Shown: positions 1 to 37,680 of the stretch, in pieces
Numbering within the stretch: the stretch's first letter is position 1
How the letters are laid out: every line of letters begins with the position of its first letter
Virus record (IMG/VR): IMGVR_UViG_3300033076_001007
Coordinates: 1-37,680 of that record
DNA length: 37,680 bases
Origin: a virus
Taxonomy: Duplodnaviria > Caudoviricetes
Reading direction: 5' to 3' (one strand)
Made by a program: the position numbers and the translations under genes
Notes under the pieces: model-generated
Seen by the model: only the letters and a program-made list of their open reading frames with translations
Told to the model about the DNA's origin: nothing
The model's database searches: none

Positions 1-426
1 GTCGTAGGCGCTTGCTGCTGTCGTGGTTACGTCGATCTTGGTCGCTGTGCTGGCGTTGCTGAAGGCGTCTACCAGTGTGTAATACACATCGTAAGCCGTG
101 GATGCCGTCAGTCCTGCGATGGTCGCGGAGACGTATGCCCCAGAACTTGCCGATCCGTAGCCGTTAGGTGCCGCTGCGTTGCTGGCATCCGTCCCGGCGA
201 TGATCTGCACTTCGCTAGGTGCCGCTGCCGCGTTTGGCAGGGCGACGCAGTACAGATTCACCGGAGGGTTAAGGTCGGTCGCTATCCCGCCAACGTTGAT
301 GAACGTAGCGCCCGCGCCAGCCGTTACCGTTGAGGTTTCAGCCGGGGGAGTCGTGTCCCCCGTCTGCATCCCCAATGAGATAAACCGGGTAAAGAAACCC
401 GGCACCATGACAGCAGGGCGAGACAT
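1..426 (-). CDS. Putative virion structural/decoration protein with FN3-like domain (3'-truncated by window edge)
   Basis: Not in the ORF track; translated by hand. ATG at 426 overlaps the TGA of the upstream gene (TGATG) and the frame is open to base 1: MSRPAVMVPGFFTRFISLGMQTGDTTPPAE...ATIAGLTASTAYDVYYTLVDAFSNASTATKIDVTT. GLTASTAYDVY resembles the FN3 GLxPxTxY motif. Confidence 0.75.
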   Translation of the reverse strand, partial: MSRPAVMVPGFFTRFISLGMQTGDTTPPAETSTVTAGAGATFINVGGIATDLNPPVNLYCVALPNAAAAPSEVQIIAGTDASNAAAPNGYGSASSGAYVSATIAGLTASTAYDVYYTLVDAFSNASTATKIDVTTTAASAYD

Positions 427-2228
427 CAACCAGTCCTGTTAATATCGCTAGGATTGGTGCCGTCGTTCAGCGTCAGGGTGAACGCCGAAGTGGTCCCATC
501 CAGACGCCGGACGGTCAGGGTCGTGCCGCTCACGTCCTTATCCAGAAGGAACTGCTGAATCGCCAGAAGCGCCTGAGCCACAGTCGGAGCCGCACCGTCT
601 GCCGCATAGCTTTCGGTCATTGCCGTCGTGAGCATCGAGTTGACCAGATCGCTTGCGTTGTGGCCTGCCGATCCGCCGCTGGACCGAATCTCGATGGCGG
701 CATCAATTGTCACCCCGCCAGTGCCATCAAGCGCAGCTTCAAGATTATCCGCTGCCGTGCTGTCACCACTGATCTGGGTAGCGTTGACCGGCATCGGCGT
801 CGTGCCATCGGTGTAGGATTCAAGGTTATCTGCCGCTACCGAGTCCCCGCTGATCTGAGTCACGTTCGCCGGGAGCGGGGTTGCTCCAGATACCGCAGCC
901 TCAAGACCGTCTGCCGCAGCCGTTGCGCCGGAAATCCTTACAGAGTCAGCAAGGACGTATTCACCGAACGAACCCGCCGCAACGTGACCAGCGCGAGCCT
1001 CATCCCACACCGCGTCGGCGATTTGAGCCGTGGTCGCGGCGTCGATGCCAAGCATACGGATTACATAGTTGCTGTCGGTGCTAGGCTGCGTCGTCCATGC
1101 CGGGTCCACCGTGGCAACTTTGCTGGTGCCGTTGTAAGCCGTGATCTGGCGAGACTGACCGATACCAGTGCCCGAAACGATTTCGATAGTAGCGTACTTG
1201 TAGTAGTCCGTGGTCGAACTCGATCCCGTAGCGTCCAGAGTGATCGTCGCGGACCCGCCCGCCTGTGCCGTGCCGTTGTGTGCGGACTGGATCATCGAGC
1301 CGAAGCTGCCCTCTGCCCGATGATCTGCCATCAACTTGTCCCACACCGCCGCTGCGTTCTGAGATGCAGTCGGAGCTGATGCGCCCGGCAAGGTGCCGAA
1401 CTTGCGGACCTGAACCACAGAGGTTCCGTCAAGCATCGTGGCGAGCGTGCCGTTGAGGGTTGCGATACCCGTAGACCCGACGTAATCGCTGATAAATTCC
1501 GACTGGCCTACGCCTGTGCCCCCGATCACCTCAAGAATCATGTTGTTGTAGTAGTCGTCGTCGTTTACTCGACCACCGGACGGCAGTTCCACCGTGGTCG
1601 ATTCGTTGCCGCCAGTGCCGATGGTGCCTGCCAGAGCAATCGCGCCACCAAGCGCCGCACCCGTCGAGCCAGAGGTCAAATGACCGGAGTAGGCTTCGTC
1701 CCAGATGTCGTCAACGCCAGTAGCCGAGAGGCGATAGCCGGTCTTGCTTGCCGTGGTCGGGGTTACTTCGCCACTCGACAGACTGATTTCGCCAGTTCCC
1801 GTACCGCTCTTGACCGTTACCTTCGGATAGCCTGCGGTGTCGGGGGTAGCTACTGCGGTTCCGGTCCACTGAGTAACGCTAACGTCGAGAACGTCCGTAT
1901 TACCGATAAACGAGTCGTAGATGTTTGTCGGAAGCACGCAGAAGTCTAGCTTGACCGGCAAAGCGCCACTCACCGAGACATGAATCTGGCCGCTTCCAAG
2001 CGTGTCAGTGTCGGTCGCATCGAGAACGGCATAGTAAATACCGCCGCTGATATGCGTAGCACCGCCGCTGTTTTTGTTTGCGAGCGTGGTCGCGCCCGCT
2101 TTGTGGATCTTGATGTCGGTGTTGTTGATCGTCAGAGCAGTCTCAGCAGTAACACCGTCGGTCGAGTCAACAAACGGCCCAAGGGCTACTTCCTGGCTCG
2201 CCGTGCTTTGTTTCAGAAAAATAGCCAT
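426..2228 (-). CDS. 600-aa Thr/Ala/Gly-rich putative virion structural protein with internal repeats
   Basis: Long ORF with GAGGA RBS. Repeats: (I/V)WD(E/K) x3, DYY..I.GTG.GQS x2 and ISG(D/A)..AAD(N/G)LE x3. Confidence 0.8.
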   Translation of the reverse strand: MAIFLKQSTASQEVALGPFVDSTDGVTAETALTINNTDIKIHKAGATTLANKNSGGATHISGGIYYAVLDATDTDTLGSGQIHVSVSGALPVKLDFCVLPTNIYDSFIGNTDVLDVSVTQWTGTAVATPDTAGYPKVTVKSGTGTGEISLSSGEVTPTTASKTGYRLSATGVDDIWDEAYSGHLTSGSTGAALGGAIALAGTIGTGGNESTTVELPSGGRVNDDDYYNNMILEVIGGTGVGQSEFISDYVGSTGIATLNGTLATMLDGTSVVQVRKFGTLPGASAPTASQNAAAVWDKLMADHRAEGSFGSMIQSAHNGTAQAGGSATITLDATGSSSTTDYYKYATIEIVSGTGIGQSRQITAYNGTSKVATVDPAWTTQPSTDSNYVIRMLGIDAATTAQIADAVWDEARAGHVAAGSFGEYVLADSVRISGATAAADGLEAAVSGATPLPANVTQISGDSVAADNLESYTDGTTPMPVNATQISGDSTAADNLEAALDGTGGVTIDAAIEIRSSGGSAGHNASDLVNSMLTTAMTESYAADGAAPTVAQALLAIQQFLLDKDVSGTTLTVRRLDGTTSAFTLTLNDGTNPSDINRTG

Positions 2229-2238
2229 TAGTCAGTCC

Positions 2239-2922
2239 TCACGAAATCCCTTGTTGCTTCCGATGGTGCATAAACTCTGGAATGTTAGCCGTGCCTGCTG
2301 CCGCATCTTGAAACCCGACAACGACTCCAGACCATGCCGATGAAACATCAACTGTGAAATCGACGGAGCCAGCACCCGACGAAACACTTTTAGCCACAAC
2401 CCACCACGGTACAGGTCCTGCACTTGCCATTGGATATGCAGTCGCCCCATTTGCGCCTGTCAAAGTGCGGTTGTTGCCTTGCTGCACATAAGCAAAAGCC
2501 ATGCACGCTGTCGTGGAGGTGTACTCCATCGAGTGAGAAGTTGCCGTTCCCTCGCCCGTTGCGTTGAATGACCCTGACGCGGTGCCATCTGCAGGCGTCT
2601 CAAAATCCACAACATACGGATCTGCAAGACCGGACACTTCGAAAGCCATCGCCCAGCAGTTTGCTGATCCTGCAAACGAGACAATAACGCTTGAAACGCC
2701 AGACTCAACGACCTTGTAAGCCCAGATTTTGAAAAGACCGTAGTCATAACTTGAGGTCAGTGTCGCGGAGTTTCCGTTAAACGTCGCCCCAGTTGGTAAT
2801 TGCGTTGATCCGTACCCAAAAATAATAAGATGGTTCCCGTTTGTTGCAGCAGAGTCGAGCGTGCAGGTTATCGACGATCCCGGCCAAGCAGTGTTCCCTT
2901 TTGCCTGTACAATAGATGCCAT
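2239..2922 (-). CDS. 227-aa beta-rich putative virion protein
   Basis: Coupled to the upstream gene by TAATG; Ser/Thr/Gly/Ala-rich like its neighbours. Confidence 0.75.
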   Translation of the reverse strand: MASIVQAKGNTAWPGSSITCTLDSAATNGNHLIIFGYGSTQLPTGATFNGNSATLTSSYDYGLFKIWAYKVVESGVSSVIVSFAGSANCWAMAFEVSGLADPYVVDFETPADGTASGSFNATGEGTATSHSMEYTSTTACMAFAYVQQGNNRTLTGANGATAYPMASAGPVPWWVVAKSVSSGAGSVDFTVDVSSAWSGVVVGFQDAAAGTANIPEFMHHRKQQGIS

Positions 2923-5069
2923 TACCAGTACCCCGGATTCGATCCTTCGCCAGCGATAGGCGTCAGCCCCCCCGGAAGTGGCACCAGTTTAGGGTTGCCC
3001 GGCCCGCCCCATGCCGGTTCGCTAGCTGGAAGCCCCGAGAATGTGTGCCCTACGGTCCAATCATGGTCGCCAGTGTACCCAGCTTCACGCGCACCAAGAG
3101 CCGCCGCCGAATACGTCGGAGAGCCTGCGTAGTACCACCGGCAATTCCTGATACGGCTATAGTCGCAATCTTCTGCGCGAGGAAGATCACCTCCAGTAGC
3201 GGAATACAGGTAGATATCGCAATCCTCTACCATCGCGTAATCGCCACGGTTTGCCGTTGTATTAAGGTTCTCCCAAAGCCATATGCTTTGACCTTCGGCA
3301 ACCTCAACAATTTCGCAGCCAGCGACCCACATAACATCGCCCGTGTCGTTATTGGGGTAGGTTCTGATCGCAACGTATCGGGTGCCCTGAATCCGGCTGT
3401 CAACGCAGATAAACGGGCCGCCTGTGTTGCGAATGCCCCATCCTTCAGCGAATCCAGCGGCGGAACGAGTCATAGCCCCGTGGTAGAAATTAGAGTTTGC
3501 GATGATTACGTTGGTTGCAGAACCCAGCCACGTATAACCGCCAGCAATCACGCGAGAGTTAAGGACCGCGATTTTGTTAGCAGATACGCGAAAACCTTGA
3601 TTAGTCTCTGCGCCACCGAACGGGCTCGCCCCGTTAATGTCGATACCATCAATGGTGATGTCGGAGCAGTTATTCCCACCGCTAATGTTGCCGTCGCGGT
3701 ACTGCCCCATCAGTCCGCCGCTGTGCGTTCCCGGCGTCGATCCTCGGATGCGGATGCGGTGGTGCGTTGTAGAATACGGCCATCCGCCGATCTGAATTGC
3801 GCCGACAGTGATCCCTGCCGGGATAATAACGTCGATGTCCGATGCCGTGATGTTGACTACGCTGGACTGCGACCATGATGCGTCTATGCGAATCACGCGA
3901 CCAGAAACGGATGCCGCACTATTGAACGCAGACGCAGACGTAACGCTGATCGGTGAACCTGACGTTACAGGCAGATCCGGCCACGTGTACGCAAACGGCA
4001 CCGTGCGAGTGCCGTTCGCAGTCAGATCCCACGGCTCACTTGTCGGCGCTGACGTTGTTCTACTTACAGCCGCCCCAGGAACGGATGCGTTGTTAGACGT
4101 ATCAACGTCAATAAGCCGATAGTAATAGGTTGTGGAAGCACTGAGGCCGGTATCCTGCCACGTTGATGCCGTGATGCCTGTCGCCCGGTTCCCGTAGTTT
4201 GTGCCGTCCGAGCTGCGCTGAATCGTGTAAGAGGCGTGATCGCTTGCCGCGCTGGTCGGCAGCGAAAGCGTAATCGTGCTGGATGTAAAAGTGCTAACCG
4301 TCGGGGCGCTCGGCGGGTTTGGTGCGGTCGTATCTGGAGTCGATACAGTGAACGTAAGCGATACGGTTTGCGTTGCGGCTATGCCGTCAGATGCTCCCAG
4401 AGTGAACGCATAGGAGCCGTCAGCGGTAACAGTCCCAGAAAGTGTCTGATTCCTCGCACCCGAGAGAGCAAGGCCGGTCGGCAGGGAACCACTAACCAGC
4501 GAATAGGTAATCGTGTCGCCGTCTGCGTCAGTGCACACTCCGTCCAGCGAGATGTTGACCGCCGAACCGTTGTTGTAGGACCGATTCCCAAGACTCCAGA
4601 CGGGCGCGCTGTTGGCGTTGGTCGTGACAAGCGCAGGGCCGGCTGCAGTCGAATTGTTGCCAGCTGCGTCAAACGCGGTAATCGTATAACTGTACTGCGT
4701 CGAAGGAGACCGACCGGTATCTGTGTACGACAAATTGCTCGTCGTTGCCACCGGCACGCCGTCTCTGAAAATCTGGTATCCAGCGACGCCGATGTTGTCA
4801 GTGCTCTGCGTCCACGACAGGTTCACGGTGGTAGCAGACGCGGCAACGGCAGTCAGGCTGCCCGGCTGCGTTGGCGGGATTGTGTCGCCGCCAGGAGAGA
4901 GTACGCCGTATGCTTTTGCCATGATCCTCGGAAATCTTATCTCGTAATCGCCTGGGCCGTTCTTTGACAGAGACTCGATCGCCTCGTACTCGGACGTGTG
5001 CTGCGAGATCCTGGTTGTTCCCTTCCAGACCTCGATGTAGCCACGTCGCGTGAACTCAATTGTCATCAT
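2922..5069 (-). CDS. 715-aa FN3 + Ig-like + FN3 + probable beta-helix protein (adhesin or receptor-binding-like)
   Basis: FN3 motifs DTIPPTQP..LSWTQSTDNIGVAGYQIFRDG..YTDTGRSPSTQYSY..DAAGN and WQDTGLSASTTYYY; Ig/He_PIG-like DADGDTITYSLVSGSLPTGLAL; C-terminal part has pectate-lyase-like periodicity (DITIDGIDING, NVIIANSNF). Confidence 0.85.
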   Translation of the reverse strand: MMTIEFTRRGYIEVWKGTTRISQHTSEYEAIESLSKNGPGDYEIRFPRIMAKAYGVLSPGGDTIPPTQPGSLTAVAASATTVNLSWTQSTDNIGVAGYQIFRDGVPVATTSNLSYTDTGRSPSTQYSYTITAFDAAGNNSTAAGPALVTTNANSAPVWSLGNRSYNNGSAVNISLDGVCTDADGDTITYSLVSGSLPTGLALSGARNQTLSGTVTADGSYAFTLGASDGIAATQTVSLTFTVSTPDTTAPNPPSAPTVSTFTSSTITLSLPTSAASDHASYTIQRSSDGTNYGNRATGITASTWQDTGLSASTTYYYRLIDVDTSNNASVPGAAVSRTTSAPTSEPWDLTANGTRTVPFAYTWPDLPVTSGSPISVTSASAFNSAASVSGRVIRIDASWSQSSVVNITASDIDVIIPAGITVGAIQIGGWPYSTTHHRIRIRGSTPGTHSGGLMGQYRDGNISGGNNCSDITIDGIDINGASPFGGAETNQGFRVSANKIAVLNSRVIAGGYTWLGSATNVIIANSNFYHGAMTRSAAGFAEGWGIRNTGGPFICVDSRIQGTRYVAIRTYPNNDTGDVMWVAGCEIVEVAEGQSIWLWENLNTTANRGDYAMVEDCDIYLYSATGGDLPRAEDCDYSRIRNCRWYYAGSPTYSAAALGAREAGYTGDHDWTVGHTFSGLPASEPAWGGPGNPKLVPLPGGLTPIAGEGSNPGYW

Positions 5070-5584
5070 CGCACTTCCCGTTGCGCAAGGATGTCTGTCT
5101 TGCGCGAACTCCCAAGCGAAGTGCCGAACCAGAACTGCATCTGCGTCGCCAGCGTCGTGGTCATGGCGCCGACGATCATGTAGACGATCTCTTTACTGGC
5201 GCCTTGTGTTTCGTTGACGACGCCGGTCGCAAGCCCGTACAGCGTGGCGAGCACGCCGCAGAGCACGATCACGGTGAATACGACCTGCGGCCGAACCCCG
5301 GTCGCCCGAGCCATTGCCCTGGCGTCCGCCGTGTCCTGCCGCTCGAGATCCATCTCCCTGAGATCCGCGTCGCGCATGAACTCCTGCATCTTGAGCTCGG
5401 CGACCTTGAGCGAGAGCAGCGCGTTCGGATCGGTCTGCAGCGCCGTGATCACCGCTTCCTCGTTGTCGAGGCCGAGCGCGTCTTGGATGAACTTTCCGGC
5501 AACGCCGCCCAGCGGGCCGCCGATCGCGGCGCCAACAGCGGGCGCGATCTTGGCGATGACCCCCTTGAGCTTGTCGAGCTTCAT
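5066..5584 (-). CDS. Holin, 3TM (GTA holin-like) family
   Basis: IAPAVGAAIGGPLGG N-terminus, D...ARAM, two hydrophobic helices and a WFGTSLGSSRK end; located downstream of the endolysin. Confidence 0.75.
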   Translation of the reverse strand: MKLDKLKGVIAKIAPAVGAAIGGPLGGVAGKFIQDALGLDNEEAVITALQTDPNALLSLKVAELKMQEFMRDADLREMDLERQDTADARAMARATGVRPQVVFTVIVLCGVLATLYGLATGVVNETQGASKEIVYMIVGAMTTTLATQMQFWFGTSLGSSRKTDILAQREVR

Positions 5585-5697
5585 GCGATCAAAGCACCAG
5601 CAATGAACGACACCAGCGCGACTCCAACGATCGACTCGACAGGCCAGCGCGAGACCAGCGCCTCGACGTTGCCTGCGATGCGGGCGATTCTGCTCAT
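5581..5697 (-). CDS. 38-aa small membrane protein in lysis cassette
   Basis: MSRIARIAGNVEALVSRWPVESIVGVALVSFIAGALIA; AGGAG RBS upstream; stop overlaps the holin start (ATGA). Confidence 0.65.
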   Translation of the reverse strand: MSRIARIAGNVEALVSRWPVESIVGVALVSFIAGALIA

Positions 5698-5714
5698 GCC
5701 AGTCTCCTGTTGGG

Positions 5715-5799
5715 CCCGCGGCCGGGGCCAGCGGGAGGGAGGATCCGCTGTCGAGGGGAGGATTGCCCCGGCCGCAGGTATGGACGCGGGCTCGGGGCA
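5715..5799 (-). other. Structured GC-rich RNA element upstream of the 38-aa gene
   Basis: 14-bp stem 5715-5728/5765-5778 enclosing a 6-bp stem 5729-5734/5745-5750; the unpaired parts read AUCCUCCC twice on the minus strand. Confidence 0.5.
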
Positions 5800-5855
5800 G
5801 TGCGTCCCGTGAATCGCCGCCCGGTCAAAAGCCGGCGAAAACCCGCGATAACTCT

Positions 5856-6266
5856 CTACTGCCCGTACCACCAGGCGCGGACATCAAACGAGGGGCACGC
5901 CTTCGCGTCGGTCCAGTCGCGGTGTCCGCTGACCTTTGCTTCCGGGTGGCTGACCAGCAGTTGCTTGACCAGGTGCTCGAGCGCCTGCCACTGAGACCGC
6001 GTGAAGTTTGCGTCCGGCTTGCCGGCGTCGTTGATCCCGCCGACCACGCAGATCCCGATCGAGTCCTGGTTGTGCCCGGCGACGTGAGCTCCGGCAATGT
6101 AGTCGCTGCGACCCTTCTCGATGTCACCGCTGCGCCGGATGACGTAGTGGTAGCCAATGGCATTGAAACCGCGGGCCAAGTGCCACTCGGCGATTTCCTT
6201 CGCACCTATGTCCATTGTCGGCTTCGTTGCCGAGCAATGAATTATCACCCGCCTTATTTCCCGCAT
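5856..6266 (-). CDS. Endolysin, N-acetylmuramoyl-L-alanine amidase (T7 lysozyme-like, Amidase_2)
   Basis: IIHCSAT, IGYHYVI, GAHVAGHN..SIGIC..GG and GHRD...KACPSF zinc-amidase motifs. Confidence 0.95.
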   Translation of the reverse strand: MREIRRVIIHCSATKPTMDIGAKEIAEWHLARGFNAIGYHYVIRRSGDIEKGRSDYIAGAHVAGHNQDSIGICVVGGINDAGKPDANFTRSQWQALEHLVKQLLVSHPEAKVSGHRDWTDAKACPSFDVRAWWYGQ

Positions 6267-6820
6267 GGAACCGCCGCGTTATCATTGCATCATGGAAACA
6301 TGGCTACAAATCAAAGGGTTCCCGGGGTACGAAGTATCCGACCACGGGCGCGTTCGCAGCGTTTCGCGTTACGTGATTCGTAACGGTTCCCAGATGCGGG
6401 TCAAGGAAACCATCCTGAAGCCTCGCGCCCTGCAGAAGGGCCACCTATATGTGAATCTTCGCAAGGACGGAAAAGCCACCAGCGCATACGTTCACAGGTT
6501 GGTTGCTCTGGCGTTTATTGAGCCGCCGGACGCAACCCGAACTCATGTCGCCCACTGGGACGGCGACCCATCAAACAACCACGTTTCCAATTTGAGATGG
6601 GCGACGCCAGCCGAGAACAACGCCGACTCTATTCGCCTTGGGCGCAATAGAAGGCCATCAGGCGAGAAAAGCCGGCACGCAAAACTCACCCGAGCAATCA
6701 TCGCCGAGATGCAGATGCGAAATGCCTCTGGAGAAAGCATTCGATCAATCGCGAAACGTGTCGGCGTGTCTCATACGACGGCACGCGCCGCGATCATCGG
6801 CAAACGTTACAAAGACGAAG
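6228..6820. mobile_element. Free-standing homing endonuclease cassette carrying a recoded endolysin 5' end
   Basis: Peptide MREIRRVIIHCSA is encoded on both sides of the HNH gene (6228-6266 and 6821-6859). Right junction is at 6820/6821; the left boundary is uncertain and may extend to about 6155. Confidence 0.8.
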
Positions 6821-6837
6821 CGCCGAGCAGTGGATGA
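6292..6837 (+). CDS. NUMOD4-HNH homing endonuclease, antisense to the lysis operon
   Basis: METW..IKGFPGYEVSDHGRVRS (NUMOD4), VHRLVALAFI..HWDGDPSNNHVSNLRW.T..EN (HNH) and a C-terminal HTH-like segment. Start placed at 6292 rather than 6265. Confidence 0.92.
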   Translation: METWLQIKGFPGYEVSDHGRVRSVSRYVIRNGSQMRVKETILKPRALQKGHLYVNLRKDGKATSAYVHRLVALAFIEPPDATRTHVAHWDGDPSNNHVSNLRWATPAENNADSIRLGRNRRPSGEKSRHAKLTRAIIAEMQMRNASGESIRSIAKRVGVSHTTARAAIIGKRYKDEAPSSG

Positions 6838-6859
6838 TCACGCGGCGGATCTCTCTCAC
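6821..6859 (-). pseudogene. Stranded original 5' end (13 codons) of the endolysin gene
   Basis: GTG AGA GAG ATC CGC CGC GTG ATC ATC CAC TGC TCG GCG = MREIRRVIIHCSA. The GTG overlaps the upstream stop (GTGA); the frame then reads LRLCNVCR and stops at 6794-6796. Confidence 0.88.
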
Positions 6860-7131
6860 TTGTCCACCTTGCCGTCGAGCTTGCCGTCGATCTGATCGAG
6901 CTTGCGCACCAGGCGCGCCTCAAGAGAATCCATGCGCTGCGCGAACTCGTCCTTGCGGACGTAGTCGCCGGCGACCAAGACCTCGATGCGCCCGACCTTC
7001 TCGGCGAGCTTCTGGTCCTGCGCGTGGAGCTCGTTGACAGATTTCCACACGGTATTGAGCCACCACCCGCCAGCGGCTCCGAAGATGCCGATGACTATGT
7101 TGAACAAGTGTTGCCAGTCGACCTGAGTCAT
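6856..7131 (-). CDS. 91-aa single-TM plus coiled-coil lysis-cassette protein (holin/antiholin-like)
   Basis: Hydrophobic LFNIVIGIFGAAGGWWL followed by a charged coiled coil; coupled to its neighbours. Confidence 0.75.
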   Translation of the reverse strand: MTQVDWQHLFNIVIGIFGAAGGWWLNTVWKSVNELHAQDQKLAEKVGRIEVLVAGDYVRKDEFAQRMDSLEARLVRKLDQIDGKLDGKVDK

Positions 7132-7364
7132 CGCCGCTCGAGATCCCTGATTCTCGTGTCCTGCTTCTCGGCGATCGCGTCAAGACGACGCACGGCGTCC
7201 TCGAGCAGCACCAGGCGCTTCTCCGCGTCGACGTGGTGCTGCTGCAACTGGTCCGCGAGCGTGCGAATCAACCCGGTCACTTTGACCGCGGACATCCAGA
7301 CGACGCCGGCCCAGGCCGGGAATCCGAGCGACAGCGCGAATTCGAGCATCGTGCTGTCGAGCAT
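7128..7364 (-). CDS. 78-aa single-TM plus coiled-coil protein, first late gene
   Basis: GGAG RBS, N-terminal hydrophobic segment, heptad-like C-terminus, ATGA overlap with the next gene. Confidence 0.7.
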   Translation of the reverse strand: MLDSTMLEFALSLGFPAWAGVVWMSAVKVTGLIRTLADQLQQHHVDAEKRLVLLEDAVRRLDAIAEKQDTRIRDLERR

Positions 7365-7398
7365 CGTGGACTCCGGCTTGGTTGTTCTTGTTGACCCG

Positions 7399-7425
7399 AA
7401 AAAAGAAAACCCGGCAGGGCCGGGT
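7399..7425 (-). terminator. Intrinsic terminator, tR'-like
   Basis: Minus strand ACCCGGC-CCT-GCCGGGT followed by TTTCTTTTTT. Confidence 0.8.
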
Positions 7426-7453
7426 CGTAGAGACAGTTCTAGTTGTGACCGAT

Positions 7454-7482
7454 CTTATACAGCATACGGACACGTTTGTCAA
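7454..7482 (-). promoter_or_regulatory. Sigma70 late promoter, pR'-like
   Basis: TTGACA (7482-7477), 17-nt spacer, TATAAG (7459-7454); the -35 overlaps the stop codon of the Q-like gene. Confidence 0.75.
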
Positions 7483-7901
7483 TCGATCTCTTCGTATCGA
7501 TTCACCACGCCTATCGCGGCGTCGATGGTAATCCTGGCCCGGAGCGCCAGGCGCCGGCAGGTGTCCTTCTTGACCCCGGCTTCCAGGCACCTCTGGTCGA
7601 GGTTGACCGGCGCGTCCCGGTACGCGCCCTCGTAGACCTCGAGGCACCACACCTCGCGCGGCCGGCGCAGCCGGTGCTCGGCGATCGCACGCTCGATCCG
7701 CTCGACCACGCGCCAGTCGTCGACGGTCGGCGGCGACCATCTGCCGTCGTCCTCGATGACGTCGACCTTCGACAGGCGCGCCGGTTGATACCACGGCACC
7801 TGACTCGGGTATCCGAGCTTGGGCAGCGCGCTCGACTGACGCATGGCCCACAGGTGCCAGTAGTACGGGTCGAGGTTGGGGCGACTACCGGGACGCTTCA
7901 T
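7479..7901 (-). CDS. Putative antiterminator Q-like late regulator (140 aa)
   Basis: GGAGAG RBS before MKRPGSRP; LWA...LGYP motif and C-terminal HTH-like segment; directly upstream of promoter, terminator and lysis genes. Confidence 0.6.
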   Translation of the reverse strand: MKRPGSRPNLDPYYWHLWAMRQSSALPKLGYPSQVPWYQPARLSKVDVIEDDGRWSPPTVDDWRVVERIERAIAEHRLRRPREVWCLEVYEGAYRDAPVNLDQRCLEAGVKKDTCRRLALRARITIDAAIGVVNRYEEID

Positions 7902-8103
7902 TGCTCTCTCCGACAATGCGTCGAGCTTCCGGCTCGGATATTTTGAAGAGTATCCACGCGTCGTCGCTGCATCTGTGGTAGAGCTCGACGTAGCGTTTGC
8001 AATCCAGGCAAACAAACACGCGGTCATGCCACGGCGACGGAATCCATCTGAATGAGCCATCCAGAAGCCACTCGCGTCTTAGCACCTCTGCGATTCTACT
8101 CAT
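7885..8103 (-). CDS. Hypothetical 72-aa protein
   Basis: MSRIAEVLRREW..CLDC; ATGA coupling at 8100-8103 with GGAG RBS. Confidence 0.65.
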   Translation of the reverse strand: MSRIAEVLRREWLLDGSFRWIPSPWHDRVFVCLDCKRYVELYHRCSDDAWILFKISEPEARRIVGESNEASR

Positions 8104-8498
8104 ACGGGAGGCTCGGGCAGGGGTTGCCAGTGGGTTATGCCAATCAACGTCATCAACTCTCGGCAATCTACAAAGCGCCAGTCGTCGTCTCCAAGCCCCT
8201 CCCATTTCATTGCCACGGTATAGTCATCGAACGCAGAAACAACCAGCACTGGAACATCGTATTCCGGCAACCTCTCCCCCACAGGAATCCAGCCGGATGC
8301 GCGGCGCGGCGCACGGTTCCAAGCGTCCACGCACTTCGAATAGATTTCCTCAGCGTCGTTTCGGTCTGCATATCTGACGTTGGCCTCTATCCACCATTCG
8401 TCGCATGGGCACCCGACATAACGCCAGCGATACGTTGACCCGTCCATGATCGACAGTCGCTCGGGCACTTTCCCGCACGGACACGGCTTCAGTTCCAT
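8100..8498 (-). CDS. Lar-like zinc finger fused to DUF551
   Basis: ELKPCPCG..CPC..AWNR followed by WIPVGERLPE...ITHWQPLPEPP. Confidence 0.85.
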   Translation of the reverse strand: MELKPCPCGKVPERLSIMDGSTYRWRYVGCPCDEWWIEANVRYADRNDAEEIYSKCVDAWNRAPRRASGWIPVGERLPEYDVPVLVVSAFDDYTVAMKWEGLGDDDWRFVDCRELMTLIGITHWQPLPEPPV

Positions 8499-8773
8499 CG
8501 AATCACCTCCCTCAGTGCTTTCAGAACGGCCAGGTCAGCCTTGATCGCCCCCGATCTTTCGTGCTTGGTCGTGTACCACTGCCCGCGTTCGATAGCTTGT
8601 GCGATCTCTAGATCGATTTCGCGATGCCCGATGTACCAGTCGATCTCCTCGCGCGTCAGCGCCTGACCGAGCCGCGCCTTGTCTGCGATCTTTGAGCACA
8701 AGATCCTGACGGCGCGCTCGGCGCTTTCTCTGTACTGCGCCTCCCATGGCGGCGGCGGGTCATAGCACGGCAT
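8489..8773 (-). CDS. Hypothetical 94-aa protein
   Basis: AGGAG RBS; MPCYDP start; tight packing in the operon. Confidence 0.75.
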   Translation of the reverse strand: MPCYDPPPPWEAQYRESAERAVRILCSKIADKARLGQALTREEIDWYIGHREIDLEIAQAIERGQWYTTKHERSGAIKADLAVLKALREVIRWN

Positions 8774-8782
8774 GTTGATCTC

Positions 8783-9121
8783 CTACCCAGGACACCGCTC
8801 GTTGTAACAGGCCGTCCCGCTGTTGGCCGGCAAGCCGCAGAGCTTGCAGATCGGGACCGGACGCTGCGCAGGCCAGCCTGCGAGCTTCTGGTTTCGGTAC
8901 TCGCGCGGGTCGTCTCCCGACGCCATGCGCAGCCACCAGACCGCCTTCTGCAGATCCTGGTCGCCGCCCTTCAGGCGCTCGCGCCAGATGTACTGCATCG
9001 CCTGCATCTTGCACCCGCCGCGGAACTCCTCGTCGGTGAGAGCAGAGCGCATCGCGTCGATGCACTCTATCTCGCCGTCGTTGTAGTGCGCCGGCTTGTT
9101 GACTGGGTCGAAGTCGGTCAT
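8783..9121 (-). CDS. DUF3310 protein (T7 gp1.7 nucleotide kinase-like) with C-terminal Cys motif
   Basis: DPVNKPAHY..GEIECIDAM...YIWR..KGG.QDLQKA.WWL. Confidence 0.85.
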   Translation of the reverse strand: MTDFDPVNKPAHYNDGEIECIDAMRSALTDEEFRGGCKMQAMQYIWRERLKGGDQDLQKAVWWLRMASGDDPREYRNQKLAGWPAQRPVPICKLCGLPANSGTACYNERCPG

Positions 9122-9261
9122 CTCCCCTCCCTCGCCGCAAGCTCTGCCTCAAGCTTGGTCAGCCTGTTCAGAATCTGGTTGACGCGCACGTCGTCCTTCA
9201 CGATCGGCTCGAGTTCGGCGCGTGCGCGCCGAAGCCGTTCTCTTTTTTCTGTGTTCGTCAC
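9118..9261 (-). CDS. Hypothetical 47-aa protein
   Basis: GTGA overlap with the upstream stop and ATGA overlap downstream; helical charged peptide. Confidence 0.6.
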   Translation of the reverse strand: MTNTEKRERLRRARAELEPIVKDDVRVNQILNRLTKLEAELAAREGR

Positions 9262-9887
9262 TTTGTCACCGTCTCCTCGCACCGCTTGAGGCTTTCCCTG
9301 CACGCCGAGTCTTCAGGCCAGTAGACCACGCGGACGTTCTCCTGCGGCGTCGCAGCGTCGATCAACGCCTGCGCTACCTGAGCCTCGCACGCATCGCGCG
9401 AGCCGAACGGAAACCAGTGCCGCTCGCGCGAGCAGAGCGCCACCGCGGCCGGGACGTAGAGGCCGATAGAACTAAGCGCGCGGAAAAGCTCGGCCGATTG
9501 GCAATCCCGATCTCGCCAGGTCGGCCCCAACGCGATCGCGCCATCCTGCGTACTGGCACCCACACCGAAGCCTCGAATACAGGTCATGGTCGACAGCGGC
9601 GGCACGACCGTGACCGAAGGCGCCGGCGCGTCGTAGTCCTCTCGGATAGCTACGCTCGCTTCGCCGCCATCTCCTCCATCCGCCAAAGCGTTTCCTCCGT
9701 TCGCTTCAGAATTTCCTCCTGACGCGACAGCATTTGCCGCTGATTCCGAGCCAGCAACAGCGCCGCTGACGCTGTTGCTAACAGACCCAGACTGAGAAAC
9801 AGATGAAGAGCCGTTTCCATTGTTGCCCCCGTTTACCGCGTGCGCCGCTCCAGAAAGAACCAAGAGAACCACTGCTGCTAGTTTCAT
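9258..9887 (-). CDS. 209-aa secreted protein with signal peptide
   Basis: MKLAAVVLLVLSGAAHA signal, Ser/Gly/Asn-rich linker and a Cys-containing C-terminal domain; GAGGTG RBS. Confidence 0.8.
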   Translation of the reverse strand: MKLAAVVLLVLSGAAHAVNGGNNGNGSSSVSQSGSVSNSVSGAVAGSESAANAVASGGNSEANGGNALADGGDGGEASVAIREDYDAPAPSVTVVPPLSTMTCIRGFGVGASTQDGAIALGPTWRDRDCQSAELFRALSSIGLYVPAAVALCSRERHWFPFGSRDACEAQVAQALIDAATPQENVRVVYWPEDSACRESLKRCEETVTK

Positions 9888-10093
9888 GCGTCACCTCTGC
9901 TGACAAGTTCGTAAACACCCAGACACACTCTTCGAACCCGGAACCATGGATACTGGCCGGCCACCAACTCGCTCAACCGCACCTCGATCGAGCGGCGCGG
10001 CACGTCGCCCAACTCTTCCTCTATCTCGTCGAGATGCATCGGGCCGCGCTCGCGCAGAACCTTGACGATGCGAACGCGCGCCGAGTCAGGCAT
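9884..10093 (-). CDS. 69-aa winged-helix DNA-binding protein
   Basis: MPDSARVRIVKVLRERGPMHLDEIEEELGDVPRRSIEVRLSEL...GVYEL; GGAGG RBS. Confidence 0.7.
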   Translation of the reverse strand: MPDSARVRIVKVLRERGPMHLDEIEEELGDVPRRSIEVRLSELVAGQYPWFRVRRVCLGVYELVSRGDA

Positions 10094-10502
10094 CGAACCC
10101 TCCCTGGACGAACCGGCACCAGATTCCGTCCGCTCGTCCCCATCTGCGTCGCGCCTGCGCGTACACCTCTGCCGGGATCTCGAGGTACTCGGCCATTGTG
10201 CGAGCCCAATGCGACGTGTCCGGCTTCCTATTGCGGTTGATCGGCTTGCAGTTCTTGCAGATCTGCCCGATCTTGCCGTCCGCACTCAGCTTCATGTCGA
10301 CCGCGTGAATGCGCTGCTTGCACTGCGCGCACTTGCGCATGCAGCGCACGCCGTACTTGCGCTCTACTTTCATCACCGACATATGCTCGATGTCGTAGCG
10401 GTCGGCGATCTCTTGCACCGTCGACGACTGGAGCTCGGCGCGGATCGCGTCCACGTTGTCGATGCCGTGGACTTTCTCGAGGACGTCGAGGCGGCGGCTC
10501 AT
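10086..10502 (-). CDS. 138-aa protein with HTH-like and CxxC motifs
   Basis: TVQEIADRYDI, CAQC..CKNC; GGAGG RBS and ATGA overlap. Confidence 0.75.
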   Translation of the reverse strand: MSRRLDVLEKVHGIDNVDAIRAELQSSTVQEIADRYDIEHMSVMKVERKYGVRCMRKCAQCKQRIHAVDMKLSADGKIGQICKNCKPINRNRKPDTSHWARTMAEYLEIPAEVYAQARRRWGRADGIWCRFVQGGFDA

Positions 10503-10915
10503 TCCATAACCTCCACCCGGATGAACCCCGGCCCGTCGTGCCAGACCTTGGTCGCCCTGACGTCCCAGACGTGCGAGTCGTCAGCCAAGCACGCGTCCAT
10601 CAGCGCCTTGAGCAGGTTGTCCGCGTCAGGGCGTTGGACGTGCGGAGCTCCAGCCAGAGACGCACGGCGCGCCCTGCCATAGCTGGGTGGCAGGGGTATG
10701 CCGAAAACGGCCCAAAACGCGTCTGGGAGCGTCCTAGCACCCATCAGCGCCCGGACCTGGTCGCACCAGTCGCGGTAGCGGACGACCACCGGGCGCTTCT
10801 TCCAGCGGTCGGACTGCGTCTGCCGCGGCTTCGCCATCGGGGCGATCGGCAGGACGATCGCGGGCGCGCGTGGGGAAAAGTCGGCAATCTTGACACCACA
10901 AAGATTGTCACTCAT
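10499..10915 (-). CDS. rusA: RusA-family Holliday junction resolvase
   Basis: PMAKPR...RPDADNLLKALMD..L.DDS.V catalytic motif. Confidence 0.9.
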   Translation of the reverse strand: MSDNLCGVKIADFSPRAPAIVLPIAPMAKPRQTQSDRWKKRPVVVRYRDWCDQVRALMGARTLPDAFWAVFGIPLPPSYGRARRASLAGAPHVQRPDADNLLKALMDACLADDSHVWDVRATKVWHDGPGFIRVEVME

Positions 10916-11628
10916 GCCGGAACCTCTCCGTGTTCGAATCGGGCGGAGCGCGCGGCGTTGGCCGCGCGAACCATTTTTTCGCAGGCTCCCCAGGATCCAG
11001 AAGCCAAGCGCCCGCCGATCAGGACGAGCCCATCTATTGACGGGTCGGACTCAATCCCAAACCTCCAATTGTGGTGTTCACGGCCGTACTTGTTCCTGAA
11101 GTACTGCCTATCCGTTTCTATTAAGAACTTGACTCGATCCCGCCCAGAATCGAAGCGCACCCCTTTCTGTATTAGCCCGTTGTTGACCAAGAACTCTTCT
11201 AGGGCGGTTGCTCCTTCGCGGTCTTCCAGGGCATTTGACCATTCAAATACCCGCCATTCGGGCGGCGGCGGGTTGTAGCCAAGAAATATCCGCTCTATGT
11301 GCGTCGGCTCCATGAAGACGCCGCCCGGAGTCGAAAGCGGCTCATAGCCGGGCGTGCCGCATACCATGACAACCGGCATGCCGCTTTCGTCGGCGAGCAT
11401 TCCGCAACGAAGCGCCTCTATGTTTGTTGGCGCTTTGCCTTTGACCTCTACCCAGACCTGCTCGTTGGGCAACCAAAAGTCGGGGAGATATTTAGTTCCG
11501 TCTTCCAGTTCGTACCCTTCCGGCTCGTACTCCCACTTAACCCCAAGGCTTGTGAAGAACACCGCCCATCTCGCCTCAAGCCGGCTTCTAAACCGGTAAC
11601 CCTTCCAGACCGTTTCGATTGCTTTCAC
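10912..11628 (-). CDS. PD-(D/E)XK nuclease-family phage protein
   Basis: AIET..GYRFRSRLEARWA.FF..WEYEPEGY...YLPDFWL...WVEVKG; GGAG RBS before GTG. Confidence 0.85.
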   Translation of the reverse strand: MKAIETVWKGYRFRSRLEARWAVFFTSLGVKWEYEPEGYELEDGTKYLPDFWLPNEQVWVEVKGKAPTNIEALRCGMLADESGMPVVMVCGTPGYEPLSTPGGVFMEPTHIERIFLGYNPPPPEWRVFEWSNALEDREGATALEEFLVNNGLIQKGVRFDSGRDRVKFLIETDRQYFRNKYGREHHNWRFGIESDPSIDGLVLIGGRLASGSWGACEKMVRAANAARSARFEHGEVPA

Positions 11629-11675
11629 CCTGCTTCTCCACCATGCCGGCGCGGCGTCCGTTTTCTTTCTCGGTT

Positions 11676-11945
11676 TGGGGAGGGGAGCGTTCGCTGACGC
11701 TCACCCCCTCCCCACTAACTGTGCGAACACCCTTAACTGTGCAAAACCCTTATTTTTCAAGAACCTGCACACAACCCTGCGAACCCTGCAGGAACCCTGC
11801 AATAACAAGCCAATGGGACAGACCGTAGGATTTATGCGCTTTCAATTGGTAGTGCTTACCAACCAAAATGAACTGTGCGAACCCTGCAAGAAAAAACGCC
11901 CAAAAAAACTTCTTTGAAATCAGCATGTTGCAATGTACCCTGCAG
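11676..11945. repeat. Iteron-like repeat cluster, putative replication origin
   Basis: AACCCTGC at 11773, 11782, 11793 and 11880 (variants near 11762 and 11936); AACTGTGC at 11717, 11735 and 11871; A-tracts 11888-11910; hairpin 11676-11713; low-GC gap next to the primase gene. Confidence 0.7.
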
Positions 11946-11961
11946 ACACATTACTTGACAT

Positions 11962-14016
11962 TTATTCTTCTGCCTCGGTTTCTGTGTCCCAGTCAGGGCG
12001 CCAGACCCGGTGCTTCACCCGGCCTGCGTCGTCAGCCCAGCGCACGATCAGGCCCGACTCCATGAGCTCTTCCATTGCCTTCTCAAAAGCCGAAACGCTG
12101 GTGGTCTTCCACTTCCGCAACTGGTTGGAGATCCGGCTGAACTCAAGCGGCGCGTACTCTTTGCTCTGCTTGTGCAGCGAGTAGTACTGCTCCTGTCTGC
12201 GTTGGCGCTCAAGGATCGCAAGGAAGTCCAGCCTGGACTGCTCGTCCATCTTGGTAGCCAGGTCGATTTGGGCGGCCGGCAAAAGGAACCCGCCGTCGAT
12301 CCAGGTCTCGACCTCTGTACCGCTCGCCGCGTGGTTCGACTTCATCAGGTCGAACGTCACCTTCTGGCTTTGTGGGTTCTCCCGGTGCATGTAGATCTGC
12401 GCGCGTGCGGTGTCACGCCAGGCGTTTCCGCCGGAAAGGCCGGACCCGCTTGCCTTGCCCTGCACAGAGACGTGGGCGAGGAAGACGGCAGCCAAGCTGA
12501 ACTTCTGCGCCAAACTGGTCAGGCACCGCTGAACGAACTGACGCGCCTGAGAGTTGTTGATCTCCTGCCCGGCGAAGACGTCGCCGCGGGTGTCGACCAC
12601 GAGGAGATCCACGCCGAGATCTTCAATAAGGTCGTGAATCTGATACCAGAACGGAGTCAGGGCTCCGACGTCCTTCTGGTCGAACGTCATCAGGTAGTTG
12701 TCTTCCCCGACCCGGCAAAGGATATAGATCGATCCTTTGATTGATTCCCAGGTCAGGTTGTACCGCTGCAGGATTCTTTGAAGGCGACCGTTGACGATGT
12801 CGATGTCGTCTTCGCAGAACAGTAGGAGTGTCTTCCCATAGGCGGGGACGTTGCCGTCTATGAAGGCCACCTGCGCGGCGCGGCAAACCGCCAACTGAAG
12901 GAACGCCTGACTCTTCCCGGTGCCGCCTTCGGCGAAGCATCCAGTTGTGTAGCCTTTGGGGATCCACCCTTCCCAGACCCACTCGACCGGCTTGATTGGC
13001 CGCGCCTGTAGCTCGCTCGCCTCGATTGGATGAAGCTTCGGACGAAGCTCTCTCGCGACCGCGGCCTGCACGTTGGTGCCGGGCTCAAGAGGCACCGGCT
13101 TGTCGGGGTTGTTGTCCAGGTGCGTCCGTATGGTCGAGGCGACCGTGGTCAGCAGTTCGCCCTCGGACAGCGGGTTAGCTCTGCCGCGCTCGTCCAGGTT
13201 GCGTGCGTTCTGATCTTTGACGATCTCGAGAATCTCCCTCAGAGACTTGCCCGCCGTGATCAGCGAGCCGGTCAACTGGTTGGTTCGGCTGTTCCTCCCC
13301 TTCCCGACCACGCCGTCCTCGAAGTCGACGCGCGGAGCGACCTGGGTGGCATCGAACGCGAGATTGCCGGGCCCGGAGAACAGGCCCGAGTTCCGCTCAA
13401 CCTTGCCGTTGAACGCGTGGACCTCTGCCTGGTCCCGAGCGGTCAGCATGGTGAGCTCGGACGGGTCGTCGCTGTAACCGTCAGCGATCCGCAGCCGATA
13501 CCGCTGACCGCTCGCATGCATCGAGCCCGGCGCGATGATGTAGCCGCCGTTGCCGCGAACGTCCAGCTTGTGAGTCTCGCCGACGCCGGTCTTCCACGGC
13601 GCGTCCGGGTTCGGCCGGTATAGGTGGTGCTCTCCGCGCGGGGTCTCGGAGACCCAGACCGCGCGAGTGATGCGGCCGCTGTTCAGGAACTCGACCGACT
13701 CGGGGTCGTCTCCGTCGAGGGCAACGACCCCCGTTGATTGTCCTGTTATCAGGGCCCAGTTGCAGTGCGGGAAGCGGCGTTCCCAGGCATCCATCTCCTG
13801 ATCAGTAGGCTGCCGCTCCTGGAACTCCTTCCAACCGACCAGCGGCGTCTTCGGCCACCGGCTCGCGGCTTCGGCCTGATCGCCGCCGCAGCGGTCGAGG
13901 AACCATTTAGGGATCGGCAGCAGAGGAGATCCGCACGGGACCAAGTGAAAGCCGCGCTCGTGCAGCCATCTGGCAGTCAGTAGCGCCTCGTCGTCCCCCT
14001 CCTCAAGAGCCATCAT
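11962..14016 (-). CDS. Bifunctional primase-polymerase fused to RepA-like AAA helicase
   Basis: Prim-Pol motifs K.PLVGWKEFQ, NWALITG..GVVALDGD, TPRGEH and DVRGNGGYIIAPGS; PriCT-like GRN; Walker A AEGGTGKS and Walker B LLVVD. Confidence 0.92.
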   Translation of the reverse strand: MMALEEGDDEALLTARWLHERGFHLVPCGSPLLPIPKWFLDRCGGDQAEAASRWPKTPLVGWKEFQERQPTDQEMDAWERRFPHCNWALITGQSTGVVALDGDDPESVEFLNSGRITRAVWVSETPRGEHHLYRPNPDAPWKTGVGETHKLDVRGNGGYIIAPGSMHASGQRYRLRIADGYSDDPSELTMLTARDQAEVHAFNGKVERNSGLFSGPGNLAFDATQVAPRVDFEDGVVGKGRNSRTNQLTGSLITAGKSLREILEIVKDQNARNLDERGRANPLSEGELLTTVASTIRTHLDNNPDKPVPLEPGTNVQAAVARELRPKLHPIEASELQARPIKPVEWVWEGWIPKGYTTGCFAEGGTGKSQAFLQLAVCRAAQVAFIDGNVPAYGKTLLLFCEDDIDIVNGRLQRILQRYNLTWESIKGSIYILCRVGEDNYLMTFDQKDVGALTPFWYQIHDLIEDLGVDLLVVDTRGDVFAGQEINNSQARQFVQRCLTSLAQKFSLAAVFLAHVSVQGKASGSGLSGGNAWRDTARAQIYMHRENPQSQKVTFDLMKSNHAASGTEVETWIDGGFLLPAAQIDLATKMDEQSRLDFLAILERQRRQEQYYSLHKQSKEYAPLEFSRISNQLRKWKTTSVSAFEKAMEELMESGLIVRWADDAGRVKHRVWRPDWDTETEAEE

Positions 14017-14204
14017 CCACGAGATCCCGAGATGACCTTTGTCTCGACCAGGTAGGTCTTCTCGCCGTCCTCGACGACGGCGATGTCGCGACCGACCCGC
14101 AGCATCTTGGAGATCGATGACTGGCCGATGCCGGTGCGTCGGGAAAGCTCAAGCTGGCTATTGCCAGAGCGAGCAAGCCATCTGGGCAGAGAGGTGCGCT
14201 TCAT
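14013..14204 (-). CDS. cro: Cro-like repressor (63 aa)
   Basis: SQLELSRRTGIGQSSISKMLRVGRDI...VETK resembles lambda Cro (QSAINKAIHAGRKI); GGAG RBS; divergent from cI. Confidence 0.85.
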   Translation of the reverse strand: MKRTSLPRWLARSGNSQLELSRRTGIGQSSISKMLRVGRDIAVVEDGEKTYLVETKVISGSRG

Positions 14205-14229
14205 TTGGTTCTCCGGAGAGGGGGAACCA

Positions 14230-14259
14230 ATTATCGCCACAGGCGGTCAGATGAGTCAA
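14230..14259 (-). promoter_or_regulatory. PR-like promoter
   Basis: TTGACT (14259-14254), 18 nt, GATAAT (14235-14230); the same hexamers as lambda PR. Confidence 0.8.
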
Positions 14260-14272
14260 CGCCACTGGCGAT
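14233..14272. promoter_or_regulatory. Two OR-like 15-bp operators
   Basis: ATCGCCACAGGCGGT (14233-14247) and AACGCCACTGGCGAT (14258-14272); palindromic consensus ATCGCCAnTGGCGAT. Confidence 0.8.
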
Positions 14273-14300
14273 GGACTATGCGTGTTAGACATAGCACACT
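14272..14300 (+). promoter_or_regulatory. PRM-like promoter for leaderless cI mRNA
   Basis: TGGACT, 17 nt, CACACT, 6 nt, ATG; no Shine-Dalgarno before cI. Confidence 0.55.
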
Positions 14301-14306
14301 GCAACA

Positions 14307-14693
14307 ATGGCTCGGGAAATCCGAAGAACACCGCTGACGACCGAAGAGATCCGGCAGGCTCGCCGACTGAAAGCGGCGTATGAGTCGCGGAAAGGCGCGC
14401 TCGGCCTGACGCAGGAGAAGCTCGGCGCGCTGCTGGGGATCACCCAGAGTTCGACGTCAGGCTGCCTCAACGGCCTGCGCGCCATGAATGACCTGGTCGT
14501 CCTGCGCTTCTGCGCCGTGCTCGACATCGACCCGGAAACGATACGGCCGGGCATTATGGCCCGGTTGCCGCCGACGTCTTCCTCTACGCTGCCGGTTTCC
14601 CAGCAGGCGCTCGAGTTCGCGCGTCAGTTCGACGCCCTCTCCGAGGAAGACCAACAGTTTGTCCTTTCTGTTCTGAAGCGCGTTCGCGGTTGA
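14307..14693 (+). CDS. cI: CI-like repressor, lambda-type N-terminal HTH without S24 peptidase domain
   Basis: PLTTEEIRQARRLKAAYESRK..LGLTQEKLG..LGITQS matches lambda CI [27 protein letters not shown]. Confidence 0.9.
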   Translation: MAREIRRTPLTTEEIRQARRLKAAYESRKGALGLTQEKLGALLGITQSSTSGCLNGLRAMNDLVVLRFCAVLDIDPETIRPGIMARLPPTSSSTLPVSQQALEFARQFDALSEEDQQFVLSVLKRVRG

Positions 14694-14870
14694 TCGCCTC
14701 AATCAACCGCAGCCCGACTCGGATCTGGCGTGGCGTAAGCTCTCGCATTCTTGCTTTTCTCAGCCCTTGACCGGATCAGTGGCGGCGCTCTCCTCTGCAC
14801 CGGCCGGTCACCACCCCTATAGCCTAATCGACCCAATCTATCGCGCAAGAGAGTGCGATTGAAAAAATTC

Positions 14871-14935
14871 ATCGCCACTGGCAATCCCGACTGTTGACTC
14901 GCGTTATCGCCGTAGGCAATATTGCCACATCGAAT
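14871..14935 (+). promoter_or_regulatory. OL-like operators and PL-like promoter
   Basis: ATCGCCACTGGCAAT (14871-14885), ATCGCCGTAGGCAAT (14906-14920), half-site ATTGCCAC (14921); TTGACT (14894-14899), 17 nt, CAATAT. Confidence 0.75.
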
Positions 14936-14964
14936 GAGCGAACCAGTGAGCGAGGAACGAACAA

Positions 14965-15345
14965 ATGGCCTGGTACAACACCCCGATCCTTGGCGATCAA
15001 CCTAAATCTCTTTCTGACGTCTTCTCCGAAGTCCGCGTTCTTTCCAAAAAGAAAGACTGCGTGGCTCCGAACGGGTTCGACCCATACGGTCTTGGCCCGA
15101 ACTGGTACTTCCTTGCCGGCGCAGATTGTGGCGTTCGCGGCAACTACCACGAGGGGGGCGACTGGCATCCCCGATATGCACATGTCCGCGAAGACATGAC
15201 CGATCTCATTTCGCGCTATGTCCTGAACGAAGAGATTCGCTCTTTCGACCTAATTGAGCAGAAGAATGGAGACTTCGCGGGCCGCGTGAAGCTGTTTGTC
15301 CGCGGCGAGATTGGTAGCCAGTTTGTCTGCTGGGTGGAGTGCTGA
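14965..15345 (+). CDS. Hypothetical 126-aa protein, first gene after PL
   Basis: GAGGA RBS; globular-looking sequence. Confidence 0.75.
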   Translation: MAWYNTPILGDQPKSLSDVFSEVRVLSKKKDCVAPNGFDPYGLGPNWYFLAGADCGVRGNYHEGGDWHPRYAHVREDMTDLISRYVLNEEIRSFDLIEQKNGDFAGRVKLFVRGEIGSQFVCWVEC

Positions 15346-15551
15346 TCATGCACGTCGTCAAACTTGTCGTGAACGACTCCGAGCTCTACTACACCGGCCG
15401 CGCAGGAGATGCGTTCGTCAGCGACGACATCCGAGAGGCGTTCACCTACTTGACGCATACCGAGGCGCGCATGAAGGCGCAGCGTCTTAACGTCTCCCGC
15501 GTCGGCGCCAAGTTCGCGGCCGAGAAGATCGGGCAGAGGGAGAAAGCATGA
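15339..15551 (+). CDS. Hypothetical 70-aa protein
   Basis: Coupled operon gene (start at 15339 or 15348); YYTGRAG..FVS..EAF.Y. Confidence 0.75.
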   Translation: MLIMHVVKLVVNDSELYYTGRAGDAFVSDDIREAFTYLTHTEARMKAQRLNVSRVGAKFAAEKIGQREKA

Positions 15552-15739
15552 GCGCAATAGACGGGTCATCCGATTTCCGCGCCCGCATGGACGCGCTGAT
15601 CAAGGAGTGTGCGCCTGACGACATCATCCTCTGGCTCGCCGCTTTGAGGATCGTGTCCGAAGCCTGGCAGGCAGGCGTTGAGCGAGGGGCGCAGATTGCC
15701 ATCGACGTCACGCGGCGTATCGAAGGAGCGCAGCAATGA
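15548..15739 (+). CDS. Hypothetical 63-aa protein
   Basis: GGGAG RBS; ATGA overlaps at both ends. Confidence 0.7.
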   Translation: MSAIDGSSDFRARMDALIKECAPDDIILWLAALRIVSEAWQAGVERGAQIAIDVTRRIEGAQQ

Positions 15740-15960
15740 AGTACTGGATCACCGACGACGAGACCGGCGAGGACCACGAGTGCGACGTCACGGTTTACCC
15801 GGAGTCGATCGAGGTCTGGCACCGAGACCCGATGGTTCGCTGCATGGCGCAGCACCAGATCGAGACGACGCCGTGGCTACTGAAGCGGATCGTTGAACTG
15901 TGGGAAGAACAGCGCGAGCAGGAAGCTGTCTGCCCGTATGACTACGCGGAGGCGTACTGA
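15736..15960 (+). CDS. Hypothetical acidic 74-aa protein
   Basis: AAGGAG RBS; ATGA overlap. Confidence 0.75.
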   Translation: MKYWITDDETGEDHECDVTVYPESIEVWHRDPMVRCMAQHQIETTPWLLKRIVELWEEQREQEAVCPYDYAEAY

Positions 15961-15961
15961 G

Positions 15962-16153
15962 ATGGTTGGCATCGACATGAAGGACTACCGAGCCCCGCGC
16001 CAGTACCGCGGCTGGAGAGAGTTTGCGACCGCTCTGTTCCTCTGCTCGCTGTTCTGGGCGCTGCTGATCGGCGCCTGGATCGTCGGCGAAGAGCTCCAGC
16101 AGTGCCGACTGATGGACGCGCCGAGCGAGTCGTTCGGGACCGGGAGGGAATGA
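15962..16153 (+). CDS. Small membrane protein (63 aa)
   Basis: GGAGG RBS; hydrophobic FATALFLCSLFWALLIGAWIV. Confidence 0.7.
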   Translation: MVGIDMKDYRAPRQYRGWREFATALFLCSLFWALLIGAWIVGEELQQCRLMDAPSESFGTGRE

Positions 16154-16497
16154 TGCTCGACGATGCGCTGGTGGAGAAGTTCAAGGGTCGCCTGTCAGAG
16201 CTTTTGTCTCGCGAAGACTTTGACGAGCACCTCGAAATGCTCGACGAGATGACCGAGTCGTTCGAGGTCGAGAACGGGATCGAACACGCGGGCGAACGCA
16301 GCGCGCTGTCGTTCATGGCGCTGACGTTCTTGACCGCGCGGTACGACGCGATCTGGTCCCTGCTGGTCAACAAGATGGCATCTGAGATGACCGACAGCAG
16401 AGACGAGTTCGTGGACTACTGCACCCGCCTTCGCGGGACGATGGGGTCTGAGATTATCGACAGAGTGGCCGAATCACAGAACGAGATTGTTCACTGA
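16150..16497 (+). CDS. Hypothetical acidic 115-aa protein
   Basis: GGAGG RBS; ATGA overlap; MMLDDALVEKFK start. Confidence 0.75.
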   Translation: MMLDDALVEKFKGRLSELLSREDFDEHLEMLDEMTESFEVENGIEHAGERSALSFMALTFLTARYDAIWSLLVNKMASEMTDSRDEFVDYCTRLRGTMGSEIIDRVAESQNEIVH

Positions 16498-16509
16498 CTG
16501 AGGGAACCA

Positions 16510-16923
16510 ATGATGAAAGAAGGACGCAACGACAACCTGAACGAACTGGCGCTCGCCTGGTTGCAGGCGAAGGCGCGCGAGGACGCGGCGAACGAGACCC
16601 GCCTCGCGATCGAGAACCAGATGCTGAAGATGATCGAGACCAAGCCGGAAGGCACCACCACGACCGTACTGGACGACGTGAAGGTGACTGTCACCACGCG
16701 TTGGACCCGGTCGCTGGACGACGGCGGCGTCGAAGCAATCCATGGTCTGATCCCGGTCGAGCTCCAGCCGCTGAAGACCAAGGTCGATCTCGACACCAAG
16801 GGTCTCGCCTGGCTGGAAGAGCATCGACCCGACCTGTACCAGATCGCCGCACGCTACGTCACGAGCAAGCCGGCGAAGCCGGGGTTCAAGGTGACGCGGA
16901 TCGAAAAGGTGGAGGCTGCATAA
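16510..16923 (+). CDS. 137-aa phage protein of the recombination module
   Basis: GAGG RBS; LA..WL.AK..E..A...R..IE pattern and KPAKPGFKV end; directly before the AAA ATPase. Confidence 0.8.
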   Translation: MMKEGRNDNLNELALAWLQAKAREDAANETRLAIENQMLKMIETKPEGTTTTVLDDVKVTVTTRWTRSLDDGGVEAIHGLIPVELQPLKTKVDLDTKGLAWLEEHRPDLYQIAARYVTSKPAKPGFKVTRIEKVEAA

Positions 16924-17682
16924 ATGGCGATCTCACTCAACAGCATCAAGCGCACGACCGCGATCAGCGCGCCGCGCATGCTCGTCTACGGCGAAGCAGG
17001 CATCGGCAAGACGACGTTCGCGGCCGGAGCACCGCGCCCCGTCTTCGTCTTTACTGAGGACGGCGCCGGCACCTTGACCGTCGACTCGTTCCCGAAGGCG
17101 AACTCCTTCGCCGACGTGATGGACGCGATCGCAGCCCTGTACTCGGAAGAGCACGACTACGAGTCGATCGTCGTCGACTCTCTCGATCATCTCGAACCGC
17201 TGATTTGGGCCGAGGTTTGCGCCCAGCACGGCATCCGCTCGATCGAGGAGATGGGGTACGGCAAGGGCTACATGGAAGCTATCGCGTACTGGCGTCAGTT
17301 TCTCGACGGCCTGAACGCACTGCGCGATCACAAGGGAATGTGCGTGATCCTGATCGCGCACCACCAGATCCGCCGGTTCGAAAGCCCGGAGCATGACTCG
17401 ATCGATCGCTATGACATCAAGTTGCACGCCAAGGCGTCTGCGCTGGTGCAGGAGTCGGTCGACGTGATCGGGTTCGCGAAGCCGCGCGTCGTGACCAAGG
17501 TCGAGAACCTGGGCTTCAACCAGACGCGCACGCGCGGCGTGTCTACTGGCGAGCGCGTGCTCGCGGTCGTCGGGACCGCCGCATACGTCGCCAAGAACAG
17601 ATACGCATTGCCGGCGGAACTCCCGCTGACATGGTCCGCACTCGCGGACGCAATCTCCGCTGCCAAGCAGGCAGCGGCTTAA
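16924..17682 (+). CDS. AAA_24 / Sak4-like ssDNA-annealing ATPase
   Basis: YGEAGIGKTT Walker A, IVVDSLD Walker B, LIAH, AKNRY. Confidence 0.9.
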   Translation: MAISLNSIKRTTAISAPRMLVYGEAGIGKTTFAAGAPRPVFVFTEDGAGTLTVDSFPKANSFADVMDAIAALYSEEHDYESIVVDSLDHLEPLIWAEVCAQHGIRSIEEMGYGKGYMEAIAYWRQFLDGLNALRDHKGMCVILIAHHQIRRFESPEHDSIDRYDIKLHAKASALVQESVDVIGFAKPRVVTKVENLGFNQTRTRGVSTGERVLAVVGTAAYVAKNRYALPAELPLTWSALADAISAAKQAAA

Positions 17683-17706
17683 CCAAAGACCGAGGAGAAC
17701 GACACT

Positions 17707-18204
17707 GTGGCAATCCTTCAATTTGACGCAACCACCGTCCAGCCGAACGCACCGCTGGAACCCGTCCCGAGCGGAGACTACCTCTGCATGATCGTGGATT
17801 CCGAGATGAAGCCGACCTCGCGCGGCGACGGCGCGTACCTGCAACTGACGATGGAGATCCTCGAGGGGCCGTACCAGGGTCGCAAGCTGTTCGACCGTCT
17901 CAACCTGCAGAACCCGAACGCGCAGGCGGTCGAGATCGCGTACCGCACTCTGTCGGCGATCTGCCACGCGGTCGGTCGTCTGCAGGTCAACGACTCCGCG
18001 GAACTGCACGACAAGCCGCTGATCGCCAAGGTCGCGCTGAAGCCGCCGAAGGGCGAGTACGGCGAGAGCAACGAGGTCAAGGGCTACAAGGCAGTCAACG
18101 GTGCGGTCGGCATGACCGGCGTCGCGACGCGGTCCCCGACCTACCCGCAGCCTGGCGTTGCGCCCGCGGCTCCCGCCGCTGCATCGCGCCCCTGGGCCCG
18201 GTGA
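17707..18204 (+). CDS. DUF669 single-stranded DNA-binding protein
   Basis: PVPSGDY...K....G.YLQLT.EILEGPYQGRKLFDRLNL...NEVKGY and PW tail; GAGGAG RBS. Confidence 0.88.
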   Translation: MAILQFDATTVQPNAPLEPVPSGDYLCMIVDSEMKPTSRGDGAYLQLTMEILEGPYQGRKLFDRLNLQNPNAQAVEIAYRTLSAICHAVGRLQVNDSAELHDKPLIAKVALKPPKGEYGESNEVKGYKAVNGAVGMTGVATRSPTYPQPGVAPAAPAAASRPWAR

Positions 18205-19244
18205 TGGCGGCCCTGCCGCAACAGGAGAGCACGCTCGCGGCGATCGACCGAGCGGTGGAGCGGGAGGCCGACGACGGCCTCCGCTACCACCTGGGGGCGT
18301 CCGTGATCGGCGACGAGTGCGACCGCAAGCTCTGGTACATATTTCGCTGGGTCGGGGCGGAATCCAAGAGCGGGCGCATGCTGCGCCTGTTCGACCGCGG
18401 CGCGCGAGAAGAGGAAGCATTGATCGGCTGGCTGCGCAAAGCCGGCGTCACGGTCTGGGACCGCGACCCGGCGAGCGGTCAGCAGTTCAGAGTGAGCGAG
18501 ATCGGCGGCCACTTCGGCGGCAGTCTCGACGGCGTGGCGATGGGAATCATCGAGGCGCCAGAGAAGCCGCACGTTCTTGAGTTCAAGACCATGAACGAGA
18601 AGTCGTTCAACAAGCTGCAGAAGGTAGGCGTCGAGAAGGCGCAGCCGAAGCACTTCACGCAGATGCAGATCTACATGGAGCTCATGGATATTGAGCGCGC
18701 CTTCTATCTGGTGGTCTGCAAGAACGACGACCGCCTGTACGCCGAGCGGGTGCGCCGGTCCGCGACGGTGGCGCGTCAGGCGCTGAAGAGAGCTGAGCGG
18801 ATCATCACGAGCGATCGGCCGCCGGCCAGGATCTCGGACGACCCGACCCTGTACGTCTGCAAGTTCTGCGATTACCGCGAGCACTGCCACGTCGAGGCGA
18901 CGCCGCTCGCGAACTGCCGGACCTGCATCCATTCGACGCCGGAGCTCGACGGGCACGGCCGGTGGTCATGCTCCCGGCACTTCAAGGATCTGACCGAGAA
19001 AGAGCAACGCGCCGGTTGCCCGACGCACTTGTTCATCCCCGAGTTGATCGCGAAGTGGGCAGAGCAGCACGACGCCGACGACGGCAACGTCTATTACGTC
19101 AACAAGCTAACCGGCAACAGGTTCGCGAACGGGCCGGACGGTTACCTGTCGAGCGAGATCGCGGCGGCGTCTGACGTGCGCGTGATCGGCGCATACGAGA
19201 CAGAAGAACTGCGACGCGAGTTTGGGGGCGAGGTGGTTGGATGA
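18201..19244 (+). CDS. PD-(D/E)XK (Cas4/RecB-like) exonuclease
   Basis: HLGAS.IG.EC.R.LWY, GSLDG, LEFKT, QMQIYM, CKFCDY..C. Confidence 0.9.
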   Translation: MMAALPQQESTLAAIDRAVEREADDGLRYHLGASVIGDECDRKLWYIFRWVGAESKSGRMLRLFDRGAREEEALIGWLRKAGVTVWDRDPASGQQFRVSEIGGHFGGSLDGVAMGIIEAPEKPHVLEFKTMNEKSFNKLQKVGVEKAQPKHFTQMQIYMELMDIERAFYLVVCKNDDRLYAERVRRSATVARQALKRAERIITSDRPPARISDDPTLYVCKFCDYREHCHVEATPLANCRTCIHSTPELDGHGRWSCSRHFKDLTEKEQRAGCPTHLFIPELIAKWAEQHDADDGNVYYVNKLTGNRFANGPDGYLSSEIAAASDVRVIGAYETEELRREFGGEVVG

Positions 19245-20860
19245 TGAAGCTGCGCGACTACCAGATCGATGCCGTCAACCGAGTCTGGTCCTGGTTCGAA
19301 GAGGGCGGCGGCCACGGCTTGTGGGTGCTGCCAACCGGGGCGGGCAAGTCTCTGATCATCGCAGAGATCGTTCGGCGCGTGATTGCGCCGGACCTTGGCG
19401 ATCGAATCCTGATGCTCACGCATGCCAAAGAACTTATCGCGCAGAACCTCGACAAGCTTCTGACGATCTGGCCTGACGCACCTGCCGGCGTCTACGCGGC
19501 AAGCCTGCGCCGTCGAGAGGCGTACATGCCGATCGTCTACGCGTCGATCCAGACGGTTTGGAAGCGCGCCCATGAGCTCGGCAAGTTCAGTTTGATCATT
19601 GTCGACGAGGCGCACCTGATCCCGACCAAGGGTCAGACCATGTACCGGCGCTTCCTCGACGAGGCGATGCGGATCAATCCGCAACTCAAGATCATCGGGT
19701 TGAGCGCGACGCCGTACCGGCTCGACAGCGGGCTGCTCCACACCGGTCCTGACGCGTTGTTCGACGGCATCGCATTCGATTTGCCGCTCGGCGATCTGAT
19801 CGACCGGGGCTACCTGGTCCCGCTCCATAGCAAAGGGACGCTGCGGCGCATCAACCTCGACGGGGTCCGCACCCGGCTCGGCGAGTACGTTGCGGCGGAT
19901 CTCGACCGCGCTGTCCACGAGGACGGGCTGACGGCCGCAGCGGTGACCGAAGTGATTCAGTGGGGGCAGGACCGCAAGGCGTGGCTCCTTTTCTGCAGCA
20001 GCGTCGACCATGCCTACGAGGTGCGAGACGAACTGCGCTCGCGCGGGATCACTGCAGAGACGGTCGAGGCAGACACGCCGCATCACGAGCGTGACGACAT
20101 CCTCGAGCGGTTCAGGCGCGGCGAGATCCGCGCGCTGACCAACATGTCAGTCCTGACTACCGGGTTCGACGCGCCGATCGTCGACCTGCTGGTCATGCTG
20201 CGACCGACACAGTCGACGAGTCTTTTCGTTCAGATGGCTGGCCGCGGCATGCGTACCGCGCCAGGGAAGACAGATTGTCTCGTCTTGGATTTCGCCGGCA
20301 ACGTCCTGCGTCACGGGCCGGTCGACGCGGTGCGTCCGCGCGACAAGGTGCCGGGCCAGGGTGGCGGCGTTGCGCCGCAGGGAAAGACCTGCCCGTCGTG
20401 CTCGACGATCGTCCACGCCAGCGTGCGGATCTGCCACGTCTGCGGCTACGCGTGGCCCACGCCAGCGAAGCACGAGGCGACGGCGACCGAAGCTCCTGTT
20501 CTGTCAAGCCAGATCAGGCCGGAATGGATGTCGGTCAAGGACGTGTATTACCGGCGCCACCGGAAGGTCGGCAAGCCAGACAGTCTGCGCGTCGACTACG
20601 TCTGCGGGCTGCGGATGGTGACCGAGTACGTCTGCCTCGAGCACATCGGCTACGCGCGAACGAAGGCGCTGCAATGGATAGAGCGGAGAGACCCGACCGG
20701 GACCGTGAACAGTGTCGGAGACGCTCTGCGCCTGTCGCACAAGCTGCGCAGGCCGGTCGAGATTCTTGTCAGGAGAGAAGGACAGTATGACCGCGTCATC
20801 AATTGGAGATTTGACAGCGAGACGAACTCAGCGGATTCAGGAAGCCATGCGGCGGCTTGA
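19241..20860 (+). CDS. SF2 DEAD/DEAH-type helicase (RadD/YejH-like) with zinc finger
   Basis: LRDYQ, LPTGAGKS, DEAH, SATP, TTGFD, QMAGRGMR, CPSC..CHVC. Confidence 0.93.
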   Translation: MMKLRDYQIDAVNRVWSWFEEGGGHGLWVLPTGAGKSLIIAEIVRRVIAPDLGDRILMLTHAKELIAQNLDKLLTIWPDAPAGVYAASLRRREAYMPIVYASIQTVWKRAHELGKFSLIIVDEAHLIPTKGQTMYRRFLDEAMRINPQLKIIGLSATPYRLDSGLLHTGPDALFDGIAFDLPLGDLIDRGYLVPLHSKGTLRRINLDGVRTRLGEYVAADLDRAVHEDGLTAAAVTEVIQWGQDRKAWLLFCSSVDHAYEVRDELRSRGITAETVEADTPHHERDDILERFRRGEIRALTNMSVLTTGFDAPIVDLLVMLRPTQSTSLFVQMAGRGMRTAPGKTDCLVLDFAGNVLRHGPVDAVRPRDKVPGQGGGVAPQGKTCPSCSTIVHASVRICHVCGYAWPTPAKHEATATEAPVLSSQIRPEWMSVKDVYYRRHRKVGKPDSLRVDYVCGLRMVTEYVCLEHIGYARTKALQWIERRDPTGTVNSVGDALRLSHKLRRPVEILVRREGQYDRVINWRFDSETNSADSGSHAAA

Positions 20861-20993
20861 ATTCGAGCTTGTCAGGTCGTGCCACAACTGTGCTGAGTTC
20901 AGCGGTGGTCGATGCGCGAAGGTCGACGACGCGGTGCCAGACTGGTTTCAAGTGTTCGGGTGCGACGAGTTCAGGCAGGACGTGCCGTTCTGA
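20847..20993 (+). CDS. 48-aa Cys-rich protein
   Basis: MRRLEFELVRSCHNC..C...GCDEF..DVPF; AGGA RBS. Confidence 0.7.
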   Translation: MRRLEFELVRSCHNCAEFSGGRCAKVDDAVPDWFQVFGCDEFRQDVPF

Positions 20994-21005
20994 ACGGGGG
21001 CCGAA

Positions 21006-21113
21006 ATGATCGATTATCAGGATGAATCACAATCCGGCGCACGCGCCCTTGCTCTTGCGCTGGTGGTCTGGGTTTCTGGAATGGGGGGTGTGGTATGGAT
21101 GTTGATGGGTTGA
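21006..21113 (+). CDS. 35-aa membrane peptide
   Basis: Translated by hand: MIDYQDESQSGARALALALVVWVSGMGGVVWMLMG; fills the operon gap. Confidence 0.5.
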   Translation: MIDYQDESQSGARALALALVVWVSGMGGVVWMLMG

Positions 21114-21832
21114 TCGGGCGACTCGATGATCTTGCGCGTTACGAAAACATCGGAGAAGCGGCAGAAGCCGCCGCCGCCCTGCGCGAACTGAAGCGCGAGC
21201 GTGACAACTGGATAGAAACAGCGGAGCAGTTCGCGCGAAACGCTGACTTCTACCGCGGGATTGTTGTTCAGATAGGCGATATGTTCGGTGAGGCAGCAAA
21301 AACGTCAGACGACGGGACTGTGCAGGACAGCGTTCTGTCGTTAGTAGTGCCGGAATTGGTTGAGCGGCTGAAGCGCGAACGCGACGCGCTGAAGGCTGAG
21401 AACGAGCGGCTGCGGAGCAATCTTGCTGCGCTTGAGGACGAAAAGAACACCTATATCGACTACGTTGGCGATTCTCTCGGTCAGGACCATGACGCCGAGA
21501 CGCTATGGGATGCAGCGCAGCGCGTATTGAGCGAACGCGACAGGTATCGCGTGATTGTAGAGAGACTGCTTGAGGCCGCTGATTCTGACCCGTTTGGGAC
21601 TGTCGGACACTTTTGCGAACACGGCCCGGCATCGGTCGAGATTGGCGGATTGCGCGAAGCACTCGCCGCGAGGGATCTCTGGCAATACTACTACCGCGTT
21701 GACGGCTGCATGGCGAAAGAGTCCGGTGATGCGAACTGCATCTGCTGGCACGACGAGGGCACGGGACCATTCGCGTCAGAAAAACGCGGCGAATCAATTC
21801 TGGAATGGCGACTCACCGCGAGGGAGGAATGA
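21095..21832 (+). CDS. 245-aa mosaic coiled-coil phage protein (Ead/Ea22-like)
   Basis: LKRERD repeated twice plus LSERD; patchwork of short modules. Confidence 0.75.
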   Translation: MDVDGLIGRLDDLARYENIGEAAEAAAALRELKRERDNWIETAEQFARNADFYRGIVVQIGDMFGEAAKTSDDGTVQDSVLSLVVPELVERLKRERDALKAENERLRSNLAALEDEKNTYIDYVGDSLGQDHDAETLWDAAQRVLSERDRYRVIVERLLEAADSDPFGTVGHFCEHGPASVEIGGLREALAARDLWQYYYRVDGCMAKESGDANCICWHDEGTGPFASEKRGESILEWRLTAREE

Positions 21833-22071
21833 TGGGCGACTTCAACGAACCGGCTTATCCGCACAACGAAACTGACCACGCTCACGGCGCAACGTCTACT
21901 CGTAAGCCCGGCCTCACCATCCGCCAGCAGGCGGTGCTGATGGCGATGCAGGGGATTGCGTCTAACCCCATGTTCAATCCAACGCGACAAGAGCATTTTG
22001 ATAATGCCGCTATTGACGCGATTCTACTGGCCGATGCCGTGCTCCGCGCTGAGAGGGAGATCAGGGAATGA
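21829..22071 (+). CDS. 80-aa phage protein (PAYP..GLTIR..AMQG family)
   Basis: GGAGG RBS; EPAYP...GLTIRQQAVLMAMQG...ADAVLRA. Confidence 0.8.
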   Translation: MMGDFNEPAYPHNETDHAHGATSTRKPGLTIRQQAVLMAMQGIASNPMFNPTRQEHFDNAAIDAILLADAVLRAEREIRE

Positions 22072-22301
22072 AAACCGCCGAAGCAGTTGAGATTTGCAAA
22101 CGGCTGGCAGAGGGCCTAACCATCCGCCAGCAGGCGGTGCTGATGATGGCGGCGGCAATGATTAAAGCGGGAGCGCCCATATTCAACAGCGAGGAGGAAA
22201 TACGCGCCTACGGTGACGCCGCTTGCGATTGGGCCGACATAGTACTTCGCGCCGAGAGGGAGAGCAGGGAATGAAAACCGCCGAAGCAATTGAGATTTGC
22301 A
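21910..22301 (+). repeat. Diverged tandem duplication of about 203 bp
   Basis: ACCATCCGCCAGCAGGCGGTGCTGATG and GAGAGGGAGAnCAGGGAATGAAAACCGCCGAAGCAnTTGAGATTTGCA each occur twice, about 203 bp apart. Confidence 0.85.
22068..22274 (+). CDS. 68-aa chimeric protein
   Basis: N-terminus MKTAEAVEIC shared with the next gene; GLTIRQQAVLM..VLRAERE shared with the previous gene. Confidence 0.75.
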   Translation: MKTAEAVEICKRLAEGLTIRQQAVLMMAAAMIKAGAPIFNSEEEIRAYGDAACDWADIVLRAERESRE

Positions 22302-22504
22302 GAGGGTGGCTTTCCTATCTTGACCGACAGCGAGCACAAGCCAAACGGTTGGCAGAACTCGCACGAATGGCGCGGGAGGGGAAGGCGGAAGAGGCGCAGA
22401 AAGAACTGCGGATGATGGATCGCTCCCCGGTCGTATACGACGGTGCAGAGTTGGAAAAAGCAGTCCGTCAGTTGCTCAAAGAGAGGGAGAGCAGAGATGA
22501 GTAA
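22271..22504 (+). CDS. Hypothetical 77-aa protein
   Basis: MKTAEAIEIC start; ATGA overlap; GGAG RBS. Confidence 0.75.
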   Translation: MKTAEAIEICRGWLSYLDRQRAQAKRLAELARMAREGKAEEAQKELRMMDRSPVVYDGAELEKAVRQLLKERESRDE

Positions 22505-22703
22505 TTGGGAGCCAACGATGCGGCTGCGGTTTGTGGAGCGGCTGGACCAAAACCCGCCAGCAGGAGCGCAGGTAGTCAGGACTGTGCGCACGCTTCAGCA
22601 GCAGTGGAGGCGTCTAGTAAGCGGTGTAGATGAACAAGGAGCATACTGGGATGAAAAAACCGAATGGCGCGACGTGCCGCTGGTGAAGGAGGGAGAGGAA
22701 TGA
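22497..22703 (+). CDS. Hypothetical 68-aa protein
   Basis: LRFVER..LQQQW..EWRDVP, a common small phage protein pattern. Confidence 0.75.
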   Translation: MSNWEPTMRLRFVERLDQNPPAGAQVVRTVRTLQQQWRRLVSGVDEQGAYWDEKTEWRDVPLVKEGEE

Positions 22704-22990
22704 GCAGCGAAGCGCCGGAACTGAAGCCGTGTCCTTTTTGCGGGGGGCAGGCGGAATCGCAAATGTGGGTTCATCCAGACAACACGATAGGTCATGCGGT
22801 CGCCTGCCGAGACTGCACTATATCAACCGATGATGAGGATGATATTGCGTCAGCAATTCAAATATGGAACCGCCGCGCCGACCTTCCGTGGTTGCCTGTA
22901 TCACCAGATGAGGCGGCGAACTGGATCATCATCGAAATGGGCGAGCATTACGCAGCACGATTGCAGGATGCGCTGGAGTATAGGCTATGA
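22700..22990 (+). CDS. Lar-family (restriction alleviation-like) zinc finger protein
   Basis: ELKPCPFCGG...V.C.DC...AI..WNRR. Confidence 0.85.
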   Translation: MSSEAPELKPCPFCGGQAESQMWVHPDNTIGHAVACRDCTISTDDEDDIASAIQIWNRRADLPWLPVSPDEAANWIIIEMGEHYAARLQDALEYRL

Positions 22991-23568
22991 GTGTAGAGAA
23001 CCTGTGTTTCGCGTGCACGAAAGAGATCAGTTCGCCGCTTTTGTATTGCGACTCTTGCTTGGCGAACATCATTCCAGAATCGGTGTGTGAGCATGGTTCA
23101 CTAAAGCGAAGTTGTGCGGTTTGCGAAGTAGTTGCAGAGCGTGATGTCATGCTCGCGGAGCGGGATGCGGAGATTGAGAGGATGCGAGTGCGCGCACAGG
23201 AACTTAGCGACCTTGCGTATTCGTATGAACAGCGCAGCAAAGAAGCGCAGGACGCGGTAATTGCATACGAGTGCGACCGGCAGATTTTGATTGACGGGCT
23301 TGCCAGTGCAAATGGGGAGATTGAGCGGTTGCAGAAAGAACTGCGCGATGCTCTGGATGCGGAATCAACGAACGCCAGAAATGCGGCGCACTATTGCTCC
23401 CTGTTGTCTGAAGCAACGGATCACCTCGCCGCCGAGCGCCAGCGGGCGAGACTGCCGGATGATCTGGTGGAGTTGGCGCGCGAAGCATCGATAAACCCGA
23501 TAAACGACAAGTTTCTGCAACAACAGGCATGGCAGATGATCGTTGAAGCCGTGGAGCAGAAGCCGTGA
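22987..23568 (+). CDS. 193-aa Cys-rich plus coiled-coil protein
   Basis: CFAC..CDSC, CEHGSLKRSCAVC, then a coiled coil. Confidence 0.75.
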   Translation: MSVENLCFACTKEISSPLLYCDSCLANIIPESVCEHGSLKRSCAVCEVVAERDVMLAERDAEIERMRVRAQELSDLAYSYEQRSKEAQDAVIAYECDRQILIDGLASANGEIERLQKELRDALDAESTNARNAAHYCSLLSEATDHLAAERQRARLPDDLVELAREASINPINDKFLQQQAWQMIVEAVEQKP

Positions 23569-23855
23569 TCCTGACTGAACAGGAACTAGCCGAACTCACC
23601 GGGAGGGTGAGGCCACAAGCCCAAGCCCGAGAGTTAGCACACCTTGGCATACCGTACAAGCGGCGACGGGACGGGACGATTGTGGTATTGCGTGCGGACA
23701 TATCGGCAGGGAGTCCGCAGGAGCCGATCCTGCGGCTAAGGAATGCGTCCGCGAACAAAGGACCGGCACCTACCTCGATGCGTGTATCAACGCCACGGGG
23801 CGTACTGGTACGTCAGCAAGGGGAAGTGGACCCGACTGGGGCGCGAGCTCGGTGA
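23565..23855 (+). CDS. DUF4224 excisionase-like protein
   Basis: LTEQELAELTG....AQ...L...GIPY....DG...V; directly upstream of and overlapping the integrase. Confidence 0.8.
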   Translation: MILTEQELAELTGRVRPQAQARELAHLGIPYKRRRDGTIVVLRADISAGSPQEPILRLRNASANKGPAPTSMRVSTPRGVLVRQQGEVDPTGARAR

Positions 23856-24723
23856 GGCGCTGCAGGCGTATGCAGCTATCGTCGAGTCTCGCCCTGCCTG
23901 CACCGGGATGCCCGGTCTGATCGACCGCGTGCTCGAGCACATCCGCCCCCGCCTCTCCGCCGCCACCGTCACGCAGTACGAAGCCGCCGCGCGATACCTG
24001 CGGGACGTGTTTGCCGAGTTCCAGCCGGACCAGGTGCTGCCGCGCCACATTGCCGCCATCAAGGTCGATCTCAGCGCCACGCCGAACATGGCGAACCGGG
24101 TGCTCAGTTTCGCGCGCCAGGTGTTCGCGTTCGGCCTCGAATGGGGCGAGGTCGACAGCAACCCCGCGGTCGGGATCAAACGGCACAACGAGCGGAAGCG
24201 CGCCCGCTACATCACCGACGACGAGTACCGGGCGATCTACGCTCACGCGCCGGAGCGCCTTCAGGTCGTCATGGACCTGCTCTACCTAACCGGCCAGCGC
24301 GTCAACGACGTCCTGGCGCTCAAGTGGTCGGCCGTCAGCGAGGCTGGCATCGCTTTCCAGCCGTCCAAAACGGCCGCGAGCACAGGTGCGCGGTTAGTGG
24401 TAAAGGCGTCCCCTGCGCTCGCCCAGGCGCTCGCGCGGTGCAACGGCCGGGGCTACCTGATCGAAGGGCGCTGGGGCAGCCGGGTTGATTACCGCTCGGT
24501 GGTCGAGCAGTGGCGGGCGGCATGCGAGCGGGCCGGGGTCGCAGATGCGCAGCTTCGGGATCTGCGGGCGAAGTCCCTGACGGACGCAAAGGCGCAGGGG
24601 CTGGACCCTACAGCGCTGGCGGCGCATCACTCCCCGGCTATGACGGCGCGGTACATTCGGAGAAGGGAAACGCCGGTGGTCGAGGGGCCGCTGTTACAAA
24701 CTGATACAAAAAAGACCTTGTAA
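23743..24723 (+). CDS. int: Tyrosine integrase
   Basis: R.LP..VY..HGAYWYV N-terminus; catalytic TGQR, K(T), RDLR, H and T.RY. Confidence 0.92.
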   Translation: MRPRTKDRHLPRCVYQRHGAYWYVSKGKWTRLGRELGEALQAYAAIVESRPACTGMPGLIDRVLEHIRPRLSAATVTQYEAAARYLRDVFAEFQPDQVLPRHIAAIKVDLSATPNMANRVLSFARQVFAFGLEWGEVDSNPAVGIKRHNERKRARYITDDEYRAIYAHAPERLQVVMDLLYLTGQRVNDVLALKWSAVSEAGIAFQPSKTAASTGARLVVKASPALAQALARCNGRGYLIEGRWGSRVDYRSVVEQWRAACERAGVADAQLRDLRAKSLTDAKAQGLDPTALAAHHSPAMTARYIRRRETPVVEGPLLQTDTKKTL

Positions 24724-24746
24724 CGGTAGCGCATGTGTTATACATT
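24718..24746 (+). promoter_or_regulatory. Candidate sigma70 promoter of the post-integrase cassette
   Basis: TTGTAA, 17 nt, TACATT; GTTACAA/TTGTAAC inverted repeat at 24693-24724. Confidence 0.5.
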
Positions 24747-24772
24747 ACTCCCATCAGCAAGGGAGAACGGGG

Positions 24773-25042
24773 ATGAGCGTACAAATCACCATGACGCTAA
24801 ACGGCGAAACGAGAGAAGTTGAAACGTTCTGGGTTGGCAGCGGGCTTTGTCTTGGTGGCATAGAAATAATGACCAAGACCGGCAAAAAGGCAAACAGGGG
24901 CATTGTGTTTCTCAAGGCGAACCCGGAAAACATTTACACAGAGCGCGATATAACCTCCGTTGATTACGGCGGAATGAGGGGGAACGGATACGCTCAAGTA
25001 AGCAAGATTCGGTATATCGGGTTTGCGAAGGTGGCGGCATGA
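24773..25042 (+). CDS. Hypothetical 89-aa protein
   Basis: GGGAG RBS; lower GC than the integrase. Confidence 0.75.
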   Translation: MSVQITMTLNGETREVETFWVGSGLCLGGIEIMTKTGKKANRGIVFLKANPENIYTERDITSVDYGGMRGNGYAQVSKIRYIGFAKVAA

Positions 25043-25248
25043 CCGCCGCCGCCGACCTAGCCCGCCAGCGCAAGCGGTGCCCAGAATGTGGAGCACCCAC
25101 AAGAAAGGCGCGAAACCACAACCCAGAGCGCGACGGCGCGAACATCGAATGGGAATGGGAAACCTGCTCCCAATACGGGCCGACCTGCGATTGGGACGAC
25201 ATCGAAAACGCACGGGAGGTGCCGCGTGGACGCAAACGAAGCGCGTAG
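25039..25248 (+). CDS. 69-aa zinc-ribbon protein
   Basis: MTAAADLARQRKRCPECG...C....C; ATGA overlap. Confidence 0.7.
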   Translation: MTAAADLARQRKRCPECGAPTRKARNHNPERDGANIEWEWETCSQYGPTCDWDDIENAREVPRGRKRSA

Positions 25249-25381
25249 AGTGATTGTCGAGATGGCGGGCAATTACGCGCTCGCATTGATCTGCCTCGCA
25301 GGAGCGTGCACAACGATTGGCGTAATGGTTGGAATGGTTGTCACGGTCATCGCGGGGCATGTGTATGAATGCGGCATCTGA
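25226..25381 (+). CDS. 51-aa membrane peptide
   Basis: GGAGG RBS before GTG; hydrophobic ALALICLAGACTTIGVMVGMVVTVIAG. Confidence 0.55.
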   Translation: MDANEARRVIVEMAGNYALALICLAGACTTIGVMVGMVVTVIAGHVYECGI

Positions 25382-25523
25382 GTTGGCAAAACAGCGCAAG
25401 CGCCAGCCTCGCCCCTGCCCACAATGCGGCGAGGTTGTGCCTATGCTCGCGGTTCAGACGTACTGCGGGAATCGGTGCAGGCAGCGCGCATTCCGCGGAG
25501 TAGAAGGGGAGAAAAAGAAATGA
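25365..25523 (+). CDS. 52-aa zinc-finger protein (CGNR-like)
   Basis: MNAASELAKQRKR..CPQCG...YCGNRCRQRAFR. Confidence 0.7.
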   Translation: MNAASELAKQRKRQPRPCPQCGEVVPMLAVQTYCGNRCRQRAFRGVEGEKKK

Positions 25524-26053
25524 AGGCAGAAGTGCAGAAGGCGCTCACCATTGCCAGGGCGAAGCGCGCCCTTGAGCTACGAAGAAGCGGCCTGTCGTAT
25601 CGCCAGGTTGGTGAATCTCTTGATCCGCCGGTCTCGGCGGCAAGGGCTCGAGAACTGATTGGTCGCGCGGAGTATCTTGAGCGCGAGTACGGGGAAATCG
25701 ACGGCTACATTGAGGAAAAAATCAGTCGAGCCAATTTCGGTCTTTCCACTCAGGACAAGAACAAATTGATCGCCGCATTTGGAGACTTGCGCAAAGCCAT
25801 CGATGCCTTCAGAACCGAACTTATCGAATACGGCATAGGCAACGGCGGCATCAAGGTTGGTTCCACACGCGTCTACGGCATGGGAAGGCGCGGCCTGATC
25901 AATGTTTTGAATGCGGTCGGACGCGAAGTGCCAGAGCAGGTTCGTTACGACAAGCCGCCATCACAATCGGAAATCACTCGGGCGATCAATGTCCTGCGCA
26001 GGGCGGGTTATAACGTCGAATCGTTGAGAGTATTGGACGACGTCAAAAATTGA
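25520..26053 (+). CDS. 177-aa HTH protein (sigma region-4-like N-terminus)
   Basis: ALELRRSGLSYRQVGESL..VS..RARE; GGAG RBS and ATGA overlap. Confidence 0.7.
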   Translation: MKAEVQKALTIARAKRALELRRSGLSYRQVGESLDPPVSAARARELIGRAEYLEREYGEIDGYIEEKISRANFGLSTQDKNKLIAAFGDLRKAIDAFRTELIEYGIGNGGIKVGSTRVYGMGRRGLINVLNAVGREVPEQVRYDKPPSQSEITRAINVLRRAGYNVESLRVLDDVKN

Positions 26054-26228
26054 ATTGGACAGAATGAACGGAACGCCAGAATCCGCGCCGGTCACGCCGG
26101 GAATGCAGCAGTCCATGCGTGACCCGCGTGATCACTGGCCGAACCCGGCGATCTGTCCAAAAATTGCACCCAGATGATCGAGGCTGCAGGCCGCATTCTG
26201 CCGTTGTGATTTTCTGAGTATTGGACAG
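26028..26228. other. Candidate attP: arm-type TTGGACAG repeats around a putative core ATGCAGCAGT
   Basis: TTGGACGA at 26033, TTGGACAG at 26055 and 26221, inverted CTGTCCAA at 26153; lies where early and late transcription converge, downstream of int. Confidence 0.6.
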
Positions 26229-26229
26229 T

Positions 26230-26517
26230 TCAGGTGTCGAACTGGATGCGCTTCACGCACGCGATCTGGTCAATCCAGTCTTCCTCGTGAACCGGCCCGA
26301 ACGGCCAGCCTACGAGCCAGTGACTAACGTGCTGCCATTCGCAGCGGTACGTCCCGCGGTCGATGCCGGCCGCGATGTAGGCGACCGGGTTCTCGCCCCG
26401 AAATCCGTAGCTGTTGACGTCGACCCCGGCGCCGATGTCGAGGTAGGTGCCGTGGCTGGCGCAGCCTGATGCGAGGATGGCGACCGCGATCGCCGAAAGC
26501 AGTCTCGAGGCCGGCAT
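26230..26517 (-). CDS. 95-aa lipoprotein
   Basis: Lipobox LASG-C after a basic plus hydrophobic signal; TGATG coupling to the tail fibre gene. Confidence 0.75.
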   Translation of the reverse strand: MPASRLLSAIAVAILASGCASHGTYLDIGAGVDVNSYGFRGENPVAYIAAGIDRGTYRCEWQHVSHWLVGWPFGPVHEEDWIDQIACVKRIQFDT

Positions 26518-27500
26518 CAGACCTTGCCCATCGCCATCCAGTAGAACCTGCGGTCGGACGCGTCTCCGTTGTACAAAGTGAAACCGGAGCCTGTTGCGCC
26601 GTCAACCGCGGCCACGTTTTCGGCCATCGTGACCGCCGTCGTGATCGGCGTCGCCGTCACTGAATAGAGCTCGCTCATCGCCTTCCCGAACGTAACCGAG
26701 ACCGACGAGTTGGCGGTGACAACAGCGGTCGGGCCGCCCTGTAAGCACAGGCCGCCGGGCAGAGTGTGGTAGAACGTCGCGCCGACCGACGTGGTTCCTG
26801 ATAGAGACGCGTCTTGAGGAAGACTCTGGTCGCTGGTCAGCGAGCCGGGCGTCACTGCTGCCACCGTCAGAGATCCTGTTACCACCTCTGCCCCGGTGGC
26901 GTACCTGGTCGTGCCAGACTGGACGGTGGTTGCGGCGTTGACGACGAAATCGAGCGTGTTGTCGGCATCGTCGTAAGTGACGGTCATCGACGTTTCTGTG
27001 TTGCCTACCACCATGGCGCCGACAGTGTCTGCGACGAACTCAGCGATCGCGGTTCCTGCAACCTGGAGCGTGCCCGTGAAGTTGTTGGTCCCGCTGAACG
27101 TGTTGTTACCGGCGAGCTCTGCGACGTTGAGATTCGGGGCTTCATCGAACGTGATCGCCGTGGTTCCGACAGTGATCGGGTCGGCGGCGGTGACCCAGTA
27201 AAACGCTGGCGTGCCCGCCGTCGCGCTGGCTACCACGACCAGTGTCCCCTGCTTGACGTCACGGTTGCCATCGAAGTCAGCAGATCGCGTCCAGTCTCCT
27301 GTCGAGACGTCGTAGATCCCGTTGTCTACTGAACTGGTCTGCGCCGTGACGAGCACGCGATCGCCTGCCGTGACTGCGACGCCGCCCACGGTCTGCTCGC
27401 CGGACAACGTGATGTTCGTCGTCGCGACCGCGGCAACCGGAGCCTTGACCGCAACGCTGGTGGTTATGCCGTTGATCCTGTCGTTTGAAGTGCTTGCCAT
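26517..27500 (-). CDS. Tail fibre-like protein (327 aa)
   Basis: NITLSGEQT..GV....GDRVLV..Q.....NGIY...W.R..D N-terminal module; C-terminal LPGGL.LQ.G..VTF..YW.A.G fibre tip; AAGGA RBS. Confidence 0.85.
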   Translation of the reverse strand: MASTSNDRINGITTSVAVKAPVAAVATTNITLSGEQTVGGVAVTAGDRVLVTAQTSSVDNGIYDVSTGDWTRSADFDGNRDVKQGTLVVVASATAGTPAFYWVTAADPITVGTTAITFDEAPNLNVAELAGNNTFSGTNNFTGTLQVAGTAIAEFVADTVGAMVVGNTETSMTVTYDDADNTLDFVVNAATTVQSGTTRYATGAEVVTGSLTVAAVTPGSLTSDQSLPQDASLSGTTSVGATFYHTLPGGLCLQGGPTAVVTANSSVSVTFGKAMSELYSVTATPITTAVTMAENVAAVDGATGSGFTLYNGDASDRRFYWMAMGKV

Positions 27501-27513
27501 GTTGCGGTCCTTG

Positions 27514-29469
27514 TCAGGTTGTCATGTACTCGAGGTATGACCCTTCGTAAAGGGTCACACTAGCTGCTGCTGTCTGCGTATTCTGAGCGAATGCTATCTT
27601 GAACACGCCGCCACTTGCTCCTACCCGCAGGTATATATCTTCGTAAACCACGGAATCCCCAGTGACTGTCGCTAAAAGCGTCTGGTCCGCGCTGTCGAAT
27701 GCGGTAGACGGCGCAACCGTAGGGAATGTCGCTGAGGTTCCGGCAGGAACGGAGTAAGTACGAACCCTGAAAACACGAGTAGTTGTTCCGGCGTGAGTGA
27801 CGCGGTACTTGATGTCTGCGGTCGAGTTTCCGCTGTTGAACAAGCATCTAAGGCGAATGTGATAGTTAGTGTTAGCGCTTGTTGTAAATTGCAGGTACGT
27901 AGAATCCGTCAGTACCGCAGAGTTCGTTACCTGCTGGTCATCGGTCGCAGTTACCATCGTCCACGGGTTAGTTGCTACCGTAGCGAATGTCGGAGCAGAT
28001 GACGCCCCGCTCGACTGGAGAACCGTGCCGCTCGCGCCTAGAGCAAGTTCGACAACCTGACCAGATCCGTTGCTGTAAAACACTCGCCAGTTGTTTGCGG
28101 TGTGATCGCTGGTAGATGTGATCGCATGACTTTGCGCGTGAGCGTTGATCGTTACCGAGTCGCCAGTAGCGTCGGTCGTCATCGTCACGCCAGTTCCAGC
28201 GACCAGGGTCAAGGTGTCAGACGTCGAGTCCGCCACGACGTTGCTCTGCCCGCTTACGGCAATCGTTCCGAACGCGTTGGCTGGCGCGGCGAAGGTCGGG
28301 GCGGAACTTGCGCCGCTTGAAGTTAGAACGGTGCCGTTTGCCCCAAGAGCCAACTCGACTACGGCGTTCGTCCCGTTGGAGTAGAAGACTTTCCAGTTGC
28401 CTGCAACATGGTCTGTTGTAGACGTCATATTGTGGGCTTCAGCGTGTCCGGCTATCGTGACTTCGTCAGTCCCCGCGCTGGTCGTCAGCGTGATGCCGGT
28501 TCCGGCCACAAGCGTAAGAGTGTCTGACGTGCTGTCGGCCACCACGTTGGATTGACCAGACACCGCCACCGTGCCAAACGCGTTGGGAAGAGCGGAGAAC
28601 GTCGGAGCAGTGGCCGCGCTGCTGGAGGTCAGAACCGTGTTGGCCGCCCCCAGAGCGAGCTCTTGAACAAGCCCATCCGCGTCGCTATAGAAGACCTTCC
28701 ACAGGCCCGCGCTATGATCGCTGACACCGGTCATAGCGTGAGTGCGCAAATGCCCGGCCACCGTCACCGTGTCTGTTGCGGCGTCGGTGGTCAGAGTGAT
28801 GCCGGCTCCTGCCGCCAACGTGAGCGTGTCCGCAGCGGCGTCAGCAACCACGTTGCTCTGACCGCTGACCGCGATCGTGCCAAACGCGTTTCCACCGCCG
28901 CCTGGTTGGTCATACCAACCTTTCACTCCGCTGCCGTTGGTGCCGTATAGCTTGGAGTTGCCAGGCGCCGACGCGTCTCCAGACAGCTTCAGTCCGCTCG
29001 CGTCCGACGTCACCGACATCTGCGTGATGGCATCCGCGCTGACCTGCTGACCTGTGAGAGTCAGGTTGATGGTGCTCGAGTCAGCCACCGTGACTGCGTC
29101 GTGCAGTTGCGCGTGCGTATGGTCGCCGGCAGCAACAGTGCCGGCCGTCGTTCCGGTATTCAGCGTGGCAGAGTTACCCAAACCAAGGGTCGCCCTCTGC
29201 GCGATATTGTCAGCGTCATCGAGCAGTGCCTTGCCGGCGGTGGTCACGTCGCCACCCATCTTGGCGGTGGTCACCACACCGTTGTCGATCGTCCAGGTTG
29301 CGCCTGACCCGCTGACGGTGATGTCGCCTTTGTCGCCGTCACTCAGGGTTCCGCCGGTCGAGGTCGTCGCCGGCAGGAACGGAGACACGATCCGGTAATC
29401 GATCGAGACCGGCCGCATCCTGTTTCCGGCGCGGCCCGTCTTGGTTGGCTTTGTGGGTCTGCGTGCCAT
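27514..29469 (-). CDS. Tail fibre-like protein with three 102-aa tandem repeats (651 aa)
   Basis: LSDGDKGDITV..TIDNGVVT..K, GKALLDDA...QRATLGL and GTVAAGDHTH fibre motifs. Confidence 0.85.
   Translation of the reverse strand: MARRPTKPTKTGRAGNRMRPVSIDYRIVSPFLPATTSTGGTLSDGDKGDITVSGSGATWTIDNGVVTTAKMGGDVTTAGKALLDDADNIAQRATLGLGNSATLNTGTTAGTVAAGDHTHAQLHDAVTVADSSTINLTLTGQQVSADAITQMSVTSDASGLKLSGDASAPGNSKLYGTNGSGVKGWYDQPGGGGNAFGTIAVSGQSNVVADAAADTLTLAAGAGITLTTDAATDTVTVAGHLRTHAMTGVSDHSAGLWKVFYSDADGLVQELALGAANTVLTSSSAATAPTFSALPNAFGTVAVSGQSNVVADSTSDTLTLVAGTGITLTTSAGTDEVTIAGHAEAHNMTSTTDHVAGNWKVFYSNGTNAVVELALGANGTVLTSSGASSAPTFAAPANAFGTIAVSGQSNVVADSTSDTLTLVAGTGVTMTTDATGDSVTINAHAQSHAITSTSDHTANNWRVFYSNGSGQVVELALGASGTVLQSSGASSAPTFATVATNPWTMVTATDDQQVTNSAVLTDSTYLQFTTSANTNYHIRLRCLFNSGNSTADIKYRVTHAGTTTRVFRVRTYSVPAGTSATFPTVAPSTAFDSADQTLLATVTGDSVVYEDIYLRVGASGGVFKIAFAQNTQTAAASVTLYEGSYLEYMTT
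27973..28890 (-). repeat. Three tandem 306-bp coding repeats
   Basis: NAFGT(I/V)AVSGQSNVVAD begins at 28890, 28584 and 28278. Confidence 0.9.
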
Positions 29470-29472
29470 CGA

Positions 29473-32400
29473 TCAGTTCCTGGGCGGGCCGGCGACGAGC
29501 GCCAGCGGGTTGTCTGTTTCTCCTTCTGCGAGCGCCACTGCGCCGCGTACGGTGCGGTCGACTTGAAGTGCCGGGTAATGGAACACGATACCGCCGACGC
29601 GGTTCGCAGAGCGCAGGAACGACTGGTCGACTTCGCCCTGACCGATCTGCACGGCGAGCGCGACCGAATCTCCGAAGATCCGCGTGCCGGCCGGGCCCTG
29701 ATACATGCCGTACCCCTGGACCACGCCAGACAGTTCCCTGAGACCGACAAACTGCCCAAGCATCATCGACGCCTGCTCGCGTAGGATCTTCTCGGCTAGA
29801 GTCTTGTCGTCGTCATCGTCATCGCCCGGCAGAAGCGCTTCACGGATCATCATGCCGAGCACGCTCGGGACCGTGTACAGAAGCAGCATGTCACCGATGA
29901 AGAGTCCGACCTCGCGCGGCTTGGTGAAGTCGGTCTTGTTGTACGACTCGCTCGCGAGGTTGAACGTCGTGTTCATGTAGCTCATAAAAACGGTGAACAG
30001 CTTCGCCATTCCGTTACCGCGCATGATCCCGGCGATGTCACCGGTCTGACCGCCCATCTGGGTATCGCGCACGGCCTGGTCCGCGGTAGACACCGCGTCC
30101 GCTTCTTTCATGCCGGAGTCGAGCGCCTTCAGGTACGCGCCTTGCCAGGTCGGGAAGTCGACCGTGCTCTGCATCTTGGAAATCAGCGCGAACATGGCGG
30201 CCGTCATCTTGGTGCCACCCTTGATCGTGTTCAGCGCCTCGTTGATCTCTTGGGTCAGAGTCCGCGATCGGTTGCGCATGAACTCGCTCTTGCCCAGGAT
30301 CTCCTCGCTCATCTTGAACGGGTTCGAGTAGAACGACTTGAGACCCGCCCACGCCCACGCTGGCCTGAGCCTGACGATCGACTGCGCGTAGCCTGTGACC
30401 TGAAGCGCAGCGGTGGTCAGGTTCAGACCAAGTGACGCTACCGACACGCCGGTGCGCATCCAGAGCAGGCCGCGCTCGAGCGTGTTCATGTAGACCCGGT
30501 CGCCGGCCGCGCTGTCCTGAAGCCACGAGTTCAACTGGTCAAGCGTCTGCTCTCCGTGGTTGGCGATGATCTCCCGCTTGATGTCGCCGTCGCGCAGGAT
30601 GCGGTTGACGTCATTCACCGCTTCGAAATGCGTCAGGTCGTGGATGACGTTGTTCAGGTGGATCGCGATGACGTCGATGTCGAGAGAGATCGGCTGGCCT
30701 TTGACTGCGGATACTCGAGCCTGCCTGTGGCCGTTCTTGGTCTGAGCCATAAACGCTTCGCCAGACATCAGCGCGTTGGCGGCCTCTTCCGTATTCTTGA
30801 AGAACTGCGAGGTGCCCTTCTTGCTGTCGTATTTGATCGGGAAGTACGCGCCATTGATGATCCCGTACTTGGTCCGAACCGGGATGCCTTCGACCTTGCC
30901 GGGCTCGACGCCGTAGACCCGCTTGTGCATGGCCGCGATCTCGGGCCAGTACCCATTGACCAGCGACCAGATCTCTTCGACGAATGCCCAGTCGTCGCGA
31001 GTCAGGTGCTTGTCGAGCGCCTTCATCACTTGCGCTTCGTCCCAACCGTAGCCGTCGAGCAGGCGCTGCTTGTTGCCTTCGTTGCCCAGGTTCAACGCGA
31101 TCATCAGCAAGTTGGCCTTGCTGGCGTTGCCTGAGTAGATCTGGGTCTTCAACTCTGGGATGAACGTCTTGCGGAAGAACTCGTCCTTGACCATGCCGAG
31201 CGTCGCCTTCGACGCCTTCATCTTGATCGCCTGACCGATCGACGTGTAGCGGTCGAACGCCGCCTTCATCTTCTCGGACGCTTCGGTCTTCATGCTGGTC
31301 TCGCGGTTGGCCGCCTCGTTCATCGGGCGCAGCACGTTGCGATGCCAGAAACCGTTGTCCTTGAACCCGTCCAGCAGGCGAATGAAGAACGACGGCTTGC
31401 GGTGCAGGGCGACCAGGTTGCCGGCGGTCTTTGCGACGACGTCCTGCGGACTGTCGTCGAACTCGAGCAGTTCGCCCTTGCCGCGCTCCTGCGCAGACTC
31501 GATCAGCTTCGCCTTGAGTTCGTCGAACTGAAGCTTGTCGATCGCCTTGAGCAGACGGTCCTGATGGCGCGACATATGGTCGAGGTGCTTGACCGCGTCG
31601 TTGATGCCGGTCAGTTCGTCGACCGTCATCTCCTTGTAGTTCTTCTTGAGCGTGAGCCTGGCGAGCTCGGGAGGCAGGAAGATCGGCACCTTCTCCTCGG
31701 CTTTCTTTTCGAGGAACGCCTGCATCTCGGCGACCCAGTCGAGTTGACGAAGCGGGACGTTGAGCAGATCCACCCGCGACAGGATCGCGTCGATCGGGGT
31801 CAGGTAGTCGGTTTTCCCAAGCCGCTCGCGGATGCTCTTCTTGCTGAACGACCGCAAGAACGCGACCTGCTTGTCGGCCGCCGCCTTCGCCTTGGTGGCG
31901 AGCAGGTACATCTGCAGGTTGAGCGCCTCGGCCTGCTTGTGGGCAGACGCGGTGACGTAGTCCTGACGAGCAAGAGCCTCTTCGCTGGCCTTTGCCGCCT
32001 TGCGCATGGCGACCAGGTAGGTGTTCGGCTGGAGATCCCTGACCCTCATCTGCGAGATCCGCCCTTCGGCGATCTGCTTGAAGACCTCGACGCCAGGCAC
32101 CGCGCGCAGGGTTGCAATCCCCTGCCGCTGGGCCTGGCGCTGTTCTGCTGCCGCAGTCTTGAGCATGGGCGCTGCAGCCCGCTGGAGCGCGTGCAAGGCT
32201 TTCAGTTCCGCTTCCAGCACCTGCTCCTGCCTCTCGTTCAGGACGGCCATCCGGGCCTCCTGTGCGCGCAGGCCGGCATCTCTCATCATGTCGCCGTGCT
32301 CGGCCCGCATGCGATCGCCTGCCAGGCGCCGGACCTCTGCCCGCAGGCCAGGAGTCCGGGCGAGCTCGCGGACCATCTCGTCGCCGCTGCCGTAGCCGTA

Positions 32401-35400
32401 AAGCTGGGCAGCCTCGTCCGGGGAGATCGAGTCTTCGATGCGGACGACGTTGTGCTTCTTGAGCGCGGCCAGAATCTCGGGCGCCTCGTCGCCGTAGGTG
32501 GCCTCGATCGCGCGCCGGGAAAGCTTGACCGCTGGCACTTCTCGACCATCGGGAAGCTTGCCAGTGGCAATAGCAACGATCGTGCGGAATGGCCGAGTCT
32601 TGAGCAACTCGGCCTCCACTTCGTTCTCCATCCGCGCGGTCTCTTCCTTCCACCACTTCTTCTGCTCGCGGACCCACTCGTCGTACATCGCCTGCTCGAG
32701 CCGCTGGTGCGCCTCCGCGTTGGCGACCTCGATCGTCTTGCGGTAGTTCTTGAACTGGGCCTCGCTCATGCCGGCAGAGGTGGCGTCGAGGAAGATCGGG
32801 CGGATCTGCAGTTCCTGCCTGGCGGCTTCGATCTCTTCCTGGCTCGCGAGCATGCGGTCCATGACACCGCGCACCTCGTCGGACAGATTCACGTTGAGAG
32901 ACGTGATCTGCTTGTAGATCTGAGTGAGCCAGATCTTGAATCTATGAAACGCGGTGCGCAGTTCAGGCGACGGTGCCTTGCCTTCCATCAGGTACGATTC
33001 GAACCCGCGCGCGAACTGCTCGTGGCGATCGACGTCAAGCTGCGACCAGTCGTCGAGCTTCATCCACTTGAGCAGAGCGTCGGAGTCGTCGAGGTACTGC
33101 TGCTGACGGTCGGTGATCTTTTCGCCGCGGGCGAGCCTTGCCTGCAGTTCACCAACGAAGTCGCGCATCACTTCCAGATACGCGTGCGCGGTCTCGTGCA
33201 TGAACGTCGAGAGGTCTGCGTTCTCGAGCAGACCTATGTTCAGGCGCGACGGCGCGCCTTCCTGGCGGCGGATCTGCATGAAGCCGCGAGGGGCGTTCTC
33301 GTTGCGCTGGTTGAGAATGGTTGGTCTGGCGGTGCCAGATTGCAGGAGGAGGTCGGGGGCGGGCGCCCCCTGATCGGTCAGGAATTGTTCGGCATCGGCG
33401 CGGACCTCGTCCCCGCCGAGTACATCTCCACCGGGTTCTCCGCTCGCGGTTTCTCGAGCCTGGCGATTTGCATCTTCAAGCCCTTGACGAACGGATTGTC
33501 CGACCCACTTCTTGCCTCCGACTCCTTCAGTGCTTCCTTCAGGAGTTCCAGTTGCGAGGGCATCGATCTTCTCCTGGTACTGGGAAGAAAAAGCCACCTG
33601 GGTCTCGTACCAGAACTGCCCGGCAAACGAGACCCCTTCTATTTCGGCCGACACGCGTTCCGCGAGAGCGCGGAGCGCAGAGGCACGCTCCGCTATCCTA
33701 TCACCAACGGCACTATCGTCCAACCCGTCGAACGAGTCCATGCCGTACCGCTGCTCGAACTCGGGGACATACTGCAAACGCACGCCGACCGCGGGCGGCA
33801 TTTCCCCGGCAACGGCAGACGGGCTGCGCCGACCGTCGACGACCACCGTGAAGAACTCGACACCCTGCGTCGCCAGTTCGGCCAGGACTGCTTCAAGACG
33901 GTCGGCCGCCGCTGCGTCCCTGAAGTAGATCTCGACGCCCGGCCGATGGACCAGCGGATCGACGTCTTCGTCCGGGCGCAGCACCCTCGACAGGAACACG
34001 CTGTCCTGCTTCGCAGCCTGCGCTTCCTTCAGCATCCGCAGCCAAAGCGGGCTGGCATCGAAACCTTCGCGCGCGACGACCTCAAGATCCAGCGAACGCT
34101 CGACGCCGCCATAGCGACCTTCGGTTGCCAGCGCCTTCGAGCCCAGAACAGTGGCGCCGTCGTCGGCTTCGTAGATCGCCGCGCGGATCGACTCGGACAA
34201 CCGCACCATGTCGGTGTCAGTTGGCACATAATCGACGCCCTGCGTATCCGCGGACATCTGGGTCGACAGGCCGCCGACGAACCGGTCGACCGTGCGTTCC
34301 AGCGTAGCCAGTTCGGCGCGCGCTTCCGCCTTCTGCTCCGGCTTCGACCGCGACGAGTCCAAGATCCGCCGCAGTTCTTTGATCCGTGCCTGCTTGGCCG
34401 ATCCCGTCAAGTCAGCCTCGAGCTCAAACGAACCACCCTCGCCGGCCACACTGGTCCAGTTGTTGACCGTCCAGAGTTCCTTCTCGATGAACCACACGAC
34501 GGCCTGCAAGTCGTCGTCGTTGATCTCTGCCAGGGTTTTGTCGGTCTTCAACTCCGCGTCGGACCTGATGCGCTTGACGGCTTCAGAGAACACGTCCTGC
34601 CCAAACCCGAACTGCAGAGTGGTCGATCCGTCCTCGCGCATCTCGCCGGAGACGCCGGTCTCAGCCATGCTGGGGATGCGGCGACCGCCGGCCAGGCGCT
34701 GAAGCATGCGCGCCGCCCAGACGTCGATCGTGGCGCGCTCGCGGAACCCGATGAGGTTGCCGGAGAAGTTGACGGCTTTCGGCGCCGTGCCGCCTCTAGC
34801 GATGTCGGCGTCAGCATTGCGCACCACGCGCCACAGGCCGACCATCGCGCGGGCGACGTTGCGGCCGTTGAAGCCGTAGTTCTTCCCGCTTTCCTTGGTC
34901 GGAAGCATGGACGCCGGCAGCTTCCGCGCTTCCTTCAGCGCGTCGAGCTTGGCCTGATACTCAGGCTGCGCCTTGATGTCCTTCTTCGACAGGCCGATCG
35001 TGAGCCCGGCGTTGAAGTACGCCTTCAGGTCGGACTCGAGCGCGTCGATGTTGTCTGCCCACGCCTCCCACTGAACGATGAGCTTGTCGAAATCGCCGCG
35101 CATCGCCCGGCGCAGGGAGTCGACAGCATTGGACCAGTTATCGCGAACCGGCGTGTTCGGACTGGTAGCGCCGAGCAGATCGGCGAACAGATCGCCTAGA
35201 CCGCCGAACTCCTGGCGCAGCCGGGTCCGCATGGACTTGTACCATCCAGCTTGGGCCAGGATGTTCTGCGCGTTCTTGTCTCCAGCCTGCGCGCGCGCGA
35301 ACACTCGCCGCACTTCTTCCGTCATGCTTTTGGCGAGCGCGTTGACCCTACGCTTGCGCTCTGGCGTGCCTTCCCCAAGTTGCCTGCCATCTGCGTCAGA

Positions 35401-37680
35401 ACTGAACGAGTATGAGGTCTTCTGGTACTCGTGGGTCACCTTGCCGTCTTCGACCTTGGTGCGCAGGTACACGAGCGGCGCCCAGCCTGCTGCCTGCGGG
35501 TGTGCCAGTTTGTGCGCCCTGACGGCGGCCGTAATCTCGCGAACCGATATGCCTACGCGATCAGCAGACTCCTCGATCGCTGCGCGCTCTTCTTTGCTGA
35601 TCAGCGCACGTTGTCCAGTAGCACGCTCCCCACGCTCGGCAACCATCTGCAGGCGATCGACGGCTGGCTTTGCGCTCTGATACAGCGTCTGCTCAATCTG
35701 CTCGTCATCGAACACAACGAAAATATTGTCGAGCGGCCCGCCGTCGTAGGTGTTTAACAGGATAACACCATCATGGCCCGCGGCTTTCGCCTTCGCGATC
35801 ACGCTCGCGTAGGACTCCTCGCGGTACGACTGCCCCTTGTAGTCGTGGACGTAGGGGTTCTTGAAGTGCAGGCGGGCGGGGTAGACTACGGGGGAGGTCG
35901 GCTCAAACGGAGGTTCTCCAAACGCGCGAACATAAGCCGCATACGCCTTGTGCGGCGTATCCATTATCTTGCGTGCTTGAGCAACAATCTTCTGCACAGA
36001 GTAATCTGGGTTTGACGATTTCACTTCGTCATAGATAAACGCCCACAATTCCTTCTTTCTGTTAAGCGCAAGATCCTCAACGTCAAGGCTTTCAATGTTC
36101 GGACCAGTGTAACTATTGCTAGTCTCAGGCCTCCCCGCAAAAAAGTGCCCCATCCTCGCGCTCGGCGCGCCAGTGTTCGAACCAAGAACGTCGGAGCGGA
36201 ACCCTTCCTCCGCGATGCGGGCGGACGAGGAGCCGTGGAAGCCGCGGACGGTGACGGGCTTGCCGGTGGCGAAGCGGGTGTCTTCTCCTTGCTGCGTGAT
36301 CTGATCAAGACCGGCAATGATCTCGTTTATTCTTCGACGAGCGTCAGCGACATCTTCAGGTCTGCCAGCAGACTGCTCCTCCATCTTTCTAAGACGCTCG
36401 ATCGCAACGGTTGCGTCATAGGCAACTTGTTCGACGCTTGTCCCCATCCTGTCGAGAGTCGTGTATCCGAGAGAGAACAGCGCGTCATCGCTGAATGCAG
36501 ACATGTCTGGAGGCTTCGGCGCAGCATCCCCAACAAAGTCACCGGTCGGCTCGCGCGTCGGCCCGATCTGATTCACGATCGATCCGTCAGGCGCGAGCGC
36601 GTACTGCGAGATGTCGAGCCCGCGCTCGGCGATGATCTCCTCGACGTCGCGCCCCTCGACCTCTGCCTGCTGGGTCCAGATGCGGGCAAAGATCTTGGCG
36701 TTGGTCTCGGCGGTCTCGCGGCCGTGACCGAGATCCATGAGGCGTTCGGCGGTGCGCTTCTCTAGGGCGGCGCGTTTTTCTTCCTTCGCCTGAACCTGCG
36801 CGATGTCCTGCTCGCCCTTCTCCTTGATGTACTGCTCGGCTTCGCGCGCATTCATCTGGTCAGGCTCGACTCGGATCACGCTGGCGAAGTACTTGTTGTG
36901 CTCGCTCTTGCCGAGCGTGCGCGCGTACTTGCCCATCGGGATGGACAGTTGGTGCTGACCTTCTGCCGCCTGCTTGTACTGCTGGACGTCGCCAAGCACC
37001 TCGACAGCGGCCTGCTCCGGCTCGACGCCTTGCGACTGCCAGTAGGTGTCCCAGTCTGCGACGTCGACGTAGACGTTGTCCTGGCTGGCGCTGCCGACGT
37101 ACTCGGGCGCAGACCGCGTCTGCGCGAGCCGGTCGCCCATCTCCAGCAGGCTGCGCTCGATCGTCTTGGCGCGACGGTAATCGATGATGTCGTTCGCCGT
37201 GCTCGGCGCGGACATGACGCCACCGAACGCAGCGCCAGTGACGCCGCCGGCCAGGCCCGCCTTCAACCACTCTGCGGTGTTCTCGTCAGTAAAGAGGTGC
37301 TCGACAAACTTGTCGTAGGTGATCGGGTTCTTCTCGTCCGCGTTCAGCGTCAGGAAGCTCTTCGCGAAAGCCGGCGTGAACTCCTGCAGCGTCTCAGTCG
37401 CGCCTTCTGCCAGGAAGTTGCCTGCAATGACTTTGCCGATCCGCGTCAGGATGCCGCGCACGGTCGGCGAGTTGATGGCGCTCTTGACCGCCTTGCGCTG
37501 GAACAGTCTGCGAACCGCGACCGCCGCAGGGCTGATCATCGCTTCAGGACCGAACGCGGACTCAAGCAGACCGTTCACGCCGCCGACCGCGATCGAGGCA
37601 TAAGCCGCGTCCTGCGGGTCGACGCCGGGGATGCTGCGCAGTTCGTCCCAGGCGAGCGCGGCTTCGAGCTCGAACGCGCC
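29473..37680 (-). CDS. Giant polyvalent internal virion (ejection) protein, >2735 aa, 5'-truncated
   Basis: The frame stays open from 37578 to the window edge (34 more codons). Contains an ART-like segment (FHGS..G.FF..S..Y..KNP..GHDGV), an HhH-glycosylase-like segment (WY..ATSP..TIDVWAAR..LQAVVW) and a zincin-like HETAH..HEQFA. Confidence 0.9.
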   Translation of the reverse strand, partial: GAFELEAALAWDELRSIPGVDPQDAAYASIAVGGVNGLLESAFGPEAMISPAAVAVRRLFQRKAVKSAINSPTVRGILTRIGKVIAGNFLAEGATETLQEFTPAFAKSFLTLNADEKNPITYDKFVEHLFTDENTAEWLKAGLAGGVTGAAFGGVMSAPSTANDIIDYRRAKTIERSLLEMGDRLAQTRSAPEYVGSASQDNVYVDVADWDTYWQSQGVEPEQAAVEVLGDVQQYKQAAEGQHQLSIPMGKYARTLGKSEHNKYFASVIRVEPDQMNAREAEQYIKEKGEQDIAQVQAKEEKRAALEKRTAERLMDLGHGRETAETNAKIFARIWTQQAEVEGRDVEEIIAERGLDISQYALAPDGSIVNQIGPTREPTGDFVGDAAPKPPDMSAFSDDALFSLGYTTLDRMGTSVEQVAYDATVAIERLRKMEEQSAGRPEDVADARRRINEIIAGLDQITQQGEDTRFATGKPVTVRGFHGSSSARIAEEGFRSDVLGSNTGAPSARMGHFFAGRPETSNSYTGPNIESLDVEDLALNRKKELWAFIYDEVKSSNPDYSVQKIVAQARKIMDTPHKAYAAYVRAFGEPPFEPTSPVVYPARLHFKNPYVHDYKGQSYREESYASVIAKAKAAGHDGVILLNTYDGGPLDNIFVVFDDEQIEQTLYQSAKPAVDRLQMVAERGERATGQRALISKEERAAIEESADRVGISVREITAAVRAHKLAHPQAAGWAPLVYLRTKVEDGKVTHEYQKTSYSFSSDADGRQLGEGTPERKRRVNALAKSMTEEVRRVFARAQAGDKNAQNILAQAGWYKSMRTRLRQEFGGLGDLFADLLGATSPNTPVRDNWSNAVDSLRRAMRGDFDKLIVQWEAWADNIDALESDLKAYFNAGLTIGLSKKDIKAQPEYQAKLDALKEARKLPASMLPTKESGKNYGFNGRNVARAMVGLWRVVRNADADIARGGTAPKAVNFSGNLIGFRERATIDVWAARMLQRLAGGRRIPSMAETGVSGEMREDGSTTLQFGFGQDVFSEAVKRIRSDAELKTDKTLAEINDDDLQAVVWFIEKELWTVNNWTSVAGEGGSFELEADLTGSAKQARIKELRRILDSSRSKPEQKAEARAELATLERTVDRFVGGLSTQMSADTQGVDYVPTDTDMVRLSESIRAAIYEADDGATVLGSKALATEGRYGGVERSLDLEVVAREGFDASPLWLRMLKEAQAAKQDSVFLSRVLRPDEDVDPLVHRPGVEIYFRDAAAADRLEAVLAELATQGVEFFTVVVDGRRSPSAVAGEMPPAVGVRLQYVPEFEQRYGMDSFDGLDDSAVGDRIAERASALRALAERVSAEIEGVSFAGQFWYETQVAFSSQYQEKIDALATGTPEGSTEGVGGKKWVGQSVRQGLEDANRQARETASGEPGGDVLGGDEVRADAEQFLTDQGAPAPDLLLQSGTARPTILNQRNENAPRGFMQIRRQEGAPSRLNIGLLENADLSTFMHETAHAYLEVMRDFVGELQARLARGEKITDRQQQYLDDSDALLKWMKLDDWSQLDVDRHEQFARGFESYLMEGKAPSPELRTAFHRFKIWLTQIYKQITSLNVNLSDEVRGVMDRMLASQEEIEAARQELQIRPIFLDATSAGMSEAQFKNYRKTIEVANAEAHQRLEQAMYDEWVREQKKWWKEETARMENEVEAELLKTRPFRTIVAIATGKLPDGREVPAVKLSRRAIEATYGDEAPEILAALKKHNVVRIEDSISPDEAAQLYGYGSGDEMVRELARTPGLRAEVRRLAGDRMRAEHGDMMRDAGLRAQEARMAVLNERQEQVLEAELKALHALQRAAAPMLKTAAAEQRQAQRQGIATLRAVPGVEVFKQIAEGRISQMRVRDLQPNTYLVAMRKAAKASEEALARQDYVTASAHKQAEALNLQMYLLATKAKAAADKQVAFLRSFSKKSIRERLGKTDYLTPIDAILSRVDLLNVPLRQLDWVAEMQAFLEKKAEEKVPIFLPPELARLTLKKNYKEMTVDELTGINDAVKHLDHMSRHQDRLLKAIDKLQFDELKAKLIESAQERGKGELLEFDDSPQDVVAKTAGNLVALHRKPSFFIRLLDGFKDNGFWHRNVLRPMNEAANRETSMKTEASEKMKAAFDRYTSIGQAIKMKASKATLGMVKDEFFRKTFIPELKTQIYSGNASKANLLMIALNLGNEGNKQRLLDGYGWDEAQVMKALDKHLTRDDWAFVEEIWSLVNGYWPEIAAMHKRVYGVEPGKVEGIPVRTKYGIINGAYFPIKYDSKKGTSQFFKNTEEAANALMSGEAFMAQTKNGHRQARVSAVKGQPISLDIDVIAIHLNNVIHDLTHFEAVNDVNRILRDGDIKREIIANHGEQTLDQLNSWLQDSAAGDRVYMNTLERGLLWMRTGVSVASLGLNLTTAALQVTGYAQSIVRLRPAWAWAGLKSFYSNPFKMSEEILGKSEFMRNRSRTLTQEINEALNTIKGGTKMTAAMFALISKMQSTVDFPTWQGAYLKALDSGMKEADAVSTADQAVRDTQMGGQTGDIAGIMRGNGMAKLFTVFMSYMNTTFNLASESYNKTDFTKPREVGLFIGDMLLLYTVPSVLGMMIREALLPGDDDDDDKTLAEKILREQASMMLGQFVGLRELSGVVQGYGMYQGPAGTRIFGDSVALAVQIGQGEVDQSFLRSANRVGGIVFHYPALQVDRTVRGAVALAEGETDNPLALVAGPPRN
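33378..33563 (-). CDS. 61-aa gene nested out of frame in the giant protein gene
   Basis: AGGAG 7 nt before ATG; MPSQLELLKEALKESEARSGSDNPFVKGLKMQIARLEK helix-turn-helix hairpin pattern; G/C-ending codons shift to this frame. Confidence 0.65.
   Translation of the reverse strand: MPSQLELLKEALKESEARSGSDNPFVKGLKMQIARLEKPRAENPVEMYSAGTRSAPMPNNS

Follow-up and report, generated by a model that had tools for sequence, protein, structure and literature searches.

Comparison with an uninterrupted relative indicates that a cassette of 593 bp interrupts the T7-type amidase (endolysin) gene of this phage after codon 13. We consider it probable (about 0.7) that this insert is a splicing-free homing cassette, whose endonuclease would nick empty endolysin alleles at their 5' end, and recombination would then copy the cassette into them. 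The window, i.e. the whole stretch of DNA that was analysed, is a linear virus record of 37,680 nucleotides. The features of the locus are the following:

5856..6266, minus strand: intact T7-type N-acetylmuramoyl-L-alanine amidase (endolysin), 136 aa; Pfam Amidase_2 8e-18
6228..6266, minus strand: replacement amidase start; the 13 residues of the stub are kept, 10 codons are changed
6228..6820, no strand assigned: inserted cassette, 593 bp, consisting of HNH gene, 25-nt spacer and replacement start; absent from the empty allele L001
6268..6285, plus strand: inverted copy of stub codons 4-9, 16/18 nt; candidate operator
6292..6837, plus strand: NUMOD4-HNH endonuclease gene, I-HmuI-like, 181 aa; Pfam NUMOD4 5e-12, HNH_3 7e-8
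6821..6859, minus strand: stranded native amidase start (stub), 13 codons; 34/39 nt identical to L001
6856..7131, minus strand: upstream gene (phrog_462) of 91 aa, whose stop codon TGA is overlapped by the GTG that starts the stub

The initial annotation had described a 13-residue start that is encoded twice on the minus strand, and its positions, identical peptide and codon difference all hold: the two starts agree in 13/13 residues, differ in 10/13 codons and 12/39 nt, and are separated by 593 nt from start to start. The stub frame begins VREIRRVIIHCSA, with its GTG start lying within the GTGA overlap with the 91-aa gene (7131-6856). It runs on for 8 further codons inside the cassette and stops at 6796-6794, which bears out the coupled start and the early end after 21 codons. 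Equally correct was the statement that the HNH gene ends in the antisense of the stub, which supplies its final 4 2/3 codons together with the stop (at 6837). Downstream, the intact amidase matches phrog_822 (1e-64) and T7 lysozyme (1LBA, 6e-41). Its His10 is the same residue in 18/18 close homologues, and this N-terminal histidine is presumably the zinc-binding residue of the T7-type Amidase_2 fold. A terminator-like hairpin (7408-7426, minus strand) stands upstream of the lysis cluster and is also found in L001.

Elsewhere in the window, genes for an integrase, a primase-polymerase/AAA protein, an AAA protein, a Cas4-like nuclease and a helicase (23743-24723, plus strand; 11962-14016, minus strand; 16924-20860, plus strand) make a temperate phage likely. 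At 21910-22306 (plus strand) a small gene-sized unit occurs in two tandem copies 203 nt apart, with stretches of 85-97% identity. Three 306-nt repeats (28139-28890, minus strand) lie in a 651-aa gene (27514-29469) and are likely tail-fibre modules.

Empty alleles of the predicted kind do exist. In L001, whose amidase is 83% identical, the same upstream gene end stands directly before the amidase, the GTGA coupling is kept, the Ala-13 codon runs straight into Thr-Lys-Pro, and the codons are stub-like: 34/39 nt are identical between L001 and the stub and 26/39 between L001 and the replacement start. Among codons for the same residue, 10/11 differ from L001 in the replacement start, compared with 4/11 in the stub (p=0.024) and 40/93 in the gene body (p=0.003), a comparison that rests on this single empty allele. 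Because of this comparison and that with the contigs described below, we regard the stub as native and the replacement start as part of the insert, which on this alignment comprises at least 6228-6820. The earlier claim that atypical codons continue to about 6155 is supported in one respect and not in another. Codon adaptation of codons 14-37 is indeed low (0.57 vs 0.78 for the remainder of the gene), but their synonymous difference from L001 is ordinary (5/14 vs 35/79 further downstream). The ATA at amidase codon 20 is also present in L001, and the protein encoded by the stretch to ~6155 is variable among all relatives.

The arrangement is no assembly artefact, because the 6820/6821 junction is spanned by contigs from other studies: identity is 99% or more in runs X2 and X3, which may represent a single data set, and 97% in X5. 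Another run, X1, may be the one from which the record derives. In 4/4 other runs, contigs match the upstream gene and the stub, the match ending exactly at 6821. Two X5 contigs connect 6821/6822 to 6155/6159 with ~72-75 letters between, the length expected of an empty allele with one extra codon. A further occupied allele occurs in the same run (6554-6904; ~97% identical, with 11 differences in 351); its HNH frame is intact and 4/6 listed HNH changes are silent. This brings the occupied alleles of this cassette to two in all. Their cassettes are ~98% identical and their amidase bodies 96%, which is little excess. Near other amidase loci a related HNH gene was found in 0/105 cases.

The longest ORF of the HNH gene starts at 6265, but the ATG at 6292 is more likely to be the start, because homologues begin at a METW-like sequence; it lies 25 nt from the ATG of the amidase, in opposite direction. 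A confident structure model (pLDDT 94) contains NUMOD4 and HNH domains followed by a C-terminal helical DNA-binding domain, as in the I-HmuI family, and I-HmuI itself (1U3E) is the sole significant PDB match, by sequence (1.9e-8) as well as by fold (3.5e-8). Residues of the catalytic set are well kept in homologues: His88 in 80/80, Asn100 in 79/80 and Asn109 in 80/80. The Asp that precedes the catalytic His in I-HmuI is Ala87 here, as it is Ala in 59/80 homologues, and activity of the enzyme is for this reason presumed rather than evident. Asp112, present in 76/80 homologues, may substitute for the missing Asp. The closest protein relatives among the matches listed are 52-59% identical, and a search of viral contigs with the HNH sequence alone found no relatives. 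The closest viral relatives among the matches listed are also located at lysin starts. In L027 and L028, by comparison with 8 close empty alleles, the HNH gene takes the lysin ATG and the lysin restarts within the HNH 3' end. In L029 the HNH gene directly precedes a T7-type amidase.

How such a cassette might move can be sketched as follows. The enzyme would recognise a site around codons 4-16, likely including CCGCCGCGTnATCAT, and nick near the conserved IHCSA codons. Repair would then copy the cassette in, joining it to the recipient's stub on one side and to its amidase body on the other; the stub would look native because repair uses the recipient's own start. The occupied allele would escape cutting, since the stub would retain no downstream half-site and, with 5/15 motif positions changed, the replacement start would be an immune copy. 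The amidase would now be translated from its own ATG and not by coupling, the start brought by the cassette keeping its frame whole. One caution against this sketch is that I-HmuI and I-HmuII cut occupied and empty alleles alike (PMC3428280, excerpt).

Splicing would be one alternative, as relatives of I-HmuI are usually encoded in group I introns (PMC3428280, excerpt). It is, however, very improbable that the insert is a self-splicing intron or intein that joins the stub to codon 14. An Rfam search of the insert gave no intron match even at E up to 5, no in-register position combines an exon U with an intron-terminal G, only 64/593 nt of the insert lie outside the HNH frame, and the downstream amidase frame is already whole. 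A group I intron was therefore rejected, for want of a ribozyme core, an exon U, a terminal G and space outside the ORF. An intein or a ShiLan-type insertion was rejected as well, because the stub frame is closed after 21 codons and neither form of read-through could pass the insert in the host reading frame. RNA folds at the cassette junctions are not better than those of shuffles, and an Rfam search of 6 other cassette loci found no intron. The initial annotation had proposed an insertion without splicing, and Rfam, splice-site register and reading frames alike give splicing no support. A different doubt is whether the cassette still moves. It could be a one-off insertion with a short duplication that is now passive, its nuclease inactive or aimed elsewhere and its alleles spread by ordinary module exchange. 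The Ala in place of the I-HmuI Asp fits such a history, as does the fact that the cassette is barely more identical than its flank in the one other occupied allele. Free-standing HNH enzymes also often cut far from their own gene, the free-standing enzymes of T4 hundreds to thousands of bases away (PMC2988022, excerpt). We nevertheless find a passive insert unlikely, given that the HNH frame is undamaged and its changes are mostly silent, that an inverted target-like motif precedes the HNH start, that sister cassettes are nearly identical across diverged hosts, and that the insertions of different cassettes adjoin conserved motifs (IHCSA; PRGIRN; QLSQ(F/Y)DKC). Homing-like spread is apparent from the alignments for the sister cassettes only, and an active homing cassette remains our preferred reading.

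The layout is not restricted to this locus. Among the matches listed, 251 related HNH loci were given for a flank screen; 15 were dropped for short flanks or lack of a match, which left 236 usable loci in 122 clusters at 80% identity. A score of at least 60 was reached by 5/122 clusters (own locus included) and by 0/500 mismatched-flank controls, and the stub and replacement start studied here score 75. At a score of at least 45 the figures are 9/122 clusters vs 6/500 mismatched controls. On reading 16 loci by eye, we accepted the layout in 12/121 other HNH clusters among the matches listed, with the reservation that several of the 12 accepted loci score below 45 and few were compared with empty alleles. 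Stub and replacement are found at 5' ends in eight loci (L085, L050, L096, L394, L032, L138, L177, L396) and at 3' ends in four (L035, L117, L129, L174). L362, L030 and L078 were rejected on reading by eye. L132 is a repeat at the DNA level and was not counted as a cassette; its 29-nt direct repeat (995-1025 and 1730-1760) flanks the HNH locus without a clear coding role and is possibly a duplicated non-coding target.

The sister cassette L085 sits in a lysin-like gene unrelated to this amidase, and its HNH gene is antisense in the same arrangement. Of 40 loci of this type, 6 carry the HNH gene, in 4 distinct host alleles with differing upstream genes. The 605-nt cassette is 99.7-100% identical, compared with 81-94% for lysin codons 101-233 between distinct alleles, and the lysin tree, read without a formal one-clade test, splits the occupied alleles. 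A scar allele, L402 (1140-1240), has stub and replacement start adjacent and has lost the HNH gene. In L401 (555-625) a second, older stub (MKALPRG...) stands just upstream of the stub, and the lysin start is seemingly present three times. In L032, L138, L177 and L396, four diverged HNH genes each carry, as an in-frame 5' extension, the first 10-12 codons from one and the same ASCH-like gene family, and the target gene restarts in the HNH 3' end. L441 from E. coli represents an empty-type allele of that gene family; the L138 cassette was found in 0/5426 E. coli genomes. In L394 (1445-1510 and 2030-2100) the HNH gene is joined to the initial 21 codons from a methyltransferase-like gene and a replacement start is present; the database proteins P0037, P0057 and P0085 have an N-terminal extension similar to that of the L394 HNH.

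Among eight cultured-phage HNH loci read (of 235 records), seven had no such layout. Mycobacterium phage McGuire (MG962372; L447, 777-1560) carries a sense cassette in a Cas4/RecB-like exonuclease gene. Its stub has the sequence of the empty PinkPlastic and Nhonho alleles, and its HNH 3' end encodes the recoded exonuclease start in another frame. This cassette occurs in 16/367 matching records of cluster A mycobacteriophages (14 phage names), and in the three read, the cassettes are 99.3-99.7% identical vs 97-98% for the body. In the McGuire annotation, gp72 is the dead exonuclease stub and gp71 the HNH protein, and L451 and L453 are listed likewise. The recoded start lies upstream of the annotated ATG of gp70, so that the gene as annotated likely lacks a conserved Cys motif. 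There is no ATG ahead of the recoded copy, for which a GTG or TTG further up may serve as start.

Besides stub and replacement start, the locus holds a third, inverted copy of the target. Its core CCGCCGCGTTATCAT (6271-6285) matches the stub in 14/15 nt and the replacement start in 10/15, and the copy ends 6 nt before the HNH ATG. At up to two mismatches the core motif has two sites in the window, namely the stub and the inverted copy, and 0/7382 other 25-mers of the window match as well as the inverted copy does. From this analysis, the motif at 6268-6285 is likely an operator through which the HNH enzyme would repress its own gene. This reading is attractive because I-TevI of T4 represses itself via a target-like operator at its own promoter (PMC2988022, excerpt). 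A scan for sigma-70 promoters passed none. If it is an operator, the inverted motif would point to the recognition site of the enzyme. The odds are nevertheless not far from even that the motif is a relic of cassette formation with no regulatory role, left either by an earlier sense-oriented cassette with its stub or by a fold-back duplication centred on the start codon. Sense-oriented cassettes do have their stub directly before the HNH start (L032, L138, L177, L394, L396, McGuire), the inverted likeness continues past a 4-nt gap to the Cys codon, and an operator-like copy is absent from the two other cassettes checked (L085, L050). On the other hand, 14/15 native bases survive in the motif, whereas most synonymous sites of the coding copy have changed, and a neutral relic of like age should presumably have decayed. 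The homing mechanism sketched above treats the changed codons as those of an immune copy, but the cassette could be just as mobile if its odd codons had not been selected against cleavage, and we rate this as a serious possibility, somewhat short of even. The codons could then stem from a diverged foreign amidase allele or be A/U-rich for uncoupled initiation, and A/U-rich codons would also keep the start from pairing with the inverted motif in the leader. If stub codons followed the real leader, the RNA would fold at -35.5 vs -25.8 kcal/mol for the actual start, so that divergence would be favoured for initiation alone. Furthermore, codon adaptation as low as that of the replacement start occurs in 3/28 gene starts of this genome, other cassettes have replacements that differ in amino acids too, as a foreign allele would, and for the fungal hybrids foreign origin is the published reading (PMC3630166, excerpt). 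Against this, all 13 residues equal those of the stub, yet the exact peptide occurs in only 1/17 close amidase homologues. An exact-match scan of viral contigs, a weak one, found no donor-type allele, and the folding of the real start is typical of random synonymous draws, of which 62% fold as weakly. In the peptide shared by the McGuire copies, 7/7 four- or six-fold codons differ and 0/7 two-fold codons do. Measured against genome usage, the excess of changes (at least 9/12 codons) is only modest (p=0.026), and codon likelihood gives p=0.004.

The usual view is that homing nucleases gain access to conserved sites of essential genes from within introns or inteins, neither of which is required by a cassette with a spare gene end. 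Tentatively, and with less confidence than we have in the cassette itself, we suggest that homing cassettes without an intron form a common, so far undescribed class in phages, that they cut at conserved codons close to gene ends and have a replacement end recoded under selection by their own nuclease, and that a cycle of empty, occupied and scar alleles rewrites the starts of essential genes. If this is true, the target is held three times, as native stub, immune recoded copy and inverted operator, and the genome itself reveals the recognition site. The layout was seen in about one tenth of the related HNH loci sampled; such cassettes would drive synonymous divergence and mosaic gene ends in phages, and they account for stub genes and miscalled starts in genome annotations. 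Since cultured Mycobacterium smegmatis phages exist with (McGuire, SarFire) and without (PinkPlastic, Nhonho) a similar cassette, a homing cross is feasible. In the literature searched (few subscription papers, main texts only) we found no description of the layout in phages, and the excerpts available of PMC10448857, PMC2248197, PMC3984707 and bioRxiv 2025.01.02.630785 do not describe it.

Among systems in which a mobile element supplies a gene end, SXT in prfC gives its target gene a new 5' coding end, like the cassette described here. SXT-type elements are, however, large and integrase-driven and do without nuclease-driven gene conversion. A gene-splitting HNH gene, which we take to be Aeh1 mobE in nrdA, is splicing-free like our cassette. 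In that case, unlike here, two working halves remain (PMC10448857, excerpt). The hidden HNH of ShiLan in actinophage methylases is also an insertion inside a phage gene without splicing, but it is read through in frame (PMC11855218, excerpt), whereas in our phage the 5' fragment is dead and a duplicated start takes over. With I-HmuI (1U3E; PMC3428280, excerpt) the cassette shares the NUMOD4-HNH architecture and the C-terminal helical domain; it differs in having no intron and an Ala for the Asp before the catalytic His. The seg and mob genes of T4 are likewise free-standing nuclease genes without splicing, and some T4 insertions bring replacement promoters for the displaced neighbour. They lie between genes and their enzymes cut at a distance (PMC2988022, excerpt), whereas our cassette sits after codon 13 and replaces coding codons. 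The I-TevI operator resembles the inverted motif as a target-like sequence upstream of a nuclease gene (15/20 nt, compared with 14/15 or 16/18 here). I-TevI is, however, a GIY-YIG enzyme of an intron with an experimentally established operator (PMC2988022, excerpt), and here there is a sequence match alone, with no promoter passing the scan. The closest parallel, by which the layout is known in kind, are the mORF gene hybrids of fungal mitochondria, described for atp6 of Allomyces macrogynus and for atp6, atp9, cox2 and nad3 of Glomus (PMC3630166, excerpt); an N-terminal duplication of atp9 is mentioned in PMC7487136 (excerpt). There too, a free-standing endonuclease gene lies inside an essential gene, carries a replacement end and does without splicing, and the displaced native end is kept and matches empty relatives, as the stub does here (34/39 vs 26/39 nt). 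The fungal mORFs encode LAGLIDADG or GIY-YIG enzymes, are mitochondrial and mostly exchange C-termini (PMC3630166, excerpt), in contrast to an antisense phage HNH gene that replaces a 13-codon start with identical protein. Thus, the cassette works like the fungal mORFs but is no member of them.

Follow-up and report, generated by a model that had tools for sequence, protein, structure and literature searches.

A small out-of-frame gene co-inherited with a glycosylase-like and SAM-lyase-like cassette of giant phage proteins is a candidate built-in antidote

Introduction

Immunity genes usually sit as small ORFs directly after toxin domains (PMC5576092). The MuF toxins of temperate phages, treated in the text of the same paper, are proteins of the structural module that carry an enzyme domain and are followed by a short, unannotated putative immunity ORF. 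A gene within a gene is found in the Rpn intragenic antitoxins (PMC10327210), where the short product binds directly to the long, toxic one and so blocks it; as given there, RpnS is the in-frame C-terminal part of RpnL and acts in a defence system of the host. The embedded spanin genes Rz/Rz1 are arranged on the same strand with one gene wholly inside the other, their products form a complex, and they are usually missed by gene callers (PMC6139136). The text of that spanin survey reports no family in which embedded members occur alongside overlapped or separated ones. Polyvalent proteins are giant phage proteins that join unrelated enzyme domains, among them ART-like and zincin-like peptidase domains (PMC5512222). 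Finally, the phage SAM lyases Svi3-3 and T3 SAMase are described as small homotrimers with a ferredoxin-like fold that carry a G-x-Y motif, a Glu, and a Gln-acidic pair (PMC7877911, PMC12255297).

The locus described here shares features with each of these systems. A 61-codon gene lies inside a giant polyvalent protein gene, directly after two enzyme-like domains that we call A and B. As in the MuF toxins, enzyme domains precede a short unannotated ORF; here, however, the part of the giant protein inside the record has no match to the MuF domain (its N-terminus lies beyond the record), the enzyme is HhH-like plus SAM-lyase-like, and the cassette is internal in a protein of 2,700-3,900 aa rather than C-terminal, so that the candidate antidote gene is buried in another frame. 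As in the Rpn systems, the small product is encoded within the gene for its partner and would bind it directly, the binding here being predicted, whereas the small protein is out of frame, sequence-unrelated to its partner, and phage-encoded. The arrangement and the (predicted) complex recall Rz/Rz1, with neither lipoprotein nor membrane signals and no role in lysis, and, unlike in the surveyed spanins, one family has embedded, end-overlapping and orphan forms. The residues typical of Svi3-3 and T3 SAMase recur in the first repeat of domain B, but there the repeats come in tandem and are joined to an HhH-like domain within a giant protein, and the Glu-to-Gln spacing is 31 in domain B versus 35 in the phage enzymes. 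By analogy, the system would work like the toxin-immunity pairs and the Rpn antitoxins, is laid out like the embedded spanins, and is a member of none of these families. Among the open-access papers listed on nested or out-of-frame phage antitoxin or immunity genes, on DUF7178, and on SAM lyases with glycosylases and inhibitors, none describes it. The main text of PMC5512222 contains neither 'glycosylase' nor 'overlap', and no nested partner gene was noticed in its passages, although its supplementary domain lists might name A or B.

Results

A giant polyvalent protein gene contains a nested 61-codon gene

The window, meaning the whole stretch of DNA that was analysed, is a virus contig of 37,680 bases with an estimated completeness of 84%, on which integrase, helicase, primase-polymerase and tail-fibre-like genes are present. 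Its giant polyvalent protein gene (29473..37680, minus strand) encodes at least 2735 aa, matches phrog_9880, and is open at the 5′ end; the start lies beyond the record edge, and the true N-terminus is therefore outside the record. Like other polyvalent proteins, the product joins unrelated enzyme domains: an ART-PolyVal-like domain (35692..36264, minus strand; E 9.5e-6, 26.9 bits, under the Pfam cut-off of 31.2), the DUF7178-like and SAM-lyase-like domains of the cassette, and a block that reads as zincin-like peptidase-like from its HEXXH sequence (HETAH, 33184..33198, minus strand), a motif described for polyvalent proteins in PMC5512222. No Pfam match was obtained for the HEXXH block. The ART-PolyVal-like domain sits upstream of cassette A+B and is outside the co-inherited unit, and about 1,360 residues of the giant protein remain after the cassette, which is thus internal. 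The adjoining tail-fibre-like genes, together with the account of polyvalent proteins in PMC5512222, suggest that the giant protein is packaged in the virion and injected.

An earlier note, made from the sequence alone, had pointed to an ORF with AGGAG seven nucleotides before an ATG, in a shifted frame of this giant gene and between an enzyme-like and a peptidase-like block, and both observations are confirmed. The Shine-Dalgarno sequence AGGAG occupies 33571..33575 on the minus strand and coincides with the main-frame codons CAG GAG (Q-E). After a 7 nt spacer, the ATG at 33563-33561 opens 61 sense codons that finish with a TGA ending at 33378 (33378..33563, minus strand). Cassette A+B (33565-35664) precedes the small gene and the HETAH block follows it. 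The nested ORF is entirely within the giant ORF, on the same strand and in the +1 frame, over main-frame residues 1373-1434. Its product, P0001, has a helix-turn(G-x-D-N-P)-helix architecture and a C-terminal tail, and lacks both cysteine and any hydrophobic signal stretch. In run X1, which may be the source sample, Logan contigs (records 4, 6, 8) span the nested ORF with zero differences, which argues that it is not an assembly error.

P0001 belongs to no family in Pfam, PHROGs, PADLOC or NCBIfam, and in the ESM Atlas both the peptide and domain B match only unnamed clusters under 0.9. With tblastn, neither the peptide nor the cassette had a match in cultured phages and the cassette was unmatched in plasmids, in searched sets that may omit near records. 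Among further nested ORFs in the same giant gene, none beat the main frame in codon fit. A scan of 33000-34600 for sigma-70-like promoters found none, leaving separate expression in a lysogen unsupported. No RNA data set was listed as containing the sequence, which bears neither way on expression.

The small gene is conserved with the cassette across relatives

In order to avoid circularity, related loci were gathered by main-frame domain queries alone. The first set resolved 72 of 80 loci, with 8 unresolved, and held 50 distinct ones; the full set comprised 150 loci, of which 6 were dropped at contig ends, and yielded 79 distinct loci, the domain B loci being the best 80 of 316. In the first set, an ATG arises at the exact register from a GAT or AAT codon in 49 of the 50 distinct loci, and the nested frame is open for at least 53 codons in all 50. 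As background within the cassette, 40% of Asp/Asn codons are T-ending and 27% of 50-codon windows in the +1 frame are open; since the loci are related, the 50 are not independent trials. An AGGA, GGAG or GAGG word lies at most 16 nt upstream of the ATG in 40/50.

Across the full set, with domain B again covered by the best 80 of 316 loci, an ORF in the +1 frame that matches the peptide profile, starts with ATG, and is open for at least 50 codons is present in 78 of 79 distinct loci; L131 alone departs from this, with an ATG ORF of 54 codons at the register. The profile itself contains many of the 79 loci, and loci outside the profile alignment also matched. Linkage of small gene and cassette holds down to about 30% identity of domain B, in overlapped as well as embedded layouts. 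Co-inheritance with the cassette, which the earlier note had suggested, is thus borne out, while loss of the ATG or gain of stops in homologues that conserve the main frame, named there as refuting, was looked for and not found. A peptide search returned 27 proteins, in each of which the alignment opens with Met, and the peptide profile reached 376 cluster representatives at E <= 0.001. Family members among the matches listed are mostly 50-120 aa long and are matched from residue 1. The 61-codon ORF is a conserved gene of a large unannotated family.

Selection acts on the nested frame

Frame-specific selection was estimated from 47 of 60 distinct loci (ATG at the register, read-through, domain B identity at least 42%), with 45 close pairs. 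Nested-frame dNN/dNS is 0.48 [0.34-0.66] and main-frame dNN/dSN is 1.05 [0.71-1.51] in the close pairs, with intervals from a bootstrap over codons only and pairs that are not independent; taking all 1,081 pairs instead gives 0.76 and 1.15. The frame-specific dN/dS comparison proposed in the earlier note therefore finds purifying selection on the nested frame and none detectable on the main frame. Positional differences agree. In domain B, differences pile up at the third main-frame codon position (0.077, 0.049 and 0.28 for positions one to three), and in the overlap they follow the positions of the nested frame (0.142, 0.113, 0.181). Where it runs over the small gene, the giant frame is a linker free of constraint.

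Codon usage at this locus has the contrast claimed from the sequence: GC at third codon positions across the overlap is 0.80 in the nested frame versus 0.45 in the main frame, and elsewhere in the giant gene 0.78-0.85. The contrast is not universal, however, since in 30 of 50 loci it is the nested frame, and not the main one, that fits the codon usage of the gene better, the gap between frames being widest in GC-rich loci. The small gene had also been called 'overprinted' within the giant gene. Given that the giant frame is a free linker over the small gene, this direction is probably reversed: selection and codon adaptation mark the frame of the small gene, through which the giant linker reads.

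The cassette moves as a unit and the small gene ends it

The cassette has a fixed order: domain A (DUF7178/HhH-glycosylase-like), domain B (tandem ferredoxin-like with a SAM-lyase motif), then the small gene. Identity to relatives is mostly 58-74% across giant aa ~670-1430 and mostly 24-42% in the downstream flanks, and the high-identity block often stops at the end of the small gene. In three loci (L021, L035, L036), the peptidase block lies upstream of the cassette rather than downstream. The proposal that the cassette can move within giant ORFs is well founded in this respect, as cassette and small gene shift together between different giant proteins. Domain A is present in 77 of the 79 loci (with the same best 80 of 316 domain B loci), the other two having no room upstream.

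In 14 of these 79 loci, the main frame reaches a stop no more than 70 codons beyond domain B, so that there the small gene just overlaps the end of the enzyme gene. In two of them (L121 and L130) the stop comes after 12-13 codons, and the nested ORF persists. All 14 end-overlapping loci fall within one starred 20-row set of a domain B tree; as this tree is quick and unrooted, an order in which overlap came before embedding can only be inferred.

One possible explanation is that the ORF is a by-product of main-frame residues, with QE giving AGGAG and DA giving ATG, or that it is a frameshifted alternative C-terminus. We find this barely credible. The Shine-Dalgarno sequence and ATG do fall in a main-frame YQEKID stretch that is conserved in close relatives, but the GAT or AAT codon is kept in 49/50 loci against the 40% background, selection acts on the nested frame, and the ORF persists both where the main frame stops early (L121, L130) and in the orphan copies described below. 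Five loci (L017, L018, L047, L048, L049) have a stop in frame immediately ahead of the ATG, which excludes a frameshift fusion upstream of the start.

Orphan copies occur without the cassette

Searching metagenomes with the peptide gave 24 loci, 13 of which have no cassette and no giant ORF at the locus. The ORF of these orphans is intact in 11/13 and broken at the 5′ end in two (L044 and L045), in a sample found through peptide similarity, which favours intact copies. For ten orphans, DNA similarity to phage cassettes starts 11-109 nt before the ATG, and their best-matching cassettes are eight different loci. Compared with the nearest cassette copy, the orphans have a pN/pS of 0.29 (438 codons, 10 pairs), a value that includes the phage branch.

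The surroundings of the orphans look bacterial or island-like. One (L031) adjoins a type II restriction-modification island, another (L029) has an integrase and a PD-(D/E)XK nuclease as neighbours, a third (L032) lies near gas-vesicle genes and a Mokosh-like helicase, and one is beside two C5 methylases. A SAM-I riboswitch is located 1.2 kb upstream of the L032 orphan with one gene between, a single case. No crude attC pattern was found near orphans, and the 13 orphan loci contain no tRNA or tmRNA. Our scan of species genomes returned one locus, carrying the entire cassette, and nothing more was matched in 401 genomes of that locus's phylum; in species genomes, orphans are therefore rare.

Domains A and B resemble a DNA glycosylase and a SAM lyase

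Domain A (34351..35664, minus strand; giant aa 673-1110) matches DUF7178 weakly and below threshold in 38 of 39 members. Its structure model has a pLDDT of 80, and in a fold search OGG, MagIII, Endo III, AGOG or queuine-salvage chains make up 7 of the top 9 VIA rows, with middling scores of Z 5.1-7.0 (best match Z 7.0, rmsd 4.8, 186 aligned). Foldseek gave no match for domain A at E <= 0.001. Two putative catalytic residues, K296 (34777-34779, minus strand) and D314 (34723-34725, minus strand), are each invariant in 54/54 sequences. They are 18 residues apart, as are the catalytic pair K120/D138 of Endo III (PMC5924532), a comparison made by spacing and not by residue-by-residue superposition. 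On the middling fold scores, the sub-threshold DUF7178 match and the Lys/Asp spacing, an HhH-glycosylase identity is tentative.

Domain B (33565..34296, minus strand; giant aa 1129-1372) is modelled with a pLDDT of 93 as two ferredoxin-like repeats. Repeat 1 (33967..34296, minus strand) contains the SAM-lyase-like residues G60 (43/44), Y62 (39/44, F in 5), E66 (44/44), Q97 (44/44) and D98 (41/44), which we paired by motif, not by superposition, with the conserved Svi3-3 residues G56/Y58/E69/Q104/E105 (PMC7877911). In the fold search, the phage SAM lyase 6zm9 was at rank 7 (Z 6.6, rmsd 3.0, 109 aligned) and T3 SAMase 7ock_L at rank 11 (Z 5.4), with AcrB-like chains higher. Foldseek returned nothing for domain B beyond generic ferredoxin-like rows, and sequence searches of the PDB with A, B or repeat 1 of B found no entry below E 0.08. 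From these sequence and model features, we infer a glycosylase-like activity for A and a SAM-lyase-like activity for B.

The small protein is predicted to bind the enzyme module

Complex prediction, which the earlier note had put forward as a check, was run on the 700-aa cassette and the peptide with a 54-sequence alignment for each and three controls. The model predicts binding in the enzyme cleft, with ipSAE values of 0.80, 0.87 and 0.90 (median 0.87) against 0.00 for all three controls. The ipSAE mark is attained by 116 of 157 solved pairs versus 2 of 215 mismatched pairs, counts that are only roughly valid with our own alignments. Model runs share at least 54% of contacts, and the partner pLDDT is at least 67. 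The tightest modelled contacts are made by hairpin residues 4-32 of the peptide on repeat 2 of domain B. On domain A, the predicted interface comprises 39 residues, 19 of them invariant versus 60/438 overall (p 2e-8), and includes W141, Y142, K296, D314, W316, Q387, W391 and K395. On domain B, 0/26 predicted interface residues are invariant, and the SAM-lyase motif residues are absent from the confident interface. The peptide is thus predicted to clamp B and to plug an invariant cleft of A that includes the putative catalytic Lys/Asp.

Covariation was ranked before the model was available, and its top 20 included 4 of the listed contacts. Among B-peptide pairs, 5 of the top 20 are listed contacts, compared with 0-1 when the pairing is shuffled; model and covariation are not independent, however, because both use the same alignments. 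The 21 loci outside the set used for the model give only one listed contact among their top 20 covarying pairs. Counts of B-interface residues in the top covarying pairs failed to distinguish real (9-10) from shuffled (3-12) pairings and were dropped as evidence. Divergence of the peptide follows that of B over that of A (partial r 0.57 vs 0.13), which fits docking on B but also mere physical linkage.

Predicted clamping of the enzyme module and plugging of its likely active site suggest that the small protein is probably a built-in antidote. Our main reading, to which we give a probability of about 65%, is that the small protein is a co-translated inhibitor that would keep the virion-bound enzyme quiet until injection by plugging the A cleft.

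Other roles for the peptide can be set against the same model. It may be a chaperone, a packaging adaptor or an activating subunit that fixes A and B together rather than an inhibitor. That contacts cover the invariant, putatively catalytic residues of A makes this doubtful, as do intact orphans without a client, whose pN/pS against the nearest cassette copy is 0.29; in its favour, the model bridges A and B, the tightest contacts are on B repeat 2, and linkage to the cassette is near-complete. The blocked activity might instead be breakdown of SAM by B, either directly or allosterically, in which case hosts would capture the gene because it protects their SAM-dependent defences. Domain B has the SAM-lyase residues (E66, Q97, G60) and the match to 6zm9, T3 SAMase is reported to be toxic at higher expression in the text of PMC7877911, and two of the orphans lie near a SAM-I riboswitch or C5 methylases. 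We nevertheless judge SAM breakdown an unlikely target, since the confident interface includes no SAM-lyase motif residue and no invariant residue of B, 6zm9 comes no higher than rank 7 among the fold matches, and the riboswitch is a single case with an intervening gene. A block of the SAM-lyase site by the peptide, our initial idea, found no support in the docking of the complex model. An independent small effector, for example host-directed or anti-defence, that travels with the cassette by linkage only would account for orphan copies and for the size of the family, but is hard to reconcile with a complex model that passes while its controls score 0.00 and with linkage kept to about 30% identity of B in both layouts, and we consider it highly unlikely.

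Discussion

Under the inhibitor reading, the sequence of events could be as follows. The small gene, with its own Shine-Dalgarno sequence and ATG and its linkage to cassette A+B, would be translated from the late mRNA that also yields the giant protein. The peptide's helical hairpin would dock on repeat 2 of B and the peptide would line the invariant cleft of A, including the putative Lys/Asp, and would thereby keep a DNA-damaging or DNA-modifying enzyme off during virion assembly. When the giant protein is ejected into the next host, the peptide would stay behind. As for its origin, the cassette may have begun as an enzyme gene with an overlapping antidote gene; after insertion into giant proteins, the enzyme frame would have read on through the small gene as a linker. 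Bacteria or their mobile islands might then capture the antidote gene with its ribosome-binding site as protection against the phage enzyme.

A wider picture is possible, and we offer it tentatively. Giant injected phage proteins may be assembled from mobile enzyme-plus-antidote cassettes whose antidote genes are hidden out of frame in linkers. The one described here would muzzle a tandem DNA-glycosylase/SAM-lyase enzyme of a new kind, which on entry would attack or rewrite the DNA of the host or its methylation-based defence, and bacteria may repeatedly steal the antidote gene and its ribosome-binding site as a one-gene anti-phage defence. In this context, the orphans suggest possible host counter-defence by antidote capture.

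For a class of hidden genes that annotation overlooks within the virion genes of giant phage proteins, the finding proposes a concrete function that can be tested. As end-overlapping, fully embedded and orphan forms occur in one family, it lends itself to study of how genes become nested. The locus also exposes an enzyme pair not yet characterised, one HhH-glycosylase-like and the other SAM-lyase-like, together with its predicted ready-made inhibitor, which would make cloning and assay of the pair feasible. More broadly, a built-in antidote would address a problem posed by polyvalent proteins, namely how a phage may make toxic injected enzymes without harming its own replication.

Further nested reading frames and cassette variants

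In the related locus L015, the small gene is immediately followed by a second nested ORF of 62 codons (8187-8372), in the +1 frame and with an RBS, and the homologous peptides of L072, L098, L102, P0015 and P0018 carry a C-terminal extension that resembles it. Giant genes of two other relatives hold +1-frame ORFs with an RBS, one of 64 aa (L026, 2391 onward) and one of 169 aa (L084, 7119 onward), the latter resembling, from its motif, an HNH-type homing endonuclease. In distant relatives (L121, L123-L130, L184-L203) the enzyme cassette A+B is not part of a giant gene but is encoded as a mid-sized one of approximately 700-1,000 codons; in L123 an 855-aa gene comes next. Domain B of L020 is frameshifted about 130 nt upstream of the nested ATG (3278), which reflects either a sequencing error or a split gene; the near-identical L021, L035 and L036 lack this frameshift.

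Surroundings of orphan copies

The cassette-free copy in L032 stands downstream of a SAM-I riboswitch (6694-6798, + strand; RF00162, 51.8 bits) that carries a hairpin resembling a terminator. An apparently frameshifted gene lies between riboswitch and orphan, and after the orphan comes a pair that we take from its motifs to be HigBA-like, for which a family search returned no match. A 485-nt non-coding element is common to L033 (171-656) and L043 (510-994) at 93.7% identity, with no match to Rfam or to tRNAs. The genes directly 3′ of it differ, that in L043 being the orphan small gene, and the element is possibly a gene-capture platform or the end of a mobile element.

Other features of the window

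Opposite the giant gene runs an antisense ORF of 1,285 codons (31342-35199, + strand), probably a by-product of high GC3. The window also encodes an integrase (23743-24723, + strand; phrog_1, E = 1.6e-38), which suggests that the phage is temperate.
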